Source of the DNA: Nitrosospira sp. | Lineage (GTDB): Bacteria; Pseudomonadota; Gammaproteobacteria; Burkholderiales; Nitrosomonadaceae | NCBI GenBank assembly: GCA_013697655.1 | Contig: JACCWK010000042.1 | Coordinates: 8,051 to 72,050 of the forward strand | Length of the DNA stretch: 64,000 nucleotides | Reading direction: 5' to 3' | Shown here: in pieces, positions 1 to 64,000 of the stretch | Layout of the letters: each line of letters opens with the position of its first letter | Position numbering within the stretch: the first letter of the stretch is position 1 | The notes under the pieces: model-generated | What the model saw: the letters and a program-made list of their open reading frames with translations, nothing else | The model's database searches: none | What the model was told of the DNA's origin: nothing | Position numbers and translations under genes: made by a program

Positions 1-2
1 AA

Positions 3-2522
3 TTGCTCGACTACGTGGAAAATTTCATCCTCTATTACAAGGGCAGCCAGAAGATCATCGCGCAGAACCACCAGTTCATCGGCGTGAACCGGGCTTATGA
101 AACTTTCCTCAGGCGCGAGGAACTGGCGGGAAAACTGGGTGTTTTCTGGCACACGCAGGGTTCGGGCAAGAGTTTTTCGATGATCTTCTATGCCCGCAAA
201 ATCTTCCGCAAGCAGACGGGTAATTTCACCTTCGTGGTGGTGACCGACCGCGACGACCTGGATGGGCAGATTTACCGCAACTTCCTGAATACCGGCACAG
301 TCACCCAGGCCGAGGCTGCGCAGCCCAAAAACAGCGAGGAGATGCGCAAGTTCCTCGGGCAGAACAAGCGGCTGGTGTTCACCTTGATCCAGAAATTTCG
401 CTGGGACCGGGGCCTGGAATATCCCGAGCTTTCACCGCGCAACGACATCATCGTGATTGTGGACGAGGCGCATCGCACGCAATACAAGTCGCTGGCGGAG
501 AATATGCGCAAGGGTTTGCCCAGCGCGCAATACCTGGCCTTCACCGGCACGCCGCTGCTGGGGCGCGAGCGCAAGACCAATGCGTGGTTCGGCGGTTACG
601 TTTCGGAATACAACTTCCAGCAGTCCATGGACGACGGCGCGACGGTGCCGCTGTTTTACGAAAAGCGCGTACCGGAGGTGCTGATCCAGAACGAGGGGCT
701 GAGTGGAGAGTTCTACGAGATTCTGGAAGACGAGAATCTGGACGAGGCGCAGCAGGCCAAGCTGGAGCGGCGCTTTGCCAAGGAGGTTGAAGTCATCAAG
801 CGTGACGACCGGTTGGAGAAGATTGCGCGGGATATTGTGTATCACTTCCCCCGGCGCGGTTATCTGGGCAAGGGGCTGGTGGTGTCGGTGGATAAATTCA
901 CCGCCGTGAAGATGTACGACAAGGTGCAGCGGCTCTGGAAGGAAGAGATTAAAGCCTTGCTGGGGCGCATCGGCAAATCAGCCAACGACATCGAAAAAGC
1001 GCGGCTGAAACAGATTGTCGAGCACATGCGCGCGGTGGAAATGGCGGTGGTGGTCAGCGAAGACGCGGACGAGGAGACGAAATTCGCCGTGCAGGGTCTG
1101 GACAGCAAGCCGCACCGGGCGCGCATGAACAAGCTGGACGAGCATGGGCACGACATCGAGTACAACTTCAAGGACGCAGCGCATCCGCTGCAACTAGTGT
1201 TCGTTTGCGCCATGTGGTTGACGGGTTTTGATGCGCCCACGCTTTCGACGATGTATCTCGACAAGCCGATGCAGGGACATACCCTGATGCAGACCATCGC
1301 CCGCGCTAACCGCGTCACGTCGTGGAAGATCAACGGGGTCGAGAAGCGCAACGGTGAGATCGTGGACTACTACAACGTGTTTCGCAACATGAAGCTGGCG
1401 CTGAAGGACTACGCGCAAGGAGGCGATGAGGCCGAGCCGCCCGTTAAGGAAAAATCAGAGTTGTTCCGATTGCTGGACGATGCGATCGAGCAGGGCCTGG
1501 CATTCTGCTATGAGAAAGAGGTTGCGCTGCGTGAGGTGCTGGGCAGTGATGATGTGTTCAAGAATATTGGCCGCTTCAATGTCTTTGCCGATACCTTGCT
1601 GAGTAACGACGAATGGCGCAAGGGATTCAATGTGTATGAAAACACGGTCACGTCGCTGTATGAGGCGTGCAAGCCGGAAATCATGGCGCGCGGCAAACAG
1701 GGCAGGACACGTGAAGTGGCTGCATTCCAGTATTTACGCGGGGTAATCGATAGCCTCATTGAGCGGAAAGACATCGACGCGATCAGCCTGAAGATCGCCA
1801 AACTACTGGATGAGAGCGTGGTGGTGAACGACGCGGAGGATTTCAAGGCGCGGCAGTACAATGCGGAATACCAGATCATCCAGAAGGGCAAGACCTGGGA
1901 TCTCAGCAAGATCAACTTTGACAAGCTGCGCGAGGAGTTCAAACAGGCAACCTACAAGAATATCGAAATTGCCGATCTGCGCGCTTTCCTGCAACACAAG
2001 CTGGAACTGATGCTGCAACAGAATGCGACGCGCACTGATTTTGCTCAGCGATTGCAACAGATTATCGATGCCTACAATTCCGGCGGTTCATCCACCGAGA
2101 ATTATTATGAAGACCTGATGAAGTTCACCGAGGATTTGCGCGCGGAGGATGAGCGGCACATCCGCGAGGGCCTGACAGAAGACGAGCTGGAATTATTCGA
2201 CCTGCTGAAGAAAGATAAGATGACGCAAGAAGAAACTCAAAATGTCAGGCTCGCGGCCAAGTCCTTGCTGCATCGTTTGCTGGAAGAGCATCCCAGGGTG
2301 CTGGTGCAGGATTGGTATAAAGACGGGCAGAGCAAGCGCAAGGTGCTTTCCGCGGTGGAAGAAGTGTTGCACACCAATCTTCCGGAAAGCTATGACCGCG
2401 TACTGTTTAAGGAGAAATGCGACAACGTGTTTTACCTGATGCTCGATTACGCTAGCCATGGCAGGAAGTGGGCAGCTATGCCTAATCAGCTAACGCTTGT
2501 GCAGCATGGGAGAATAGCTTAA
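3..2522 (+). CDS. hsdR: Type I restriction enzyme R subunit, 5' end outside the window
   Basis: Walker A HTQGSGKS, motif II IVDEAHR, motif III AFTGTP, DKFTAV, MWLTGFDAP and LMQTIARANR, plus a C-terminal region typical of HsdR. Confidence 0.95.
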   Translation: MLDYVENFILYYKGSQKIIAQNHQFIGVNRAYETFLRREELAGKLGVFWHTQGSGKSFSMIFYARKIFRKQTGNFTFVVVTDRDDLDGQIYRNFLNTGTVTQAEAAQPKNSEEMRKFLGQNKRLVFTLIQKFRWDRGLEYPELSPRNDIIVIVDEAHRTQYKSLAENMRKGLPSAQYLAFTGTPLLGRERKTNAWFGGYVSEYNFQQSMDDGATVPLFYEKRVPEVLIQNEGLSGEFYEILEDENLDEAQQAKLERRFAKEVEVIKRDDRLEKIARDIVYHFPRRGYLGKGLVVSVDKFTAVKMYDKVQRLWKEEIKALLGRIGKSANDIEKARLKQIVEHMRAVEMAVVVSEDADEETKFAVQGLDSKPHRARMNKLDEHGHDIEYNFKDAAHPLQLVFVCAMWLTGFDAPTLSTMYLDKPMQGHTLMQTIARANRVTSWKINGVEKRNGEIVDYYNVFRNMKLALKDYAQGGDEAEPPVKEKSELFRLLDDAIEQGLAFCYEKEVALREVLGSDDVFKNIGRFNVFADTLLSNDEWRKGFNVYENTVTSLYEACKPEIMARGKQGRTREVAAFQYLRGVIDSLIERKDIDAISLKIAKLLDESVVVNDAEDFKARQYNAEYQIIQKGKTWDLSKINFDKLREEFKQATYKNIEIADLRAFLQHKLELMLQQNATRTDFAQRLQQIIDAYNSGGSSTENYYEDLMKFTEDLRAEDERHIREGLTEDELELFDLLKKDKMTQEETQNVRLAAKSLLHRLLEEHPRVLVQDWYKDGQSKRKVLSAVEEVLHTNLPESYDRVLFKEKCDNVFYLMLDYASHGRKWAAMPNQLTLVQHGRIA

Positions 2523-2593
2523 ATCCCGCATGTATTTTAGTTTGTATAGGAAGGCAAACAAATTGGACCAAGATACAGTATTGTGGCAGCAGC

Positions 2594-2661
2594 ATTGGGG
2601 ACAGACTACGGTTTTCGCTTCCCGGTTGCTCATGCGAGTGAAACCGTGGTCTGTCCCCAAT
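2594..2661. repeat. REP/MITE-like inverted repeat with 21 bp arms and one mismatch
   Basis: ATTGGGGACAGACTACGGTTT at 2594-2614 is the reverse complement of AAACCGTGGTCTGTCCCCAAT at 2641-2661 except at one base; the spacer is 26 nt. Confidence 0.85.
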
Positions 2662-2709
2662 TCTGCGCCTGCAATTCTGCGCCAATTCTGCGCTGTGCCC
2701 AATTCTGCG
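2658..2709. repeat. Four copies of the decamer CAATTCTGCG with irregular spacers
   Basis: Copies at 2658-2667, 2672-2681, 2683-2692 and 2700-2709, starting at the outer end of the right IR arm. Confidence 0.9.
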
Positions 2710-2721
2710 GAATAGAAACCG

Positions 2722-3435
2722 ATGCTGCAAGAGCATAATCCCAGAACCTGGATACATCATCTTTTTACTTGGCCGGTATTGCTGCTATTGATGCAGAACT
2801 GCGCGGCCTGGGCAAGCAATGATGAGTTCAAGGCCAGGTGCGTAAAGCTGGCAGTGGCCGCCGCGGTAGTGGTTACGTTCACGGACATTGCCACTTCCGA
2901 GAACAGCTCGCACACCGTGGAATCCCTTAAATCGCTATCGGGCAAGACCAGTGACCCGCATCACAATGTGTATGGCCTGACGCATACTGAGCCGATATTC
3001 AGTTATGAAATCAAACCAAGGTGGCTGATCGGTCCTGCGGGACGGACATGCATGGTGCCTGATGTATCAGTAAAAATGGGATTTTCGGCAATGCGGATAT
3101 ACCTTGCCAGGGAGCTGCAGGATAGTTGCAGAAAAAACATTGTTCGTGACCACGAACTGCAGCATGTGTCGGCCTGGAAGTCACACCTTCGCATTGGTGC
3201 AAAATTGCTGGAGGAACCATTACGCCTAGCTTTTTCTCAACCACGTTATTACGCATCCACAGCTCAAGCGCAAGCTGACTTGCAACCATGGGTGGAAGGA
3301 GTGCTGAAGCCTCTTCATCAACGAATAATGAAAAGCGTCACATCAGCGCAACGCGCGATTGACTCATCGATATCCTACACTCATGTAAAAAACCGCCTGC
3401 GTAATTGCCCTCCCAGCGCCAATGGAGTGTTGTGA
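2722..3435 (+). CDS. Secreted hypothetical protein with an HExxH motif (DUF922-like putative Zn peptidase)
   Basis: 237 aa ORF with a hydrophobic N-terminus ending in AWA, a DHELQH motif and several Cys. The family assignment is inference. Confidence 0.55.
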   Translation: MLQEHNPRTWIHHLFTWPVLLLLMQNCAAWASNDEFKARCVKLAVAAAVVVTFTDIATSENSSHTVESLKSLSGKTSDPHHNVYGLTHTEPIFSYEIKPRWLIGPAGRTCMVPDVSVKMGFSAMRIYLARELQDSCRKNIVRDHELQHVSAWKSHLRIGAKLLEEPLRLAFSQPRYYASTAQAQADLQPWVEGVLKPLHQRIMKSVTSAQRAIDSSISYTHVKNRLRNCPPSANGVL

Positions 3436-3618
3436 GGGATTATGAATTGCCCGGTCCCCGAAGCCATTCGCCTGGGTAATGCTGGAACGTATCCAGTTCT
3501 GCCGCGTTCACCAGGGACGAAAAATTTCGGGTAGCAAGAATGCCTGCCATTGGCTCTGGACGCATAACCGGCCAGGGAGAAAAATCGGTTAGCCAAAATC
3601 TGAATTCGAACGGTTTAG

Positions 3619-4434
3619 TTACATATTGCGGCTCTTCTTAATCAACTCATAAGCAGCCTGTACTTCCTGAGTTTGTGCGGTAGCCATGGAAATCATATCC
3701 TCTGGTACACCTTGGCCCATTAATTTGTCAGGGTGGTACTGGCTCATCAGCTTTCGATAAGCACGTTTGATTTCCTGATCGCTATTTTCTTTCGTCACAC
3801 CTAATGCTTTATAAGCATCGTCCAGAGCGGTGACGGAGGTGGTCTGCCCGCCGGCAAAGTGTGACTGACCTAAAACCATATCCAGCAGTTGCTTGAACGC
3901 GAACTGGTCGTAGCCCAGATGAAGAGCAAATTCTTTTAACAAACCTTCCTCAGCCGCATCCAGCCGTCCGTCTGACAATGCCATGACAATAAGATAAATC
4001 AGCAGCATCTGCTTCAGGCTGTTCGTGTGTCCGCAGACTGCCATGAATTCTTGCAGCTTAGGCTCAATATTAAAGCCCGGCGCCGCTCCCTGTTTAAACA
4101 GGGCGATTGCCAATTGTCGATGCGCAGAGGACATTCCCAGCTTCTGCATGAAATCTTCAACATGATTAATCTCATCCTGCGAGACATGCCCATCTGCTTT
4201 GGCAAGCTTTCCCATTAAGATGAAAACGGTTTCAATGAAAACTGTCTGGCGATGGGCGGTAGTGAGCGGATTAATCCCACCCGCACCGTAGGCTCTATAA
4301 CGGTCGATAAAACTTCCGACGATATATCCGACGAACGCGCCGAAAATACCCAGGAGGTAGTAACCTAATAGGACTCCGATTATTTTAAACAAAGGGGTTC
4401 CCTGAAATTTATGTAAAAAAGGATAGTCGTACAA
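3619..4434 (-). CDS. djlA: Co-chaperone DjlA (TM anchor, TerB-like domain, J domain)
   Basis: N-terminal Gly-rich TM segment, KLAKADGHVSQDEI, and a C-terminal J domain with AYRKLMSQYHPDK. The true start is probably slightly downstream of the ORF start. Confidence 0.9.
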   Translation of the reverse strand: MYDYPFLHKFQGTPLFKIIGVLLGYYLLGIFGAFVGYIVGSFIDRYRAYGAGGINPLTTAHRQTVFIETVFILMGKLAKADGHVSQDEINHVEDFMQKLGMSSAHRQLAIALFKQGAAPGFNIEPKLQEFMAVCGHTNSLKQMLLIYLIVMALSDGRLDAAEEGLLKEFALHLGYDQFAFKQLLDMVLGQSHFAGGQTTSVTALDDAYKALGVTKENSDQEIKRAYRKLMSQYHPDKLMGQGVPEDMISMATAQTQEVQAAYELIKKSRNM

Positions 4435-4624
4435 TCAGACAATTATTACTGAAATCTGCATTCTTTAGTTGGCATATAAAAGCTGAGAAATTTATTAATT
4501 CTGATTCTTAACTCAGCGTCCGCAAGTAAGCGCGATGATATCCATCAAAACTCCCTGCCCAAGCACAATGTAAATGGGGATTGCGGCAGGTCCATTCAAT
4601 ACATGCGAAACAAAGGAGACACCG

Positions 4625-5347
4625 ATGATTGAATTGCATTCGAGCCCTACACCTAATGGCCAGAAGGTGATGATCATGCTTGAAGAAACCGGAGTCGAAT
4701 GGAAACACATCGACGTCAATATCCGAATCGGCGAGCAATTTAAGCCTGAACATTTAAAGCTCAACCCCAATAACAAGATTCCAGCCATTGTGGATGCGGA
4801 GGGACCTGGAGGCGGGCAATACACGATGATGGAATCCGGCGCCATTCTCCTTTATCTCGCTGAGAAAACTGGAAAGTTCTTACCAAAAGATATGCGCAAA
4901 CGCTATGACACGATGCAGTGGCTATTTTTTCAGGTGGCACATGTTGGCCCCATGTTCGGCCAAGCCAATCACTTCAACGGCCAGGCTAAAGATAATCAAT
5001 ACGCCAGGGATCGATATAATAACGAGGTGCAGCGTCTGTATCGGGTACTGGACAACCGGCTCGGCAAATATCAGTGGCTCGCTTGCGAGGACGAATACAC
5101 TATTGCCGACATCGCAACTTATCCGTGGTGTAAGGGACATAAAGATCGTGGCATAGACAAGGCTGTTTTCCCGCATTTCATACGCTGGTTCGAGGCGGTG
5201 GAAGCGCGGCCGGCCGTTCAGCGCAGCAATGACATGGCGGCTGAAATTCGCGCGCGCATGAGCAAAGCTGTAGAGGGTCAGGCACCCATTAATATCTACG
5301 ATACCAAAGATAACGCCGAGCGGCTTGCTCTCGCTACCTCGCACTAG
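4625..5347 (+). CDS. Glutathione S-transferase family protein (YfcG-like)
   Basis: PTPNGQKV, LNPNNKIPAI, ESGAILLYLAEK and YTIADIA motifs. AAGGAG RBS precedes the ATG at 4625. Confidence 0.9.
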   Translation: MIELHSSPTPNGQKVMIMLEETGVEWKHIDVNIRIGEQFKPEHLKLNPNNKIPAIVDAEGPGGGQYTMMESGAILLYLAEKTGKFLPKDMRKRYDTMQWLFFQVAHVGPMFGQANHFNGQAKDNQYARDRYNNEVQRLYRVLDNRLGKYQWLACEDEYTIADIATYPWCKGHKDRGIDKAVFPHFIRWFEAVEARPAVQRSNDMAAEIRARMSKAVEGQAPINIYDTKDNAERLALATSH

Positions 5348-5624
5348 TGCCCAGCACATGTCTCTGGTAAAAAGATGCGAAGATCAGGATTACCGGCCCT
5401 ATCTAAGACAACTTTGCAGTCCAACTCACCCTGGATCCCTCAAGCCGCAGCTGCAAGGGAAGCGGCAGGCATCAATATGATTGCGGAAATATCTCTTAAA
5501 ATGTTAATACGTGGTCCTGCCTGGCAGGAATGAAGCGAATTGACTTATCCACGTTTTCGCCCGGCAGATTCAGCTAGGGAGGCACGGCCCCTGCCCGTCT
5601 GGCTCATATATATCTCTGAACCAC

Positions 5625-5651
5625 AAAAAAACCCCGCCAATCAGGCGGGGG
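5625..5651 (-). terminator. Rho-independent terminator of the PEP-CTERM gene
   Basis: CCCCGCC-AATCA-GGCGGGG hairpin with an A7 run at 5625-5631 (U tract on the minus strand), about 30 nt after the stop. Confidence 0.8.
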
Positions 5652-5683
5652 TCCTGTTAGCGTAAATCCTTTATGCTTACAGC

Positions 5684-6286
5684 TTATTGCTTATTGCTTT
5701 TACGCTTTGCAATACCACCCATTAAAAGCAGCCCTGCCAGCAGCATGGCATAAGTTTCCGGTTCCGGAATGGTCGGTACTTGTGTCAGAGTAAAAGTGGT
5801 GGTGTTACCGGCGCCCGGATCGAATGGGCTCAAGTTAAAGCTCGCGTTGGCCGTCTGGCCGTCCAATAATGTTCCTGTAAAGTTAAGATTACGTGGACCG
5901 CTTGAGCCATCGAGCGTAAAGTCAGCAAACGTTGAACCCGCGTTGAATTGGGTAAATACAACGCCTTGACCCCGGTCTGGTTCGATAATACTGTAATGGA
6001 AGTCCGTCCAGGTCTGGCCAGTATTGTTGAGAACGTCCTCGACTACCGAATAGGGATTTCCGGTACCAGCCGCGTGGGCAACCGTAAATGTCAGCGAGAT
6101 TGGATTAATGCTGGTAAATGTCTTATCAATATCCAGGGTGCGGTCCGCACCAATAACACCCGAGTCAAACGTTCCCCCTGATAAATCGGTGGCCGTGATA
6201 TTAGTGATGACGCCCGCTGCGTTTGCGGTTGAGATGGTACCTCCCAAAACGAAAGCGGCTATGATTGCTTTTGACAGTGTGTTCAT
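5684..6286 (-). CDS. PEP-CTERM sorting domain protein
   Basis: Signal peptide MNTLSKAIIAAFVLGGTISTANA, a Thr/Gly/Asn-rich body, and a C-terminal IPEPETYAMLLAGLLLMGG with basic tail KRK. AGGAG RBS present. Confidence 0.92.
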   Translation of the reverse strand: MNTLSKAIIAAFVLGGTISTANAAGVITNITATDLSGGTFDSGVIGADRTLDIDKTFTSINPISLTFTVAHAAGTGNPYSVVEDVLNNTGQTWTDFHYSIIEPDRGQGVVFTQFNAGSTFADFTLDGSSGPRNLNFTGTLLDGQTANASFNLSPFDPGAGNTTTFTLTQVPTIPEPETYAMLLAGLLLMGGIAKRKSNKQ

Positions 6287-6404
6287 TTTTTTCTCCTAAG
6301 ATAAGTTTCGGTACATTCGATAAACAGGTGTTTCTTATACAGAACCATCGCTCTTTCGAATCCCCCCAAAGCTGCTTATTGTGGAAGGAGTCAGTTATAC
6401 TGTT

Positions 6405-6420
6405 AGCATCTATCGTGCCA
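6405..6420 (-). promoter_or_regulatory. Sigma-54 (-24/-12) promoter for the PEP-CTERM gene
   Basis: The minus strand reads TGGCACGATAGATGCT, matching TGGCACG-N4-TTGCW with correct GG/GC spacing, about 120 nt upstream of the ATG. Confidence 0.75.
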
Positions 6421-6485
6421 ATAAAAAATAGACTATTAATCCAATTGGTTGAGAAAAACGCCCACTCAGACTGAGCAATTTGGAG

Positions 6486-6503
6486 TGTCGTTGTTAAGAG
6501 ACA
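6486..6503. promoter_or_regulatory. Candidate enhancer (UAS) box 1, TGTC-N10-GACA
   Basis: TGTCGTTGTTAAGAGACA, about 65-85 bp upstream of the -24 element. Confidence 0.45.
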
Positions 6504-6611
6504 GTTAATTTGGTAGATATATTCAAGCCCGCCTGTCAGAAAGGATATTAGCGCGTTGCCATTTAACGACAGAATTTTTGCTAATTTTCAAGATGTTGAA
6601 TAAAAAAATTT

Positions 6612-6641
6612 AACTAGTGTCTCCATTTGGAGACACTAGTT
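6612..6641. promoter_or_regulatory. 30 bp palindrome containing candidate UAS box 2, TGTC-N10-GACA
   Basis: AACTAGTGTCTCCA-TT-TGGAGACACTAGTT has perfect 14 bp arms; the core at 6618-6635 has the same geometry as box 1. Confidence 0.55.
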
Positions 6642-7364
6642 CTTTAGGCCTATAATATAAATGGATAATTAGCACTTTAGAACTATGTCATAAGATCATT
6701 TCGACAGAGCTGCCTTAGCTTTTTAGTACTATGGCATGAATTGGATTCACACAATTTGTGGTCAAATTGTTTTAATACTCATAAAGGCGCCTCATCAAGA
6801 GTATCAGTGAATCTCTCAACAAGATCTTGACCGACAAACATTCGATTTTGGAAGGTTCGATACATGGGCTCGGGCTTGCTATTGTTAACTCCTTTCGAAG
6901 GATGCGCCAAAACGATCGATTTACCGAAGAAAAACAGCCTCGTGTGCTGCAAATGTCAGCAGCGAAGGAGCAGTTGGCCCTGTTCGCGCGAGGTCTGCCC
7001 GACGTTCTTGCCACAATTGACCAGAATGACCAGGTAGCCGAACTGAGGTTGTCCCGGGTACCCGCGTTCAATTTCGAGGCGGGATGTATTAATTATGAAG
7101 GTGAGCCGGGAGATAAACCCATGGATACTTGTTCCATTGCGTATGTCGTCCATTCGACACAGAGAAAGCTGTGCCCTTCAAGACGCACTGGACGCTTTAC
7201 GAGAAGCGGCGCGACCCTTAGCGAATATGGACGACACAATGGGAGCGTAAAGGGGGGGTCCTCCCCCACCTAGTCATTCAGATTTTTAATTTTCGCGCAA
7301 CCAGTCAATGTGAAAGTGAAACGATTTGCCCAAAAAGGGAACGCAAACCGGCTGGCACGCGTTA

Positions 7365-7700
7365 TTAAGATGTGCAATTCTTATTGTTATAAATAGAGAT
7401 GAGTGCACTCTTTCTATCACTGATTAAACGAGTTGCTTCACCAGCGTCGTAATAGGTATACGCCAAACCCGGAAGCCAAAAAATTGCGGCAGCAACGTTA
7501 GTTCCGGTAACGCCTTTCTTTGAGTCGATCTCAGCTTGCGCCTTATCGAGTTTTGCCAACTCCTCTTTGACCGCATTACAGGAGAGGTTTTGATCGCCAG
7601 GCTGAACCACCTGTGTTTTTTGCGATGTTGCACAACCAAATAAAAATCCGCTTAAAGCGGCGGCAACTATCGCTGTATTTCTCAAGGTAAACGACATCAC
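7365..7700 (-). CDS. Small hypothetical lipoprotein
   Basis: 111 aa with a signal peptide and lipobox LFGC, a second Cys (LSC), an amphipathic helix, a hydrophobic stretch and a C-terminal Cys. Confidence 0.75.
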   Translation of the reverse strand: MMSFTLRNTAIVAAALSGFLFGCATSQKTQVVQPGDQNLSCNAVKEELAKLDKAQAEIDSKKGVTGTNVAAAIFWLPGLAYTYYDAGEATRLISDRKSALISIYNNKNCTS

Positions 7701-8046
7701 TACACTCCCTTTCAGCCGCCCAAAGTGCGTAATCGAAGCCGGGGACGGGATCCCGCTGCGCGCAGTTGTTCATGCTATATAAATGAATATAATTACTTGC
7801 ATCGTATCCATTGTCGATCCCTATATCAAGAGCGACAGAAAGAGTTATAGGAATGAAATCATAACAAGGTCGAGTTGGAGTGGATTAATTAAACCGGGTC
7901 GAATCGTTCTGAAAACGGTACAACGCTACTCCCATCCTTTATTTCCCCCAGAATTGCGAGCTCCCACAGTCGTTTATTTTCAAAATAACGCCATCATAGG
8001 TTAAACTTGATTCAAGTTTCTCAACCAGCATAACTGGCATATATAA

Positions 8047-9711
8047 ATGGCTCAATACGTACTTACCATGAACCGTGTAGGCAAAGTTGTTCCCCCACGG
8101 CGCACGATTCTCAAAGATATTTCCATCAGTTTTTTTCCCGGCGCAAAGATCGGGCTGCTGGGCCTGAACGGCTCGGGCAAATCCACGGTGCTGAGAATCA
8201 TGGCAGGGGTGGACAAGGACATCGAAGGCGAGGTTACCGCTATGCCCAACCTCAATATCGGCTATCTGCAGCAGGAACCACGACTCAATCCTGAGCAGAC
8301 GGTGCGCGAAGCGGTACAGGAAGGGCTGGGTGAAATATTCGGCGCGCAGCAAAAACTGGAAGAGGTATATGCTGCTTATGCCGAGCCGGACGCCGACTTC
8401 GACGCGCTGGCCACCGAACAGGTTCGGCTGGAAGCCATCCTTGCCACAAGTGGTGGGGATGGCAGTCAACAACTGGAAATCGCCGCCGACGCCTTGCGTC
8501 TCCCCGAGTGGGATGCCGTCATCAAAAATCTTTCCGGCGGCGAGAAGCGTCGCGTGGCGCTATGCAAACTTCTGCTGTCCAAACCCGACATGCTGTTGCT
8601 TGACGAACCGACTAACCATCTGGACGCCGAGTCAGTAGAATGGCTGGAGCAATTCCTCACGCGATTCCCCGGGACCGTCGTAGCGGTCACGCATGATCGG
8701 TATTTTCTCGACAACGCCGCCGAGTGGATTCTGGAGCTCGACCGTGGTCATGGTATTCCATGGAAAGGTAACTATAGTTCGTGGCTGGAGCAGAAAGGGA
8801 ACCGCCTCAAAAACGAAGAATCGACCGAATCCGCACGTCAGAAAGCGCTGCGCAAGGAACTCGAATGGGTGCGGCAGAATCCCAAGGGGCGTCAGGCGAA
8901 ATCCAAGGCACGTATCGCCCGCTTTGAAGAACTCAACTCTCAGGAGTACCAGAAACGCAACGAAACGCAGGAGATTTTCATTCCCGTTGCGGAGAGACTG
9001 GGTAACGAAGTCATCGAGTTCAAAAATGCTTCCAAAGCCTACGGTGAGCGCCTGCTGATCGACAACTTGAGCTTTAAGGTGCCGCCCGGCGCCGTCGTCG
9101 GCATCATCGGCCCCAACGGGGCGGGCAAATCTACCTTGTTCCGCATGATCACAGGAAAGGAACAGCCGGACTCGGGGGAAATAGTGATCGGCACGACCGT
9201 CAAAATATCGCATGTGGATCAGTCGCGTGATGCTTTGGAAAGCGGCAAAACAGTGTTCGACACCATTTCCGACGGCAACGACATCCTCACTGTCGGCAAG
9301 TATGAGACGCCCGCGCGCGCTTATCTCGGACGGTTCAACTTCAAGGGTGCGGATCAGCAGAAGATCGTCGGGAACCTGTCAGGCGGCGAACGCGGGCGAC
9401 TGCATCTGGCAAAAACGCTTATTTCCGGCGGAAACGTACTCCTGCTGGACGAACCCTCTAACGATCTGGACGTGGAAACCTTGCGTGCATTGGAGGACGC
9501 TTTGCTGGAGTTCGCCGGTTGTGTGCTGGTTATCTCGCATGATCGCTGGTTCCTAGACCGCATCGCCACTCATATTCTTGCGTTTGAAGGAAATTCGCAG
9601 GCTTCGTTCTTCGACGGCAATTATCAGGAATACGAAGCTGATAAACGAAAGCGCTTGGGTGAAGAAGGGGCGAAGCCGAAGCGAATCAGGTATAAGCCTA
9701 TTAATCGGTAA
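8047..9711 (+). CDS. ettA: Energy-dependent translational throttle ABC-F protein
   Basis: Two ABC domains (GLNGSGKST/LSGGE and GPNGAGKST/LSGGE), the inter-domain linker ELEWVRQNPKGRQAKSKAR and a C-terminal PKRIRYK. Confidence 0.96.
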   Translation: MAQYVLTMNRVGKVVPPRRTILKDISISFFPGAKIGLLGLNGSGKSTVLRIMAGVDKDIEGEVTAMPNLNIGYLQQEPRLNPEQTVREAVQEGLGEIFGAQQKLEEVYAAYAEPDADFDALATEQVRLEAILATSGGDGSQQLEIAADALRLPEWDAVIKNLSGGEKRRVALCKLLLSKPDMLLLDEPTNHLDAESVEWLEQFLTRFPGTVVAVTHDRYFLDNAAEWILELDRGHGIPWKGNYSSWLEQKGNRLKNEESTESARQKALRKELEWVRQNPKGRQAKSKARIARFEELNSQEYQKRNETQEIFIPVAERLGNEVIEFKNASKAYGERLLIDNLSFKVPPGAVVGIIGPNGAGKSTLFRMITGKEQPDSGEIVIGTTVKISHVDQSRDALESGKTVFDTISDGNDILTVGKYETPARAYLGRFNFKGADQQKIVGNLSGGERGRLHLAKTLISGGNVLLLDEPSNDLDVETLRALEDALLEFAGCVLVISHDRWFLDRIATHILAFEGNSQASFFDGNYQEYEADKRKRLGEEGAKPKRIRYKPINR

Positions 9712-9791
9712 GATTAGGGCATCCTGTAATTCGAGGCTCCGAGGCTCTAAGTTAGCGTATTCACCAACCGCGTATGTAAGCGATAGATAGG

Positions 9792-10283
9792 ATGAGTAGT
9801 CGTTTCCCCTGGGGTCATATTGTCGCCCTCGCGATCTGGACTACTATCTCCGTTGCAATCTATCTATACTTTGACGCCCGCCAGAAACCAACCATTGCTG
9901 TAGCTGGCGCGGAACTGGTTAGCGGAAAAGTAGCGATCCCGCGATCACGCGATGGACATTACTATGTGAGGGGTAAAATTAACGGCCATCCCGTGGATTT
10001 TATGGTGGACACGGGGGCGAGCACGGTATCGATCAGCCGTGACATCGCGCTAAATGCCCATCTGCCTCGAGGAATGCCTGCTACTTTTCTTACGGCGAAT
10101 GGGCCTGTCAGGGGCGAGATTGTTTCGGGGCAAACTATTGAAGCGGGTGGCATCGTGGTGGAGGGTCTCAGTGTGGGGATCGGTGTTCAGGGGAATGTAG
10201 CGCTGCTTGGACAGAACTTCTTGCGCAAGGTGGATGTTCTCCAGTCAGACGACAAAATGTTACTACGAATCAGGCCCAAATAA
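9792..10283 (+). CDS. Clan AA retropepsin-like aspartic protease, membrane anchored
   Basis: N-terminal TM segment, DGHYYVRGKING, catalytic FMVDTGAS and ALLGQNFL. Confidence 0.9.
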   Translation: MSSRFPWGHIVALAIWTTISVAIYLYFDARQKPTIAVAGAELVSGKVAIPRSRDGHYYVRGKINGHPVDFMVDTGASTVSISRDIALNAHLPRGMPATFLTANGPVRGEIVSGQTIEAGGIVVEGLSVGIGVQGNVALLGQNFLRKVDVLQSDDKMLLRIRPK

Positions 10284-10532
10284 GCTCGGGACTCTGTCCC
10301 AAGCTGGCTCTGCAAGAGTCGCTGCCCTCACAAAACGGCAGGTTAACCAATAACTCCGGCATTGTGAGTATCTCGCTATACGGGTTAGCATCAGCTACCA
10401 TGTCGTCTCTATAAAGAAAAACCGCCATCAGAACTGTGAGATATTTGCTGACTATGCGCTTGGGCGCACCTGCCTTAAAAGAATGTTAAAAGAATGCGCC
10501 AATCTTCCTATTCACCTTTTAAAATAGAAGTC

Positions 10533-11315
10533 ATGAAAGCAGTTTATTGCACTCTCCTGCTATCTCTTATTCTTGCAGCGTCTGCTGAAGTATGCGCATT
10601 CTCGACTGTCCTATCCGCGCTGGAAGCAGGAACACGGCTGGCAGCCCCGCAAGCGCATAGTCAGCAGCGCCAAAGCGAGCGTGCACTCTCAGTAGCCCAG
10701 ATACAAGATAAAAACACCAATGTATGCCCGGACTGCCCAGAAACAATTCCCATTCCTGGCAATAAGTTTGCCATCGGTAAATATGCTGTAACTTTCAGTG
10801 AATGGGATGCCTGTGCAGCAGATGGCGGCTGTGGTGGATATCAGCCCTCGGATAATGGGTGGGGACGCGGCAATCGGCCCGTAACAAATGTAAGCTGGAA
10901 CGATGCGCAAGCCTATATTCAATGGTTCTCTCGCAAAACAGGCATAACCTATCGACTGCCAACGGAACAGGAATGGGAGCTAGCGTCCCGTGCGGGCACC
11001 ACTACAAATTATTACTGGGGAAATGATACCGGGCTTAATCACGCTAATTGCGATGGTTGTGGAAGCGAGTGGGACAATAAAAAAACCGCGCCGGTAGGGA
11101 GCTTCAAGCCCAATGCGTGGGGTTTGTATGACATGATGGGGAATGTCTGGCAATGGACAGACACTTGCTGGAAGGGTAACTGCACAAAGCGCATGCTTTG
11201 TGGAGGCTCCTGGAACCACAGGCCGCAGGATATGAGCGCTGGTATGTGCAACTGGTTCGATACGAACAAGCGCATGCGCTATCTTGGATTTCGTCTCGCT
11301 TTGACACTGCCTTGA
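10533..11315 (+). CDS. Formylglycine-generating enzyme (SUMF1/FGE-sulfatase) family protein, secreted
   Basis: Signal peptide, RPVTNVSWNDA, YRLPTEQEWE, PNAWGLYDMMGNVWQW and GFRLA. The ORF track starts at 10494; the ATG at 10533 has the better RBS. Confidence 0.9.
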   Translation: MKAVYCTLLLSLILAASAEVCAFSTVLSALEAGTRLAAPQAHSQQRQSERALSVAQIQDKNTNVCPDCPETIPIPGNKFAIGKYAVTFSEWDACAADGGCGGYQPSDNGWGRGNRPVTNVSWNDAQAYIQWFSRKTGITYRLPTEQEWELASRAGTTTNYYWGNDTGLNHANCDGCGSEWDNKKTAPVGSFKPNAWGLYDMMGNVWQWTDTCWKGNCTKRMLCGGSWNHRPQDMSAGMCNWFDTNKRMRYLGFRLALTLP

Positions 11316-11543
11316 AACAGCGCACAAGATTATCTTTTTAAGCTTACAAAATGGATTCAGCACCGCTATAGGTTCACTTCCAGCCAAGCTTCGCGGCGTA
11401 TGCATGTCGCCATGATAATTTATGACATTTCCCCAAATGTTATCTCTAAATTCTCTCTCCGCATTAACCTCATGCTGGAAAGTCGATAAGAAAAATCTTA
11501 CCAAGCAATTATCTTTTGCTGGAGGGGAGTACCGTTTGACCGT

Positions 11544-12797
<1,254 letters not shown>

Positions 12798-13350
12798 TTA
12801 TCAATATTATTTATGAACGTGCAGGTCAACTCCTTCTTCGAATGCCCAGAGTTTTTACAGCCAACAGCTTTCTTCAATATAGCGAACCTCTTAATAAGTT
12901 GTCTCCATGCACCAGGTTTGCCGTCAAAATCGGCTCGATCAAAAGTCGCAAGACGGCGGTCGAGAATAGGTCGGAAAATACGAAGAAGTGTAACACAGTG
13001 GACTCCCACTTCTACCGCAACCCGCATGGAACGGTGCTTTGCGGGCGTATGCTTTATCCGTTTCCTGGAATGCCTGAAAGGGACTGACCATTTGCACCCG
13101 TGCCTTTCGCATAGCCCTTCTCGTAAGCGCTACAGAAAACTTCTGATGGCATGGTCAGGATCAAAGAAGTTTCCAGGGAACCTCGTTTTCGTAATATTGG
13201 GGCACACTTTTTTATCCGTTGAAATATGTCGGGGTTACCTTCATCATATCGCTGAGGACTCTTTTATCTTTTATAATTCCGTATCTGCGCGCTCTACTTT
13301 GTTCTGCCGAACAAACCCGGTGGCCATTCAAACATCCCAAGGAGATTTAG

Positions 13351-13740
13351 ATGAAAAAACAGACGATCCAAACTGCTGACGCGCCCCAGGCCATCGGCAC
13401 CTATTCCCAGGCGATACGCGCCGGAGGAGGAGATACGGTCTATCTTTCCGGTCAGATCGGATTGGATCCGTTTACCATGCAAATGGTTGTCGGTATCGAA
13501 GGACAAATCCAGCAGGTATTTTTGAACCTGAAGGCGGTGGCTGCGGCGAGTGGGGGTAATTTGGGTGATATCGTCAAACTGAATGTCTACCTGATCGATC
13601 TTGCCAACTTTGAAAGGGTAAACGAGATCATGGCGAGTTATTTCAACTCCCCGTATCCCGCGCGAGCGGCAGTGGGTGTTGCGGCACTCCCCCGCGGGGC
13701 GTTAGTGGAAATGGACGCGGTGATGGTATTGCAGGATTGA
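13351..13740 (+). CDS. RidA/YjgF family reactive intermediate deaminase
   Basis: [20 protein letters not shown] and [22 protein letters not shown]. Confidence 0.93.
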
Positions 13741-15842
13741 AGGGTAATACCGACCATTCCGAGTCCGGCATCACTAATTGCCTCGTCAGCAAAGCGATAC
13801 GAGAAAAACTTGTCAGACTCGGCGTAGCCGATGAATTCGATTTGTTGCTGCACCTGCCGCTTCGCTACCAAGACGAAACGCACCTTTGCCCTATCAACGA
13901 TGTGCCTGAAAACAAGACGGTACAGGTTGAAGGCATTATTATCCACAGCGAAATAATGTATCGACCACGACGGCAACTGGTGTGCCGGGTGGAGGATGAT
14001 AGCGGCATACTCTTCATACGCTTCCTCAATTTTTATGGGAGCCAGGTAAAAGCATACGCCGTTGGCACGCGCGTACGCTTACTGGGGGAGATACGCCAAG
14101 GATTTTTCGGTGCTGAAATGGTTCACCCCAAATGCCGCATCATGCGTGAATGTATTCCGCTGGCCGACGCACTCACACCGGTTTATCCAACCACGGCAGG
14201 ACTCTCCTCGGAAGCGCTGCGCAAATTGATTCAGCGAACGCTTCAGGCGCTGGCAGATGGCGGCGATCAGCAAGGCTATCTGTCCGAAACCCTGCCAGAC
14301 ACGATTTTAAAGCAATATCGATTACATAGTTTCAGGAGCAGCATACTTCTTTTGCATCAACCGCCACCGGATGCATCGGCAACGCTATTACAGCAGCGCA
14401 CTCATCCCGCCTGGCGACGAATCAAGTTCGATGAATTGCTGGCGCAACAACTCTCCATGCGTCTACACTATCGGCAACGGCGCAGCGGAAACGCGCCCGT
14501 TTTGTTAAAAAAAAACGACTTGATAAGGGCGCTTCTGCAATCGCTTCCCTTCGAACTCACCAGCGGTCAGAAGAAGGCATCTTCCGAAATCAGCCACGAT
14601 CTCGTTGCGGGTCATCCCATGCAACGGCTGTTGCAGGGCGATGTGGGTAGCGGCAAAACCGTTGTCGCAGCATTGGCTGTGTTACAGGCGATTGAAAATG
14701 GCTACCAGGCGGCATTGATGGCCCCAACGGAGATCCTTGCCGAACAACACTATCAAAAACTTTCTGCCTGGCTTGGTCCAGTGCTGGGCTCTTCGGATAT
14801 TAAGATTGCGTGGTTAGCCGGTAATCAGAAAAAGAAACAGCGTGACAGCATGCTCGCTGCTATTGCCGATGGTAGTGCCATGCTCGCCATTGGCACTCAC
14901 GCATTGTTCCAGGACCAGGTAGAATTCGCCAGGTTGGGACTTGCCATTATTGACGAACAGCATCGCTTCGGCGTGCATCAACGACTGGCATTAAGGATGA
15001 AAGGAGCTAAAACAGGCTTAGCACCGCATCAGTTGATGATGAGCGCCACACCCATTCCACGCACACTTTCAATGAGTTATTATGCCGACCTCGATGTATC
15101 GGTAATCGATGGGCTTCCGCCTGGCAGAACTCCGGTAGTTACCAAGCTGGTCGCCGCAACCCGGCGGGATGAAGTAATCGCGCGGATCCGGGAAGCTTGC
15201 CATGCCGGAAAACAGGCCTATTGGGTGTGTCCGCTGATTGAAGAATCCGAGGCTTTGCAACTCAAGACAGCTCTAGACACTTATGAAACGTTGAGCCTCA
15301 CTTTTCCTGATTTGAAGATCGGGTTGGTACATGGGCGGCTCCCGCCCCAGGAAAAATCCGCAGTGATGGAATCCTTCAAACAGGGTGACATCCAATTACT
15401 GGTTGCCACAACGGTCGTTGAAGTGGGCGTTGATGTGGCCAATGCCTCGATGATGGTAGTAGAGCACGCTGAGCGCATGGGGTTGTCACAGTTGCACCAG
15501 TTACGAGGTCGTGTCGGGCGAGGTACGGAAACCAGTATATGCATATTGCTATACCAGAAGCCCCTATCCCCAATCGCTCAAGAACGCCTCAAAATTATCT
15601 TTGAGAGTACCGACGGGTTTGAGATCGCGCGTCAGGATTTGCGGCTTCGGGGTCCCGGCGAATTTCTGGGTGCACGTCAGAGCGGAGTGCCCATGCTCCG
15701 CTTCGCCGATCTGGAACAAGATGGGGATTTACTCGATGCCGCCCGCAACGTCGCAGAGGAATTACTATGCGACCATCCCGAAGCTGCAAAGCGCCATCTA
15801 CAACGCTGGCTGGGGAAAAGAAGCGAATATCTCAGGGTATAG
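13737..15842 (+). CDS. recG: ATP-dependent DNA helicase RecG
   Basis: [40 protein letters not shown] and [12 protein letters not shown]; overlaps the ridA stop. Confidence 0.98.
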
Positions 15843-16010
15843 AAGGTCGCTATAAAATTATTTGCCCGTGATCGGCGGTTCTCGTAAATCCAGCGTACGC
15901 TAAAAAATAAGTGATGGGTATCAAGTGGGACTTGAATCGGTGCATAGCTACTCATGCGCAATGACGAGCACACAACATTGGCGAACTCAGCCATATTTAA
16001 GAACCGGTGG

Positions 16011-16796
16011 ATGATACTGCGAACCAGAAATCTAACCCTTCAATATCCAGGCAAGCTACTCTGTAGCAACCTGAACCTGACCATCAGTCCAGGCGAATGT
16101 TGGGCCATACTCGGGAAGAATGGTTGCGGGAAGACAACCTTAATACATACTCTGGCCGGCTTGCGTCACATTGATAGCGGAAACGAACCCTCTGTGATGA
16201 TGGGGGAGAGAGCACTGCAAACCTGGTCTCGGCGGGAGCTAGCTCGCAATCTTGGGATCATGCTGCAGGACGAGCCCGGCGAGTTTTGGGGCAATGTGTA
16301 TGAATATGTTTTGCTGGGACGGTATCCTCATGTACAGAACGTGTTTGGCTGGAAAGACGCCGATCAGGACGCTGCGACCCAAGCCATTGAATGCATGGAA
16401 TTGACCGGCCTGGCCCACCGTTCACTTAGCACGCTTTCCGGAGGCGAGCGTCAGCGCGCACGTATCGCTTTACTACTTGCCCAGTCGCCTCAGTATTATT
16501 TGCTGGATGAGCCCCTGCAACACCTTGATCTACGGCATCAGCTTCTCGTCATGACGCTTTTCAGTGAATTGGCAAGGCAAGGTAATGCGCTTATGATGGT
16601 GCTGCATGATGTCAACTTGGCAGGCCGCTTTTGCGATCATGCCCTGATGCTGTTCGATAATGGCCGCACCATTATTGGCAGTGCCAAAGAGGTACTCAAC
16701 CGGCCTAATCTGGAAGCACTTTACCAATGTAATATGACTGAGCTCGTGGCGGGGGGGTTGCGTCATTTCGTACCGGAAACGATGCCGGGTGTATAA
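16011..16796 (+). CDS. ABC transporter ATP-binding subunit (FecE/BtuD-like)
   Basis: GKNGCGKT, LSGGERQR, LLDEP and the H-loop VLHD. The ORF track starts at 15954; the likely start is 16011. Confidence 0.88.
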   Translation: MILRTRNLTLQYPGKLLCSNLNLTISPGECWAILGKNGCGKTTLIHTLAGLRHIDSGNEPSVMMGERALQTWSRRELARNLGIMLQDEPGEFWGNVYEYVLLGRYPHVQNVFGWKDADQDAATQAIECMELTGLAHRSLSTLSGGERQRARIALLLAQSPQYYLLDEPLQHLDLRHQLLVMTLFSELARQGNALMMVLHDVNLAGRFCDHALMLFDNGRTIIGSAKEVLNRPNLEALYQCNMTELVAGGLRHFVPETMPGV

Positions 16797-17058
16797 TTCG
16801 CGCTTGATGCTTTTTAAGGAATCTCTGAATAAGCCCTCGGTGGAGCAGTGTGAGATAGGTGATAAGGAGCGTAACGCAGTGAATCGCAATTTTACTGCAA
16901 TCCGGAAGGGACGATGCTTTGCGAGCGGCCCTGTTTTTTAATCTCCTGACTAAGGACCGGCCATCTGCGTTCTTGGCCCCTTTGCCTGCACCTCCTGTAA
17001 AGCCGCTGTCGCCTTTTCTGGCGGCTCGGGAACTTATTCAGAGATTCTTAATTTCTTA

Positions 17059-18465
17059 ATGATCCGTAAATTTCTTCACCGCGTTTTCAGTCGCACCCCA
17101 ACTGCACCTGTTTCCGCTTCCCGTTCCTCTTCCACCGAGGTTCACGTTATTTCGCGCAAGCAACACGGTATTACCCGCGACCACATCAATCCCTGCGCAC
17201 TCAAAGTCACGTCGGGCTTGCAGGAGGCGGGATATTCCGCTTTTGTGGTGGGTGGCGCGGCACGTGACCTGCTCTTGGGACTGGAGCCGAAAGATTATGA
17301 CGTTGCCACTAATGCCACCCCTGAGGAAGTGCGTGCCGTTTTTCGTCGTTCGCGCATAATCGGGCGCCGTTTCCGTCTGGTGCATGTGATGTGCGGCGCC
17401 GAAACGGTGGAAGTTTCTACTTTTCGCGGGAGCACCTCAGTCGACGATGACGATGGAGTGATGGATCGCACGCACGCTGACGAACATGGACGCCTCTTGC
17501 GAGACAACGTTTTTGGCAGTCAGGAAGAAGACGCGAAGCGGCGCGACTTCACGGTAAATGCGTTATTTTTTGATCCCGTCAAAGAAGAAATCTGGGACTA
17601 TCTGAATGGCTATGATGATATCAAGGCAAAGCGCTTGCGCATCATAGGCGACCCTTTGCGGCGATATCGCGAAGATCCGGTACGAATGTTGCGAGCAGTT
17701 CGGCTCGCGGCCAAGCTCGATATGCAGATAGATACGGACACCGCTGCTCCTATTGGGGATCTTGCGCATCTATTGCAGAATGTGCCGCCATCGCGACTGT
17801 TTGATGAGATGTTGAAGCTGCTCCTGTCTGGTTACGCGTTAGCTTGCGTGGTGGACCTGCGTACACGCGGGCTGCACCATGGCTTGCTGCCGATGCTGGA
17901 TATCATACTGGAACAGCCGCTGGGCGAGCGCTTTATTAGCCTCGCATTAAAAAAAACCGATGAACGCGTGCACCAGGAAAAACCTGTTTCCCCCGGTTTT
18001 CTGTTTGCGGCACTGTTATGGCACGAAGTACTCGCGGCATGGAATATTCGTCAAACTGCAGGGGAGAAATTGATGCCTGCTCTACATCAGGCGATGAGCG
18101 ATGTACTGGCGGTACAAAATAAAAAACTTGCGATTCCGCGTCGGTACGACGCCATCATGCAGGAAATCTGGACTATGCAACCCCGTTTTATCGGGAGATC
18201 AGGACGAAGGCCGTTTCGGTTACTGGAACACCCCCGCTTTCGCGCCGCATATGATTTTATGTTATTACGTTGCGAAAGTGGCGAAGTCGACATGGAGTTG
18301 GGGAAGTGGTGGGAAGCGTTTCAACGGGCCAGTTCCGACGAGCGTGCAGCCATGCTACTCAAGGATGAGACTCAAAAGAAGCGCAGAAAAAGTCGGGGAC
18401 GTCATAAACCCATAGCCGACGAGCCAGTAAATACCGACAGTTCATCCGCAGACATGGTGAAATAA
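17059..18465 (+). CDS. pcnB: Poly(A) polymerase I
   Basis: VVGGAARDLLLGLEPKDYDVAT, IIGRRFRLVH, RRDFTVNAL, EDPVRMLRA, HPRFRAAYDF and a basic C-terminal tail. Confidence 0.96.
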   Translation: MIRKFLHRVFSRTPTAPVSASRSSSTEVHVISRKQHGITRDHINPCALKVTSGLQEAGYSAFVVGGAARDLLLGLEPKDYDVATNATPEEVRAVFRRSRIIGRRFRLVHVMCGAETVEVSTFRGSTSVDDDDGVMDRTHADEHGRLLRDNVFGSQEEDAKRRDFTVNALFFDPVKEEIWDYLNGYDDIKAKRLRIIGDPLRRYREDPVRMLRAVRLAAKLDMQIDTDTAAPIGDLAHLLQNVPPSRLFDEMLKLLLSGYALACVVDLRTRGLHHGLLPMLDIILEQPLGERFISLALKKTDERVHQEKPVSPGFLFAALLWHEVLAAWNIRQTAGEKLMPALHQAMSDVLAVQNKKLAIPRRYDAIMQEIWTMQPRFIGRSGRRPFRLLEHPRFRAAYDFMLLRCESGEVDMELGKWWEAFQRASSDERAAMLLKDETQKKRRKSRGRHKPIADEPVNTDSSSADMVK

Positions 18466-18469
18466 CTTA

Positions 18470-18979
18470 ATGTCATGTGTTGACTCCTATCTGGTCCACC
18501 AGGCTTTTATTGCACTAGGCAGTAACCTGGATGAACCCGAATTGCAGGTAAGACGAGCATTTGGCGAGCTGGCACGGCTACCTTCAAGCCGCCTGTTGGC
18601 ACACTCCTCCCTTTATCGCAGTGGCCCAATAGGACTGCTGGATCAGCCTGATTTCATTAACGCAGTGGCGCATATCGAGACCGCCCTCGGTCCCCATGAC
18701 CTTCTTCAGGCCTTGCTCGAAATTGAATTGGGTCACGGCCGTGTGCGCAAGTCTCCCAACGCTCCTCGAACCCTTGATCTGGATATGCTGATGTATGATG
18801 ATCTGCAATGCGACGAACATTGTTTGATTCTTCCACATCCCCGCATGCACCAAAGGGTATTCGTATTGCAACCCCTTCTGGAAATCACGCCGAATTGCCG
18901 TATTCCCGGGCGTGGTACGGTTGCTGAATTACTGTACTTATGTGCGGAACAGCGAATCGAACGCGAGCAAAATAAATGA
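18470..18979 (+). CDS. folK: 2-amino-4-hydroxy-6-hydroxymethyldihydropteridine diphosphokinase
   Basis: FIALGSNL, QPDFINAV, PRTLDLDML and ILPHPRMHQRVFVL. Confidence 0.96.
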   Translation: MSCVDSYLVHQAFIALGSNLDEPELQVRRAFGELARLPSSRLLAHSSLYRSGPIGLLDQPDFINAVAHIETALGPHDLLQALLEIELGHGRVRKSPNAPRTLDLDMLMYDDLQCDEHCLILPHPRMHQRVFVLQPLLEITPNCRIPGRGTVAELLYLCAEQRIEREQNK

Positions 18980-19617
18980 CGCTGGAAAAATATCACTACA
19001 TCGTCGTAGAGGGTCCGATAGGCGCCGGTAAAACCACCTTGGCCCAACGCATGGCTGATCGCTTGAATGGTGCCCTGCTATTGGAGAAACCAGACAAAAA
19101 TCCGTTTCTCCAGGAATTTTATAATGATATTCCCCGCTATGCGCTGCAGACGCAGCTATTTTTTTTATTCCAACGCGCAAATCAACTGCAAGGTGACGCC
19201 CAGACAGATATGTTCACTAAAGTTACTGTAAGCGATTTCTTGTTCGACAAAGATCAACTGTTTGCCAAGCTCACGCTAAGTGATGCCGAATATGATTTAT
19301 ATCAGCAAGTTTATCGTTATTTGCAACCCAAAGCGACGGCACCCGACCTCGTGATTTACCTGCAAGCCTCTCCTGCCACGCTGATCGAGCGAGTGAGGCG
19401 GCGTGGCAATACTTTCGAGAAGAACATATCAGAGGAATATTTGTGGCGGCTCAATGAAAGTTACACTCGATTTTTTCATCAGTACGAAGACGCGCCCGTA
19501 ATGATCATCAACAGCGAAAATCTCAATTTTGTCGATAGCCAGGAGGATTTTGATCTACTGTTGCAGCAGGTGAGCCAGATGCGTGGCCCCCGGGAATATT
19601 TCAATCGTGGAATCTAG
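18976..19617 (+). CDS. Deoxynucleoside kinase
   Basis: VVEGPIGAGKTT, ALQTQLFFL and PDLVIYLQAS; sits in the conserved position between folK and panB. Confidence 0.9.
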   Translation: MTLEKYHYIVVEGPIGAGKTTLAQRMADRLNGALLLEKPDKNPFLQEFYNDIPRYALQTQLFFLFQRANQLQGDAQTDMFTKVTVSDFLFDKDQLFAKLTLSDAEYDLYQQVYRYLQPKATAPDLVIYLQASPATLIERVRRRGNTFEKNISEEYLWRLNESYTRFFHQYEDAPVMIINSENLNFVDSQEDFDLLLQQVSQMRGPREYFNRGI

Positions 19618-19827
19618 TATATCCCGATGGAAATATTGTTACCTGTAACAGAATCAGTCTATAAGCCAGCCGCGGGGTGTTAAAAGTAACTGAGTTGTTG
19701 CAGGATAAGGCCGGTCACGGTAGAAAAGCATGGTGGTTCGTTTGCAACGACGGCTTGGCGGCATGGAGGCAATCTGATTATTTTTGTTAGCAAATATTTC
19801 TGACGCACTACACGAGGGGTTCAAGTC

Positions 19828-20619
19828 ATGCGTACTACACAAGGTGCCTTACAAAAAAAGCGCGACGAGGGGGAAAAAATTGCCATCCTCACGTGTTATG
19901 ACGCAAGTTTTGCGGTATTAATGGAAAATGCAGGCGTTGACATCCTGCTGGTGGGAGACTCTTTGGGTAACGTGCTGCAGGGCGAAGAAAGTACCCTGCC
20001 GGTCACCTTGGATGACATGATTTATCACACGCGATGCGTGGCGCGCGGTTCAAGCAAAGCATTCATAATGACTGATATGCCTTTCGGTACGTCTCAGGTA
20101 GCCCCTGAAGATACTTTCGAGAATGCCGCCGAACTGATGGCCGCAGGGGCCAACATGGTTAAGATCGAGGGCGGCAGCATTATGGTGGAAACAGTTGAAT
20201 TTCTGACTCAGCGGGGCATCCCGGTTTGCGCCCACATCGGTTTGACGCCCCAATCGGTAAATCAGTTAGGCGGCTACATGGTACAAGGTAAAACTGACCA
20301 CCAGGCAAAACAATTGCTGGAAGACGCAGTGGCCTTGGAAAAGGCAGGCGCCGGCATGCTACTGATGGAGGTTGTGCCCTCGACCCTTGCCAGAAAGATT
20401 ACCAAAAAATTATCTATTCCCACTATCGGCATTGGTGCAGGTATAGATTGTTCGGCACAAGTGCTGGTGTTGTATGACATGTTGGGCATCTACTCCGGCA
20501 AGAAAGCCAGATTCATGAAGAACTTCATGAACGGCGCGAGCAGCATCCAAGAAGCAGTGGAGAATTATGTCCGGTCAGTCAAAGCGGGGGAATTTCCAGG
20601 GCCGGAACATACATTCTGA
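19828..20619 (+). CDS. panB: 3-methyl-2-oxobutanoate hydroxymethyltransferase
   Basis: [30 protein letters not shown] and IPTIGIGAG. Confidence 0.98.
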
Positions 20620-20625
20620 TTTGGA

Positions 20626-21462
20626 TTGAGCGTGGAGATTATCACCGACATCTCATCCTTGCGTGCCCGCCTTAAACGCGAATCTTCTATTGCCTTTGTC
20701 CCGACCATGGGCGGCTTGCATGAAGGCCACATGTCGCTGGTTCGGCTCGCGCAACAAAAATCGAATTGCGTGGTAGCGAGCATTTTTGTTAACCCCCTGC
20801 AATTTGCGCCGACCGACGGCTTTGACCAGTATCCGCGCACCCTGGCGAACGACTGTGAGCAACTGCAGCACCAGAACACCGATGTAGTATTTGCTCCTGA
20901 TGACAACAGCCTTTATCCTGTGCGTCAAGAGTTTATGCTGGAACCGCCGCAGGTAGCGAATATCCTGGAAGGTGAATTTCGTCCCGGTTTCTTTCGCGGC
21001 GTGGCAACAGTGGTACTAAAACTTTTCAATATTGTGCAACCCCACGTAGCAGTGTTCGGTAAAAAAGATTATCAGCAACTGCATATCATGCGTGAACTGG
21101 TGCAACAATTTAATTTGCCTCTGGAAGTTGTTGCAGGCGAGACCGTGCGCACGCCCGACAAGCTTGCATTGAGTTCTCGTAATCACTATCTATCGGAGGA
21201 AGAACGTGTCGAGGCGGTGCAACTGTATCAAGCTCTATCTCAAATCAAGCATGAAATAGAGGACGGCAACAGGAACTTTCATGCGCTGGAAGAACGAGCG
21301 AAAGAAAATCTACGCAATCGTGGCTGGAAGCCAGATTACATCGCAGTGCAGCAAGGCGATACTTTGCTTCCAGCGCTTAGTAATAATGAGGATAAGGTGA
21401 TATTGGGAGCCGCGTGGCTTGGTAAGACTCGGCTGATTGATAACCTGGAAGTAACCCTGTAA
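20626..21462 (+). CDS. panC: Pantoate-beta-alanine ligase
   Basis: FVPTMGGLHEGH, SIFVNPLQF, FGKKDYQQ, LSSRN and TRLIDN. The start may be the GTG at 20632. Confidence 0.97.
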   Translation: MSVEIITDISSLRARLKRESSIAFVPTMGGLHEGHMSLVRLAQQKSNCVVASIFVNPLQFAPTDGFDQYPRTLANDCEQLQHQNTDVVFAPDDNSLYPVRQEFMLEPPQVANILEGEFRPGFFRGVATVVLKLFNIVQPHVAVFGKKDYQQLHIMRELVQQFNLPLEVVAGETVRTPDKLALSSRNHYLSEEERVEAVQLYQALSQIKHEIEDGNRNFHALEERAKENLRNRGWKPDYIAVQQGDTLLPALSNNEDKVILGAAWLGKTRLIDNLEVTL

Positions 21463-22117
21463 ATCTGGAAGGTAAAGGAAAGCAATAGAATGGCGTGCTA
21501 TGGCTATCTGACTGATGTTCAATTGCTGATTTAGCTACAGACCACGGCTGCAAATCGCCAGATCAATACCATACACTTAAGAAAACAACAATTGATCCAA
21601 CGCAACTATTGCCCAATTTAGTTCCATCCTGCCAGATGACAATCCAGCGGGGGCCAAAAATCCGACATTCCTGAGTGTATCCAGGAACAAAGTGACTAAG
21701 ACTTCATATCGACTTCCTCGTGTGCAATACCAATAATCGCAGTTCTTCACTATCTCCAGTGCGATCCGTCGCTTTTTAGCGACAGGTAATATTCTATTAT
21801 TCTCAGTGGGTTATGTTAAATCCCAGGTTCCATGTTGCTGAACAGCAACAGTAATTCTCCATTTTACGTGCTATTTTCTTTTAGTGTATTGTTTTATATG
21901 AATTAGTTTGTTTGGCATGATAAATGCTTTATAACTAATGATGTCCGACTGCGCCCTCCGGTTTAGCGCCACGAATTCCCTTGGATACGAAAAAAGAGAT
22001 GAATAAATATATTTGGGTCTTTTTAATGTAGTGACAACTCCCTTTGGCCTTCTGTAAATAGTGACATGACTGAAGAATACACTTGATGATAAAAAAAACA
22101 TAAGGAGGTACTTCATT

Positions 22118-22888
22118 ATGTTTCCACTGCATAGCTCTAAGCAAAACCGAATTCTTGCAGCCTTGCCCGCGGAAGATTATGCAAGACTTTTAACGTACAT
22201 GGAATTCCTATTCATGCCTTTGGGACAAGTAATTTATGAACCGGGCGCTTCCATCACTCATTTGTATTTTCCGACTACCAGTATTGTTGCACCCGTCTAT
22301 GGTGTGGAAAACGGTGCATCGGTGCGGCTTGCAATCATTGGAAATGAAGGACTTACCGGTATTTCCTACCTGTTCGGCGGGGACGAGATGCCAACTGGTG
22401 TTTTGGTGCAGAGCGCAGGCAACGCTTATCGTGTAAAGGCGGATATTCTACAAAAGGAATTCGATCGAAGGGGAAAGTTTCAGCAACTGGTGTTGCATTA
22501 CACGCAAGCCCTGATTACGCAAACAGCCCAGAATGGAGTATGCAACCGGCACCATAACATAGAGCAGCAGCTAGGTCGCTTCCTGCTGATGAGCCTGGAT
22601 CGCTTGTCGAGCAATGAATTACAAATGACACACGAGCAGATAGCGATTATGTTGGGCGTTCGCCGGGAAAGCGTGACGCAGGCCGCTCTAAAACTGCAAA
22701 CAGTTGGGGCAATTCGATACAGCCGCGGCCACATTACCGTAGTGGATCGGGAGGAACTGGAAGATTCCGTATGCGAGTGTTATGCGGTGGTGAATAAAGA
22801 ATACCACCGTTTATTGCCGCATCATTCTGTTTCTGATCTTGTTCCGCCAAAGCGACAGGTCCGCAAAGAGCTATGGGCTGTAAATTGA
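22118..22888 (+). CDS. Crp/Fnr family transcriptional regulator
   Basis: Cyclic-nucleotide-binding-like N-terminal domain (IGNEGLTG), CNRHH, and the HTH THEQIAIMLGVRRESVT. Confidence 0.9.
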   Translation: MFPLHSSKQNRILAALPAEDYARLLTYMEFLFMPLGQVIYEPGASITHLYFPTTSIVAPVYGVENGASVRLAIIGNEGLTGISYLFGGDEMPTGVLVQSAGNAYRVKADILQKEFDRRGKFQQLVLHYTQALITQTAQNGVCNRHHNIEQQLGRFLLMSLDRLSSNELQMTHEQIAIMLGVRRESVTQAALKLQTVGAIRYSRGHITVVDREELEDSVCECYAVVNKEYHRLLPHHSVSDLVPPKRQVRKELWAVN

Positions 22889-23173
22889 GGAGAAACCCGG
22901 ACTACCCAGCAAAGCCAAATTCCGCCCTCCCCTGACCTTGGTTTAAGCTGAGTAGCCCGGCTGGTCCCATAAAAAGCAAACACCATTGTTTATCATTGTT
23001 CATTTACGCATGACATGCCAAACCGGCAGACCGCGCGCAAAACGTAGCTCCGGTAAACGTTATGGCAAAATCAGAGGCTCACTGCGCTACGCTCATTCAT
23101 CATGGGTCACGCTTTGAGCTGCGTCGCGCACTTTGTAATACCTGAGTTGTTCTAAAGGCGCTTTGGGCTGGAC

Positions 23174-26035
23174 TTACCCAGAGGCACCTTGGGCTGTCAT
23201 GAGATTTCTGAGAACATAAGGCAATATGCCACCGTGCATATAATATTCCACCTCGATGGCTGTATCAATCCTGCACAGTAAATCGATCTCTCGGCTTGAA
23301 CCATCTTCGCCGTGGATAACAAGCCTCACATTCTGCTGGGGACGAATATCGTCCAGGTCCAACAGATCGAATGTTTCATTACCTTTGATGCCCAGGGATT
23401 GAGCGCTGTCATTGTCCCTGAATTGCAGTGGCAATACGCCCATGCCAACGAGATTGCTGCGATGTATGCGCTCGAAGCTCCTGACAATTACCGCCTTGAC
23501 GCCCAGCAATTGGGTTCCCTTGGCAGCCCAGTCCCGGCTTGATCCACTTCCATACTCTTCCCCGCCGAACACAAAAGTAGGGACGCCGTCTTCAATATAT
23601 TTCATCGCGGCATCGTAAATACTCATTTGTTCACCATCCGGTTGATGCAAGGTAATACCACCTTCGCTTCCGGGTATCATCAGGTTCTTGATGCGCACAT
23701 TGGCAAAAGTGCCACGCATCATCACATTATGGTTGCCACGGCGCGCGCCATAACTGTTGAAATCAATCTTTGATACGCCGCTCTCAAGTAGGTATTTTCC
23801 CGCAGGTGAAGTGTTTTTGATGCTACCTGCAGGGCTGATGTGATCGGTAGTTAACGAATCGCCAAATATACCTAAGACGCGCGCGTTGCAAATTCCTCCG
23901 GACCCACTAGACTGTACCGGCTGCATGGAGAAATCCTGGAAGAAAGGCGGCTCGGCGATGTACGTGGATTGAGGCCAATCATATACCTGGCCGGTAACCG
24001 ACGTTACGTTGTTCCATAGCGAATGATCCTTCGTGAGATTGCTATAGAGCCGCCGAAATGTTTCCGCGTTGGCGGCAAATTTTATCAATGCTTGTATTTC
24101 TTCGTTGCTCGGCCAGACATCACCGAGCCAGACTGGTTTACCGTCCTTGCCGGTACCGAGCGGTTCTGTCATTAAATCCCTAACTATGGTTCCCGCGATA
24201 GCGTATGCCACCACCAACGGCGGAGAAGCGAGAAAATTGGCACGAATGCTGGGATGAATTCGTGCCTCGAAATTACGGTTGCCGGAAAGTACAGCCGCAC
24301 ATACCAAATCATTCGTAACCACGGCCTCTTCAATGGGTTCCGACAGCGGACCGGAGTTGCCGATACAGGTCGTACAGCCGTAACCAGCCAGGCTAAATCC
24401 AAGTTGTTCGAGATAGGGCAGCAGGCCGGTTGCAGTAAGATATTCCGTCACTACGCGCGACCCAGGCGCAAGCGATGTTTTAATATGCAGTTTTACGGTC
24501 AGACCCTTTTCTACCGCTTTCTTAGCCAGCAACCCCGCAGCGATAAGCACACTGGGATTGGACGTATTGGTGCAGGACGTAATCGCCGCTATTAAAATGT
24601 CACCATGACCCAAATCGAATAGTCCATTTGAGACACACTGCGGCGCTTGGTCTGTGTCGAGTATTGGACGATTATTGACCATCTCCTCGACGTTCCTTGC
24701 GCTACCGGGTGCCAAAGGAATCTTTTCCTGACCTGCCCCATTCGGGGAAGCCACTCTTTCCATGCCCCTGGCATCGCAATCGCGCACCGGATAGCGTTGA
24801 CCCAGATCCGCGTCATCTCTACCATAACCGCTATCCGCAACGGACTTGGCAAAAAGTCCGGTAAATCGGGATTTCACATTGCCGATTTCAATGCGGTCCT
24901 GCGGGCGCTTGGGCCCGGCTAGCGAGGGTGTAACCGTTTCCAGATCAAGCTCTAGTTCACGCGTGTAATCGATGTCTCCTTTGCGCGGGACACCGTACAA
25001 TCCTTGCGCCTTGAAATAGGATTGGAATATGGCGACTTCCTCGTTGGTACGCCCAGTACCCCGGAAATATTCGATGGTAGCGTCATCCGCGGGGAAAAAG
25101 CCCATGGTAGCGCCATATTCAGGTGCCATATTGGCGATGGTGGCGCGATCAGGTACGGTTAGCGATACGGTGCCCTCACCAAAAAATTCCACAAACTTAC
25201 CCACCACATGGGCTTTGCGCAGCATTTCGGTGACGGTGAGCACCAGATCGGTGGCGGTGACGCCGTCACGCAACCGCCCTGTCAGATTGACGCCCACAAC
25301 GTCTGGGGTGAGAAGGTAAACTGGTTGTCCCAGCATCCCGGCTTCTGCCTCAATCCCGCCCACACCCCAACCTACCACTCCGATCCCATTGATCATGGTT
25401 GTATGCGAATCGGTGCCGACGAGAGTGTCAGGGTACACCAAGTCATTTTTCTGATGCACCCCGCGGGCAAGGTATTCGAGATTCACCTGGTGCACGATGC
25501 CTATTCCGGGCGGGACCACTTTGAATGTATCGAATGCTTGCATACCCCATTTTATAAACTGGTAGCGTTCATTGTTGCGACGGAATTCGATTTCCATGTT
25601 GAGATTGAGCGCTTCTTTGTCACCGTAGTGATCGACCTGTACCGAGTGATCAACCACTAGATCGACCGGCACCAGGGGTTCGACAAGCTTGGGATTTCTT
25701 CCCATTTTTTTTGCCACGCCACGCATCGCCGCCAGATCCACCAGAAGAGGCACGCCGGTGAAATCCTGCAGTACAATACGAGAGACAACAAAAGGAATTT
25801 CTTCCGTCCGCGTTGCGTTCGCTTGCCAATTTGCCAACTGCCTCACATGGGTCTCGGTAACTTTCTTACCATCGCAATTGCGGAGGACTGATTCCAGCAC
25901 GATACGAATGGAAACCGGCAACCGCGAAATTGTGCCCAGACCTGACGCCTCCAAAGCCGGGAGGGAATAGAACCATGCTTTCTTTCCGGTAAGAAGAGAG
26001 AGTTCTTTCAGCGTGTTGAACAGGTTATGCGGCAT
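23174..26035 (-). CDS. acnA: Aconitate hydratase A
   Basis: [15 protein letters not shown], cluster ligands [11 protein letters not shown] and [21 protein letters not shown] and [13 protein letters not shown]. Confidence 0.97.
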
Positions 26036-26217
26036 GGTAATACTCCTTCAAAGTAATTTTCTGAACTACATAAGCCAAGGACTGCGGAGAGGCGAGAACC
26101 GGTGCGACAAGCGGAATCAAGTCTTCAGGGCTGGTGGAATCCACGAAAAATCCTTCGCTTTTAAATCCTCCCACTTCCTGCCCGCGCCCCGTGCAATTCT
26201 TCAATTTACTCTCCAGT

Positions 26218-26988
26218 TTAATGCGCTCCATATTCGGAAATATCAGCTTCTATTATGCTTTCTGAAAAACTCTGGTAGGCGCTTCCGACCCGTTTGGCCA
26301 TCGAGTCCGGAAAAAGGTGAAAGTCCCCCGCTTTCAGTGCGGCGATTATACCCTCGGCAACGAGGGTGGCTGGCTCTGCCAGTCCTGCAAGGCCAGCAGC
26401 GTCACTCATGTCAGTAGCGATAAGGCCGGGGTGCACGCTCAGAACTGCGGTACCCTGTTGACCCAATAATTGATGTAACGCCTGTGTAATGGAGTAAGCG
26501 GCAGCTTTGGAAGCGGAGTGGAGTGCAAAATTGGAAGCACACTTCAACGAGGCAACTGAGTTGAGTTGCACAAACGCCCCGCCGCCATTTATCTTAAGAA
26601 CAGGAGCAAAAGCCTGTGCAACTCGAATAAGACCAAACACATTGATCTTCATTCCAAGTTCAAGCAAGTCGATAGCATCGCTGGCCATTGGAGTGGATGC
26701 AATGAAGATACCCGCGTTGTTGATCACCACCTGAACATCGTTCGCTGTTTCTGCTGTTGCTGTAATGGTCTCCGGTTTAGCCAAATCCAATTCAACAGGA
26801 ACCACCTTACTACCATAACGTTTAACTAGAGGAATAGCAGTATTGAGATTGCGAACTGCGGCATAAATTTTGGTTGCTCCCTTACTCACGAGAGCATCGA
26901 CTATCGCCTTGCCGATTCCACGGTTTGCTCCTGTGACAAGTGCTATCTTACCGTTGACATCGTAATTTATTTTCACTTTGCTCTTCAA
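26218..26988 (-). CDS. Short-chain dehydrogenase/reductase
   Basis: TGANRGIG Rossmann motif and INNAG. The catalytic YxxxK reads HSASK, so Tyr appears replaced by His. Confidence 0.88.
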   Translation of the reverse strand: MKSKVKINYDVNGKIALVTGANRGIGKAIVDALVSKGATKIYAAVRNLNTAIPLVKRYGSKVVPVELDLAKPETITATAETANDVQVVINNAGIFIASTPMASDAIDLLELGMKINVFGLIRVAQAFAPVLKINGGGAFVQLNSVASLKCASNFALHSASKAAAYSITQALHQLLGQQGTAVLSVHPGLIATDMSDAAGLAGLAEPATLVAEGIIAALKAGDFHLFPDSMAKRVGSAYQSFSESIIEADISEYGAH

Positions 26989-27390
26989 TGCAGCTCTTTG
27001 AATTAATCGATTGATTGCGCTGGCATATCTTTCTTAGCCACGTCCCGGCTCAATTCAATCCTGGCTTGCCTAAACAGTAATTTCATGTTTTAAAGTATAG
27101 CCTTACAGTCTTTTCTCGTCAGAAATAGAGCCCTGACTGTTTTTTACGGAGATGCGCGAGGCCAAGTTTATCATCGTAGCATTCATAGGAAACTACTTCT
27201 ATGTTTATGCGCATGACTACCGATATGGCTTGCGTTCCCACCCCCACTAAAATTCGAAAAATCATGTAATATGAAAGAGATGGGCACGACCGTACATGAA
27301 AAAATCAGGTTATTCGTTCAAGAGGAAGTGCCACCTATTTAAACCGGCGTATTTTCTGGTTGATGATTTCTATATAATGAGAATGGTTTT

Positions 27391-28119
27391 ATGATCCGTC
27401 CTGCGCTGGTCCTGTTGTACGGTTTTCTTGGCTTCTCACGTTACGGACCTATTGAATATTTTCGCGGCGTGGAACAGGCGCTGCGTCAGGCACATGTTGT
27501 GCCTCTAATACCGGAAGTGCCGCCAGGTGGCACTGTGGTCGAGCGTGCGGAAGCGCTTGCCAGCCAACTATTTTGCAGCGACACGCCCGCCTTTGCTGTG
27601 ATAGCGCATAGCATGGGTGGGCTGGATGCCAGGCATCTGATTACCTATCTCGATCCGGACCGACGTGTAAAAAGTTTGATAACTGTTGCTACACCGCATC
27701 GCGGCACGCCCTTAGCAACGTGGTTGCTTGAATCGCGTGGCCTTATCCCAGCGTCGATTCGGCACATGGGCCGCGGGGGCTTGGGTGACCTGACCCCTGA
27801 GACTCGCGCAGCCAGGCCGATTCCCGACCGCGCGGATGTTGCCTATTCCTCGTATGCAGGTTATCGCCCCTTGAATGAACTGCCTTTCTGGCTACGATCT
27901 TTTGGGCGCATCGTTTCGGCGAATAGCGACGGCCTGGTGTCGGTTGACTCTGCCCAATGGGGAGAATTTCGCGGCATTATGCATACAGATCACTTTGAGT
28001 TTGTCGGATGGAGCCTCGCCCTCCCGGATTCTCGAGGGAGAAGACCCTTTGATCATCTTCGTTTTTGGAAAAGAACGGCTGCCGAAGCGATGGCGGCAGC
28101 AGAGAATAAAATGAGCTGA
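27391..28119 (+). CDS. Alpha/beta-hydrolase, triacylglycerol lipase/esterase-like
   Basis: Nucleophile elbow AHSMGG, TVATPHRGT, NSDGLVS and the His region TDH. No obvious signal peptide. Confidence 0.88.
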   Translation: MIRPALVLLYGFLGFSRYGPIEYFRGVEQALRQAHVVPLIPEVPPGGTVVERAEALASQLFCSDTPAFAVIAHSMGGLDARHLITYLDPDRRVKSLITVATPHRGTPLATWLLESRGLIPASIRHMGRGGLGDLTPETRAARPIPDRADVAYSSYAGYRPLNELPFWLRSFGRIVSANSDGLVSVDSAQWGEFRGIMHTDHFEFVGWSLALPDSRGRRPFDHLRFWKRTAAEAMAAAENKMS

Positions 28120-28130
28120 AGGGGAGATTT

Positions 28131-29534
28131 ATGGATCAGAACGACGCTAATAAATGGGATATGCCGTGGTACGACTGGCTGGTATTTTTAGTGCCGACGC
28201 TTCTTATTGTTGGTCTTGGGCTGGAATCCGCCCTGGGACCTGAAGATGTCGAGTATCGCGATTTCCGAGCCGTTGCTCACTGGTTTGATCCGGTATTTTT
28301 TCAATATAATCTGATCATGACTCTGTTGGCGGTACTGGTCGTGCCGTCTCTCGCCTTAACCTATATACAGAGCATGACCAGCCGGAAGGAACGGCAGTTG
28401 CAACGCGAGGTTCCAGCTAGCCGCCGCAGCGAAATCCGCAGAAGGATGGGGCGCCGCGCTTCCTTCAGCACCTATCGCGGCAGCATCTGGCTAACCACAA
28501 CCGTCGTGCTGCTCGGCATTTGCATCCTGCTGCTGTTCAAACCTGCCTCTTACGCGAATGGAGGCGTGGATTTCGGTCTTGGTGCAAACATGTTGACCAT
28601 GGGGCCTTTCGCCGAATTATTCGAAAAAAATCCAGATGCCTACTATTCCCATCTTGTCCGCAATCTGACCGCTTTCCAGTTTGGCTTCCTCGGCGCTTAT
28701 ATCTATTTCATCGGCTCTGTGGTCCGCGCATATTTCACCCTGGATCTGACCTCCCATACTTTTGTGGATGGAGCCATTCGAATGATCGTCGCGAGCATAC
28801 TCGCGCTGGTGCTATCCTTTGTCTTCGACTTCGCCTTCCCCAGCGACTCGAAGCCCGCCGCGGCGCCAGTTACGGCACCCATCAATGATTCCACCGAACC
28901 TTCTTCCACCGCCGATGCCTCATCTGCCAATACAAGTTCGAAGGGCAGTTTTGACGAGACAGAGTCAACCATACCTGCGAGCCTTAGCCTACTTCCGGTT
29001 TTGAGCTTCTTTTTCGGGTTTTATCCGAAACGGGCCGCATTAGCAATCGAGCGCGTTGTGCTCAAAGTAATGAGGAATATTCCCGGCGACAGTTATCGTG
29101 CGCTACCGCTTTCGATGCTTGCCGGGATGAGCTATGCCCATGAGTTGAGGCTGGAGCGAGAAGGTTTTGATAACATTGAGAATCTGAGCGGTGCCGACCC
29201 GGTGGACCTGGCGGTGCGCACCTGCTTCACCTACACTCAGTTAAGGCAATGGATAGACCAGGCGTGGCTTGCGGCGCATTTGCGGGAAGACTACCCGGAC
29301 TTCGTCCGGCGTACGGGTATTACGAATAGTGATGAATTACATACTTTTCTGTCGGCCTGCGAATCGGCGCAGGTCGATGGAGTGGAGCAACTGGTGTCAG
29401 GTTTATCGATGGATCCCGCGGTAACTCCCTCGTGGAAGGTAAAGCTCACCGCCCTTAAAATACTGCTTCATACAAATACTGCCTTGTCGGAAAATACCGC
29501 CGCGCTAGCATCAAAAGAACATGCATCAGGCTGA
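28131..29534 (+). CDS. Hypothetical polytopic membrane protein (about 6 TM) with a soluble C-terminal domain
   Basis: 467 aa ORF with a GGGGAG RBS, about six hydrophobic segments, a Ser/Thr/Pro-rich loop and a C-terminal [26 protein letters not shown] segment. Confidence 0.8.
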
Positions 29535-31007
29535 TACCTTAACCAGCGGCGGAACAGCCGTCTTAATCACGCACATATCAACAAATTCATTGACGGGTGT
29601 TGCTTCCAGTCTTTCCTGATCAAGGCAGAGATCAATTATCGCCTGCTGTTGCGGGGCTGGGAAACAGAGCGCAAGATTGGTCCTGAATTTTTCTTCCAGT
29701 AGCGGAATACCTTCTCTACGGCGAAACCTGTGCCCAATGGGATATTCGACCACCACTTCGTCCAGCTTGTCACCGTTCCTGAATTCCACCGTAACGCCGT
29801 TAGCAATGGATCGTTTTTTGGGGTCGTGATAATCGTGAGTGAATTGCACGTTCTCGACACAAATGATTTTAGCGCGCAGCTTGTCAATGCGCGGGTCGGA
29901 TGCCACGACATCCTCATAATCGGCAGCAGTAAGCCGTCCAAAAATCAGTGACACGGCAACGATATACTGAATGCAATGATCACGGTCAGCAGGGTTGTGC
30001 AGTGGTCCTTTCTTGTCAATGATGCGGATCGCCGCCTCATGAGTACGAATGGTGACTTGCTCGACCTCATCGATCCGCTCCCTTACCCGGGAATGCAATT
30101 GTATCGCGCACTCCACCGCTGTCTGTGAATGGAATTCAGCGGGGAACGAAATTTTGAACAATACGTTCTCCATTACGTATGACCCCCACTGTTCAATCGG
30201 CCGCTGAAACCTGAACGGCTGCCCCTTGAAGAACACATCGTAAAAGCCCCACGTTTTAGCAGTGAGTGCCGAGGGGTAACCCATTTCTCCTTTAAGCGTA
30301 ATAAGCGCAAGCCAGACCGCACGGCTGGTGGCATCCCCCGCCGCCCAGGATTTACGCGAGCCGGTATTGGGCACGTGGCGATAAGTGCGCAGAGGTTGTC
30401 CGTCCACCCAGGCTTGTGAAAGCGCATCGATGATCTGGTCGCGGCTGCCGCCGAGCAAATGGGTGACTACTGCAACAGATGCCGCCTTAACCAGTACCAC
30501 ATGATCCAGCCCCACCTTATTGAAACTGTTTTCCAGAGCGAGACAACCTTGGATCTCATGTGCCTTGACCATCGCGGTCAGCACGTCGCGCATGGTAGGC
30601 GGCTTCGTTCCTGCGGTCACGGAATTACGCGCACGCCAGTCGGCCACAGCAAGTATACCGCCCAGATTATCGGATGGATGGCCCCATTCGGCCGCAAGCC
30701 AGGTATCGTTAAAATCCAGCCAGCGGATCATTGTGCCGATATTGAACGCGGCCTGCACCGGATCAAGCTGGAACCGGGTACCCGGGATCTTTGCTCCATT
30801 GGGCACAGTCGTATCCGCAACGAGCGGTCCAAGCAACTTGACGCAGGCCGGGTAAGTGAGCGCTTCCACTGCGCAGCCGATGGAATCCATTAGGCAATTG
30901 CGCGCGGTGTCGTAAGCCAGGCTGCTGTGGATATCGCGGTTGGCAACATAATCGGCAATGTCCGCCAGTACTTGATCGGGCTGTGGGCGAATATTAAGAA
31001 TGGGCAT
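29526..31007 (-). CDS. prpD: 2-methylcitrate dehydratase
   Basis: [44 protein letters not shown] and NPADRDHC. Confidence 0.96.
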
Positions 31008-31232
31008 GACATTGACTGTCTGGTAATGAAAATGAATGTCGAAAGAATCCGTAGCTAATTCAGGACTTCCAGCTGAATGCTAATAATGTTTGATGTATCC
31101 CGATGCTGAAGTAGAAAGCTTATGGGAAGGGTATTGCACGTATGCAATCGTTCTTAGTACTACTGTCATGTCCGATTATCGTCCGGCAACAATGGGTGGC
31201 ACCAATTTCCGCTTTTTTCTCAACTTTGTGAT

Positions 31233-31823
31233 TCACCGCAGATTACGATAAATCAGCCACACGATCGCCGCAACCAGGGGTCCTGCCAGCCACCAACCCG
31301 CTACGTGCACCTGCGTTAACCCCCTCTCGATCCAATCTCCCAGAAAATAGATACCGCCCGCCCAGGTGCCAACCCACAATATACCGCCGAATGTATTGTA
31401 GGCAACAAACTTTCTCCATGGCATCTGCATGCTGCCCGCAAAGATACCGTTACACTGCCTCAGCACTGGGAAGAAGCGTGCCACAATCACTGCCGCAGGG
31501 CCGAACCGGTCAAAGAACCTTTGCCCAGCTTCCAGCCGCGCCCGGGTGATACCAACACGGCTGCCATGGCGCATCGCCCAGTGATATCCTCCCCGGCGGC
31601 TAATCAAATAGCCAACATTATCTCCCAGGATCACTGCCGATAGCGCCCAACCTGTCACCGCGGCGATGCTGAATTGCCCTTTCATTGCGAGCAAGTTTGC
31701 AGCAATCAGGAAGGTTTCTCCCGGCAACGGCAAACCGAACGATTCAGTAAACAACACGACAAACAATGCCGCATAGCCATATTGCGCAAGATAAGGATGC
31801 GCTGCTGCAACAAGGTCATTCAT
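31233..31823 (-). CDS. DedA family membrane protein
   Basis: ESFGLPLPGE, GDNVGY and VARFFPVLR. The ORF extends to 31892; the likely start is 31823 (MNDLVAAAH). Confidence 0.9.
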   Translation of the reverse strand: MNDLVAAAHPYLAQYGYAALFVVLFTESFGLPLPGETFLIAANLLAMKGQFSIAAVTGWALSAVILGDNVGYLISRRGGYHWAMRHGSRVGITRARLEAGQRFFDRFGPAAVIVARFFPVLRQCNGIFAGSMQMPWRKFVAYNTFGGILWVGTWAGGIYFLGDWIERGLTQVHVAGWWLAGPLVAAIVWLIYRNLR

Positions 31824-32050
31824 GCGCGAATTATTGCCGTGGTTTGCAATCCCTGCAAGCGAGAGAGTCCAGTGGTGGAACCCGCCTGCCATCTCTGCTA
31901 ACGCAAGCTATGGCTGATCTAAACAAATAAAGCAGGAAAGAGAGAATCAGACACAATTATTATTCCTCGCAGTTCTTTCGCTAAATGGCGCGTCTACCCG
32001 GAACAGTGGACGACCACGAAAACAGCTTCCGGATTTCGCAACCTGATTGC

Positions 32051-33208
32051 CTACGTTCGTGCGAAAATCGGGACAAATTCGCGATCGTCAGGCCCGATGT
32101 AATTCGCCGAGGGACGGATTATCTTATTGTCCAGGCGTTGTTCGATAATGTGGGCGGCCCAGCCGCTGGTGCGTGCGACTGCGAAAAGCGGCGTGAACAT
32201 GGCCGTCGGAATACCCATCATGTGGTAGCTTACGGCGGAGAACCAGTCGAGGTTTGGGAACATTTTCTTGATATCCCACATGACTGTTTCCAGTCTTGCC
32301 GCAATATTAAACATTTTCATGTCATCGGCTTCCGCCGAAAGCCTTCTCCCCACTTCCCGAACGACCCTGTTGCGCGGGTCGTCAACAGTGTAGACAGGAT
32401 GGCCGAATCCGATGATGATTTCCCTGTTGGTAACGCGGCGGCGGACATCCGCCTCTGCCTCGTCCGGGTTCTCATAGCGCTTCTGAAGCTCGAATGCGGC
32501 CTCGTTGGCGCCGCCATGTTTCGGTCCGCGTAGTGCGCCGATTGCGCCCGTAATAGCAGAGTAAAAATCCGACCCTGTCCCTGCGATGACGCGAGCTGCA
32601 AATGTGGAGGCATTGAACTCATGCTCAGCATACAGTATCAAAGACGTATGCATTGCCTTCACCCACGATTGCGGGGGTGGCTTGCCATGCAGCAGGTGCA
32701 GGAAATGCTCACCAATGGAGTCGTCATCAGTCACCATGTCAATGCGGCGATTATGGTGAGAATGGTGAAACCAGTAAAGCAGCATGGGTCCGAGACAGGC
32801 CAGCAGGCGATCCGCCAGATCGCGCACACCTTCAATAGCATGATTCTCTGTTTCCGGCAGGAATGTGCTCAGCGCTGAGACGCCGGTACGAATGACATCC
32901 ATAGGATGAGCCGTCACGGGTATCGTCTCCAGCACGGTCTTAACACCGGCAGGCACATCCCGCAGGCTTTTCAGTTTTTCTTTATATGTAGTCAGTTCCG
33001 TCAGCGTGGGCAGTTTTTCATGAACCAGCAAATAGGCGATTTCTTCAAATTCGCAGGTATCGGCGAGGTCGAGAATGTCATAACCGCGATAATGCAGATC
33101 ATTGCCGGTTTTACCGACACTGCAGATAGCGGTGTTGCCCGCCACCACCCCTGACAACGCGACGGACTTCTTGGATTTGGAACTGGGATTTTGGGTAGTT
33201 TCACTCAT
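32051..33208 (-). CDS. prpC: 2-methylcitrate synthase
   Basis: [44 protein letters not shown] and FPNLDWFS. Confidence 0.96.
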
Positions 33209-34100
33209 TTTCAGATTTTTTTGCCTCGGAAAACAAGATATTCAATTTGTCTTCGTATACATGGTAATCGAGAAAATCATACAGCTCGGCACGAGTCTGC
33301 ATTATGTCTATCATGTTTTTTTGGGAACCCTCATTTCGGATCGACCGATATACCGCCAGCGCAGCGGCGCTCATGGCCCGAAATGCGGATAACGGATAAA
33401 GCACTAGAGAAACATCTACCCGGGCCAATTCCTCGACGGTAAAGAGGGGCGTTACGCCAAATTCGGTAATATTTGCCAGGATCGGCACCTCTACCACCGC
33501 CGCAAACTGCCGGTAAATGCCCAATTCGGTCACAGCTTCGGGGAAGATAATGTCAGCGCCCGCTTCTACACATGCGCACGCACGATCAATGGCGGATTGC
33601 AATCCTTCCACTGCCAACGCGTCGGTGCGGGCCATAAGGACAAAATCAGGATCGGTTCTGGCATCCACCGCGGCCTTGATACGATCCACCATTTCCTCTT
33701 CGCTGACAATAGCCTTGCCAGGGCGGTGGCCGCAACGCTTGGCCTGGACCTGATCTTCAATATGCATCGCGCCAGCGCCGGATTTGATCAACGATTTGAC
33801 TGTGCGAGCGATGTTGAAACTGCTGCTGCCAAAACCGGTATCCGCGTCTACCAATAGCGGCACGTCGGTACTGTCGGTAATACGACGCACATCGGTCAAC
33901 ACATCATCCAGCGTCGAGATGGCAAGATCGGGAAGACCCAGCGATGCCGCAGCGATACCTGCGCCGGAAAGGTATAGAGCCCTGAAGCCGGTGCGCTCTG
34001 CCATAAGTGCGGCATATGCGTTGATGCAACCCGCCACCTGCAAGGGTTTCTCGATCTCAAGGGCGGCACGGAAACGGAAACCAGCGGAGGTTGTGGTCAT
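33201..34100 (-). CDS. prpB: Methylisocitrate lyase
   Basis: [32 protein letters not shown] and NITEFG. Confidence 0.97.
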
Positions 34101-34135
34101 ATGCGATGGAAAATTATTGAACCGCTGAGAATAGC

Positions 34136-35119
34136 TTATCCGAGCAAATGCTTCACAGAATCCCGCTCTTCCAGCAGTTCCCGGTAGGTCACTTGCATTT
34201 TTTCTTTGCTGAATTCGCTTATTTCAAGACCAGAGACGATTTTATAGGAGCCCTCCCGACAGGTAACGGGATAGCCATATATAACTCCCTCGGGAATGCC
34301 GTAACTGCCATTCGAGGGTATACCCATGGATACCCAATCATTTTCCCGCGTACCGAAGACCCAGTCATGAATATGATCGATGGCCGCGTTAGCGGCACTT
34401 GCAGCACTCGACAGGCCGCGCGCCTCAATGACCACGGTCCCTCGTTTTTGTATTGTGGGAATGAAATAGTTCTCTATCCACGCAGAGTCATTAAGGAGGT
34501 AAACAGCTTTATTGCCATCCATCTCGGCGTGATTTAAATCGGGATATTGAGTCGCGGAATGGTTGCCCCAAACGATCATTTTTCTGATGCTGGAAACAGG
34601 CCGCCCAACTTTAATAGCTAACTGCGACAAAGCTCGATTATGGTCCAACCGCATCATTGCCGAGAAATTTTCCGGCTTTAAGGCCGGTGCATTTTTCATT
34701 GCAATGTAAGCATTTGTGTTCGCAGGATTACCCACAATCAGAATTTTTACATCGCGGCGGGCAACTTCATTTAACGCCCTCCCCTGGCTGATGAATATGG
34801 CCGCATTCGCTTCCAGCAAATCTTTACGCTCCATACCCTTGGAGCGCGGGCGCGCGCCCACCAGCATAGCGATAGCGACATCATGGAAGGCGACTTTGGG
34901 ATCATCTGTGGCGACTACGCCAGCGAGCAGCGGAAACGCGCAATCCTCCAGTTCCATTACCACTCCATTGAGCGAAGGCAACAATTGAGGTATATCGAGC
35001 AATTGCAGAATTACGGGCTGATTCTCGCCAAGCATGTCGCCTGCCGCGACGCGAAACAGCAGACTGTATCCGATCTGGCCTGCAGCACCCGTAATCGCTA
35101 CGCGAATAGGCGGATTCAT
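34136..35119 (-). CDS. mdh: Malate dehydrogenase
   Basis: [35 protein letters not shown] and [11 protein letters not shown]. The start is placed at 35119 (MNPPIRV). Confidence 0.97.
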
Positions 35120-35483
35120 TCTTGCGCTCCTGTAGGAGGAAATTGCCGGGACAAGAAATTTCTGGATAAATTTCCTATGCGTCCGGCACGTTTGTCGAAG
35201 GTGAGCAGAATTGGCACATAACACCCGAAAGAAATGTGCTTCGCCTTCGCATTCTTATTTTTCATGCTTGATGCGTCGCACTCTGCGCGAGAAGTTAATT
35301 GAAAAGTTCCCTTTGGTATATTCAACGTACGGACTATAAAAACATTCCCCTGTACTGTCAATTTAGGCTGCATCCAAAGTTCGCCTACGCTGATGCCGGC
35401 TTAAACCCTATTTTTTATAGGGTTTACTTACGAGCTTACTCAGGTTGTGCCACTCAGTATAACGGTCTACACTAATCCGTGAT

Positions 35484-35888
35484 GTGGAAACCGACGGTCC
35501 GGGAGCGAAATTGCAAAGAAAACGTCCCAAGTATCTTAATCTGATAGAAATCAGGCAGCCGCTACCAGCCGTGATTTCGGTTCTGCATCGCTTGAGTGGG
35601 GTACTGCTGTTCTTTCCGGGCATCCCTCTTCTCCTTTACAGCCTTGACGTAATGGTAAATTCACCCCAAGGCTACGCCCAATTTCAATCTCTTCTGACCA
35701 ATCCGGTGCTCAAGGGCGCATTAGTACTTTCGCTGTGGTTTTTTCTACATCATTTCTGTGCCGGAATTCGCTATCTCGCGCTGGACCTGCATTATGGCGA
35801 CATGCTGGAACAGGCGCGTTTTAGCAGCAAGGTAGTCCTGGCCGCAGGGATCGTTCTTACGTTGCTGATCGCGCTATTGATATGGTGA
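35484..35888 (+). CDS. sdhC: Succinate dehydrogenase cytochrome b556 subunit
   Basis: RPKYLNL, SVLHRLSG and HHFCAGIRYL, with three TM segments. Confidence 0.95.
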   Translation: METDGPGAKLQRKRPKYLNLIEIRQPLPAVISVLHRLSGVLLFFPGIPLLLYSLDVMVNSPQGYAQFQSLLTNPVLKGALVLSLWFFLHHFCAGIRYLALDLHYGDMLEQARFSSKVVLAAGIVLTLLIALLIW

Positions 35889-36244
35889 AAAGAGTTGTAA
35901 CCGGCGCTCATTACGGCCTGCGTGATTGGCTGGCTCAGCGAGTTACTGCAGTGGTGATGGTTGTCTTTGTCATTTTTCTGGCAGCAATGCTACTGATTTC
36001 CCCGCCACACGACGATGCTTCATGGAAAACAATGTTCAGTAGCCGATGGATGCGTATTGCCTCCTTCCTCTTTCTTGTCAGTCTGTTTTGGCATGCCTGG
36101 GTTGGCATGCGTAATATCCTAATGGATTATGTTCATGCTACCGGCATTCGCCTGACGTTGCAGATATTGATCATTCTGTCCCTGGTAATTTATACCGTCT
36201 GGTCTGTAGAAATCCTGTGGGCTATGGAGATGCAATGGCGATAG
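35882..36244 (+). CDS. sdhD: Succinate dehydrogenase hydrophobic anchor subunit
   Basis: [12 protein letters not shown] and [13 protein letters not shown]; overlaps the sdhC stop. Confidence 0.95.
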
Positions 36245-37998
36245 CGAGGAGAAAATTCGATGCGGTAATAGTCGGCGCGGGTGGAGCGGGCATGCGTGCC
36301 GCACTACAGTTGTCTGAAGCGGGACTCAAGGTCGCGGTATTGTCCAAGGTTTTTCCAACCCGCTCCCATACGGTGGCCGCGCAAGGCGGCATTGCCGCAG
36401 CGCTCGGCAATGTCACGGAGGATAACTGGCACTGGCATATGTACGATACGGTGAAGGGCTCCGACTATCTGGGTGACCAGGACGCTATTGAATTCATGTG
36501 CCGCCAGGCCAGTGAGGTGGTATACGAGCTGGAACATTTCGGGATGCCGTTCGACCGGCTGGAAAACGGGAAAATTTACCAACGTCCCTTCGGCGGTCAA
36601 TCTCAGAATTTTGGCGGCGCACAGGCAACGCGCTCATGTGCGGCCGCTGACCGCACCGGTCATGCCATGTTGCACACCCTATATCAGCGCAATGTACGCG
36701 CCAATACTCAGTTCTTTATAGAATGGATGGGGCTGGATCTAATTCGCGATGAAGAGGGTGAGGTATCCGGCATAACAGCGCTGGATATAGAAACCGGCGA
36801 AGTCATGGCGTTACAGGCAAAGGCCACACTATTTGCCACCGGCGGTGGTGCGCGCATATTTAGCGCCAGCACGAACGCGTTCATCAATACCGGGGATGGT
36901 CTCGCTATGGCGGCACGCGCCGGTATACCTCTGGAGGATATGGAATTCTGGCAGTTCCACCCTACCGGCGTGTATGGAGTAGGCGTACTTATCAGCGAGG
37001 CGGTGCGCGGCGAAGGCGGATATCTGCTCAATAAGAATGGTGAGCGCTTTATGGAAAGATACGCGCCTCACGCCAAAGATCTGGCAAGCCGTGATGTGGT
37101 ATCACGCGCCCTGACTACGGAAATCAAGGAGGGACGGGGCTGTGGCAGAGATGGTGATCATTTGCTGCTGAAGCTCGACCATCTGGGTGCGGATATCATC
37201 AAAATGAGGTTACCGGGTATTCGCGAAATCGCCATGAAATTTGCCAACGCCGATCCGATCCTTGAGCCGATTCCAGTAGCGCCTACCGCGCATTACATGA
37301 TGGGGGGAATTCCGACCAATTACTATGGCCAAGTGGTGGCGCCATACAAAACCGGACCTGAAGAAGTAGTACAAGGCTTCTATGCCGTAGGCGAATGCGC
37401 CTGCGTGTCCGTGCATGGAGGTAATCGCCTGGGAACCAATTCTTTACTCGATATTGTTGTATTTGGACGGGCCGCCGGCAATCAAATCATCAAGGACCTG
37501 AAAAAGAACCCCCATCACAAGCAATTGTCTGCGGACGCTACTGACAAAGCGCTCACACGGCTTGCCCGGCTGGACGGACAGAATAACGGCGAAAGCGTGG
37601 CGCAAGTAGGCGATGCGCTGCGTAAAACCATGCAAGCGCATTGTGGCGTATTCCGTTTCGCTGACATGCTCAAGCAGGGTGTGGGAAAAATGAGCGAAAT
37701 AGCGGAACGCGCCAAACACACGGGTATCAAGGACAAGAGCAGGGTTTTCAATACCGCTCGGGTAGAAGCGCTTGAACTCGACAATCTGGTGGAAGTAGCG
37801 GTTGCTACCATGGTTTCGGCTGAGGCACGCACTGAGAGTCGAGGCGCCCACGCCCGTGATGATTTCCCCCAGCGGGATGACGACAAATGGCTCAAGCACA
37901 CGTTGTATTTCAGTGAAGACCAGAGGCTGGATTACAAGCCGGTCCGATTAAAACCATTGACCGTGGAATCTTTCCCTCCCAAACCGAGAACATATTAA
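36235..37998 (+). CDS. sdhA: Succinate dehydrogenase flavoprotein subunit
   Basis: VGAGGAG, the FAD-His motif [27 protein letters not shown] and ESRGAHAR. The ORF starts at 36217; the likely start is 36235. Confidence 0.98.
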
Positions 37999-38207
37999 TG
38001 AAGAAAATGCGCGATCAAGGATCAAGATTATTTTAGTGCAACGGAAATAGCGGGCAGGAAGAACGCAATAAAAGATCAAATGAAGTACATAAGAATGGCG
38101 AGATTGCGGTCGGGCAGTGCAAAAACAACGATGTTGGTAATTTTGCTTGGTTTCCATGATTTATGCTGATCTGGGCATGCAAGGGTTAAACACGTGAGGA
38201 AAGAAAA

Positions 38208-39713
38208 ATGAAAACTATCGAGCCGTGTGTTCTGGTGATCTTTGGAGCAAGTGGAAATCTATCTCGGCACAAATTGATCCCTGCGTTGTTTCGGCTGGAA
38301 GTAGCCAGACGCCTGCCAGAAAAAATGACCATACTCGGTTGCAGTTTGGAGCTATGGAGTAAAGATGAATGGATCACAGAAGTGTCCAATATGCTGGAGT
38401 CCAAGTTTTCAGACGGCGTTGATGAACAGGCGTTCGAGCGCTTTCGGGCACGGCTGCATTACCACCCAAACCCTCCAGGCGACGGCGACGCTTATTTGAA
38501 ATTAAGGAATGTATTAGCAGAAAATCCCGACTTTTCCCCCAATATAGTCTTTTACATGGCGGTGCGTCCGTCGGAGTTTCCGGCGATTATAGACAGGCTT
38601 GGCGTGATGGGTCTCCTCAAGCAGCAAAATGGCTGGTGTCGCGTGGTGATCGAGAAGCCCTTCGGTTACGATTTGTTAAGTGCGCAGACCTTGCAAAAAA
38701 GCCTGTACCGGCATTTGAACGAGCCGCAAATTTACCGCATCGACCATTATCTCGGCAAAGGCACAGTCCAGAACGTGATCGTGTTCCGCTTCGCAAATAT
38801 ATTACTGGAGCCGCTGTGGAACAATCATTACATTGACCACGTGCAAATTACCCATTCGGAAACACTAGGCATTGATCGACGCGCTGATTATTACGAGGGA
38901 GCTGGCGCGCTACGCGACATGATCCAGAGCCATTTGATGCAGTTGCTTGCTTTGGTGGCAATGGAGCCTCCGGTAACATTGTCCGCAGAACACTTGCGGG
39001 ACGAGAAAGTAAAAGTGCTGAAAGCAATACGGCCAATCACCCAAAATTCGGTGCATGCCCATGCGTTCCGAGGGCAATATACCAGCGGCACCATCAATGG
39101 CAAACCCGTTCAGGGATATCTGGACGAGCCGGGAGTGGCGCCGGACAGTATTACGGAAACTTATGCGGCACTAAAGTTGTTTATCGACAATTGGCGTTGG
39201 GCGGGGGTGCCATTCTATCTACGTACCGGCAAGCGCATGGCAGAAAATAGCTCGGCAATCTGTATCCGCTTCAAAAAACCGCCTCAGGATTTGCTGCGCC
39301 ATACACATCGCGAATCACCGCATCCGAACTGGATCATGCTGGGGATTCAGCCCAATGACTCATTAAAGATGGAAATTCAGGTCAAGGTTCCGGGGTTGGA
39401 TCTGACAACTCGTACCATAAGTTTAGACGCCACCTACCACAAGGGTAGCGAAGAAGATTACGACGCTTATGAAGGTTTGTTACTCGATGTGATGCAAGGT
39501 GATCATTCATTATTTCTGCGCATTGACGAAGTAGAGTGGGCTTGGCGCGCGGTGGATCCTATTATCAAAGTGTGGGCTATGGAACGCGATTTCATAAATG
39601 GCTATCAGGCAGGCAGTTGGGGGCCGCGGGGTACTTATCGCCTGTTCGATAGTGACGATCAGTTCTGGCGCCACTCTCTCGATCCAGAGGGCGCTGATTT
39701 GCAGGCGTATTGA
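38208..39713 (+). CDS. zwf: Glucose-6-phosphate 1-dehydrogenase
   Basis: [31 protein letters not shown] and [12 protein letters not shown]. Confidence 0.96.
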
Positions 39714-39788
39714 TTAAGTGTATGTTGAGTAATGCCAGCAATAAGAGGATTGACTAGTGACTGGTGCAAGTTAACTGGGGGAAAAGCA

Positions 39789-42272
39789 ATGCTTAGACTT
39801 TTAAAAGAACCGGATTTTATGCACAAAAAATTTGGCTTTGACGCAGCATCGATCAAACAGTCGCTTTTCAACTGTTTAATCTACTCGGTTGGAAAAGACT
39901 CCATTACCGCCACCGATCGCGACAGATTCTTTGCCGCAGCCTATGTGGTGCGCGACCGCCTGATCGACCGCTGGATGGAGACCATGCGTAGCTATTACAC
40001 AAACGACGTAAAGCGGGTTTATTACTTTTCCCTTGAGTTTCTGATGGGCCGTACGTTGATGAATAGCGTGCACAATCTCGGGTTTGATCCGCAATTTCGT
40101 GAGGCATTCAATGAATTGGGATTCAATCTGGACGATGTGCGTGAAATTGAGCCGGATGCCGCGTTGGGAAATGGCGGCCTGGGACGGCTCGCCGCCTGCT
40201 TCCTCGATTCCATGGCAACCCTCGATCTTCCTGGCTTCGGCTATGGCATCCGGTATGAGTACGGGATGTTCGCTCAGCGCATCGAAGATGGCAAACAAAT
40301 AGAACATCCCGATAACTGGCTACGTTATGGCAATCCCTGGGAATTCCCCCGTCCCGAAGTTTTACACCAGGTTAAATTTCATGGACATGTAGTCCAGTAT
40401 GCTGATGAAAAGGGCATGGAACGCTACCACTGGATCGACACCGACGATGTGATGGCGATGGCGTTTGATACTCCCATTCCAGGCTATGGCACTCATACCG
40501 TTAATAATATGCGCTTATGGGCAGCCAAGGCGACGAGGGATTTTGAGTTGCGCTATTTCAACGAGGGTAATTATGTCAAAGCGGTGGAGGATAAAAATGA
40601 ATCCGAGAACCTGTCCAAGGTACTTTATCCGGACGACACCACAGCGATGGGACGCGAACTGCGCCTGAAACAGCAGTACTTCTTTGTGTGTGCTTCACTG
40701 CAGGACATTCTCTATCGCTACAGCAAACACCAAGCGAACTTCGATGTGCTACCCGATAAAGTCGCAATCCAGTTGAACGACACGCATCCAGCCATCGCCA
40801 TTCCTGAACTGATGCGTGTGCTGGTGGATTTGCATCATTATGAGTGGGGGAAAGCATGGGACATCACCATCCGCACTTTCGCCTATACTAACCACACGCT
40901 CATGCCAGAAGCATTAGAAACCTGGGCAGTTGCCCTGTTTGAAAGTATCTTGCCACGCCATTTACAAATCATTTACGAAATCAATCGCCGATTTTTGAAA
41001 GACGTGATGCACCAATATCCCGGCGATACTGGTATGTTACGCCGCATGTCCCTCATCGACGAGGCGGGGGAAAAGCGAATCCGCATGGCGCATCTGGCCA
41101 TTGTTGGCAGCCACAAGGTAAACGGAGTTGCAGAAATTCATACCCAATTGATGAAGCAGACTATATTTGCCGACTTCGACCGGTTTTATCCCGGCAAGAT
41201 CATCAATATGACGAACGGCATTACGCCGCGCCGCTGGCTTAACCAGGCCAATCCGCATCTGGCCGAACTCATTTCTTCACGTATCGGTTCCGACTGGATC
41301 AAGGATTTGAAACAGTTGGAGCGCCTGGTTCCTTTTGCCGACGACGCTTCCTTTTGCAAAGAATTCGCTGGCGTGAAGCGCGGCAACAAAGAACGTTTCG
41401 CCGCCATGTTGAAAAAAAACCTCGATATTGATGCCAACGTAGATTCGCTGTTCGACGTTCAGATTAAACGCATCCATGAATACAAACGGCAACTGCTCAA
41501 TGTGCTGCACGTAGTGACGCTGTACAACCGTATTCGCCAAGATCCAAACGTGGATTTTGTACCACGCACCATTATTTTTGGCGGCAAAGCGGCGCCAGGC
41601 TATTTCAAAGCCAAGCTCATCATCAAGCTCATTAACGATATTGCCGACATCGTTAACAACGATCCGCACGTAGCTGGCCGTTTGAAAATAGTGTTCGTAC
41701 CCAATTATGACGTATCCACCGCAGAAAAAATAATCCCGGCTGCAGACCTTTCAGAGCAGATATCCACCGCGGGCACAGAAGCCTCCGGTACGGGAAACAT
41801 GAAACTGGCCCTAAATGGTGCGCTCACCATTGGCACCCCGGATGGCGCGAATATCGAGATTGGCAGCGAAGTCGGGGCGGAAAACATTTTCATATTCGGT
41901 CTCACCGCAGCGGAGGTCGCCAAGTTGAAGGCGAATGGCTATCACCCGTGGGATTTTTACCATGCCAACTTGGAATTACGAGCTGTCCTCGACATGATCG
42001 GCTCGGGATTTTTTTCTCCGGATGAACCGGATCGCTTCAAGCCTATTGTGGGCGCGCTGTTACAACAGGGCGATGAATATCTGCTGCTCGCGGACTATGC
42101 CTCCTATATCGCCTGCCAGAAAGAGGTTGAACTCGCTTACCTGGATCAGGAACGGTGGGTGCGCAAGGCGATACTGAACGTTGCCCATATGGGTAAATTT
42201 TCCAGTGACCGCACCATCATGCAGTACGCCACCCAGATTTGGGATGCAAAGCCGATGATTCCTGCCGAATAA
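39789..42272 (+). CDS. glgP: Glycogen/starch phosphorylase
   Basis: LGNGGLGRLAACF, QLNDTHP, KRIHEYKRQ and the PLP-lysine motif EASGTGNMK. The start is 39732, 39789 or slightly downstream. Confidence 0.97.
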   Translation: MLRLLKEPDFMHKKFGFDAASIKQSLFNCLIYSVGKDSITATDRDRFFAAAYVVRDRLIDRWMETMRSYYTNDVKRVYYFSLEFLMGRTLMNSVHNLGFDPQFREAFNELGFNLDDVREIEPDAALGNGGLGRLAACFLDSMATLDLPGFGYGIRYEYGMFAQRIEDGKQIEHPDNWLRYGNPWEFPRPEVLHQVKFHGHVVQYADEKGMERYHWIDTDDVMAMAFDTPIPGYGTHTVNNMRLWAAKATRDFELRYFNEGNYVKAVEDKNESENLSKVLYPDDTTAMGRELRLKQQYFFVCASLQDILYRYSKHQANFDVLPDKVAIQLNDTHPAIAIPELMRVLVDLHHYEWGKAWDITIRTFAYTNHTLMPEALETWAVALFESILPRHLQIIYEINRRFLKDVMHQYPGDTGMLRRMSLIDEAGEKRIRMAHLAIVGSHKVNGVAEIHTQLMKQTIFADFDRFYPGKIINMTNGITPRRWLNQANPHLAELISSRIGSDWIKDLKQLERLVPFADDASFCKEFAGVKRGNKERFAAMLKKNLDIDANVDSLFDVQIKRIHEYKRQLLNVLHVVTLYNRIRQDPNVDFVPRTIIFGGKAAPGYFKAKLIIKLINDIADIVNNDPHVAGRLKIVFVPNYDVSTAEKIIPAADLSEQISTAGTEASGTGNMKLALNGALTIGTPDGANIEIGSEVGAENIFIFGLTAAEVAKLKANGYHPWDFYHANLELRAVLDMIGSGFFSPDEPDRFKPIVGALLQQGDEYLLLADYASYIACQKEVELAYLDQERWVRKAILNVAHMGKFSSDRTIMQYATQIWDAKPMIPAE

Positions 42273-42428
42273 GGGTCTGGCGGGCTTCAAGAATACTCCA
42301 GGGCTGATTCAATTTTTATTGCAGGTCTTGTAAGACTGTTTATAAGGGATCACCTATGCAGTATTTCTGAAGCATCATACTGGCTGCGATCCGACATTCT
42401 TTGTAATATGCCGTTAACGAGGTCTCAG

Positions 42429-43124
42429 ATGAGGTTTTCTATCTACCGCTTCGATCCTGACAAGGATGCAAAGCCCTACATGCAGGACTACGATATAGTA
42501 CTGGAGCCAGCTGACAAAATGCTGCTGGATGCGCTGGTACGTATCAAGTCCGTTGATGACAGCTTGAGCCTGCGCCGCTCCTGCCGGGAAGGAGTGTGCG
42601 GGTCGGACGGGATGAACATTAACGGTCGCAACGGATTGGCGTGCATCACACCGGTTGCAGGACTGAAAGAACCGGTGGAATTACGTCCACTGCCAGGATT
42701 GCCCGTTATCCGCGACCTGATCGTGGATATGACACAATTCTTCAATCAATATCACTCGATCAAGCCTTATCTCATCAACAACGATCCACCACCGGAAACC
42801 GAACGGCTGCAATCGCCCGAAGAAAGGGCAGAACTGGACGGGCTATATGAATGTATCCTGTGCGCATGTTGTTCCACCGCGTGCCCCTCATTCTGGTGGA
42901 ATCCCGACAAATTTGTGGGGCCCGCCGGGCTGTTGCAGGCATACCGTTTCCTTGCTGACAGCCGTGATCAAGCTACTGCCGAACGACTGGACAATCTGGA
43001 AGATCCATATCGTCTGTTCCGCTGCCATTCCATCATGAATTGCGTAGATGTATGCCCGAAGGGGCTGAATCCAACTAGTGCGATTGGCAAGATCAAGGAT
43101 ATGATGGTAAAAAGAACGGTATGA
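42429..43124 (+). CDS. sdhB: Succinate dehydrogenase iron-sulfur subunit
   Basis: SCREGVCGSDG, CILCACCSTACP and CHSIMNCVDVCP. The ORF starts at 42408; the likely start is 42429. Confidence 0.98.
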   Translation: MRFSIYRFDPDKDAKPYMQDYDIVLEPADKMLLDALVRIKSVDDSLSLRRSCREGVCGSDGMNINGRNGLACITPVAGLKEPVELRPLPGLPVIRDLIVDMTQFFNQYHSIKPYLINNDPPPETERLQSPEERAELDGLYECILCACCSTACPSFWWNPDKFVGPAGLLQAYRFLADSRDQATAERLDNLEDPYRLFRCHSIMNCVDVCPKGLNPTSAIGKIKDMMVKRTV

Positions 43125-43297
43125 ACATTCAGCTTGTGAGCATCCGCAGCGGGGTTTCTTTCTTTTCTCGTTTTATCGCGATTCCCTGTATTGCTTACAT
43201 CCAGCGTACGCTGCATCAACGTTTGTCGCGCCCAAGCTGGCAACTGCGCTCGCAAAATGCACTCGCCTCGGTTTTGAATTTCCAGAGAAGCCTATGA
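43121..43297 (+). CDS. Candidate 58 aa small ORF coupling sdhB to sdhE
   Basis: Hand translation gives MNIQLVSIRSGVSFFSRFIAIPCIAYIQRTLHQRLSRPSWQLRSQNALASVLNFQRSL. ATGA overlaps occur with both the sdhB stop and the sdhE start. Confidence 0.35.
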   Translation: MNIQLVSIRSGVSFFSRFIAIPCIAYIQRTLHQRLSRPSWQLRSQNALASVLNFQRSL

Positions 43298-43527
43298 AGG
43301 ATCTGGAGCGCGCGCGCTGGCGTTGCCGACGTGGTTTGCTTGAACTTGATATCGTGCTGCAACGTTTTATGGATGAACATTACGCTCACCTGGACAAGAC
43401 AGAGCTGCGGCAATTTGAAATGTTACTAGACTTTCCTGATAATGATTTGTGGGAAATGATCGTGCTGAGAAAAGACACGGAGGATAGAAACCTGCAATCT
43501 GTACTGCACCTTTTGCAAACAATTTAA
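43294..43527 (+). CDS. sdhE: Succinate dehydrogenase assembly factor (FAD assembly)
   Basis: RWRCRRGLLELD and LLDFPDNDLW, matching the RGxxE motif of the SdhE family. Confidence 0.93.
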   Translation: MKDLERARWRCRRGLLELDIVLQRFMDEHYAHLDKTELRQFEMLLDFPDNDLWEMIVLRKDTEDRNLQSVLHLLQTI

Positions 43528-43570
43528 TTCTATCGCAGCTTTTACGGGCGGGATGAAATAGTGGAGATAT

Positions 43571-44872
43571 ATGGAACAAAAACATACAGCAACTCTCAAT
43601 CTGGATAACGGCGATCAGCCGGTTGAATTTCCCATCATGCCTGGCAGCATGGGGCCGGACGTAGTGGATATTCGCACTTTGCACGCCAAGAGCGGGGTGT
43701 TCACATACGATCCCGGCTTTCTTTCCACTGCCAGCTGCAGTTCCAAAATAACTTTTATCGATGGCGATAAAGGCATACTGCTTTATCGCGGTTACCCAAT
43801 CGAACAGTTGGCCAAGCGATGTGATTTCATGGAAGTGTGTTATTTGCTGATGAATGGGGAATTGCCTACCAGAAACCAAAAGGCATCGTTCGACAAGACA
43901 ATTAAAGAACACACCATGGTGCATGAGCAATTGGCGCGGTTCTTCACCGGGTTTCGCCGCGACGCTCATCCTATGGCGGTAATGGTTGGGGTAGTCGGTG
44001 CATTGTCAGCGTTTTATCACGATGCGATGGACATTTCCGATGCCTCGCACCGCGAACTGTCGGCTTTCCGCCTGGTAGCGAAATTACCCACCATTACGGC
44101 AATGACCTATAAATACAATATCGGCCAGCCTTTCGTCTATCCGCGCAATAATCTTAGCTATGCGGAAAATTTCATGCACATGATGTTCGCCACTCCCGCC
44201 GAGGATTACAAGCCTAACCCGGTATTGGCGCGGGCACTGGATCGTATCCTGATACTACATGCCGACCATGAGCAGAACGCTTCCACTTCCACCGTGCGCC
44301 TCGCCGGGTCCAGCGGCGCAAACCCATTTGCCTGTATTTCCGCCGGCATCGCCTGCTTATGGGGACCCGCGCATGGCGGAGCAAACGAGGCCTGCCTGAA
44401 TATGCTGGAGGAAATCGGCGATGACTCGCGCATCGGCGAATATATCGACCGCGCTAAAGACAAAAACGACAGTTTTAGACTAGTGGGCTTCGGTCACCGT
44501 GTATATAAGAATTTTGATCCCCGTGCAAAATTGATGCGCGAAACCTGCCATGAGGTGTTGAGCGAACTAGGATTGCATGACGACCGTTTGTTCAAGCTGG
44601 CGCTGAAACTGGAAAAAATCGCGCTGGAAGATGAATACTTCATCTCCAAGAAACTCTATCCCAACGTTGACTTCTACTCCGGTATCGTACAGCGTGCTTT
44701 GGGAATTCCGATTTCCATGTTCACTGCCATATTTACCATGGCTCGTACAGTGGGCTGGATTGCACAGTGGAGCGAAATGATTTCCGATCCGGAATACAAA
44801 ATAGGACGCCCGCGTCAGCTTTATACGGGAGCTACTACCCGGGATGTGGTGCCAATTGCATTGCGTAAATAA
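43571..44872 (+). CDS. gltA: Citrate synthase, type II
   Basis: [39 protein letters not shown] and YPNVDFYSG. Confidence 0.98.
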
Positions 44873-44899
44873 TCTGGCTTTGCCTAAACGACGAGGTCT

Positions 44900-47755
44900 T
44901 TGGCGATGATGAAGCAGTTGTTGAATGACTCCTGGTTGTTCGGCGCAAATGCGCCCTTCATCGAAGAGCTTTACGAAGACTATCTGCAAAACCCCGCATC
45001 GATTCCAGTTGAATGGAGTAAATATTTCGATAGATTGCAACCGGTGCAAGAACAAATTTGTCGCGATGTGTCGCACCGCCCAGTCATCGAATCCTTCATT
45101 CGTCCGCCAAAAGAGGATGCCCGCGGCGCCAGTCAGCATGCCTCCAGGGAAGCTGCGTCGGAGTTGGGCAACCTTGCAGCAGAGCGCAAGCAGATATCGG
45201 TGCTGCAGTTAATCAATGCTTATCGTTTTCTCGGCGTGCGCCATGCCGATCTCGATCCTCTCAAGCACCAGGAAAAGCCGTACATCCCTGAACTCAATCC
45301 TGGCCATTACGGATTGACCGAATCAGATTTCGACACAGTTTTTGGCACCGGTTCCTTGATTGGCCCAGCCCGTGCATCGTTGCGGGAAATTATGCAGATA
45401 TTATTGCAAACCTACTGCGGCAGTATCGGTGTCGAATATATGTACATTGCCGACACCGAGCAAAAACGATGGATACAAAATCGCATCGAAGGTCCGCGCT
45501 CACAACCCAGTTTCTCAGCCGAATATAAACGCCATATTCTGGAGCGTCTCAATGCGGCGGAAGGGTTGGAGAAATATCTGCATACACGCTATGTCGGACA
45601 GAAACGCTTCTCCGGCGAAGGCGGTGAGAGCCTGATTCCGTTATTGGACAACCTGCTGCAACGTGCCGGCCAGATGGGTATACAGCAAATGGTCATCGGC
45701 ATGGCACACCGTGCACGCCTTAATGTGCTGGTCAATACCTTAGGTAAAACACCCGCCGATCTGTTCCAGGAATTCGAAGGCAAGCATCCTCAGGAGCTCA
45801 CCGAAGGCGACGTTAAATATCATCAGGGCTTTTCCTCTGCCGTATCTACACCCGGTGGGGTTATGCGCCTGACACTGGCATTCAACCCTTCACACCTGGA
45901 AATCGTGGATCCAGTAGTGGAAGGTTCGGTACGCGCCCGCCAACACCGTGCACGAGACAGGGATGGCAACCTGGTTTTGCCGGTACTGTTGCATGGTGAT
46001 GCTGCATATTCCGCACAGGGAGTGGTGATGGAGACGTTGAATCTATCCCAAACACGTGGTTATGGTACCGGCGGCACGGTACATATCATTATCAACAACC
46101 AGATCGGTTTTACAACTTCAGATCCGCGGGATGCCCGTTCCACGCTTTATTGTACCGATGTGTCGAAGATGATTGAGGCACCGATTTTCCACGTCAATGG
46201 AGACGATCCTGAAGCAGTCGTGATGGTGACCGAAATCGCACTCGATTTCCGGATGAAATTTCACAAGGATGTGGTAATCGACATGGTTTGTTTCCGCACT
46301 CTCGGCCACAATGAGCAGGATGAGCCCATGGTGACACAGCCGCTGATGTACAAGATCATCGCCAATCATCTCGGTACTCGCAAGCTCTTTGCGGACAAAT
46401 TGGAAAAAGAGGGGATCATTGATGCCGGTGAGGCGGAGTTAATGGCCAAGGCCTACCGCGATGACATGGACGCGGGCCGCAATCTCAATAAAACGATCCT
46501 TTATGGTTATAAATCGCCGGATGCAGTGGATTGGACCCCCTTTCTCAAGGGCCAAAAATGGGATGTAAAGGTTAAGACCGGGCTACCGGTAACGGAATTA
46601 CGGAATCTGGCGGAACGCCTGACCGATATTCCCGCCAAATTCAAATTGCATTCTCGGGTGGAAAAAGTTATCGCCGACCGCCGTTTGATGAGCGAAAGCA
46701 AGCTGCCGCTGGATTGGGGAATGGCCGAAAACCTCGCCTATGCAGCGCTTTTGAAAGATGGTTTCGGCATACGCATTTCGGGGCAGGATTCGGGACGTGG
46801 AACTTTCTTTCACCGCCACGCGGTGCTTCATGACCAAAACAGAGAGCGGTGGAACGAAGGCACATATGTTCCATTGCGCCACATTACGCCAGAGCAGCCG
46901 GATTTCGTGATAATCGATTCGGTATTATCGGAAGAAGCCGTACTCGGCTTCGAGTACGGCTACGCTACCGCAGAACCAAATGAACTGGTGGTATGGGAAG
47001 CACAGTTTGGTGATTTCGCCAACGGTGCTCAGGTGGTATTAGATCAGTTCATTGCATCCGGCGAAGCCAAATGGGGACGGCTATGCGGTCTGGTAATGAT
47101 ACTTCCTCACGGCTATGAGGGACAAGGGCCGGAGCACTCTTCAGCACGCCTGGAGCGCTATCTGCAACTGTGTGCGGAATATAACATCCAAGTATGTGTT
47201 CCCTCCACACCTGCGCAGATGTTTCATGTCCTGCGCCGGCAGATGATCAGGCCATTGCGCAAGCCGCTTGTCATCATGAGTCCAAAAAGCATGCTGCGCC
47301 ACAAGGAATCGGTGTCGAGCCTTACGGAGCTCGCAAATGGCTATTTTCAAAATATTATTCCAGAAGCTGAAAAGCTTGATCCAAAAAAGACGCGGCGTAT
47401 TATCGCCTGTTGCGGCAAGGTTTATTACGACCTGCTGGCCTACCGCCGAAAACATGAAGTCGTGGATATCGCGATAATCCGTATTGAACAGTTGTATCCA
47501 TTTCCCCATAGCGATCTTCAGGTTGAGATCGAGCGCTATCCAAATGCGAAAGATATAATCTGGTGCCAGGAAGAGCCCGGCAATCAAGGTGCCTGGCATC
47601 GCATTCAGCACTATCTACTAAGGCACAAACGCCCGGAACAGGTTCTGGGCTATGCGTTGCGGCCTTCGTCGGCCTCACCAGCGGTAGGATATCTGGCAAA
47701 GCACAACCTTCAACAGAAGGAATTAATAGAAGCAGCATTTCGCGAGAAAATTTAA
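44900..47755 (+). CDS. sucA: 2-oxoglutarate dehydrogenase E1
   Basis: GMAHRARLN, GDVKYHQG, the TPP motif HGDAA, SGQDSGRGTF and WEAQFGDFANGAQ. Confidence 0.98.
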   Translation: MAMMKQLLNDSWLFGANAPFIEELYEDYLQNPASIPVEWSKYFDRLQPVQEQICRDVSHRPVIESFIRPPKEDARGASQHASREAASELGNLAAERKQISVLQLINAYRFLGVRHADLDPLKHQEKPYIPELNPGHYGLTESDFDTVFGTGSLIGPARASLREIMQILLQTYCGSIGVEYMYIADTEQKRWIQNRIEGPRSQPSFSAEYKRHILERLNAAEGLEKYLHTRYVGQKRFSGEGGESLIPLLDNLLQRAGQMGIQQMVIGMAHRARLNVLVNTLGKTPADLFQEFEGKHPQELTEGDVKYHQGFSSAVSTPGGVMRLTLAFNPSHLEIVDPVVEGSVRARQHRARDRDGNLVLPVLLHGDAAYSAQGVVMETLNLSQTRGYGTGGTVHIIINNQIGFTTSDPRDARSTLYCTDVSKMIEAPIFHVNGDDPEAVVMVTEIALDFRMKFHKDVVIDMVCFRTLGHNEQDEPMVTQPLMYKIIANHLGTRKLFADKLEKEGIIDAGEAELMAKAYRDDMDAGRNLNKTILYGYKSPDAVDWTPFLKGQKWDVKVKTGLPVTELRNLAERLTDIPAKFKLHSRVEKVIADRRLMSESKLPLDWGMAENLAYAALLKDGFGIRISGQDSGRGTFFHRHAVLHDQNRERWNEGTYVPLRHITPEQPDFVIIDSVLSEEAVLGFEYGYATAEPNELVVWEAQFGDFANGAQVVLDQFIASGEAKWGRLCGLVMILPHGYEGQGPEHSSARLERYLQLCAEYNIQVCVPSTPAQMFHVLRRQMIRPLRKPLVIMSPKSMLRHKESVSSLTELANGYFQNIIPEAEKLDPKKTRRIIACCGKVYYDLLAYRRKHEVVDIAIIRIEQLYPFPHSDLQVEIERYPNAKDIIWCQEEPGNQGAWHRIQHYLLRHKRPEQVLGYALRPSSASPAVGYLAKHNLQQKELIEAAFREKI

Positions 47756-47767
47756 AAAAGGAAAATT

Positions 47768-49048
47768 ATGCTCGTTGAAGTCAAAGTTCCAGTGTTATCC
47801 GAAGCAGTAGCGGAGGCCACCCTGCTTTCCTGGCACAAGAAAGTAGGAGAACATATTGATCGTGCTGAAAACCTGATTGAGATCGAGACTGATAAAGTAG
47901 TGCTGGAATTGCCGGCTCCCGTTACGGGCATATTGGCCAAGATCGTCAAAGGTGACGGGGCAACGGTTATGAGCGGTGAAACAATTGCCATGATAGAAAC
48001 CGAGCCCCAAGCCGCAGCCTTGACTGCAGGTGCTCCCGCAGCGGAACCCGTCTCATCAAGGACATCGAATGCGCATCTCACCGCAACTGCTTCAAGTTCT
48101 GCCCCTGATGTTACGTCAACATGGCCGATGATGCCGGCCGCCCAAAATATGGCGGCGCAGGCAAATCTCGAGGTTGGGGAGATCAACTCGATCAAAGGTA
48201 GCGGCCGCGGCGGCCGCATCACTAAGGACGATGTTGCGGCGCATGTAGAACGCAAGTCCTCATGTTCACCCGCCGCCGCGCAAGCCGCCACAGCAGAGGT
48301 ACCTGTACCTGTACCTGTACCTGTACCTGTACCTGCACCTGCGGAGGATCGCTCGGAACAACGTGTAACCATGTCGAGGTTGCGGGCTCGCATCGCCGAG
48401 CGGTTGGTTCAGTCACAATCCACCGCGGCAATATTGACCACCTTCAACGAGGTCAATATGCAAGCGATAATGGATTTACGCGCGCGATATAAGGATAAAT
48501 TCGAGAAAAAACATGGGATCAAGCTTGGCCTCATGTCTTTTTTTGTCAAAGCAGCGGTAGCGGCGTTAAAACAATTTCCCATCGTCAATGCATCAGTGGA
48601 TGGGAACGATATCATCTACCATGGCTATTACGATATTGGCATTGCCGTAAGCAGCCCACGCGGGTTAGTAGTGCCCATCATTCGCGATGCGGACACCTTG
48701 TCGCAAGCCGAAATCGAAAAACAGGTCTCTGACTTCGGCAAACGTGCTCAAGATGGCAAATTAACCATCGAAGAATTAACCGGCGGAACATTTTCAATTA
48801 CAAATGGCGGCATATTCGGCTCAATGCTCTCAACCCCTATCATCAACCCGCCGCAAAGCGCTATTCTTGGTATCCACGCCACAAAAGAACGTCCAGTGGC
48901 CGAGAATGGCCAGGTCGTGATTCGTCCGATGAACTACCTCGCGCTGTCCTACGACCACCGCATCATAGATGGGCGAGACGCGGTGCTCTCTCTAGTAGCA
49001 ATGAAAGAAGCGCTTGAATATCCGATGAGCCCGTTGCTGGAGACCTGA
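47768..49048 (+). CDS. sucB: 2-oxoglutarate dehydrogenase E2, dihydrolipoamide succinyltransferase
   Basis: Lipoyl motif IETDKVV, E3-binding [13 protein letters not shown] and catalytic YDHRIIDG. Confidence 0.98.
48299..48340 (+). repeat. In-frame hexamer microsatellite (GTACCT)6 plus GCACCT in the sucB linker
   Basis: Six perfect tandem copies encoding (VP)6 followed by AP. Confidence 0.95.
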
Positions 49049-49121
49049 TGCAGATATTAAGTATACTTTTATCGGCTCATATTCTTATGTCATTTTACAA
49101 TTATTTATCATAAAATCTAAC

Positions 49122-50567
49122 ATGTCTCAATCTTTCGACGTGGCAGTAATCGGCGCTGGACCTGGCGGCTACGTGGCAGCGATACGCTGCGCCCAATTGG
49201 ACCTTAATACCGTTTGCATAGATGAATGGAAAAATCCACAAGGTAAAGCCAGTCTGGGTGGCACTTGTCTGAATGTAGGCTGCATTCCGTCAAAGGCGCT
49301 GCTGGAATCTTCGGAGAATTACGAACGTGCCGCACATAAATTTTCAGCTCATGGAATCAAGATAGAAGGCCTGTCCGTGGATGTTTCCATAATGATGTCC
49401 CGCAAAGATAAAATAGTTGCGGGGTTCACCGGTGGCGTCGCCATGTTGTTGAAGAAAAATAAAGTGATTTCAATGCATGGGCGCGGAACGTTGCTCAAGT
49501 GCGGCAAATACAGCGACAGCAATGCGTTTTGGCAAATCGAAGTAAGAAACGGAGACAAGGTAGATACTGTCGAGGCGAAACATATCATCATTGCGACGGG
49601 GTCGGCGCCACGTCGGTTGCCATTCGCACCTGTGGACAATGAGCGAATACTGGACAATACCGGCGCGCTGGCATTGACTGAAGCGCCCAAACGGCTGGGC
49701 GTGGTGGGTGGCGGCGTGATCGGTCTGGAAATGGGCAGCATGTGGCGAAGACTCGGTTCGGCAGTAACGATTCTTGAAGCACTTCCCGGCTTCCTTACGG
49801 CCGCCGACGAACAAGTGGCAAAAGAAGCAAGAAAAATCCTCACCAGAGAAACAGGGCTGATAATACAAACCGGTATCAAAATAAACGGAATCAAAACCGG
49901 CGAAAATATAACCGTGGAATATATTGACGATCAGGGCGCGGCACAAAAGCTGGAAGTGGATAAACTGATCGTCGCGGTTGGCCGAATTCCCAATACCACC
50001 GGCTTGGGTGCAGAAAATGTCGGGCTAAAAATGGATGACAGCGGCTACATCGAGGTGGACAACGGTTGCCGCACCAACCTGCCAAATGTATATGCCGTGG
50101 GTGACGTGGTGCGGGGCCCCATGCTGGCTCATAAAGCCTCCGAAGAAGGCGTCGCGGTTGCCGAAAGCATTGCTGGTCAGGCTGGACATGTGAATCTCGA
50201 TACAATTCCATGGGTGATCTATACCTCACCTGAGATTGCCTGGGTAGGCAAGACGGAGCAGGAATTGAAAACGTCGGGCATTCCATATAAAGCAGGACAA
50301 TTTCCTTTCATGGCTAACGGACGTGCGCGCGCCTTGGGCGAAACGGGCGGTTTCGTGAAAGTGCTGGCGGATGCGAGCACTGACCGCATCCTGGGCATTC
50401 ACATGATTGGCCCCTATGTTTCCGAGATGATCGCCGAAGCGGTAGTGGCGATGGAATTTGCAGCAAGCAGCGAGGATATTGCGCGCATTGTTCATGCTCA
50501 TCCATCTTTGTCGGAAGTACTGCACGAAGCGGCGCTGGGGGTCGCTAAACGGGCGCTGCATATATGA
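49122..50567 (+). CDS. lpdA: Dihydrolipoyl dehydrogenase
   Basis: GAGPGGY, the redox disulfide GGTCLNVGCIPSK, GGGVIGLE and HAHPSLSE. Confidence 0.98.
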   Translation: MSQSFDVAVIGAGPGGYVAAIRCAQLDLNTVCIDEWKNPQGKASLGGTCLNVGCIPSKALLESSENYERAAHKFSAHGIKIEGLSVDVSIMMSRKDKIVAGFTGGVAMLLKKNKVISMHGRGTLLKCGKYSDSNAFWQIEVRNGDKVDTVEAKHIIIATGSAPRRLPFAPVDNERILDNTGALALTEAPKRLGVVGGGVIGLEMGSMWRRLGSAVTILEALPGFLTAADEQVAKEARKILTRETGLIIQTGIKINGIKTGENITVEYIDDQGAAQKLEVDKLIVAVGRIPNTTGLGAENVGLKMDDSGYIEVDNGCRTNLPNVYAVGDVVRGPMLAHKASEEGVAVAESIAGQAGHVNLDTIPWVIYTSPEIAWVGKTEQELKTSGIPYKAGQFPFMANGRARALGETGGFVKVLADASTDRILGIHMIGPYVSEMIAEAVVAMEFAASSEDIARIVHAHPSLSEVLHEAALGVAKRALHI

Positions 50568-50657
50568 GGCGACAGCCCGGATTTTGAATTTTCGGCCGCG
50601 GATATGCCCCGGTTCTTAATATTTTCCATGATTCCAGAAAAATGAATAAATCATAAA

Positions 50658-50681
50658 GCGGTCCACCAGCAGGTGGACCGC
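50658..50681. terminator. GC-rich hairpin after lpdA, probable terminator
   Basis: GCGGTCCACC-AGCA-GGTGGACCGC forms a perfect 10 bp stem; the U tract is weak. Confidence 0.55.
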
Positions 50682-50849
50682 GTAAATTTGCTATATCAGT
50701 CTACCCGTGTCCACGCAAGACGAAAAATCAATGCGATCCATTTTCTTGTCCATGTTGAAACCCCAGCTTTGCCATCTCGTCTTTGAATGCCTTTCAGCAA
50801 GCCCAGTAACGATTCTTTGGAGTAAAATGCAGGTTTTACGAATTTCTCC

Positions 50850-51497
50850 ATGACGATTGGCATCACCATTGCCCTTTCCAAGGGCCGCATATTTGACGAT
50901 ACCGCGCCGCTGCTGAAAGTAGCGGGCGTTGTCGCGCTGGACGATCCTGAAACGTCACGCAAACTGATACTCGCAACCAACCGCGATGATGTACGACTTA
51001 TCATCGTGCGGGCTTCGGACGTGCCGACGTACGTGCAATACGGTGCGGCGGACATGGGCATCGCCGGCAAGGATGTGTTACTGGAGCATGGCGGGTCGGG
51101 GCTTTATCAGCCACTGGACTTGAATATCGCCCGCTGCCGCATGATGGTGGCGGTGCCCGAAGATTTTGATTACGAATCCGCTATACGCCGGGGGGCAAGA
51201 CTGCGGGTGGCGACCAAGTATTTACATACGGCGCGCGAACACTTCGCGGAAAAAGGCATGCATGTGGACCTTATCAAGCTCTACGGTTCGATGGAACTCG
51301 CGCCGCTGGTGGGATTGGCGGATGCGATCGTGGATCTGGTATCCAGTGGCAATACGCTGAAGGCTAACCATCTTAAGGCGGTGGAAGAGATCATGCCAAT
51401 TTCAGCACGGCTGGTCATCAACCAGGCAGCACTGAAATTGAAACGAGAAATGATACAACCGATGCTGGACGCATTTTCAGCGGCAATCCGGAATTAA
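50850..51497 (+). CDS. hisG: ATP phosphoribosyltransferase, short form
   Basis: [30 protein letters not shown] and [11 protein letters not shown]; the 215 aa length fits the HisZ-dependent short form. Confidence 0.97.
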
Positions 51498-51501
51498 TGC
51501 G

Positions 51502-52842
51502 TTGGCAACCATGGCACAGCCAGAATCCCCTCTTATGATTCAGATCAAACGATTATCTTCTGCCGATACCGGCTTCCAAGTGGCGCTAGAGAAACTGCTG
51601 GCGTTTGAAGACGCTCATGATACGGCGGTAGATGCAACGGTCTCCGATATTCTCACAAATATAAAGAAACGCGGGGACGAAGCCCTGCTGGAATACACGC
51701 GCCGCTTCGATCATCTTGACGTAAGCTCGGTGGCAGAACTTGAATTGTCCCAAAGCTGCTTGAAGCAGGCTCTGCAAAGCCTGCCTACAGATCAGCGTAC
51801 CGCGCTGGAGCAGGCTTCGGGACGAATACGCGCTTACCATGAAAAGCAACTGGCGCAATCCTGGAGTTATACGGAACCTGACGGAACGCTGCTTGGCCAA
51901 AAAATCACTCCAGTGAATTGTGTCGGGTTATATGTTCCCGGTGGCAAGGCATCTTATCCTTCATCGGTGCTGATGAATGCAATTCCCGCCAAGGTCGCAG
52001 GGGTGAGCGAACTTATCATGGTGAGCCCGGCTCCCGCTGGGAGAAAAAATAATCTGGTGCTGGCTGCGGCGGCGATTTGCGAGGTGGATCGGCTATTTAC
52101 CATTGGCGGCGCCCAGGCTGTCGGGGCGCTGGCCTACGGTACCGAGACGGTGCCGCGCGTGGACAAGATTGTTGGACCGGGCAATGAATATGTAGCGGCA
52201 GCCAAGCGCCGCGTATTTGGCGTGGTAGGCATAGATATGGTAGCAGGCCCGTCCGAAATCCTGGTGATTTGCGATGGCAAAACCGATCCTGACTGGATTG
52301 CAATGGATCTGTTTTCGCAAGCCGAACACGATGAACTGGCCCAGGCAATCCTTCTTTCTCCCGACGCAGATTTTATCGATGCGGTGGCGAACAGTATTGC
52401 ACGACTACTGGAAACAATGCCACGCAAGGCAGTGATACGTGCCTCGCTGGAAAACCGTGGGGCTCTGATTCAAGTACAAGATCTTGATGAAGCCTGCGCC
52501 ATCGCTAACCACATAGCGCCCGAGCATCTGGAGTTATCAGTCGAGCACCCCCAAAAATGGGCAGAAAAAATCAGGCATGCCGGTGCAATTTTTCTGGGAC
52601 GCTACACTTCTGAAGCACTGGGAGACTATTGCGCCGGTCCCAATCACGTGCTTCCCACCTCCCGTACCGCGCGCTTTTCGTCGCCATTAGGCGTGTATGA
52701 TTTTCAGAAACGTACCAGCCTCATCCAGGTATCGCAGCAAGGGGCGGCAAAACTAGGCGCCATTGCTTCAATCCTGGCTCATGGAGAGGGTCTGCAAGCC
52801 CACGCGATGTCGGCGGAATACCGATACAAGAAAGGCAATTAA
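51502..52842 (+). CDS. hisD: Histidinol dehydrogenase
   Basis: [44 protein letters not shown] and GPNHVLPT. Confidence 0.98.
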
Positions 52843-52927
52843 CCACCAGGCTTGTATCAGGCTTACCCTCAGCCACGCTAAGGACTCCACAATAACAAAA
52901 ATTTGTTGAGATCAAGACTTTCCCCGC

Positions 52928-55900
52928 ATGACCGATATCATAGATAACCGGCAGGAATTGCTTGCCGAGCACGTTTGCAAAATTTTACAGCAAACAGACT
53001 CGGTCAAATTTGCCGTCGGCTATTTCTTTGTGAGCGGGCTTCAGGAAATTCGCCAGCAGTTAACCCATATTTCGGCTATTCGCCTTCTCATCGGTAATCA
53101 ATCCAACCAGGACACCATTGATGCGCTGATGCAGCGAGAGATGCATCCTCAGCGTGCGCAGTCGGTTATCGGCAAACTACAAAACCCCAGGGAGAAAAAA
53201 CGCATTGCGGAAGAGACTGGTAAAGGAGTTCGTGAAGCCCTGTCCATTCCACCCTTGACCGATGAGACCGAAGAATTGCTGGCCGAAATCAAAGAGTGGA
53301 TGGCCTCGGGTAAACTTGAGGTGCGAGTCTACACGAAGGAAAAACTCCATGCTAAAGCCTATCTCTTCGCTTACCCCGAGCAAACTTATGAACAGGGTAT
53401 CGGGATCGTAGGCTCCAGCAACCTCACACTTTCCGGGCTACGGAACAACACGGAGCTCAACGTCCTGGTTCACGGTAATGACAACTTCAAGCAGCTCAAT
53501 ACCTGGTTTGATCGACTCTGGGAGGAAGGAGAACCATTTAACACCAGCTTGATGGAGGAAATCGAGCAGAGCTGGGCAAGCGCTGCTTATACGCCGTGGG
53601 ACATTTATCTCAAAACGCTTTACAAGCTGGTGGAAGATCGCCTTGATTATTCCGACAGCCACGTGCTGCATTGGGATGACAAGTTTCCACCCTTGACGAG
53701 GTTTCAGAAGGTAGCGGTCGACCAAGGCCTGAAAATCCTGCGCGATCACGAAGGTGTGTTCATCTCGGATGTGGTGGGATTGGGTAAAACCTTCGTCGGT
53801 CTTGGAATGCTGAAAAATCTCTATCGCTCCGGGTTAAAGCACCAGATCATCATCTGTCCCAATTCGCTGGAAGAGAATTGGAAGGAAGTTACCCGCGAAT
53901 ATGGGATTTTCCCGGATCTCATTCCCATATCACAAATTTCTGTCGAGAACTCGCCACTGAATAATGCCTGGACACAAAGTGCCGATATCGTACTGATAGA
54001 CGAATCCCACAATTTCCGTAATGCCGATTCACAGCGCTATGAAGCACTGGAGAATTTTTTACGGGGAAAGAAGGTCATCCTGCTGACTGCCACGCCGCGC
54101 AACAATAGCGCCTGGGATATTTACCACCAGCTTCGCTTATTCCAGGATGATGCGACGTCTACTCTCGATATCGGTGCTTACGATAATCTCAAGAAATATT
54201 TCAAGAAAGTAGCTGAGTTGGAAAAAAAATCGCAAGACCAAGGACTGCCTCAGAACCTACGCGATCAAGCGGCAAAAACAGCGGAGCGGATGATCGAACA
54301 TCTTCTGCTACAAGTTCTCATCCGTCGAACCCGCAGCCATATCAGGAAACATTATGCTGACAATTTGATAAACGGCGCACCGATAGAATTTCCCACCCGC
54401 AAACTCAATCGATTCGATTACAGCATAGATGCCACATATAACGGCCTCTATGCAGACATTCTCAAACGAATTTCAGACTTGCACTATGCGCGCTATTCCA
54501 TCGGTCTCTATCTCCAACCGGAGTTGACGGAGCGCCAGCCCTATGCACGCCTGGCGCGGGCCGGCCGTAGCTTACGTGGTCTGATGCGTATTCTGCTGCT
54601 TAAGCGATTTGAATCTTCGGTGGAAGCTTTCCGCCTCACGGTGCAAGGAATGATCCGGATGCACAACCGCTTTCTGGCTGTCCTTGAAGAAGGCTATGTC
54701 GTGTCTGATTCCCGGCTGCTCGATAAACTTGAAACCGAAAACGGAAATCTGGATATAGCATTGCTGGAAGAGGAAGACGTCCGGCGTTATGCCATTGCCG
54801 ATTTCCGCGCAAGCGAATTGGAACAGGATCTGCGGGAAGATTTGAACGTTCTCGGCGAAATTCTTGGCATGGTAAAGAATATAGGCGCGGAGCAGGATGA
54901 TAAACTGCAAACGCTGCTTGCCGCGATGCATGGTGAAACCCTTTCGTGTGAAAAAGTCATTATCTTCACCCAATATTCTGATACCGCACGTTATCTCCAT
55001 GATCATCTCGCGAAGGACATCAGCGATTTGGCGGTGATCGACAGCAAAACCAAAAACAGACTGCAAATCCTGCGCCGTTTTTCCCCTAGATCCAACCGTT
55101 ACACGCTCAAGGACAGCGAGAAAAAGATTCGTGTGGTTGTCGCCACCGACGTGTTTTCCGAAGGCTTGAATCTCCAGGACGCCGCCTGCATCATCAACTA
55201 CGATCTGCATTGGAATCCCGTACGCCTGATTCAACGCGTGGGACGTATAGACCGGATTGGTTCGTGCCATGACATCATCCATATCTACAACTTCTTTCCG
55301 GAAGTTGCACTCGACAAGGGGCTGGGACTCAAGGAACGGCTTGCACGCCGGATTCAGGAAATCCACAACACCATCGGTGAGGATGAAAAGATTCTGGATG
55401 AACATGAACAGCTCAATTCGAATGACATGTATGGAATTTACAGCAATGGCGAGCAATCCGTTGACGAGGAAGATGGTGGCTTCGACATTAACGAAGCTGA
55501 AATACTTATCCGCGATTTGAAAGATAACGAGCCGGAACTGTTTAACCGGGTGCGCAACCTCCCCGACGGCATCCGTGCAGGGCTCGCGTCGGATGTAACG
55601 GGCATCTTTGCATTCTTCGGGGTGGGCAAACGCTATAAACGCATGTACCTGATGAACGAAAAAGGCCAACTCGTTGCTTCGGAACCCGCTGAAATCGTGC
55701 CCTTGCTACGCTGCGACAGCGCTACACCGGGGGAAGCACTGACGCAAACGCACAACCAAGCCGTAGAAGTTGTCCGGCAACTTTTTGCCGAACATATTGA
55801 ACATATTTACCAGAGTCTTTCGCACCCGGTGCTGGAGCCCGAGCAGCACTATACAATCGATCAATTGCGTAAATCACGGCAAGACCTGTTCATCTCGGAT

Positions 55901-56143
55901 AGCCGCAAGAGCCTGCTGGATCACCTTATCAGCGTGGTGAGCCAGCAACAGCCCTCGTATGTGGTTGCTGCGCTACGCAAGCTGAAGAGGGAAAAACGCG
56001 GTGGTGACGACCTGCTGGATGCGGTAGACCACATCGTGCGTCACTTCGAGCTGGATAAACGTCTTGCCGAAAGGCAGGAATATATCCTTGCGCACCCTGT
56101 GTCGAAAATCTTCTGTTCCGAGTCGCTTATCAAGGTCTCCTGA
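52928..56143 (+). CDS. PLD-nuclease domain plus SNF2-family helicase
   Basis: N-terminal PLD-like LHAKAYLF...GSSNLT, Walker A SDVVGLGKT, Walker B LIDESHN, LLTATP, ATDVFSEGLNLQ and WNPVRLIQRVGRIDRIG. Confidence 0.92.
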   Translation: MTDIIDNRQELLAEHVCKILQQTDSVKFAVGYFFVSGLQEIRQQLTHISAIRLLIGNQSNQDTIDALMQREMHPQRAQSVIGKLQNPREKKRIAEETGKGVREALSIPPLTDETEELLAEIKEWMASGKLEVRVYTKEKLHAKAYLFAYPEQTYEQGIGIVGSSNLTLSGLRNNTELNVLVHGNDNFKQLNTWFDRLWEEGEPFNTSLMEEIEQSWASAAYTPWDIYLKTLYKLVEDRLDYSDSHVLHWDDKFPPLTRFQKVAVDQGLKILRDHEGVFISDVVGLGKTFVGLGMLKNLYRSGLKHQIIICPNSLEENWKEVTREYGIFPDLIPISQISVENSPLNNAWTQSADIVLIDESHNFRNADSQRYEALENFLRGKKVILLTATPRNNSAWDIYHQLRLFQDDATSTLDIGAYDNLKKYFKKVAELEKKSQDQGLPQNLRDQAAKTAERMIEHLLLQVLIRRTRSHIRKHYADNLINGAPIEFPTRKLNRFDYSIDATYNGLYADILKRISDLHYARYSIGLYLQPELTERQPYARLARAGRSLRGLMRILLLKRFESSVEAFRLTVQGMIRMHNRFLAVLEEGYVVSDSRLLDKLETENGNLDIALLEEEDVRRYAIADFRASELEQDLREDLNVLGEILGMVKNIGAEQDDKLQTLLAAMHGETLSCEKVIIFTQYSDTARYLHDHLAKDISDLAVIDSKTKNRLQILRRFSPRSNRYTLKDSEKKIRVVVATDVFSEGLNLQDAACIINYDLHWNPVRLIQRVGRIDRIGSCHDIIHIYNFFPEVALDKGLGLKERLARRIQEIHNTIGEDEKILDEHEQLNSNDMYGIYSNGEQSVDEEDGGFDINEAEILIRDLKDNEPELFNRVRNLPDGIRAGLASDVTGIFAFFGVGKRYKRMYLMNEKGQLVASEPAEIVPLLRCDSATPGEALTQTHNQAVEVVRQLFAEHIEHIYQSLSHPVLEPEQHYTIDQLRKSRQDLFISDSRKSLLDHLISVVSQQQPSYVVAALRKLKREKRGGDDLLDAVDHIVRHFELDKRLAERQEYILAHPVSKIFCSESLIKVS

Positions 56144-56151
56144 AACAAGCG

Positions 56152-59100
56152 ATGTCCATCGAAACCAGAATAAAAAATCTCAACGGCCTGGAAGACCTGC
56201 AAAGCTTGCTGGTGGAGGCAATCGGCTTCGAACCGGAAAATCGCGCTGTTTTCTTCGATGACAAACCCGAGTTACAAGCCGCCTACCACCGCCCTGCCGT
56301 GGTTGCGGGCTTGCATGGTTTTTACATACTGGTGCTGCCAACAACCGGTGAAGGCATGCGCAAGACCCGCCAGCGGCAAGCCATTGAAGCGTTGCGTGGC
56401 CGCTACCTCTTCGCCCTGTTTGTTTTTGTCGATCTGAAACAACCTCAACGTGAATGGCATTGGGTGTTTCCAACGCCCGGCCCGGCCACGGGCAGACGCA
56501 CGCTAAGGCGCATGGAAATTGGCAGTAATTCGCGCCTGCATACCATTGCGGAGCGTATCGAACTGCTCAGGAGCAAGCTGCCGGAATGCACCAATCAGGC
56601 AGCCGTTGCCGCCCAGGTACAGGAAGCCTTCGACGTCGAAGCCATCAGTAAGGCGTTTTTCATCGAATACCGGAAACAATATCTTTTATTCAAAACACAG
56701 ATCGTTGCGGATAACCGGGGCAAGCCGTGGGTCGATGATGACAAGAAGATTTCCCGCTATGCCCAGTTGCTGCTGGGCAGGATCATGTTCCTGCACTTCA
56801 TTGAAAAGAAGGGATGGCTCGATGGCAACCGCGACTTCATCCGCGATCTCTTTGAACCATTCCGGCGGAGTGAGCGAAGGGTATTTCATCAGGAAGTACT
56901 GGAACCGCTTTTTTTCCGGGCGTTAGGCAGGGAAGGCGGGCGCAAGACGATTGCCGGTGCGGAATATGCCATTCCATTTCTAAACGGCGGCCTGTTCGAG
57001 GCGCGCGCGGAATTTGCCGAAGACGATCCCCTGTTTGGACCGGTGGTAGCGGATGAACTCTTCGCCGGCCTGTTCGATATGCTCGGGCGCTACAACTTCA
57101 CCGTGGATGAATCCACCCCGCTTGACCAGACGGTGGGCATAGACCCTGAAATGCTCGGCAAGGTATTCGAAAACCTGCTGGAAGCGGAAGCGCGCCACGC
57201 CAGTGGCACCTATTACACCCCGCGCAGCATAGTCGAATATATGTGCCGCGAGATTCTGTTCCATTATTTGCATAGTCACACCGATGTTGCACGGGTGGTT
57301 TTCGATACCCTGCTTGATTGCGCGCTGGATGGCCGCAAGGCGGACATCGAAACTGCTCTGGCGCAGCGGCTGGATGCCGTGCTTGACCGTGTTACGATAC
57401 TCGATCCGGCAGTCGGCTCCGGTGCATTCCTGCTTGGCATGATGCAGGAAATCCTGACGCTCAAGGAAAGCCTCGCCCGCGCGCGGGGAAACAGCGAAGA
57501 GCACATCCGGGCGGAGCGCGCCAAGCGCAAGGCCGTGATCATCCATGAAAGCCTTTACGCCGTGGATATCTCCTTCCCCGCCATCGAAATCGCGCGGCTG
57601 CGGCTGTGGTTGGCGCTGGTGGTGGATGAAACCGGACCCCATCCCTTGCCTAATCTGGATTACCACATCCTGCGCGGCGATACCTTGCAAACCCTGCTGG
57701 ATGGTAAGCCACTATTGCCACCGGGCGCTGGGGCAGGTGGCGTGGGGACGGGTGGCGCAAGCGGGCTTGCACCGGGTGGACAAATACCGTTTCCCATCGC
57801 GGGTACACAAAGAACCCTGGATGACCACCTGCCCAATCCGTATACCGAAACGCTGTTGCGCCATCTGGACGCGCTCTATTCCGCCAACGGAGAGGAAAAA
57901 GTACGGCTACGCCAGGAAATCCGCGCCGTGCTTACCGCCATGATCGAAACGTATTGGATAAAAAGCGAAAAAAACCTGCAAGGCCGCGCGAAGGATTTGC
58001 TCGAGGCCACGCTGGATGGGAACCCGCAAAAACTCTCCAGGCCCAAGCTCAAAGAATATCTGGCAACCGAGGCGATGCTGGGCCGTATCGAGGAGGATCG
58101 GCGCCACTTGCGCGAATCCCGCGAGCAAAACGAGGAACTCAAGCTCCCGTTCACGCCGTTGCATCTTTATTTCGCCGAAGTATTCAGCGGTGACAATCCC
58201 GGCTTCGACATCGTCATCGCCAATCCGCCTTATGTCCGGCACGAGAAAATCAAGGACATTAAGCCGCAACTGGAAACTGAGTTTCCCGATTTTTACTGCA
58301 GTACCGCCGACCTCTACACCTATTTCTACCGCCGCGGGCTGGAACTGCTGAAACGCGGCGGACATCTCTGTTTCATTGCCCCGAACAAATTCATGCGCGC
58401 CGGTTACGGCGAGAATACCCGCAAACTGTTGACAAGCGAGGCGATACCGCGGGTCATTATCGATTTCGGCGATACACCAATTTTTGACGCGACCACATAC
58501 CCCGCGATTTTATTGATAGAAAAAACGCGGCTAGCGGGCCCCATCACTGCCGCCGTTATCAAAAACGCCGCCGACGTCGAGCGTATCGGCGAAGCCGTCA
58601 GCGAGCGCGGTTTTTCCATGCTGCCGCAGGATTTGCGCGTGCAAGGCTGGACGCTGGAATCCCCGGCGGTGCTCGCGTTGATGACGAAGCTGCGCTCCGC
58701 TGGCCAACCGCTAGGCAAATACGTGCAAGGCCGATTTTATCGTGGCATTCTGACCGGCTTCAATAAGGCCTTTGTCATAGACGCTACCACGCGCGCGCAG
58801 TTGGTTGCGGAAGACGCCAACAGCGTCGATCTCATCAAGCCTTGGCTCAGAGGCCGCGACATTCGTAAATGGAAGGCAGAATGGGCGGGGTTGTACATCC
58901 TCGCTATTGGCAGCAGCGCCAATCGGCAATGGCCGTGGTCGGACGCCGATTCCAAGGCCGAAGCGGAACGTATCTTCGCGGCAGCTTATCCTGCTATCTA
59001 TGAGCATCTGCGCAGGGAGGGGGATGCCTTTGCCGAGTGGAAACATACGGACAAGAAAAAACAGCAAGGTCTCTACAGCCGGGATGACCAAGGAAAGTAT

Positions 59101-60369
59101 TGGTGGGAACTGCGCTCGTGTGCCTACTATGCTCAATTCGAACAACCGAAGATTGTTTACCCAGATATTGCCCAAACCCCGAAATTTACTTGGGATGCGA
59201 GCGGCGCATTGTTGGGAAACACTGCTTACATCATTCCGACTGACGAGGTTTGGTTGATAGGTTTGTTAAATTCCAAATTGATTTGGTGGTTCTATTTAAA
59301 TCTTAGCTCGATCATTCGTGGCGGCTTTGTCAGGTTTATCGCACAATATATGGAACAGCTCCCCGTTTTGTCGGCCACCCCTGCTGAGAAAACCCCCATC
59401 ATCAGGCGTGTTGAAACCATCCTCGCTGACCCATCAAGTCCCGACGTGCCACGCCTGGAAGCGGAAATCGACGAGCTGGTTTTCGACCTCTACAATCTGA
59501 CCAAAGCTGAAAGACAGCTTGTCCTTGCCGCTCGCATCGAGTCATGCGAAGATGAAGCCCCTGAAGAAAATGACAATGACACCGAAACAACTTCAACAGC
59601 TCGATCAGCACCTGAATCAATGGCGAACCAGCCATCCCGATGCCGAAAGCCTGCGGGCAGCATATCGCCAACGGGTGCTGAAATTCACCCTGAGTTCGAT
59701 GGCGCTGGAAAACGAACCGGTCAATCCCGAGCGGCTGACGAAGCTGCTCAATCAACCGGCCTGCTAGACGCTACCCGCGAACTGGCGACGGCTGGCGGGC
59801 CACTTGCATATAGCGAAGTAGCCGAGTGTCTGGCGGTAAGCATTGCGCGCTGCCTTGGCGCGCTGCTTGAAAACCTGCCCGAAGACATTCGCATTACCCC
59901 GGAGTGGATTTGCGACATGCACCACCGCGTCGCCAGTGAGTTATTTCCGCAATGGGCAGGCCGTTTCCGCATCACCGATGTCCAGGTAGGCACTCATCTG
60001 CCCCCACCCGGCCATGAGATTGCGGCTCACATCAAGAATTTCTGTTTGGATCTGGAAGAACGCATGCGCCACCTTCACGGCGCGGAATCCATCGCCGCGC
60101 TGCTGGCATGGGCAGACTGGCGCTTCCAGTGGATACACCCTTTCAAGGATTTTAACGGCAGAACGGGCCGAATTCTGCTCGTCGCCTTGGCCTATAAACT
60201 CGCGCTCCCACCGGTTGACCCGGCCGCTACCCGTGAGTCCGGCAAATTCGCGTACTTTGCCGCGCTACGTGCGGCCGACGCAGGCGATCTCACTACACTG
60301 AACGATCTGTGGCTTGATTTGTTGCAGGGTGAAGCAACCATGCAACAGAATAATGTTGCAGAGACCTAA
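56152..60369 (+). CDS. Eco57I-like (Type IIG-like) N6-adenine methyltransferase/TRD protein reading through into a C-terminal Fic domain
   Basis: FLNGGLF, IDPEMLGKVFENL, YYTPR, motif I LDPAVGSGAF (about 57400), motif IV NPPY (58222-58233), a TaqI-C-like TRD, the usual terminal helix EAEIDELVFDLYNLT, then the Fic motif HPFKDFNGRTGR at 60136-60171. Confidence 0.9.
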   Translation: MSIETRIKNLNGLEDLQSLLVEAIGFEPENRAVFFDDKPELQAAYHRPAVVAGLHGFYILVLPTTGEGMRKTRQRQAIEALRGRYLFALFVFVDLKQPQREWHWVFPTPGPATGRRTLRRMEIGSNSRLHTIAERIELLRSKLPECTNQAAVAAQVQEAFDVEAISKAFFIEYRKQYLLFKTQIVADNRGKPWVDDDKKISRYAQLLLGRIMFLHFIEKKGWLDGNRDFIRDLFEPFRRSERRVFHQEVLEPLFFRALGREGGRKTIAGAEYAIPFLNGGLFEARAEFAEDDPLFGPVVADELFAGLFDMLGRYNFTVDESTPLDQTVGIDPEMLGKVFENLLEAEARHASGTYYTPRSIVEYMCREILFHYLHSHTDVARVVFDTLLDCALDGRKADIETALAQRLDAVLDRVTILDPAVGSGAFLLGMMQEILTLKESLARARGNSEEHIRAERAKRKAVIIHESLYAVDISFPAIEIARLRLWLALVVDETGPHPLPNLDYHILRGDTLQTLLDGKPLLPPGAGAGGVGTGGASGLAPGGQIPFPIAGTQRTLDDHLPNPYTETLLRHLDALYSANGEEKVRLRQEIRAVLTAMIETYWIKSEKNLQGRAKDLLEATLDGNPQKLSRPKLKEYLATEAMLGRIEEDRRHLRESREQNEELKLPFTPLHLYFAEVFSGDNPGFDIVIANPPYVRHEKIKDIKPQLETEFPDFYCSTADLYTYFYRRGLELLKRGGHLCFIAPNKFMRAGYGENTRKLLTSEAIPRVIIDFGDTPIFDATTYPAILLIEKTRLAGPITAAVIKNAADVERIGEAVSERGFSMLPQDLRVQGWTLESPAVLALMTKLRSAGQPLGKYVQGRFYRGILTGFNKAFVIDATTRAQLVAEDANSVDLIKPWLRGRDIRKWKAEWAGLYILAIGSSANRQWPWSDADSKAEAERIFAAAYPAIYEHLRREGDAFAEWKHTDKKKQQGLYSRDDQGKYWWELRSCAYYAQFEQPKIVYPDIAQTPKFTWDASGALLGNTAYIIPTDEVWLIGLLNSKLIWWFYLNLSSIIRGGFVRFIAQYMEQLPVLSATPAEKTPIIRRVETILADPSSPDVPRLEAEIDELVFDLYNLTKAERQLVLAARIESCEDEAPEENDNDTETTSTARSAPESMANQPSRCRKPAGSISPTGAEIHPEFDGAGKRTGQSRAADEAAQSTGLLDATRELATAGGPLAYSEVAECLAVSIARCLGALLENLPEDIRITPEWICDMHHRVASELFPQWAGRFRITDVQVGTHLPPPGHEIAAHIKNFCLDLEERMRHLHGAESIAALLAWADWRFQWIHPFKDFNGRTGRILLVALAYKLALPPVDPAATRESGKFAYFAALRAADAGDLTTLNDLWLDLLQGEATMQQNNVAET
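59576..59767 (+). CDS. FicA/VbhA-like antitoxin nested in an alternate frame
   Basis: 63 aa MTPKQLQQLDQHLNQWRTSHPDAESLRAAYRQRVLKFTLSSMALENEPVNPERLTKLLNQPAC, with the Fic-inhibitory (S/T)xxxE(G/N) motif SMALEN at 59696-59713. It ends at the start of the Fic domain. Alternative ATGs lie at 59552 and 59570. Confidence 0.8.
   Translation: MTPKQLQQLDQHLNQWRTSHPDAESLRAAYRQRVLKFTLSSMALENEPVNPERLTKLLNQPAC
59761..60369 (+). CDS. Fic-domain toxin portion (202 aa), possibly also translated alone from a CTG
   Basis: Fic core ITPEWICDMHH...WAGRFR...HPFKDFNGRTGR...YFAALRAADAGD, in the same frame as the methyltransferase ORF. Confidence 0.75.
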   Translation: MLDATRELATAGGPLAYSEVAECLAVSIARCLGALLENLPEDIRITPEWICDMHHRVASELFPQWAGRFRITDVQVGTHLPPPGHEIAAHIKNFCLDLEERMRHLHGAESIAALLAWADWRFQWIHPFKDFNGRTGRILLVALAYKLALPPVDPAATRESGKFAYFAALRAADAGDLTTLNDLWLDLLQGEATMQQNNVAET

Positions 60370-60399
60370 ATTAGCCAGATACCATGGTGTAATAGCCCT

Positions 60400-61482
60400 A
60401 TGCCCAGCTCTCCCGATCAAATTATTCGCCCGGAAATTCTCGCGCTCTCTGCCTATCATGTGCCGCCCGCAAGCGGCATGGTGAAGCTGGATGCGATGGA
60501 GAATCCTTATTCCCTGCCACTGGAACTTCGAGAGGAAATCGCACAGCTTGCGGCCAGTGCACCGATTAATCGCTATCCCGATGCGAGCGCTGCTTCGCTC
60601 AAGGCCGCGCTGCGGGAAGCGCTGGCGATTCCTGACAGGATGGACATTATGCTGGGCAATGGTTCGGACGAGATCATCCAGATTATCGCCTTGGCCTTTG
60701 CCAGACCTGGAGCAATGTTGATGAGTGTCGAGCCTGCATTCGTCATGTTCCGTATGATTGCCACTTTCACCGGAATGGGTTATGCGGGTGTGCCGCTGAA
60801 AGCTGATTTTTCGCTGGATATGGACGCGATGCTTGCCGCCATCGCGCGACACCAGCCAGTGGTAATTTTCATTGCCTACCCCAATAACCCCACCGGTAAC
60901 CTATTTGATGCCGAGGCAGTCTCGCGTATTATTGAAGCCGCCCCCGGAGTTGTAGTCGTGGATGAAGCCTACCATGCCTTCGCCGATGCGAGCTTTATGG
61001 GCAAGCTGGCGCAATACCCCAATCTGCTGTTGATGCGGACGCTCTCCAAACTGGGGTTGGCGGGTTTAAGACTGGGACTACTGGTCGGAAGATCGGAATG
61101 GTTGATACAACTGGAAAAACTGCGTTTGCCGTATAATATAGGGATTGTGACTCAACTGATAGCGGAAAAGGTATTGCAGCATTGCGATATTCTGCTGCAA
61201 CAGGCCGAATCGATCAAGATTGAACGAGCGGTAATGAGTGAGCGCCTGACAGCAATGGATGGAGTTAAGGTTTTTCCGACAGATGCGAATTTTATTTTGT
61301 TCCGCGTGACTCAGCTGAATGAGGCCGGCGAGGTGTTTCAAGGGCTAAAAAACCGCGGCGTCTTGATAAAGAATCTCGATGGCTCACACCCGTTACTTAA
61401 AAATTGCCTGCGCGTAACAGTGGGAACCCCCGGTGAAAACGCGCAGTTTTTGGTAGCACTACAGGCCTTGCTTAAGACTTAA
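60400..61482 (+). CDS. hisC: Histidinol-phosphate aminotransferase
   Basis: [27 protein letters not shown] and the PLP-Lys motif [14 protein letters not shown]. Confidence 0.97.
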
Positions 61483-61509
61483 GAAATCTACCGATTAATC
61501 AATTCATCC

Positions 61510-62097
61510 ATGCGCCACGCCCAAGTCACCCGCAACACACTGGAAACCCAGATCAGCGTCAAAGTTGATCTGGACGGAACTGGCAAGGCGGTGCTGGATA
61601 CCGGCGTGCCATTTCTCGACCACATGCTGGATCAGGTAGCACGTCATGGCATGATAGACTTGGAAATTGCCGCCAAGGGGGACTTGCACATCGATGCCCA
61701 CCACACAGTGGAGGATATTGGCATCACCCTCGGCCAGGCATTTACACAAGCCATTGGAGACAAGAAAGGTTTGCGCCGTTACGGTCATGCTTATGTGCCG
61801 CTGGACGAGGCACTGTCACGAGTAGTGCTGGACCTTTCAGGACGTCCGGGCATGGAGTTTAACATCGAGTTTGCACGCGCCCGCATCGGTGAATTTGACG
61901 TTGATTTGATCAATGAATTTTTCCAGGGTTTCGTCAACCACGCCTTGCTGACATTACACATTGACAACCTTGCCGGACGCAACGCTCATCACCAGGCCGA
62001 GACCGTATTCAAGGCATTTGGTCGCGCACTGCGCATGGCGATGGAGCATGACTCTCGTGCGGCTGGAATAATTCCGTCCACCAAGGGCTCTTTGTAG
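61510..62097 (+). CDS. hisB: Imidazoleglycerol-phosphate dehydratase
   Basis: [22 protein letters not shown] and NAHHQAE. Confidence 0.98.
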
Positions 62098-62124
62098 CAT
62101 TTCTCACCCCTCATTTTGCACAGC

Positions 62125-62778
62125 ATGACTGATATTGCAATCGTTGATTACGGCATGGGTAATTTACGCTCGGTGTCTAAGGCGCTGGAGCACGTTGCCC
62201 CCGCAGCCTCTATTGCAGTCACCGACGACCCCGAAGTGGTGCGAAAAGCGGGCCGCGTAGTGGTACCCGGACAGGGTGCGATGCCGGACTGCTTGCGTGA
62301 ACTCGATGCGCGCGGACTGCGCGATGCGGTGCTGGAGGCCGCCGATAGTAAACCGTTTCTCGGCATATGCATTGGCCTGCAGATGCTATTCGAGAGCAGT
62401 GAAGAAGGCGATGTTAAAGGTCTCGGTATCGTGGCAGGCAAGGTATTGCGTTTTCCATCCACCGCGATGATTAATGCAAATGGACAAAAGCTCAAAGTGC
62501 CACACATGGGCTGGAATGAAGTACATCGAACTGCCGAACATGCTCTGTGGAAAGATATCGCAAGCGATGCACGTTTTTATTTTGTGCACAGTTATTATGT
62601 CGAAACCACCAATCCGGAACCGGCGGCAGCCTATAGTCTTTACCCTTTTCCATTTACTTGCGCGGTAGCAAAGGATAATATTTTTGCCGTCCAGTTTCAC
62701 CCGGAGAAGAGCCATGAAGCGGGGCTGACGCTACTGCGTAACTTTGTGCAATGGGAACCCATGCTCAGAAATGGATAA
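62125..62778 (+). CDS. hisH: Imidazole glycerol phosphate synthase, glutaminase subunit
   Basis: DYGMGNLRSV, LGICIGLQML, KVPHMGWN, YFVHSY and QFHPEKS. The ORF starts at 62116; the likely start is 62125. Confidence 0.97.
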   Translation: MTDIAIVDYGMGNLRSVSKALEHVAPAASIAVTDDPEVVRKAGRVVVPGQGAMPDCLRELDARGLRDAVLEAADSKPFLGICIGLQMLFESSEEGDVKGLGIVAGKVLRFPSTAMINANGQKLKVPHMGWNEVHRTAEHALWKDIASDARFYFVHSYYVETTNPEPAAAYSLYPFPFTCAVAKDNIFAVQFHPEKSHEAGLTLLRNFVQWEPMLRNG

Positions 62779-62848
62779 TCAGGTTCGGATGTAAATTTTT
62801 GCCCTTCAAATTTCATAAACCCCAATCCTAATTTAATTCTGATTCAAA

Positions 62849-63619
62849 ATGCTTATCATTCCTGCTATAGATTTGAAAGACGGTCAATGCGTGCGTTTGA
62901 AACAAGGTGTCATGGAAAATGCCACGATATTCTCAGATAATCCTGGTGCCATGGCCAGACATTGGCTTGACCAGGGTGCACGGCGACTACATCTCGTGGA
63001 CCTCAACGGGGCGTTTGCCGGCAGGCCGAAAAATGAGCCGGCGATTCGCGACATTATCGAAGCCATAGGGGACGAAATTCCCACTCAACTCGGCGGCGGC
63101 ATACGCGATCTCGAAACTATCGAACGTTATCTCGACGACGGCGTCACCTACATAATTATAGGCACCGCGGCGGTGAAGACGCCCGGGTTCCTGCATGACG
63201 CCTGTAACGCTTTTCCAGGTCACATCATGGTAGGGCTGGACGCGAAGGAAGGCAAGGTAGCCGTCAATGGCTGGTCCAAGGTCACCGGTCACGACGTGGT
63301 GGATCTTGCAAAAAAATTTGAAGATTACGGTGTGGAGGCGATCATCTATACCGATATTGGACGTGATGGCATGCTAAGCGGTGTCAATATCGAGGCCACC
63401 GTGGAGCTGGCTAGAGCTCTTACCATTCCGGTGATTGCCAGCGGTGGCATTATCAACCTTGACGACGTCACAGCGCTCTGTGAAATCGAATTGGAAGGCA
63501 TCATGGGCGCCATCACAGGACGGGCTATTTACGAAGGCACCTTGGATTTCAAGTTGGCGCAAGCGCTTGCAGATGATCTCAGCATAAAAACGAGAGCCGG
63601 AGATACCACTTTTTTCTAA
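62849..63619 (+). CDS. hisA: ProFAR isomerase
   Basis: [39 protein letters not shown] and ASGG. Confidence 0.98.
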
Positions 63620-63729
63620 CGTAGCTCAATAATTTAGTGGATGGTGCCTAAACGGAGAACTCTATTTTCCGATCTATCCCTCCTCTTTGACCCCTATTTA
63701 TTCCTTTACAATAAAAGGTCTCTTGTCTT

Positions 63730-64000
63730 ATGGGCTTGGCAACAAGAATTATTCCATGCCTCGACGTCACAAACGGACGCGTGGTGAAGGGCATTAATTT
63801 TGTGGAGCTTCGAGATGCGGGAGATCCCGTCGAGATATCGCGCCGTTACGATGAGCAAGGTGCGGATGAGCTAACTTTCCTCGATATCACCGCCAGTTCT
63901 GACAATCGCGACCTGATTCTACGAATTATTGAAGAAGTTGCAGCCCAGGTTTTTATTCCGCTCACAGTCGGCGGGGGAGTTCGTCAGGTGGAAGATGTTC
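63730..64000 (+). CDS. hisF: Imidazole glycerol phosphate synthase cyclase subunit, truncated by the window end
   Basis: Hand translation from the ATG at 63730 gives [35 protein letters not shown]...[13 protein letters not shown]...PLTVGGGVR. Confidence 0.96.

Follow-up and report, generated by a model that had tools for sequence, protein, structure and literature searches.

Why would a restriction methyltransferase end in a Fic domain, and what would hold such a domain in check? This question is raised by a compact cassette in the window, by which we mean the whole 64,000-nucleotide stretch of Nitrosospira sp. DNA that was analysed. A sequence-only reading had proposed that a PLD-SNF2 protein, a methyltransferase, a Fic domain and a small SxxxEN protein act together here. 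Its coordinates, catalytic motifs, small SxxxEN ORF and 8-bp gap between the first two genes were all confirmed, and the four components are real and intact (Table 1).

An island in the histidine operon carries a restriction-like gene pair

The cassette forms a ~7.5-kb accessory island that occupies the hisD-hisC spacer within the histidine operon; hisB, hisH and hisA (Pfam IGPD, GATase and His_biosynth) lie downstream of hisC. Six of the seven hisC loci recovered from the same genus lack the cassette at this site, and their gap between the end of hisD and hisC is ~30–290 nt. Compared with a related locus, L009, the cassette is 95–99% identical at the nucleotide level while the his flanks are only 80–90% identical. 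These sequence comparisons show that the cassette has been exchanged horizontally, moving between lineages. Promoter-like sites in the spacer upstream of the cassette were not above the chance number, and a scan of the interval from 60369 to hisC found no terminator-like site. A search of viral contigs and sequenced plasmids found no family member, which we counted against the proposal made below.

The product of the first gene, P0001, contains PLDc_2 (aa 23–198), SNF2-rel/ResIII and Helicase_C (aa 659–778) domains. It has one HKD motif only (H141, K143 and GSSN 162–165), with PLD His141 (HAK) encoded at 53348 and GSSN at 53411. Its motor motifs are a Walker A GLGKT (aa 284–288, at 53777), a DESH (aa 358–361, at 53999) and a motif VI QRVGR (aa 769–773, at 55232). 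The protein matched the PADLOC model ‘HKD+Snf2’ C3a139 (3e-87) and has at least 7866 relatives at E≤1e-30, which bear generic names throughout. Its stop codon is separated by 8 nt, AACAAGCG, from the start of the second gene, which encodes P0002.

P0002 combines Eco57I (aa 467–778), a TaqI_C target recognition domain (TRD; aa 897–1072) and Fic (aa 1248–1346), and matched the PADLOC model REase_MTase_IIG (2e-116). In two alignments (A1 and A6), N-termini of the P0002 type have lost, or do not conserve, the D...ExK block that relatives with a nuclease carry; M1, T131, F160 and F169 are the only invariant residues. Between this locus and L009, positions 58478–59681 are just 70–78% identical in nucleotide sequence, against 95–99% for the remainder of the cassette. 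The TRD is a mosaic, with 44–86% amino acid identity inside a protein that is elsewhere 96–100% identical, a pattern that indicates TRD swapping and dynamics like those of restriction-modification (R-M) systems.

Table 1. Features of the cassette and its flanks, in window positions
Feature	Positions	Strand	Remarks
hisD (histidinol dehydrogenase)	51502..52842	+	left flank; Pfam Histidinol_dh 3.7e-169
Spacer from hisD stop to cassette start, 85 nt	52843..52927	+	left border of the island; read from sequence
PLD(HKD)-SNF2 nuclease-translocase (P0001), 1071 aa	52928..56143	+	Pfam PLDc_2, RE_NgoFVII, SNF2-rel_dom, Helicase_C
MmeI/Eco57I-like N6-adenine methyltransferase-TRD + Fic fusion (P0002), 1405 aa	56152..60369	+	Pfam Eco57I, N6_Mtase, MmeI_Mtase, TaqI_C, Fic
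Methyltransferase N-terminal domain without PD-(D/E)xK catalytic motif	56152..57150	+	alignments A1, A6
Methyltransferase catalytic core	57403..58485	+	motif I DPAVGSG at 57403; NPPY at 58222
TaqI_C-type TRD, mosaic among close relatives	58840..59367	+	Pfam TaqI_C aa 897-1072
P0002 interdomain linker, ~aa 1130-1205 (~80 residues)	59539..59767	+	open frame, unconserved as protein; predicted disordered
Nested FicA-type antitoxin gene, +1 frame, 63 aa	59576..59767	+	inhibitory motif S41-M-A-L-E45-N at 59696-59713; TAG stop
Fic domain, FICD-like fold	59770..60366	+	motif HPFKDFNGRTGR at 60136-60171; own start codon absent
hisC (histidinol-phosphate aminotransferase)	60400..61482	+	right flank; Pfam Aminotran_1_2

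An antitoxin gene is nested in front of the Fic domain

The AF2 model of the Fic domain (pLDDT >90) matched FICD in Foldseek (1.7e-10), as well as EcFicT/FicA (TM 0.73) and VbhT/VbhA (TM 0.70), where the TM scores, for 5jff and 3shg, are target-normalised; phmmer also retrieved FICD (2e-16). FICD, the nearest solved relative, is a regulated AMPylase/deAMPylase and not a toxin, which counts against reading the domain as a toxin. The His, Asp, Asn and both Arg residues of the Fic motif are invariant across the family alignments. In this motif, HPFKDFNGR, a Phe occupies the position of a Gly in the AMPylation consensus, and does so family-wide; other residues than Gly are found at that position in Fic enzymes of other chemistries, such as AnkX and Doc, and this departure too counts against the proposal. 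A search of the P0002 frame found no in-cis (S/T)xxxE(G/N) motif. The GTG with which free toxins start is CAA in P0002, and fused forms are without the free toxin’s start codon.

The candidate inhibitor is encoded over the linker. In the +1 frame an ORF is open from stop to stop at 59501–59767, with ATG codons at 59552, 59570 and 59576 and SMALEN at 59696; use of the alternative ATG at 59552 would give a 71-aa product. AF2 modelled the antitoxin as three helices (pLDDT 83) and gave 64 residues of the linker (aa 1143–1206) a pLDDT of 31–39. Amino acid identity over the linker is 32% in the main frame versus 51% in the +1 frame. All 74 related loci that have both a Fic motif and an antitoxin-profile match keep the nested ORF, and in 73 of them the antitoxin is in the +1 frame, 354–399 nt 5’ of the Fic motif. 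It has a conserved start ATG; in most of the listed loci of betaproteobacterial type, (G)AGGA stands 8 nt 5’ of this codon. Its stop codon is TAG in 30/33 loci. The Shine-Dalgarno-like element is weaker in the window, GAAGAAAA compared with GAGGAAAA in L009, and this weakening counts against the proposal.

Variation by codon position was analysed in 27 non-redundant fused loci, using 12-codon bins and sign tests. Diversity at the three positions of the antitoxin frame was 0.40, 0.33 and 0.51, an ordinary coding pattern in which the third position is the most variable. Across the nested ORF, the most variable position of the host frame shifts from third to first: position 1 exceeds position 3 in 45/60 columns inside the ORF and in 31/243 outside it (Mann-Whitney 4e-18). 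Stop codons over the overlap numbered 0 and 0 in the two coding frames and 106 in the third. Conservation in 74/74 loci together with its own coding signature argues that the nested ORF did not arise by chance, and the substitution patterns indicate that the antitoxin gene and the P0002 linker are dual coding. Homologues of the antitoxin have been called 365 times as ~63-aa genes, located 5’ of free Fic genes in hundreds of assemblies; VbhA and YhfG models had no detectable sequence similarity to it.

The Fic module recurs on restriction and CRISPR proteins

A search for further fusions yielded 48 homologues (782–1584 aa), 45 of them with methyltransferase domains (1214–1584 aa). The complete unit of PLD-SNF2, methyltransferase-Fic and nested antitoxin is kept in at least four assemblies with methyltransferase identities of 59–89%, one of which (L008) has a different genomic context. 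The Fic module lies 3’ of the TRD in three restriction architectures, namely single-chain type IIG enzymes, the PLD-SNF2-partnered type, and HsdS-like specificity subunits of nuclease-methyltransferase systems, which are type IIB-like, and it is therefore tied to restriction proteins. Outside restriction, it is found on two type I-G proteins, Cas3 and Cas_GSU0054, and one Cas3-Fic locus has a +1-frame ORF with SMWMEGEPV. The physical tie between restriction and Fic that had been claimed thus holds for the methyltransferase and TRD, but not for the helicase: among methyltransferase-Fic fusions whose contigs extend far enough upstream, the majority lack PLD-SNF2 next door. Pairs without Fic are also common, with part or whole of a PLD-SNF2 homologue beside the methyltransferase in 34 of 80 related loci; relatives of P0001 at 61% and 56% identity have Fic-less methyltransferases of 1074 and 1061 aa as partners.

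Proposed mechanism and alternatives

Beyond the anatomy, conservation and recurrence on immune proteins that we observed, we infer the enzymatic activities, the target, the trigger and defence as the outcome. The island would produce three proteins, from two long ORFs and one nested ORF. The MmeI-like methyltransferase, lacking a nuclease of its own, would recognise a specific DNA site through its TaqI_C-type TRD and methylate host DNA, while the PLD-SNF2 protein would translocate at the expense of ATP and cut unmethylated DNA; together they would constitute an AchA6III-type split type IIG-like R-M system. At the methyltransferase C-terminus, after the putatively disordered linker, sits a predicted class-I-type Fic domain, FICD-like and devoid of an in-cis inhibitory helix. 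The 63-aa antitoxin would be made from a separate ATG in the +1 frame over the linker, and its S41xxxE45N helix is expected to keep nucleotide from binding productively at the Fic site, as in VbhA and FicA. It might fail or be displaced upon phage shut-off of host expression, upon interference with the restriction complex or its engagement, or upon loss of the locus. Freed but still tethered, the Fic domain would then act on a target in the cell, probably as an AMPylase, and so arrest growth. We lean, by a modest degree, towards this whole proposal, in which restriction driven by ATP has an abortive back-up in a Fic arm that the antitoxin controls; read more broadly, the Fic arm may serve abortion, guarding or addiction.

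A selfish FicTA module could also have settled behind restriction genes and become fused since ficA is naturally free of stops in its -1 frame; the module would stabilise the island by post-segregational killing, or have no defence role, with no cross-talk to restriction. Two-gene free modules are indeed common, and in 30/41 of them the Fic frame stays open across the antitoxin gene, so fusion would be easy and could be partly neutral. Fused and free forms are interleaved on the Fic tree, where changes between them are frequent and well-supported branches imply at least 4–5 transitions. Other toxin-antitoxin pairs adjoin related methyltransferases (UPF0175/DUF3368 in L195 and MazE/PIN in L001), and the movement of the cassette between lineages fits as well. 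A point against the abortive back-up proposal is that a frameshift upstream in the methyltransferase would lose Fic and leave the antitoxin, so the fusion puts no penalty on point inactivation of the restriction gene. We nevertheless regard hitch-hiking as rather unlikely. In two immune systems that are unrelated to each other, the module has repeatedly been fused specifically behind subunits that recognise DNA or act as effectors (TRDs in R-M, Cas proteins in type I-G). The fusion is kept with the PLD-SNF2 partner through 59–89% divergence, and the toxin start is lost while the ~60-codon overlap is open in 27/27 diverged fused loci.

Less probable again, in our view, is that the tethered Fic domain is a regulator and not a toxin, reversibly AMPylating and deAMPylating the restriction complex or a DNA-bound partner. 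The Glu of the small protein would toggle both activities, as Glu234 does in FICD, and restriction would be tuned, for example in restriction alleviation. The bifunctional FICD is the nearest relative by sequence and fold, the Fic domain is covalently joined to an enzyme that it might regulate, (de)AMPylation induced by DNA binding is reported for a Coxiella Fic protein (PMC10628234), and deAMPylation is reported for SoFic. Free members of the same clade, however, have their genes arranged as in classic class I toxin-antitoxin pairs, and the presence of the module on unrelated hosts (TRD, HsdS-like, Cas3 and Cas_GSU0054) argues against a single specific substrate in cis. That the fusion is an assembly or frameshift error merging methyltransferase, ficA and ficT, or that programmed frameshifting makes a methyltransferase-antitoxin fusion, is highly improbable. 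Low complexity of the linker speaks for an artefact or recoding, as does the absence of the nested ORF from every gene-caller annotation of fused loci, but the fusion is uninterrupted in 48 protein clusters and more than 30 independent assemblies, and it lacks a separate start codon for Fic. The antitoxin starts at a conserved ATG that in most loci follows a Shine-Dalgarno-like element, just as in free modules; no slippery heptamer was seen on reading the vicinity of the junction, and +1 shifts are rare.

Comparison with known systems

Class 1 DISARM (DrmA, DrmB, DrmC PLD, DrmD SNF2 and DrmMI) likewise brings together a nuclease of the PLD/HKD type, an SNF2 motor and a methyltransferase for N6-adenine, and the cassette gave partial matches to the DrmD and DrmMI models. 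Membership was rejected, in agreement with the sequence-only reading, as no DrmA or DrmB neighbours are present and the DrmD model scored 161 bits, far short of its cut-off of 610. The anticodon nuclease PrrC, whose gene lies within the type Ic restriction locus EcoprrI, is a latent toxic enzyme attached to the R-M complex that serves as an abortive back-up once a phage inhibits restriction. By analogy, a PrrC-like back-up is the model that we favour for the Fic arm. PrrC differs in being a separate protein that is silenced by the restriction complex, with no dedicated antitoxin, and its chemistry is tRNA cleavage.

The helicase-methyltransferase pair itself matches the AchA6III-type split type IIG-like R-M systems (Blow et al., 2016, PLoS Genet, PMC4752239, S4 Fig B; REBASE), one gene of which has the MmeI methyltransferase/TRD architecture without a PD-ExK motif, as P0002 does; we found no biochemical proof of restriction by this family in the literature. 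The claim of an undescribed architecture therefore fails for the pair, Fic-less versions of which are widespread. It stands for the C-terminal Fic domain with its nested antitoxin: AchA6III-type systems as described have neither, the methyltransferase here is ~330 residues longer, and the searchable literature yielded no description of an inhibitor gene nested within a restriction methyltransferase-Fic fusion. Type-2 BREX-related systems, which consist of a DUF499 ATPase, an N6-methyltransferase, an HKD-Swi2/Snf2 helicase and DUF3780 (PMC12839542), share the HKD nuclease, SNF2 motor and N6-adenine methyltransferase with the cassette, which is directly flanked by hisD and hisC and has no DUF499 or DUF3780.

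Class I Fic toxin-antitoxin pairs (VbhT/VbhA of Bartonella schoenbuchensis, EcFicT/EcFicA and E. coli Fic/YhfG) also combine a toxin of Fic fold that lacks an in-cis inhibitory helix with a small helical (S/T)xxxE(G/N) partner encoded just 5’. Unlike in these pairs, the long ORF that encodes the toxin contains the whole antitoxin gene in its +1 frame, and the toxin forms the C-terminus of a restriction methyltransferase; the Fic core is nearer to FICD than to FicT, with Phe replacing the first Gly of the motif. Small functional proteins made from internal starts in long ORFs have precedents in comS inside srfAB of Bacillus subtilis and, as reported in a preprint, in type I CRISPR systems, where large-subunit genes also yield small subunits by internal translation (bioRxiv 10.1101/2020.04.18.045682). 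In contrast to both, the nested product here is the predicted inhibitor of a domain of the same long ORF, the host frame is merely a spacer over the overlap, and the layout is kept across phyla and on different host proteins.

Organization of the cassette

The sequence-only reading had placed a PLD-SNF2 protein, an NPPY methyltransferase with a TRD, a Fic domain and a small SxxxEN ORF in one cassette, with 8 bp between the two long genes, and ORF analysis, Pfam searches and motif reading found all of these. The upstream gene encodes the PLD-SNF2 protein (P0001) and the downstream gene the methyltransferase-TRD-Fic fusion (P0002).

Features of the cassette and of other proteins bearing the same Fic clade
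Feature	Position or handle	Strand	Description	Basis
Two long co-oriented ORFs	52928-60369	+	8-nt gap between them	
P0001, 1071 aa			single-HKD PLD nuclease domain at N-terminus: H141-A-K143, GSSN 162-165	motif and Pfam
P0001			intact SNF2 motor: GLGKT, DESH, Helicase_C, QRVGR	motif and Pfam
P0002, 1405 aa			N-terminal domain without nuclease motif, first in domain order	
P0002			gamma-class N6-adenine methyltransferase (DPAVGSG, NPPY), after the N-terminal domain	
P0002			TaqI_C-type TRD, then low-complexity stretch of ~80 residues	
P0002			C-terminal Fic domain, motif HPFKDFNGRTGR	
Nested ORF	ATGs 59552, 59570, 59576; TAG 59765-59767	+	+1 frame of the P0002 linker, contains FTLSSMALENEPVNPERL	
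HsdS-like-Fic proteins	L135 2555-4837; L137 2195-4690; P0008		~760-830 aa	
Cas3-/Cas_GSU0054-linked Fic proteins	P0312, P0320, P0323, P0324, P0327, P0307, P0318			

P0002 matched the Pfam models MmeI_Mtase, Eco57I, N6_Mtase and TaqI_C, in that order, and PADLOC type IIG models down to 2e-116. The D...ExK block of its nuclease-bearing relatives is deleted in the window's methyltransferase subfamily (alignment A1), and the N-termini of 10 PLD-partnered methyltransferases share no catalytic acidic or Lys motif (alignment A6).

By both sequence and fold, the nearest solved relative of the Fic domain is human FICD (2e-16; Foldseek 1.7e-10), and the next fold matches are EcFicT/EcFicA and VbhT/VbhA, with target-normalised TM of 0.70-0.73. 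Of the class I consensus HxFx(D/E)GNGRxxR, the His, Asp, Asn, Gly and both Arg residues are invariant in the family and Phe stands in place of the first Gly throughout; AMPylation by this domain is therefore likely but not assured. A motif scan of all frames found no in-cis inhibitory (S/T)xxxE(G/N) motif in the P0002 frame.

A conserved antitoxin ORF is nested in the fusion gene

Among the first seven fused loci, in which the Fic domain forms part of a larger protein (Nitrosospira-like, Sulfuritalea, Nitrospira and Nitrospirota assemblies), the nested ORF occupied the same frame in all seven, with residues W, H, R, L, S, A, E, P, V and R invariant. S41 and E45 of the putative inhibitory motif were invariant among 35 antitoxin sequences. 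Over 91 loci, a Fic motif was found in 83, a match to the antitoxin profile in 82 and both in 74, and the ORF lay in the +1 frame in 73 of these 74; at loci having both, it ended 354-399 nt before the Fic motif. Standard gene callers overlooked the nested gene in every fused locus examined.

Coding signatures were assessed in 27 non-redundant fused loci. Outside the nested ORF, upstream and downstream, variability in the methyltransferase-Fic frame was highest at the third codon position, and over the nested ORF (~59518-59739, in 12-codon bins) it was highest at position 1 and lowest at position 3, as predicted for purifying selection acting on the +1 frame. Position 1 exceeded position 3 in 45 of 60 columns within the ORF, versus 31 of 243 outside (Mann-Whitney p=4e-18). 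Stops were absent from both the antitoxin and the methyltransferase-Fic frames of all 27 loci and numbered 106 in the third frame. In the first seven loci the overlap, translated in the antitoxin frame, gave 51% amino-acid identity, against 32% when translated in the host frame. AlphaFold2 modelled the antitoxin frame as a confident three-helix protein (pLDDT 83) in which helix 2 ends in S41...E45; its model of the host frame there was disordered (pLDDT 31-39), and the Fic domain downstream scored >90. As judged from these sequence comparisons and predictions, the nested antitoxin gene is real.

An artefact or recoding could in principle have produced the long and nested ORFs. A frameshift or assembly artefact was rejected because the fused arrangement recurs across loci and the fused forms have lost the Fic domain's own start, and programmed frameshifting was rejected because a slippery site is missing and the nested ORF carries a conserved ATG of its own together with a Shine-Dalgarno-like element; we regard this explanation as excluded for practical purposes. 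Nor did we accept an internal promoter for the antitoxin: a single 9/12 match lies at 59468-59496, the region holds no more such sites than chance would give, and conserved methyltransferase codons account for this one.

The antitoxin family includes free modules

A profile built from the nested ORFs matched 365 called proteins of ~63 aa, with identities to the window's antitoxin reaching 90%. Three of these that we looked up each lay directly upstream of a free Fic gene (155-197 aa), one of them in the isolate Sulfurisoma sediminicola. By homology, the nested ORF is a member of a bona fide toxin-antitoxin family. Searches to name the antitoxin returned nothing significant from Pfam or NCBIfam, no PADLOC match at all, and in the PDB nothing better than E=2.

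Betaproteobacterial-type loci, whether free or fused, have an ATG 15 codons ahead of the invariant Trp, with (G)AGGA 8 nt upstream in most; the window's Shine-Dalgarno-like element is weaker (GAAGAAAA). Free toxins of the 'separate' type have a conserved GTG start just before the antitoxin stop. This start is missing from the fused forms (the window has CAA there), so that the window's Fic domain should be producible only as part of the methyltransferase. In some free modules (L013, L123 and L125; e.g. L013 6892-7758) the toxin seems to begin with a conserved MSKDIE... ~110 nt ahead of the antitoxin, which indicates that nesting also arises without a fusion partner; gene callers appear to have set the toxin start at these loci too far downstream.

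The restriction pair is widespread without Fic

Part or all of a PLD-SNF2 homologue, full-length in most cases, lay within 6 kb of a methyltransferase lacking Fic at 34 of 80 related methyltransferase loci, and these 34 come from cyanobacteria, Thermotogota, Bacteroidota, Clostridia, Chloroflexota and one haloarchaeon. A variable third gene is frequent at such Fic-less loci, encoding a PD-(D/E)xK or Cas4-like nuclease, an AAA_15/21-DUF3226 ATPase or an Mrr_N protein. At E<=1e-30, at least 7866 proteins fall in the PLD-SNF2 family, every one under a generic name. The methyltransferases partnering P0001 relatives of 61% and 56% identity measure 1074 and 1061 aa and have no Fic domain; the Fic part is therefore a later addition in the window's sublineage.

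Two further loci deserve mention. On one contig (L116), which also carries an 83%-identical PLD-SNF2 protein (P0176), a 630-aa ORF at 3894-5783 contains TaqI_C and Fic only, and may be a broken or mis-assembled methyltransferase-Fic gene. On another (L195 13511-14341), a UPF0175/DUF3368 toxin-antitoxin pair directly follows a Fic-less PLD-partnered methyltransferase.

The Fic-antitoxin module recurs on restriction and CRISPR proteins

The proposal that the Fic domain is tied to restriction held for its place on methyltransferase/TRD proteins and failed for the helicase: most methyltransferase-Fic fusions carry a nuclease domain of their own in a single type IIG-like chain, and those with enough upstream DNA had no PLD-SNF2 neighbour. 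Judging by its predicted hosts, the module goes with immune proteins rather than with the helicase. In Sulfuritalea, another toxin-antitoxin pair, MazE/PIN (L001 7406-8004), overlaps the start of a methyltransferase-Fic gene.

The second kind of host resembles HsdS specificity subunits (PADLOC Specificity_I, 1e-31) and has two TRDs, the nested ORF in the linker, and Fic. At two loci, L135 and L137, its gene lies downstream of an HSDR_N_2-N6_Mtase gene in a type IIB/BcgI-like layout. When 1.84 billion representatives were searched by profile, Fic domains of this clade also turned up as C-terminal parts of type I-G-like Cas3 and Cas_GSU0054 proteins; in a single case the Fic domain was N-terminal, on a Cas3-like helicase. 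One Cas3-Fic locus (L197 1743-5087) has a +1-frame ORF (4003-4560) containing VFLSMWMEGEPVS (SMWMEGEPV), which ends 306 nt before the motif HPFQDFNGR. The antitoxin profile missed this Cas3-linked version, the motif alone being common to both. Fused and free forms are interleaved in the Fic-domain tree, where well-supported branches force at least 4-5 state changes and the window's clade is nested among free betaproteobacterial modules.

The cassette interrupts a his operon

Pfam matches place hisG-hisD to the left of the cassette and hisC-hisB-hisH-hisA to its right. In six genomes of the same genus hisD and hisC are adjacent, ~30-290 nt apart, and a search of 36 same-genus genomes turned up no close homologue of P0001. 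The same insertion occupies this site in L009, a Nitrosospira MAG, and in L007, a more distant contig; in L008 the PLD-SNF2/methyltransferase pair is present in a different genomic context. Nucleotide identity between the window and L009 is 95-99% over the cassette versus 80-90% in the his flanks and 70-78% in the TRD segment (58478-59681). We read this disparity as recent swapping of the cassette between lineages together with replacement of the TRD. TRD swapping and exchange between lineages are typical of restriction systems.

A scan found no terminator-like site between the cassette and hisC (60370-60399), and promoter-like sites in the cassette region occurred at chance level. Since the island is co-oriented with the operon and lacks such a terminator, hisC, hisB, hisH and hisA may rely on transcription through the 7.5-kb insert.

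A 9-nt near-repeat, AATTA[A/G]CCA, occurs at both island borders (~52833-52841 and ~60369-60377), perhaps by chance. It is found in L009 too and is absent from L007, and for the latter reason we dropped its interpretation as a target-site duplication. Searches of IMG/VR and PLSDB found no phage or plasmid carrying the family. Elsewhere in the same genome, two loci (C95:19876-25146, L193, and C124:199-9176, L194) each encode an SNF2-like helicase, DUF4391 and an N6_N4 methyltransferase; the C124 system has an extra ResIII/RE_endonuc protein, and the C95 system a resolvase directly upstream.

Proposed function

We propose that the cassette encodes an ATP-dependent restriction-modification system of the AchA6III type, a split type IIG-like family, whose specificity/methylase subunit would bear an antitoxin-gated Fic effector. 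The gate would be the 63-aa protein, made by internal initiation on the methyltransferase-Fic mRNA. As the trigger we favour the antitoxin being lost or displaced in infection, or upon engagement or inhibition of the restriction complex; growth arrest would then serve as an abortive back-up, by analogy with PrrC and EcoprrI.

The Fic-antitoxin unit could instead be an addiction or hitch-hiking module, as might be imagined from its free relatives, but we consider this unlikely. A regulatory (de)AMPylation role for this FICD-like domain seems improbable.

One Fic toxin-antitoxin clade has been fused repeatedly to restriction and CRISPR proteins, which points to a general coupling of an abortive or addictive effector with first-line immunity. 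A further reading, offered tentatively and with some doubt, is a portable 'dead-man switch': a FICD-like Fic domain and its out-of-frame nested antitoxin would be attached to DNA-targeting immune proteins, the toxin being made only within the immune protein and the inhibitor from an internal start on that mRNA. The toxin:inhibitor ratio would then depend on how elongating and initiating ribosomes compete, and would be tipped by phage shut-off, by anti-restriction or anti-CRISPR proteins or by target engagement, releasing AMPylation-type growth arrest. The overlapping frames offer a clean genetic handle, since a change silent in one frame can disable the other, making control of the toxin:antitoxin ratio and the 'guarding' of restriction failure directly testable. 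The locus would also be a well-supported case of a conserved same-strand nested bacterial gene whose predicted products are linked as inhibitor and inhibited domain. Annotation is corrected as well, such proteins being labelled at present just 'Fic family protein' or 'Eco57I methylase'.

Comparison with known systems

DISARM class 1 was rejected: DrmA (a helicase with DUF1998) and DrmB, already said to be absent, are indeed missing from the two long ORFs between hisD and hisC, and the DrmD equivalog model NF038317 scored 160.8 bits versus a cut-off of 610. A type-2 BREX-related (DUF499-centred) system was set aside because Pfam found neither a DUF499 AAA+ ATPase nor DUF3780 in the cassette, and a BREX PglX methyltransferase because, among the NCBIfam BREX methyltransferase models listed, scores were 13-53 bits versus cut-offs of 400-900. 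The best PADLOC helicase match, 'C3a139', is the label of a type III CRISPR-neighbourhood cluster (Shah et al., 2018), not a defined system. Single-chain type IIG (MmeI) and type ISP enzymes differ in that the nuclease and motor here are on a separate protein from the methyltransferase-TRD; other methyltransferase-Fic relatives (Nitrospira, Sulfuritalea) do have the single-chain type IIG form. In the searchable literature we did not find fusions of Fic to methyltransferases or restriction-specificity modules, an out-of-frame antitoxin nested in a toxin-bearing ORF, or recurrence as Cas3-Fic or on other CRISPR proteins.

The restriction pair and class I Fic toxin-antitoxin pairs are each already known. 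In Blow et al., 2016 (PMC4752239), the AchA6III type is an MmeI-like methyltransferase/TRD gene without an N-terminal PD-ExK endonuclease motif. P0002 has this architecture and lacks the motif, and its partner gene, 8 nt upstream, encodes P0001 with PLDc_2, SNF2 and Helicase_C. The PLD-SNF2 and methyltransferase pair is, by its predicted domains, of this known kind, and the view that the architecture as a whole is undescribed is not supported, given the fit to that description and the wide occurrence of Fic-less versions. The Fic part resembles class I Fic toxin-antitoxin pairs (VbhTA/FicTA) in that the toxin polypeptide lacks the inhibitory (S/T)xxxE(G/N) helix and a small separate protein with this motif is encoded beside the toxin.

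Follow-up and report, generated by a model that had tools for sequence, protein, structure and literature searches.

A putative Fic antitoxin gene nested out of frame in a methyltransferase–Fic fusion gene of Nitrosospira

Class I Fic toxin–antitoxin modules are represented by VbhT/VbhA of Bartonella schoenbuchensis and EcFicT/EcFicA (Fic/YhfG) of E. coli (PMC3667792, PMC5033356), and in EcFicA a helix carries the inhibition motif at its C-terminal end (PMC5033356). In these modules a gene of its own, upstream of the toxin gene and in the same operon, encodes the antitoxin; yhfG and fic overlap by 11 nt. To our knowledge, well-supported functional same-strand nested genes are few in bacteria. 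In the Rz/Rz1 spanins of phage lambda, a small gene is wholly embedded in the +1 frame of a larger one and the two products are functional partners; we know of no internal promoter in this pair. The PrrC anticodon nuclease of the EcoprrI type I locus is a separate latent toxin silenced by the restriction enzyme itself. Rz/Rz1 is also discussed in a study of ‘genes-in-genes’ (bioRxiv 10.64898/2025.12.20.695498), in which the out-of-frame internal ORF of Synechocystis slr0489L/slr0489S was found to be translated along with the ORF that contains it; the long and short products interact, and toxicity of the former appears only when the latter is missing. We found no description of restriction–Fic fusions with a nested antitoxin in the literature searched, the coverage of which was incomplete, and an earlier description is possible.

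Here we analyse a stretch of 64,000 nt from Nitrosospira sp. (contig JACCWK010000042.1; hereafter the window). The original prediction placed a Fic antitoxin gene entirely inside a methyltransferase–Fic reading frame of the window, took the antitoxin frame to be the one under selection, and regarded the linker of the fusion as its by-product. Having compared the locus with its relatives, we consider it likely that the segment is a class-I-type Fic toxin–antitoxin module in which the toxin-bearing ORF contains the antitoxin gene, nested in another frame. Its features are as follows.

52928–56143, + strand: PLD (HKD) nuclease–SNF2 helicase gene, 1071 aa, ending 8 nt before the long ORF.
56152–60369, + strand: long ORF of 1405 aa, from the ORF list, with no in-frame stop between its parts.
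56152–59524, + strand: methyltransferase portion, with an NPPY motif in its sequence and a type IIG profile match.
59524–59751, + strand: linker of the fusion protein in the long-ORF frame; low-complexity, predicted disordered, stop-free and without amino-acid constraint.
59525–59553, + strand: promoter-like element, with −35 TTGCCG (59525–59530), a 17-nt spacer and −10 GAAGAT (59548–59553).
59576–59767, + strand: nested small gene in the +1 frame of the long ORF, 63 aa (MTPKQLQQLDQHLNQWRTSHPDAESLRAAYRQRVLKFTLSSMALENEPVNPERLTKLLNQPAC), a putative FicA-like antitoxin.
59620–59622, + strand: internal Fic-frame ATG, lying 145 nt ahead of the stop of the small ORF; a possible start for a separate 249-aa Fic protein.
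59696–59713, + strand: SMALEN motif, aa 41–46 of the small protein, which fits the Fic inhibition motif [S/T]xxxE[G/N].
59752–60369, + strand: Fic domain, conserved from STGLLDATREL on and sharing the small gene's last 16 nt.

The long ORF comprises a type IIG-like N6-adenine methyltransferase with its target-recognition domain, followed by a linker and, at the C-terminus, a Fic domain. By Pfam, residues 405–1072 match Eco57I (6e-34), TaqI_C (1.4e-16), N6_Mtase and MmeI_Mtase, and residues 1248–1346 match Fic (1e-12); the PADLOC profile REase_MTase_IIG matches the long ORF at 2e-116. Homology to type IIG enzymes stops at about residue 1124 (nt ~59524), at which point the PADLOC profile has been covered to position 1142 of 1148. 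As in type IIG enzymes, a gamma-class N6-adenine methyltransferase with NPPY and a TaqI_C-type target-recognition domain occur in one chain; Pfam found no nuclease family in aa 1–400 of the window's protein, where the N-terminal endonuclease of a type IIG enzyme would be expected. Many distant methyltransferase–Fic fusions carry HSDR_N, unlike the window's protein. The 1071-aa protein encoded upstream has PLDc_2, SNF2-rel_dom and Helicase_C domains by Pfam and matches PADLOC ‘HKD+Snf2’ (3e-87), making it DrmD-like. An equal pair, a PLD–SNF2 gene and a fusion gene, occurs at another locus (L101). The same fusion is found in a second, independent Nitrosospira assembly, with a Fic region that is 91% identical (P0108).

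The nested ORF exists as predicted: 59519–59767 on the + strand encodes 82 aa from a TTG, lies fully within the long ORF in its +1 frame, and reads SMALEN at 59696–59713 (TCG ATG GCG CTG GAA AAC), while the long frame over the same bases is low-complexity and reads TETTSTARSAPESMANQPSRCRKPAG. The protein had been given as 63–82 aa; its 63-aa core from ATG 59576 stands, and TTG 59519 is unlikely to be a real start. A sequence search returned 106 homologues of the small protein, most of them exactly 63 aa long and beginning at the equivalent of ATG 59576, and this position, not the TTG, is therefore most likely the true start. Across a wider family alignment of 40 diverse sequences, which includes Nitrospirota copies at 33–41% identity, M1, L13, W16, S41 and E45 are invariant, and N46 is kept in at least 90%; in some distant members Glu45 is followed by R, K or Q. 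The AF2 monomer of the 63-aa protein has three helices (pLDDT 80.8). A profile search of 1.84 billion representatives gave 56 matches, all of them small proteins save two that were spurious, and no natural in-frame antitoxin–Fic fusion occurred among them. One locus (L053) had appeared to hold the small ORF and Fic in a single frame; it was rejected on account of a frameshift inside its Fic domain.

Comparison of the reading frames over the same bases in 26 loci bore out the expectation that the small frame is under selection: pN/pS is 0.34 there, but 1.51 and 1.61 in the long and third frames, respectively. Nucleotide variability is highest at the third codon position of the small frame (1.0–1.2 versus 0.4–0.6 bits). 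These patterns of codon conservation show the 63-aa gene at 59576–59767 to be a real protein-coding gene under purifying selection. Two conserved peptides of the linker, ‘LAA..SC(D/E)D’ and ‘DGAGKR’, are translations of the promoter-like element and of SMALENEP. Towards the 3′ end, the codon periodicity of the aligned loci becomes that of the Fic frame some 25 nt short of the stop of the small ORF, and the Fic region has a pN/pS of 0.29.

In 29 loci, all found via the small protein, the Fic frame is stop-free across the small gene in 25, where 10.6 ± 2.0 were expected and 1000 permutations gave 16 at most. Eight long-fusion loci were left out of this test because stop-freeness was how they had been ascertained. 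The third frame over the small gene has no stop deficit, with 96 stops observed and 92 expected. The 24 loci without a start at −16 hold no stops, where 14.9 were expected in codons 16–63 and 3.1 in codons 1–15. Five loci with their own Fic start, a GTG at −16, provide a natural control: they hold 9 stops where about 10 were expected, which is the chance rate. For the window by itself, within-gene synonymous permutation gives a probability of 0.08–0.10 that the long frame would be stop-free over 63 codons. By this comparison across loci, the fusion frame is shown to be held stop-free across the 63-aa gene. The idea that the linker is a by-product is largely right, with one amendment: it is predicted to be disordered and its sequence is set by the other frame, but its own frame is actively kept open. 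The segment is therefore dual-coding, as predicted, in the sense that both frames must be translatable; a complete same-strand ORF lies in another frame, and both frames are constrained.

Just upstream of the small ATG and inside the fusion ORF, alignment of the loci reveals conserved DNA, cTTGCCGc...TCGTGCGAnGAT, which in the window takes the form of a sigma-70-like element, TTGCCG-17-GAAGAT, shown by the alignment to be conserved. Its spacer has a TG at 59545–59546, the predicted transcription start is near 59560, and the long frame reads the element as LAARIESCED. Of 33 loci, 27 have TTGnnn-17-nAnnAT ahead of the small ATG, in many cases spaced as for a leaderless transcript, whereas 4.2% of random windows contain such a pattern; Nitrospirota and Nitrospinota loci have an equal layout. 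A generic promoter scan did not report the conserved element, since its −10 fits only three of the six consensus bases, and gave instead a non-conserved site at 59468–59496. We infer that the element acts as a promoter. The window also has a weak Shine–Dalgarno-like GAAGAAA at 59562–59568, where relatives have AGGAG or GAGGA.

The Fic motif HPFKDFNGRTGR lies at 60136–60171, with catalytic His1329 and, as the second motif arginine, Arg1340; in class I modules the inhibitory Glu pairs with this arginine. Its His, Asp, Asn, Gly and both Arg residues are invariant across the clade, and it departs from the canonical HxFx(D/E)GNGRxxR in that the sixth-position Gly is Phe clade-wide (HPFKDFNGR). A sequence-profile search of the PDB with the Fic part matched FICD (4e-21), and FICD-type adenylyltransferases are its best solved relatives; in PADLOC it matches PDC-S04 (1.5e-19) and SoFic (1.7e-15). 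The AF2 model of the linker plus the Fic domain is weak, with a mean pLDDT of 54 and, for the linker (aa 10–91 of the modelled segment), about 30–35. No [S/T]xxxE[G/N] occurs in the Fic frame. The domain has a conserved sequence of its own, Y-[S/T]-E-V-[A/S]-E-x-L-A (E110 invariant), some 104 aa before the catalytic His, which has no G or N after the Glu and is predicted to lie inside a long helix.

The small protein is a putative antitoxin by virtue of its motif, its gene position, its predicted helix and a decay pattern like that of toxin–antitoxin pairs. In the AF2 monomer, helix 2 spans aa 23–44 and E45 and N46 follow directly, in agreement with the description of EcFicA; the motif and its place on the helix fit what PMC3667792 and PMC5033356 describe. 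When the family was aligned by hhalign with six VbhA-family sequences, S41, E45 and N46 fell on S20, E24 and G25 (P=0.0077, at a probability of only 5%). The HMM match to the VbhA or YhfG families that had been looked for was not obtained: 82 family members gave none in Pfam at E≤10, VbhA being PF18495. Searches of NCBIfam, PADLOC, PDB sequences and Foldseek likewise returned no match to the small protein, and PF18495 is absent from the window's own genome. Homologues beside fic genes, on the other hand, the absence of which would have counted against the prediction, are present in dozens of genomes. The small ORF lies directly 5′ of, or overlaps, the Fic coding region in 32 loci with a full Fic domain and in the window. 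It is intact in all 32 loci with full-length Fic and was kept in about nine in which Fic is lost, truncated or frameshifted, in a census biased by the fact that most loci came via the small protein. As it stands in these genomes, this decay asymmetry is typical of toxin–antitoxin pairs.

Long proteins with this Fic module number 47, of which about 42 are Eco57I/TaqI_C/MmeI-type enzymes from four or more lineages; they are mostly type IIG enzymes of Betaproteobacteria, Nitrospirota and Nitrospinota. The nested ORF was present in 8 of 8 long-fusion loci checked at the DNA level and annotated in none of the eight; gene callers do miss it, as had been foreseen. On the strength of these counts, the methyltransferase–Fic fusion is genuine and old. 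The window's long protein is itself in the protein collection (P0107), whereas its 63-aa protein is not, the best match there being 90% identical. Non-restriction fusion partners comprise a P-type ATPase and an AlbA_2 protein. A restriction partner is therefore not required, and the case for a restriction-specific function is weakened. As our survey of these proteins shows, the layout is shared by restriction proteins of three kinds (type IIG, type ISP-like and HsdM-adjacent) and by a small number of unrelated proteins, and it spans several phyla.

How such a module might work can be sketched. Ribosomes on the methyltransferase would continue into Fic, and the toxin domain would be made as the C-terminal part of the restriction–modification protein because no stop intervenes. 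A disordered linker, with its sequence dictated by the other frame, would join the two. The small protein would be made separately from the internal promoter, in many relatives from a leaderless mRNA and in the window from one with a short leader and a weak Shine–Dalgarno sequence, and would bind the Fic domain. Were the small protein lost, whether its transcription ceased, proteases degraded it or the locus itself disappeared, the Fic domain would be freed to modify a cellular target, probably by AMPylation, and growth arrest would follow. Such a module could either back up the restriction system by abortive infection or make the cell addicted to that system. Tentatively, and at somewhat below an even chance, we suggest that restriction enzymes of several types carry a tethered Fic toxin, the inhibitor of which comes from a separate, often leaderless transcript with its promoter embedded in the linker, so that the supplies of toxin and antitoxin are transcriptionally uncoupled and the whole serves as an abortive-infection or addiction device that forms part of the restriction gene.

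The antitoxin might be real while a free Fic protein of about 249 aa, made from ATG 59620 or through reinitiation, is the working toxin, and read-through from the methyltransferase a tolerated accident of the module's insertion site; we regard this as unlikely. An ATG or GTG occurs in the Fic frame at −145 in 28 of 29 loci, and one genome (G022) has a 249-aa Fic ORF from the ATG equivalent to 59620 without a methyltransferase. The −145 start is there, however, because the invariant Trp16 codon of the small protein forces one. Codon choice at Gln15 gives no sign of selection on it (13 CAA to 10 CAG, versus 93 to 82 elsewhere), no Shine–Dalgarno sequence was seen before it, and stops are missing 5′ of it too (0 versus 3.1 expected, p ~0.03). 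Accident would suit the five loci that start Fic at GTG −16 with an ordinary 19-nt overlap, the P-type ATPase and AlbA_2 partners, and the count of at least five independent fusions in about 14 contexts, which is near the one-third expected for random frames. Yet the host proteins are complete to their natural C-termini, with the module beginning within a few codons, and the 47 fusions have been kept across phyla at 40–91% identity. Unfused Gallionellaceae loci, moreover, have a Fic-frame ATG upstream of the small gene, and there the variation in that frame concentrates at the third codon position, with 11 variable columns as against 5 at each of the other two. Since no stop codon intervenes, the fusion must in any case form whenever the methyltransferase is translated.

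The remaining alternatives concern the small ORF itself. It is quite improbable, in our judgement, that the protein is real and acts as a regulator or adaptor, its SxxxEN match being coincidental. Such a role would account for the missing HMM or fold match to VbhA, FicA or YhfG, for the residue after the Glu, which is not always G or N, and for the Fic domain's own conserved [S/T]xxxE. It leaves aside that S41 and E45 are the sole invariant residues besides M1, L13 and W16, that the motif is predicted to sit at a helix end as in EcFicA and is set in register with the VbhA family by hhalign, and that the small gene is strictly linked to this Fic clade with a toxin–antitoxin decay asymmetry. Programmed frameshifting from the methyltransferase into the +1 frame, to yield a methyltransferase ending in the SMALEN peptide, strikes us as very improbable. 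In the window, the small frame has no stop for some codons ahead of its ATG, back to 59501, and three hybrid frame-switched proteins exist in the database (P0194, P0208 and P0209), which may be sequencing errors. The ATG position is nevertheless conserved, as are a promoter-like element and Shine–Dalgarno or leaderless spacing before it; the small gene stands alone in unfused loci, and no slippery site was seen by eye in 59500–59770, where a −1 heptamer was also sought near 59713–59765. That the small ORF is untranslated, its conservation due to an RNA or DNA element or to chance, is scarcely credible. The weak Shine–Dalgarno sequence of the window (GAAGAAA) speaks for it, and against it are the codon-periodic variability, the low pN/pS in the small frame only, conservation of the protein across phyla despite diverged DNA, and an ORF that is intact wherever Fic is full-length.

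The comparative signal is unusually clean, combining opposite selection signatures, a natural control group and cross-phylum conservation. It points to a new layout for type II toxin–antitoxin systems, in which the toxin's ORF contains the antitoxin and coding sequence doubles as a promoter-like element. It also shows that a set of restriction–Fic fusions annotated as single genes holds a second, unannotated gene; a recoded fusion gene would silently delete the putative inhibitor, which changes the cloning, expression and interpretation of such proteins. The idea that restriction systems have built-in toxins is directly testable by silent point mutations, and it is worthwhile to examine every frame of the linkers in toxin-domain fusions. 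If the toxin is indeed tethered and its inhibitor made from a separate transcript, out-of-frame nesting would have been selected as the way to tie the antitoxin inseparably to the fusion, and other toxin-domain fusions annotated as single genes may harbour ‘hidden’ antitoxins.

The profile matches to PDC-S04 and SoFic are to free-standing Fic proteins, SoFic being of class II with its inhibitory helix in the same chain, and no nested gene or restriction fusion is described for either in the sources searched. Rz/Rz1 shares the nesting with the window, but its products are phage lysis proteins that do not form an enzyme–inhibitor pair, and neither is fused to a host enzyme. The slr0489L/slr0489S pair is, like ours, a nested toxin–antitoxin-like pair, established there by experiment and here by comparative genomics. 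Its proteins are unrelated to those of the window (a signal-peptide membrane protein and a 112-aa partner) and have no Fic domain, restriction–modification fusion or known inhibition motif. PrrC of EcoprrI resembles the window as a latent toxin coupled to a restriction–modification enzyme, a possible second line of defence; in the window the toxin is joined covalently to the enzyme and a small putative inhibitor is dedicated to it, and any role in defence is putative. Closest are VbhT/VbhA and EcFicT/EcFicA, with which the window shares a small, predicted helical protein encoded 5′ of fic, an [S/T]xxxE[G/N] motif that in the model ends a helix, both arginines in a Fic motif that departs from the canonical one at its sixth position, and a presumed inhibitory Glu that would block productive ATP binding. 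The window's small protein differs from VbhA and YhfG in an extra N-terminal helix and fits neither model. Above all, unlike in class I Fic modules, the toxin is the C-terminal domain of a restriction–modification protein, and the toxin-bearing ORF encloses the entire putative antitoxin gene, which is read in a different frame and has its own promoter-like element.

The long ORF joins a methyltransferase to a Fic domain, and a second open frame lies over the linker between them. The features in the window are:

56152-60369, + strand: long ORF of 1405 aa (ORF listing)
aa 405-1072 of the long ORF: Eco57I, N6_Mtase, MmeI_Mtase and TaqI_C domains (Pfam)
aa 1248-1346 of the long ORF: Fic domain (Pfam)
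59519-59767, + strand: open frame of 82 aa from TTG, one base ahead of the long-ORF frame (ORF listing)
59525-59553, + strand: promoter-like element, TTGCCG (59525-59530), 17-nt spacer, GAAGAT (59548-59553); downstream, a weak GAAGAAA and then ATG 59576

PADLOC assigns the first part of the long ORF to the type IIG restriction-methyltransferases (2e-116), a profile exhausted at aa 1124 (nt ~59524), and its hits for the last part are the Fic-type candidate PDC-S04 and SoFic. The linker of ~75 residues is predicted to be disordered (AF2 pLDDT ~30-35; the Fic model has low confidence). SMALEN, which the original prediction placed at 59696-59713, is exact in the DNA.

The small gene is very probably real and nested. 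Among 5.8 billion proteins searched, its product has 106 homologues with 61-90% identity, most of exactly 63 aa and starting at the equivalent of ATG 59576, and the motif region FTLSSMALENEPV is nearly invariant among them. In assemblies of Nitrosospira, Gallionella, Sulfuricella and other Betaproteobacteria, the homologues are annotated as stand-alone genes. Across 29 genomic loci retrieved via the small protein, codon position 3 of the small ORF is the most variable (1.0-1.2 bits; positions 1 and 2, 0.4-0.6 bits), and the periodicity changes to the Fic frame ~25 nt ahead of the small-ORF stop. The pN/pS ratios switch frame between the small ORF and the downstream codons.

pN/pS by reading frame (Nei-Gojobori, 26 loci); the third frame is that of neither the small gene nor Fic
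Small-ORF codons 2-50: small frame 0.34; long (Fic) frame 1.51; third frame 1.61
100 codons downstream: small frame 1.30; long (Fic) frame 0.29; third frame 2.09

Periodicity and pN/pS together indicate that the small frame is the selected one, as had been proposed (0.34 against 1.51 in the long frame), and that the amino-acid sequence of the linker is not. The linker had also been proposed as a by-product of the small gene; this holds for its residues, but the long frame is kept free of stops and is thus no mere shadow. The Fic frame is stop-free over the 63 codons in 25 of the 29 loci, against 10.6 ± 2.0 expected when synonymous codons are permuted within each gene (maximum 16 in 1000 runs), a test that ignores phylogeny, so that kinship among the loci inflates its nominal significance. 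In total, 9 Fic-frame stops were observed against 28.2 expected, while the third frame had no deficit (96 against 92). Five of the loci have a Fic-frame GTG 16 nt ahead of the small-ORF stop, an ordinary short-overlap toxin-antitoxin layout, and these hold 9 stops in the overlap where ~10 are expected. The 24 loci without this start have no stop at all, although 14.9 would be expected in codons 16-63 and 3.1 in codons 1-15; this contrast between 24 and five loci is independent of kinship. Where Fic lacks a proximal start, translation therefore has to enter from further upstream and cross the small gene. The GTG subgroup (L022, L025, L026, L028 and L038), in which four of five loci have Fic-frame stops and four of five lack the promoter-like element, appears either to have returned to the ordinary two-gene layout or never to have left it.

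The DNA right before the small ATG is conserved even between loci with unrelated flanks. Its pattern is TTGnnn and nAnnAT spaced by exactly 17 nt, frequently with a TG placed one base ahead of the second hexamer. Of 33 loci, 27 have it, compared with 4.2% of random windows; a generic promoter scan of the window did not report it. Its conservation suggests that the element acts as a promoter. The distance from the end of the second hexamer to the ATG is 7 nt in about half of the loci, a spacing that would imply a leaderless mRNA, and 19-22 nt in the remainder, which carry a Shine-Dalgarno sequence (AGGAG or GAGGA). Two peptides of the fusion proteins have a simple origin: LAA..SC(D/E)D, which is conserved, is the long-frame translation of the element, and DGAGKR that of the bases of SMALENEP.

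Sequence comparison marks the fusion as genuine and old, and it recurs. With the last 281 aa of the long ORF as query, 47 proteins of 780-1584 aa were found (40-91% identity), including P0108, the same fusion at 1409 aa from an independent Nitrosospira assembly. Roughly 42 of the 47 are enzymes of the Eco57I/TaqI_C/MmeI type, and many of these also carry an HSDR_N nuclease domain; their sources are Nitrosospira, Sulfuritalea, Nitrospira, other Nitrospirota and Nitrospinota. A further two combine N6_Mtase with Type_ISP_C. All eight fusions checked at the DNA level have an intact nested +1 ORF with W...S[MV]AFE[NRK]xPV, together with the promoter-like layout of the window; their small proteins share 33-41% identity with the window's and keep M1, L13, W16, S41 and E45. 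The depositors' pipelines annotated the small ORF in none of the eight, bearing out the expectation that gene callers would miss it. The finding reaches beyond the window to a family of nested genes that spans phyla and lacks annotation.

Loci retrieved via the small protein add further fusion partners, one of them a protein beside an HsdM-like gene (L040, L050 and L057). At L055:147-3752, a P-type cation-transporting ATPase that is complete, with all five of its Pfam domains, and unrelated to restriction is joined in frame to the promoter/nested-ORF/Fic module; at L037:2457-3773 an AlbA_2/Schlafen-domain protein is joined likewise, with a junction (AERELVLAARAGSCDD) almost identical to that of the window (AERQLVLAARIESCED). 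In unfused loci the Fic frame already has an ATG 25-35 codons ahead of the small ATG, which makes the small gene nested there too. In five Gallionellaceae loci the N-terminal extension that begins at this ATG (MSKDIxKPD) varies mostly at Fic-frame third positions, which is suggestive only.

In the window, the cassette of PLD-SNF2 helicase and methyltransferase-Fic (52843-60399) is flanked by hisD and hisC. The metagenomic contig L101:1-5230 encodes a 1070-aa PLD-SNF2 helicase and, immediately after it, a methyltransferase-Fic of 1409 aa that also contains the nested ORF; as this pair is the same at just 54% Fic-region identity, the two-gene system is itself conserved. Behind the Nitrospirota and Nitrospinota fusions, a 150-155-aa gene without a Pfam match abuts or overlaps the fusion-ORF stop (L071:5970-6437, L098:4160-4612) and may be a further component.

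We consider the full explanation, including an inhibitor role for the small protein, likely on comparative grounds. S41-x-x-x-E45-N46 matches [S/T]xxxE[G/N], with S and E invariant across the family, and the AF2 model (pLDDT 80.8) has three helices, the second of which carries the motif at its C-terminal end; in EcFicA, SRRLEG ends the first helix (PMC5033356). The Fic motif HPFKDFNGRTGR retains both arginines; against the role, it has Phe where the canonical motif has Gly. The small ORF is intact in 32 of 32 loci with full-length Fic, and ~9 loci keep it with Fic lost, truncated or frameshifted, in a sample biased to small-gene loci; frameshifted examples are L021 and L003 (G018, a Nitrosospira MAG) and L053 (isolate Pseudothauera rhizosphaerae CC-YHH848). 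Membership of the VbhA or YhfG families was not borne out: the protein matched no family model (Pfam including VbhA/YhfG, NCBIfam) or solved structure (PDB, Foldseek), and we therefore term it FicA-like by motif and position. Aligned by hhalign with six VbhA-family sequences from related genomes, the motif falls in register (P=0.0077, a single comparison, at a probability of just 5%). The canonical G/N cap is not strictly kept, since Arg follows the invariant Glu in L040, L071 and L101 (SMALER, SVAFER and SMAFER among members) and Lys or Gln in others. Also counting against the role, the Fic domain has its own conserved Y-[S/T]-E-V-[A/S]-E-x-L-A ~104 aa before the catalytic His (59812-59838, YSEVAECLA; columns 105-113 of Fic alignment A4), in which Tyr, the second Glu and Ala never vary; it fits [S/T]xxxE without G/N.

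As no stop codon intervenes, each ribosome finishing the methyltransferase would go on through the linker into the Fic domain. The inhibitor would be translated on its own from the internal start, probably off the internal promoter, and would silence the tethered Fic domain. Extra free Fic may also be made from ATG 59620: the same-genus genome G022 (L002) holds the Fic module alone between hisD and hisC as a 249-aa ORF from the equivalent ATG, but this ATG is imposed by the Trp16 codon and codon bias is absent. The initial ~10 codons of the G022 small ORF are swapped for other sequence (MILNRKSKHDAEAIQHLNQ...), and its layout suggests a deletion that took the restriction genes and left the toxin-antitoxin part. 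Three database proteins (P0194, P0208 and P0209) start in one of the two frames and switch to the other, as where the small-protein N-terminus leads into ...EVHPELDGAGKR...; they reflect either indels introduced in sequencing or natural frameshifts. Judging from context, the system could be an abortive-infection back-up or an addiction to the restriction gene; the ATPase and AlbA_2 fusions make a strictly restriction-specific role doubtful.

The original observation is confirmed, and its interpretation supported. We found no description of restriction-Fic fusions with a nested inhibitor in the literature, which was partially covered. The mechanism resembles that of class I Fic toxin-antitoxin pairs, with a small protein that matched no VbhA or YhfG family model. 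The layout resembles lambda Rz/Rz1 and the nested pair slr0489L/S of Synechocystis, whose long product is toxic in the absence of the short one (2026 preprint, bioRxiv 10.64898/2025.12.20.695498).

Follow-up and report, generated by a model that had tools for sequence, protein, structure and literature searches.

A Fic domain joined to an Eco57I-family methyltransferase in Nitrosospira and a putative antitoxin gene nested in the linker

In a stretch of 64,000 nucleotides of Nitrosospira DNA, here called the window, a methyltransferase gene continues without a stop codon into a Fic domain, and no ATG, GTG or TTG is present at the end of the antitoxin gene, where a separate toxin could start. 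This raises the question of how the toxin is made. The original prediction held that the toxin had lost a strong start and is now produced as a fusion, from a weak CTG codon or hardly at all, either by a recent accident or as a selected fusion that delivers Fic to the DNA targeted for methylation. The comparison with homologous loci makes it probable that the reading frame is a genuine and conserved fusion of an Eco57I-family methyltransferase, a disordered linker and a Fic domain, with the antitoxin gene nested in the linker. An N6-adenine methyltransferase with its TaqI_C domain would then be joined by about 70 disordered residues to a Fic toxin domain.

The fusion frame and the gene nested in its linker

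The ORF reading showed the methyltransferase, the linker and the Fic domain in a single open frame of 1405 codons (Table 1). The methyltransferase part was matched by Pfam Eco57I (E 6e-34) and TaqI_C (E 1.4e-16) and by the PADLOC model REase_MTase_IIG (E 2e-116). Its translation contains the NPPY motif within DIVIANPPYVRHE, and the enzyme has the type IIG features of a gamma-class N6-adenine methyltransferase core followed by a C-terminal TaqI_C-type target-recognition domain. The Pfam search found no nuclease family in residues 1-150; a PLD nuclease domain is located on the partner helicase instead. This partner of 1071 aa, whose gene ends 8 nt 5' of the fusion gene, had 'HKD+Snf2' (C3a139) as its top PADLOC match (E 3e-87).

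As had been predicted, no stop follows the terminal helix of the methylase: 80 codons up to Leu1204 are open, whereas unfused homologues stop 5-25 residues past the helix. The region encoded by 59545-59751 had AF2 pLDDT values below 50 and no secondary structure and is therefore predicted to be disordered.

Table 1. Positions of the features of the fusion locus in the window
Feature	Position	Strand	Basis or remark
Partner gene, PLD (HKD) nuclease domain and SNF2 helicase	52928..56143	+	Pfam PLDc_2, SNF2-rel_dom, Helicase_C
Methyltransferase-linker-Fic ORF	56152..60369	+	Pfam Eco57I residues 467-778, TaqI_C 897-1072, Fic 1248-1346
Terminal helix of the methylase, LYNLTKAERQLV	59488..59523	+	Sequence; helix in the structure model
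Linker of the fusion frame, residues 1132-1203, CEDEAPEENDND...QSTG, about 72 residues	59545..59760	+	Overprinted on the antitoxin gene
Nested antitoxin gene, +1 frame, 63 aa, MTPKQLQQLDQHLNQWRT...LLNQPAC (stop)	59576..59767	+	ORF reading; inside the linker-coding DNA
In-frame ATG of the fusion frame, possible secondary internal start of a free 249-aa Fic	59620..59622	+	Formed by antitoxin CAA-TGG (Gln-Trp)
Inhibitory-helix motif S-M-A-L-E-N of the antitoxin	59696..59713	+	Read from the sequence; fits [S/T]xxxE[G/N]
Fic domain, residues 1204-1405	59761..60366	+	Pfam Fic E 1e-12 (above cut-off), AF2 core pLDDT >90
CTG, Leu1204	59761..59763	+	Lineage-specific change of a conserved Pro codon
Antitoxin stop TAG, inside Leu-Asp codons (CTA GAC) of the Fic frame	59765..59767	+	Sequence

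The Fic fold (PF02661) was recognised by Pfam, in the AF2 model and by Foldseek, which gave a probability of 1.00 to FICD, EcFicT and VbhT, with E 4e-10 for FICD and a TMt of about 0.72 for EcFicT/EcFicA and VbhT/VbhA (5jff, 3zc7). The domain is probably of the AMP-transferase type. The FIC motif HPFKDFNGRTGR at 60136-60171 is invariant across the family. Compared to HxFx(D/E)GNGRxxR it has the His, Phe, Asp, Asn, the second Gly and both Arg residues, but the first Gly is replaced by Phe (HPFKDFNGR), so that AMPylation is not assured. In PADLOC, the Fic part matched PDC-S04 (E 1.5e-19) and SoFic (E 1.7e-15).

The antitoxin motif is kept as S.A.E[NRQG] in about 75 loci, with R or Q after the Glu in some relatives. 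Of 80 loci, almost all have the small gene in an equivalent frame, and it was intact in every fused locus examined, including L088-L090. In the gene calls examined it was never listed, and searches of Pfam and NCBIfam returned no family for it. In most loci the start is conserved as M[TN]PKQLQQLD, 15 codons ahead of a conserved Trp, and is preceded by GGAG at a distance of 8-11 nt (median duplex energy -4.8 compared to a background of -2.55 kcal/mol), and the stop is at +4 relative to the Fic N-terminus. In the window, the ATG at 59576 has a weak Shine-Dalgarno sequence instead (GAAGAAAA, duplex energy about 0), and further ATGs are in frame at 59552 and 59570. As a cognate antitoxin of the VbhA/FicA type, the protein would have to be made by internal initiation on the mRNA of the fusion, and its Glu would block the Fic active site as in class I Fic modules. 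A single sigma-70-like match at 59468-59496 is a lead only for an internal antitoxin promoter, as the count was not above that in shuffled sequences.

Recurrence of the fusion and stop avoidance in the linker frame

The methylase-Fic architecture was found again at 79, 70, 64 and 54% identity (P0003-P0006, from an NCBI MAG for P0003, a Logan run for P0004 and ENA for P0005 and P0006) and also in two further methylase subfamilies. About 50 protein clusters (proteins of at least 773 aa) contain this Fic domain, down to 45% Fic identity, and nearly all of them have Eco57I, N6_Mtase or TaqI_C. The partner is a methylase in 20 of 28 fused genome loci and HsdS-like in 5, with one case each of Schlafen/AlbA_2, a P-type ATPase and an unknown partner; the homologous loci are phylogenetically related, and such counts overstate the number of independent events. 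Some partners have HSDR_N nuclease domains, and in L026 an HSDR_N_2+N6_Mtase gene lies immediately 5' of the HsdS-Fic gene. The helicase was paired with a methylase-Fic gene in L088 and L090, both at the same hisD/hisC site, and in L089 elsewhere. Many distant Fic relatives found in a representative-library search have N-terminal extensions of 85-145 residues. The comparison shows a recurrent and, as judged from the sequences, genuine fusion that is conserved across dozens of distant bacteria.

The P-type ATPase-Fic fusion (L031) looks accidental, and fusions can thus arise without function.

An open stretch of this length could occur by chance, as had been cautioned: when the antitoxin of the window was resampled synonymously, the other frame was open in 8.5% of the trials. 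Decisive was the same openness among the relatives. The Fic frame is free of stops across the antitoxin in 58 of 63 homologous loci outside a clade with a short overlap, where the mean expectation from resampling is 0.10. In the short-overlap clade, which served as a control, the frame is open in 1 of 12 loci. For some loci the expected probability of an open frame is 0.3-0.5; in genomes of 39-47% GC, where less than 0.01 is expected, the frame is open as well. In the extended and fused loci, T was found at none of 686 antitoxin third positions preceding AA, AG or GA codons, compared to 18-19% elsewhere, and 14 of the 16 stop-creating columns vary among C, G and A and never have T. The control clade showed no such avoidance (38 of 161, compared to 28% elsewhere).

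The entropy at the antitoxin codon positions 1, 2 and 3 was 0.56, 0.47 and 0.97, respectively, which points to amino-acid selection on the antitoxin frame and not on the linker frame. By comparison, the linker frame is shown to be only kept open, by selection against stops. The two frames have the signature of an overprinted pair, a coding codon pattern in the antitoxin and stop avoidance in the linker across divergent relatives, and this strongly supports that both are maintained by selection. Stops in the linker frame were found in L009, L010, L012, L018 and L060, five loci that do not belong to the control clade, with the antitoxin and the Fic core looking intact. In such cases the toxin may sometimes be silent or have another start.

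The start of the toxin and the rival readings

The antitoxin gene ends with GCC TGC TAG at 59759-59767 in the other frame, and the codon of the Fic frame is CTG, as originally described. In nearly all relatives this codon is CCG or CCC for Pro, within 'STRPLDATREL', and it is CCG in the two nearest (G018 and G022), which speaks against a weak CTG start. The proposed loss of a strong start was not supported either. Outside the short-overlap clade of 13-14 loci, which has an ordinary toxin ATG, no relative starts its toxin at the antitoxin stop and the toxin frame always spans the whole antitoxin. An alignment of the homologues had been expected to reveal both a stop near the methylase helix and an ATG equivalent to 59761; the stop was found in the unfused methylases, whereas the ATG was confined to the short-overlap clade.

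Unfused toxins have their ATG 76-100 codons 5' of the Fic core, usually 0-3 codons past the preceding stop, and in the Gallionellaceae this start is conserved as MSKDIEKPD. With this ATG placed 5' of the antitoxin gene, the unfused relatives also have a nested antitoxin, and L040 of the cultured Sulfurisoma sediminicola BSN1 is one such locus. In the window a separate toxin start would be unnecessary, as the toxin is translated together with the methylase, at the C-terminal end of the protein. The missing stop and the missing start would then be the normal state of this Fic clade.

The toxin might still be a free Fic protein that starts inside the linker, at the ATG 59620 or at the CTG, with the read-through from the methylase being incidental. 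The in-frame ATGs are located as predicted, at 59620 and next inside the Fic core (..CDMHH..). An ATG or GTG equivalent to 59620 is present in all relatives, L008 (G022) is left with this start only, and free and fused products could coexist. However, the conserved ATG or GTG is an automatic consequence of the conserved Gln-Trp of the antitoxin and is not preceded by a Shine-Dalgarno sequence. In 58 of 63 loci the open frame also extends 5' of it, over the 15 codons at the start of the antitoxin and further, and the unfused loci have their ATG further upstream. The CTG is a Pro codon in the relatives, and a ribosome in the methylase frame meets no stop, so that the fusion would be made anyway. 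We consider a free Fic as the real product unlikely. A programmed -1 frameshift near the antitoxin end, by which the inhibitory helix would become the N-terminus of one continuous class II-like Fic chain, would agree with FICD being the closest solved relative, with the collinearity of antitoxin and Fic core with the class II architecture and with the conserved frame relation and +4 position of the stop. Inspection by eye found no slippery heptamer in CTCAATCAACCGGCCTGCTAG or in the relatives, and such a frameshift leaves both the open Fic frame across the whole antitoxin and the upstream ATGs unexplained; with the ordinary toxin ATG of the control clade in addition, it is highly improbable.

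Very little also speaks for a recent accident or artefact, in which the stop after the methylase helix was lost or an assembly frame error produced a pseudo-fusion. It would be consistent with the early stops of the unfused methylases, with two congeners that have only the antitoxin and Fic at this site and with the chance of an open frame calculated for the window alone. Against it, the frame is kept in independent assemblies (P0003-P0006) of 54-79% identity, the his site is shared by two of them, and the same helicase partner recurs. The Fic module is also found on two other methylase subfamilies and on HsdS, and the stop-avoidance statistics oppose an accident as well. With the frame kept in these assemblies, a sequencing error was dismissed as the cause. 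That the open frame is a by-product of the base composition or of the antitoxin amino acid sequence, without selection for translation, is hardly credible. GC-rich DNA is poor in alternative-frame stops and some loci have a high expected openness, but T is absent at the stop-making sites and frequent at their neighbours (16-19%), the loci of low GC are open, and stops occur in the related control clade as often as expected. Recurrent architecture and stop avoidance together argue for a toxin made as a selected fusion, the alternative that the original prediction had also offered; a delivery of Fic to the DNA targeted for methylation is a speculative part of it.

Indirect arguments suggest that the fusion is ancestral and that the loci with only antitoxin and Fic at the his site are derived. 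The arguments are the same fusion at 54-70% identity, leader remnants such as LVLAAR..SCEDE in the unfused L011, L013 and L015 together with the unfused methylase P0007, and the decay of the G018 copy. The neighbours at the same his-operon site that have only antitoxin and Fic (G022, G018) would then be deletion derivatives. In the Fic trees the window with P0003, L008, P0004, P0005 and the Sulfuricella group form a polytomy, and the direction of change is not resolved there.

Comparison with known systems and proposed function

Type IIG enzymes of the Eco57I-MmeI kind and type I HsdS proteins are recognisable in the fusion partners, which have Eco57I, N6_Mtase, TaqI_C and NPPY or are HsdS-like. 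The type IIG homologues end shortly after the C-terminal helix, and the window enzyme, in which Pfam recognised no nuclease domain, has a PLD-SNF2 protein as its partner. To our knowledge, none of the described type IIG or HsdS members has a toxin domain. PrrC is an anticodon nuclease that is linked to the EcoprrI type I restriction system as a separate protein and is held silent by the complex; it is an RNase and has no protein antitoxin. As a suicide effector that is physically associated with a restriction-modification complex, it may serve as a working analogy for the tethering of the toxin. DISARM was rejected as a candidate: DrmA and DrmB are absent (no PADLOC hits in the eight upstream ORFs), the flanks of the cassette are his genes, and the matches to HKD+Snf2 and type IIG far surpass those to DrmD and DrmMI.

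In the class I Fic toxin-antitoxin modules (VbhT/VbhA, FicT/FicA, EcFicT/EcFicA) a small separate protein with the inhibitory-helix motif, defined as [S/T]xxxE[G/N], stands beside a Fic core of about 200 residues, and its gene lies directly 5' of the toxin gene (PMC5033356, which also defines the Fic classes). The window has the inhibitory helix on a separate small protein, the 63-aa ORF with SMALEN, but lacks the arrangement of two separate genes with the antitoxin directly ahead of an independent toxin gene. The +1 frame of the toxin ORF contains the antitoxin gene instead, and a methylase or HsdS has the toxin as its C-terminal domain. The sequence similarity to VbhT is marginal (E 0.07). 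Class I toxins act on DNA gyrase and topoisomerase IV and are neutralised by their antitoxin. The closest solved relatives are the class II proteins FICD/HYPE, by sequence (E 2e-16) as well as by fold. In these and in the window, the inhibitory helix is N-terminal of the core on the DNA; it is within the same polypeptide in class II, whereas in the window it lies in the other frame and has its own stop.

SoFic and PDC-S04 are likewise Fic proteins for which a part in phage defence has been indicated or proposed. For SoFic, the small antitoxin AS1 has been described (PMC12249575). Its gene differs in lying separately, 3' of SoFic, and SoFic itself belongs to class II, with about 370 aa and no methylase fusion. 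In overprinted or entangled genes, as in the synthetic relE-in-ilvA design (bioRxiv 10.1101/2023.02.27.530340), one gene lies wholly inside the frame of another and the younger frame is disordered. The pair in the window would differ as a natural toxin-antitoxin pair in which the small nested frame is the older of the two and encodes the antitoxin. The literature search turned up the class I FicTA modules, SoFic/AS1 and the synthetic entangled genes; a published description of a nested FicA or of methylase-Fic fusions was not found in the part of the literature covered, which is not proof of absence.

The PLD-SNF2 helicase, the methylase-Fic protein and the antitoxin may form a restriction-like defence system. 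Attached to the DNA-recognition subunit, Fic would serve this system as an effector of abortive infection or addiction and be released once the supply of the antitoxin fails. We tentatively extend this to a 'fusion-ready' Fic toxin-antitoxin cassette, which we regard as possible but the less probable outcome. In such a cassette the antitoxin would be overprinted by a stop-free tether frame, and the toxin expressed only as the tail of a host ORF, preferentially a restriction-modification DNA-recognition polypeptide. The nesting would guarantee that the toxin DNA is never inherited or transcribed without the antitoxin DNA, and Fic would act as a guard or suicide effector of the restriction complex, triggered by phages that stop host expression or turn against the complex.

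Bacteria seldom have long overlaps of genes on the same strand, and such cases usually meet with doubt. Here, a natural and widely conserved complete gene appears to be nested out of frame in another bacterial gene, the products being a toxin and its antidote, and the pair offers toxicity as a simple genetic read-out for internal initiation and dual coding. As the antitoxin is missing from the gene calls, annotation and the finders of toxin-antitoxin and defence systems score such loci as 'Fic family protein' or 'methylase' with an orphan toxin. That Fic has been grafted repeatedly onto methylases and HsdS suggests an uncharacterised link of restriction-modification to abortive infection of the AMPylation type.

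The methylase-Fic fusion and its relatives

The fusion gene reads through without interruption in one frame, and 80 codons free of stops separate the last methylase helix from Leu1204 (CTG 59761). In PADLOC the protein scored best with type IIG REase_MTase models (E 2e-116); the best models for the Fic tail were PDC-S04 and SoFic. Nearest hits identify the genome as a Nitrosospira-type bin. Together with the helicase gene, the fusion gene is flanked by hisG-hisD and hisC-hisB-hisH-hisA. At least three lineages of 70-79% identity (the window and the homologous loci L088 and L090) have the cassette between hisD and hisC, where it interrupts the his operon; in the window only 30 nt lie between the fusion gene and hisC. 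Neither an integrase nor a transposase gene was annotated in the sequence flanking the cassette in L088 and L090, and none was found among the scanned window neighbours.

Features of the cassette and of one related copy (window positions in nt, unless a residue range or another locus is named)
Feature	Position	Strand	Remark
Cassette	52843-60399		7.5 kb
PLD(HKD)-SNF2 helicase gene	52928-56143		upstream of fusion gene; Pfam, PADLOC
Fusion gene	56152-60369	+	1405 codons
Eco57I	residues 467-778		Pfam
N6_Mtase	methylase part, before Fic		Pfam
TaqI_C	residues 897-1072		Pfam
Sigma-70-like match	59468-59496		TCGACG-17-TACAAT
Last methylase helix	59488-59523	+	LYNLTKAERQLV
S-M-A-L-E-N of antitoxin	59696-59713
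Antitoxin stop	59765-59767		TAG
Fic	residues 1248-1346		Pfam
FIC motif	60136-60171		HPFKDFNGRTGR
Antitoxin+Fic module of congener G018	L002/L043 59-882; L007 1300-1580

Homologous proteins were searched with residues 700-1405. Full-length fusions were found in P0003 (79% identity, from a Nitrosospira MAG), P0004 (70%), P0005 (64%) and P0006 (54%). Unfused methylase homologues terminate 5-25 residues past the helix. P0003 and P0004 occupy the identical hisD/hisC site next to the same helicase; P0006 lies at a different site, where the helicase is again present. The same Fic tail also ends the proteins of another methylase subfamily (P0060-P0097, 1343-1365 aa). A search with the Fic end returned some 50 protein clusters (length 773 aa or more), publicly labelled 'Fic family protein' or 'Eco57I ... 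methylase'; nearly all contained Eco57I/N6_Mtase/TaqI_C and some an HSDR_N nuclease domain. The coordinates given in the original prediction were all correct, but its suggestion that the missing stop might be a recent accident is contradicted by this spread of the same fusion over 54-79% identity, two methylase subfamilies and some 50 clusters. A sequencing error is excluded since the independent assemblies with P0003, P0004 and P0006 keep the fusion.

The window protein and P0003 (in L090) are near-identical over the first ~740 residues and again in linker and Fic, with strong divergence in the target-recognition part at about residues 1000-1100 (window 58900-59400), which looks like a swapped specificity domain. 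In the P0006 locus, the fusion gene is followed by a 61-aa gene without Pfam match (L089 10274-10459), which has no counterpart in the window.

FICD was the closest relative of the Fic core by structure (E 4e-10) and by sequence (E 2e-16); EcFicT/EcFicA and VbhT/VbhA were further structural matches. A genome scan with the Fic-core alignment gave 80 loci of 47-80% Fic identity from Nitrosomonadales, Gallionellaceae, Thiobacillus, Rhodocyclales, Methylococcaceae, Nitrospirota, Nitrospinota, Brocadiaceae and others. The pattern HPFKDFNGRxGR was invariant in all of them, with Phe where the canonical GNG begins with Gly. For this reason the reaction catalysed may not be plain AMPylation, and the pattern could be the signature of a subfamily that uses another co-substrate. 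Many of the more distant Fic proteins bear N-terminal extensions of 85-145 residues.

The nested antitoxin and the arrangements of the family

The +1 frame relative to the fusion carries a small ORF from ATG 59576, MTPKQLQQLDQHLNQWRTSHPDAESLRAAYRQRVLKFTLSSMALENEPVNPERLTKLLNQPAC, which ends within GCC TGC TAG. Its S-M-A-L-E-N matches [S/T]xxxE[G/N], the inhibitory-helix motif of Fic antitoxins (PMC5033356). An antitoxin-like ORF was found in the same frame, with the same end point relative to the Fic core, in almost all 80 loci. The conserved start is a Met 15 codons ahead of an invariant Trp (M[TN]PKQLQQLD) and corresponds to ATG 59576. Most loci have GGAG 8-11 nt before it, for example gaaGGAGaatgacggccATG within Nitrospira fusion genes; the element of the window itself is weak (GAAGAAAA). 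The median duplex energy was -4.8 kcal/mol at the antitoxin start versus -2.55 at random in-ORF positions. The nested ATGs are preceded, at a distance of 55-80 nt, by a sigma-70-like match with its -10 element inside the CTC TAC AAT codons (LYN) of the terminal methylase helix. The match could be a promoter for antitoxin and hisC; in the promoter scan it does not exceed chance.

Three arrangements were observed. In the short overlap (a), found in 13-14 Nitrospira/Brocadia loci that form a single well-supported clade, the toxin starts at a separate ATG about 10 codons ahead of the core (M.EE.G.LGSTRSFET) and overlaps only the last antitoxin codons. In the extended state (b), about 29 loci, the Fic frame is open for 80-170 codons upstream, across the whole antitoxin. 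In the fused state (c), 28 loci, it runs on into a large upstream protein: 20 Eco57I-type methylases, 5 HsdS-like specificity subunits and, in one locus each, Schlafen/AlbA_2, an unknown protein and a P-type ATPase. In L026, an HSDR_N_2+N6_Mtase gene directly precedes the HsdS-Fic gene. States (b) and (c) are intermingled in the Fic tree, where the methylase-fused label requires at least 11 changes. The ATPase case (L031 2989-6564, 1192 aa) has the Fic module with intact nested antitoxin in frame at the end of a complete cation ATPase, through an accidental graft or a chimeric assembly. In four Sulfuricella/Gallionella loci (L009, L010, L012, L018), 1-4 stops interrupt the linker frame and a toxin start is not apparent, yet antitoxin and Fic core are intact; perhaps the toxin has been silenced there and the antitoxin kept.

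Constraint on the linker frame and the toxin start

Entropy, computed over 33 loci, was 0.56, 0.47 and 0.97 at the first, second and third codon positions of the antitoxin; position 2, the least variable, is linker-frame position 3. A gene translated in the antitoxin frame shows such a profile; conservation at the protein level thus rests with the antitoxin, and the linker frame is simply maintained without stops. A small conserved linker patch arises because the GGAG element reads E-E-N or Q-E-N in the linker frame. The AlphaFold model of residues 1104-1405 (56 homologues) agrees with this: the last methylase helices and the Fic core were predicted confidently (core pLDDT >90), and model residues 29-97 (nt 59545-59751, the antitoxin overlap) had pLDDT <50 without secondary structure.

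For a stop to arise in the Fic frame, the third base of an antitoxin codon must be T and the next codon must start with AA, AG or GA. T occurred at 0 of 686 third positions before such codons in states (b) and (c) versus 18-19% of other third positions, and in the control clade (a) at 38 of 161 versus 28% elsewhere. In the betaproteobacterial subset these positions held C 121, G 179, A 9 and T 0 times, and 14 of the 16 columns were variable; substitutions thus do occur there, but never to T. When synonymous codons were resampled with each locus's own usage, an open frame was expected in a mean of 10% of loci (window 8.5%, genomes of 39-47% GC <1%). It was observed in 58 of 63 loci outside clade (a), five having stops in the linker frame, and in 1 of 12 inside. 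None of these counts consists of independent trials, as the loci share ancestry; selection keeping the linker frame open is nevertheless favoured by the variable critical columns and by the different behaviour of the sister clade.

Unfused loci have a Fic-frame ATG 76-100 codons ahead of the core, usually 0-3 codons from the preceding stop and often with a Shine-Dalgarno sequence; six Gallionellaceae loci share MSKDIEKPD there. As this ATG is upstream of the antitoxin start, the antitoxin is nested in the toxin gene even without fusion. CTG 59761, previously proposed as a weak toxin start, is merely a Pro-to-Leu change, since relatives including the congeners G018 and G022 have CCG/CCC ('STRPLDATREL'). 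Some free Fic may come from ATG 59620, which has no Shine-Dalgarno sequence ahead of it in the window. Its apparent conservation is automatic because the antitoxin Gln-Trp (CAA TGG) creates it, with GTG where Gln is CAG, and free Fic from it is superfluous for explaining the data.

Origin and proposed role

G018 and G022 have antitoxin and Fic only between hisD and hisC, and their homology to the window starts at ~59545, the linker start. The G018 copy is decaying, with a TAA in the antitoxin (GAA to TAA) and a 1-nt deletion in the Fic core (CCCCCA to CCCCA). In G022 everything ahead of the linker is gone, and 1 nt is deleted near the antitoxin start. Leader remnants (LVLAAR..SCEDE) persist in the unfused loci L011, L013 and L015 and also end the unfused methylase P0007 (..ERQLVLSAQATESVDDADELAVE, then stop). 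The branching of the Fic tree does not settle the order of fusion and loss, but the congener deletions, the leader remnants and the 54% identity at which the fusion with the same partner is still found, a sign of its age, favour an ancestral fusion with later deletions over a recent in-frame joining in this genome.

Comparison of the loci shows that a single mRNA encodes two products, the methylase-linker-Fic polypeptide and, in the other frame and with its own internal ribosome-binding site, the antitoxin. By analogy with class I Fic proteins, its Glu45 would block productive nucleotide binding (PMC5033356). A literature search found no published description of a methylase-Fic fusion with nested antitoxin. 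Three features of the context suggest that the cassette may be a restriction-linked suicide or addiction effector: the repeated grafting of Fic onto polypeptides that contain the target-recognition domain in restriction-type systems, the presence of stand-alone Fic among the PADLOC defence candidates, and the PLD-SNF2 partner protein. The logic would be comparable to that of PrrC, the restriction-linked suicide effector that accompanies EcoprrI.
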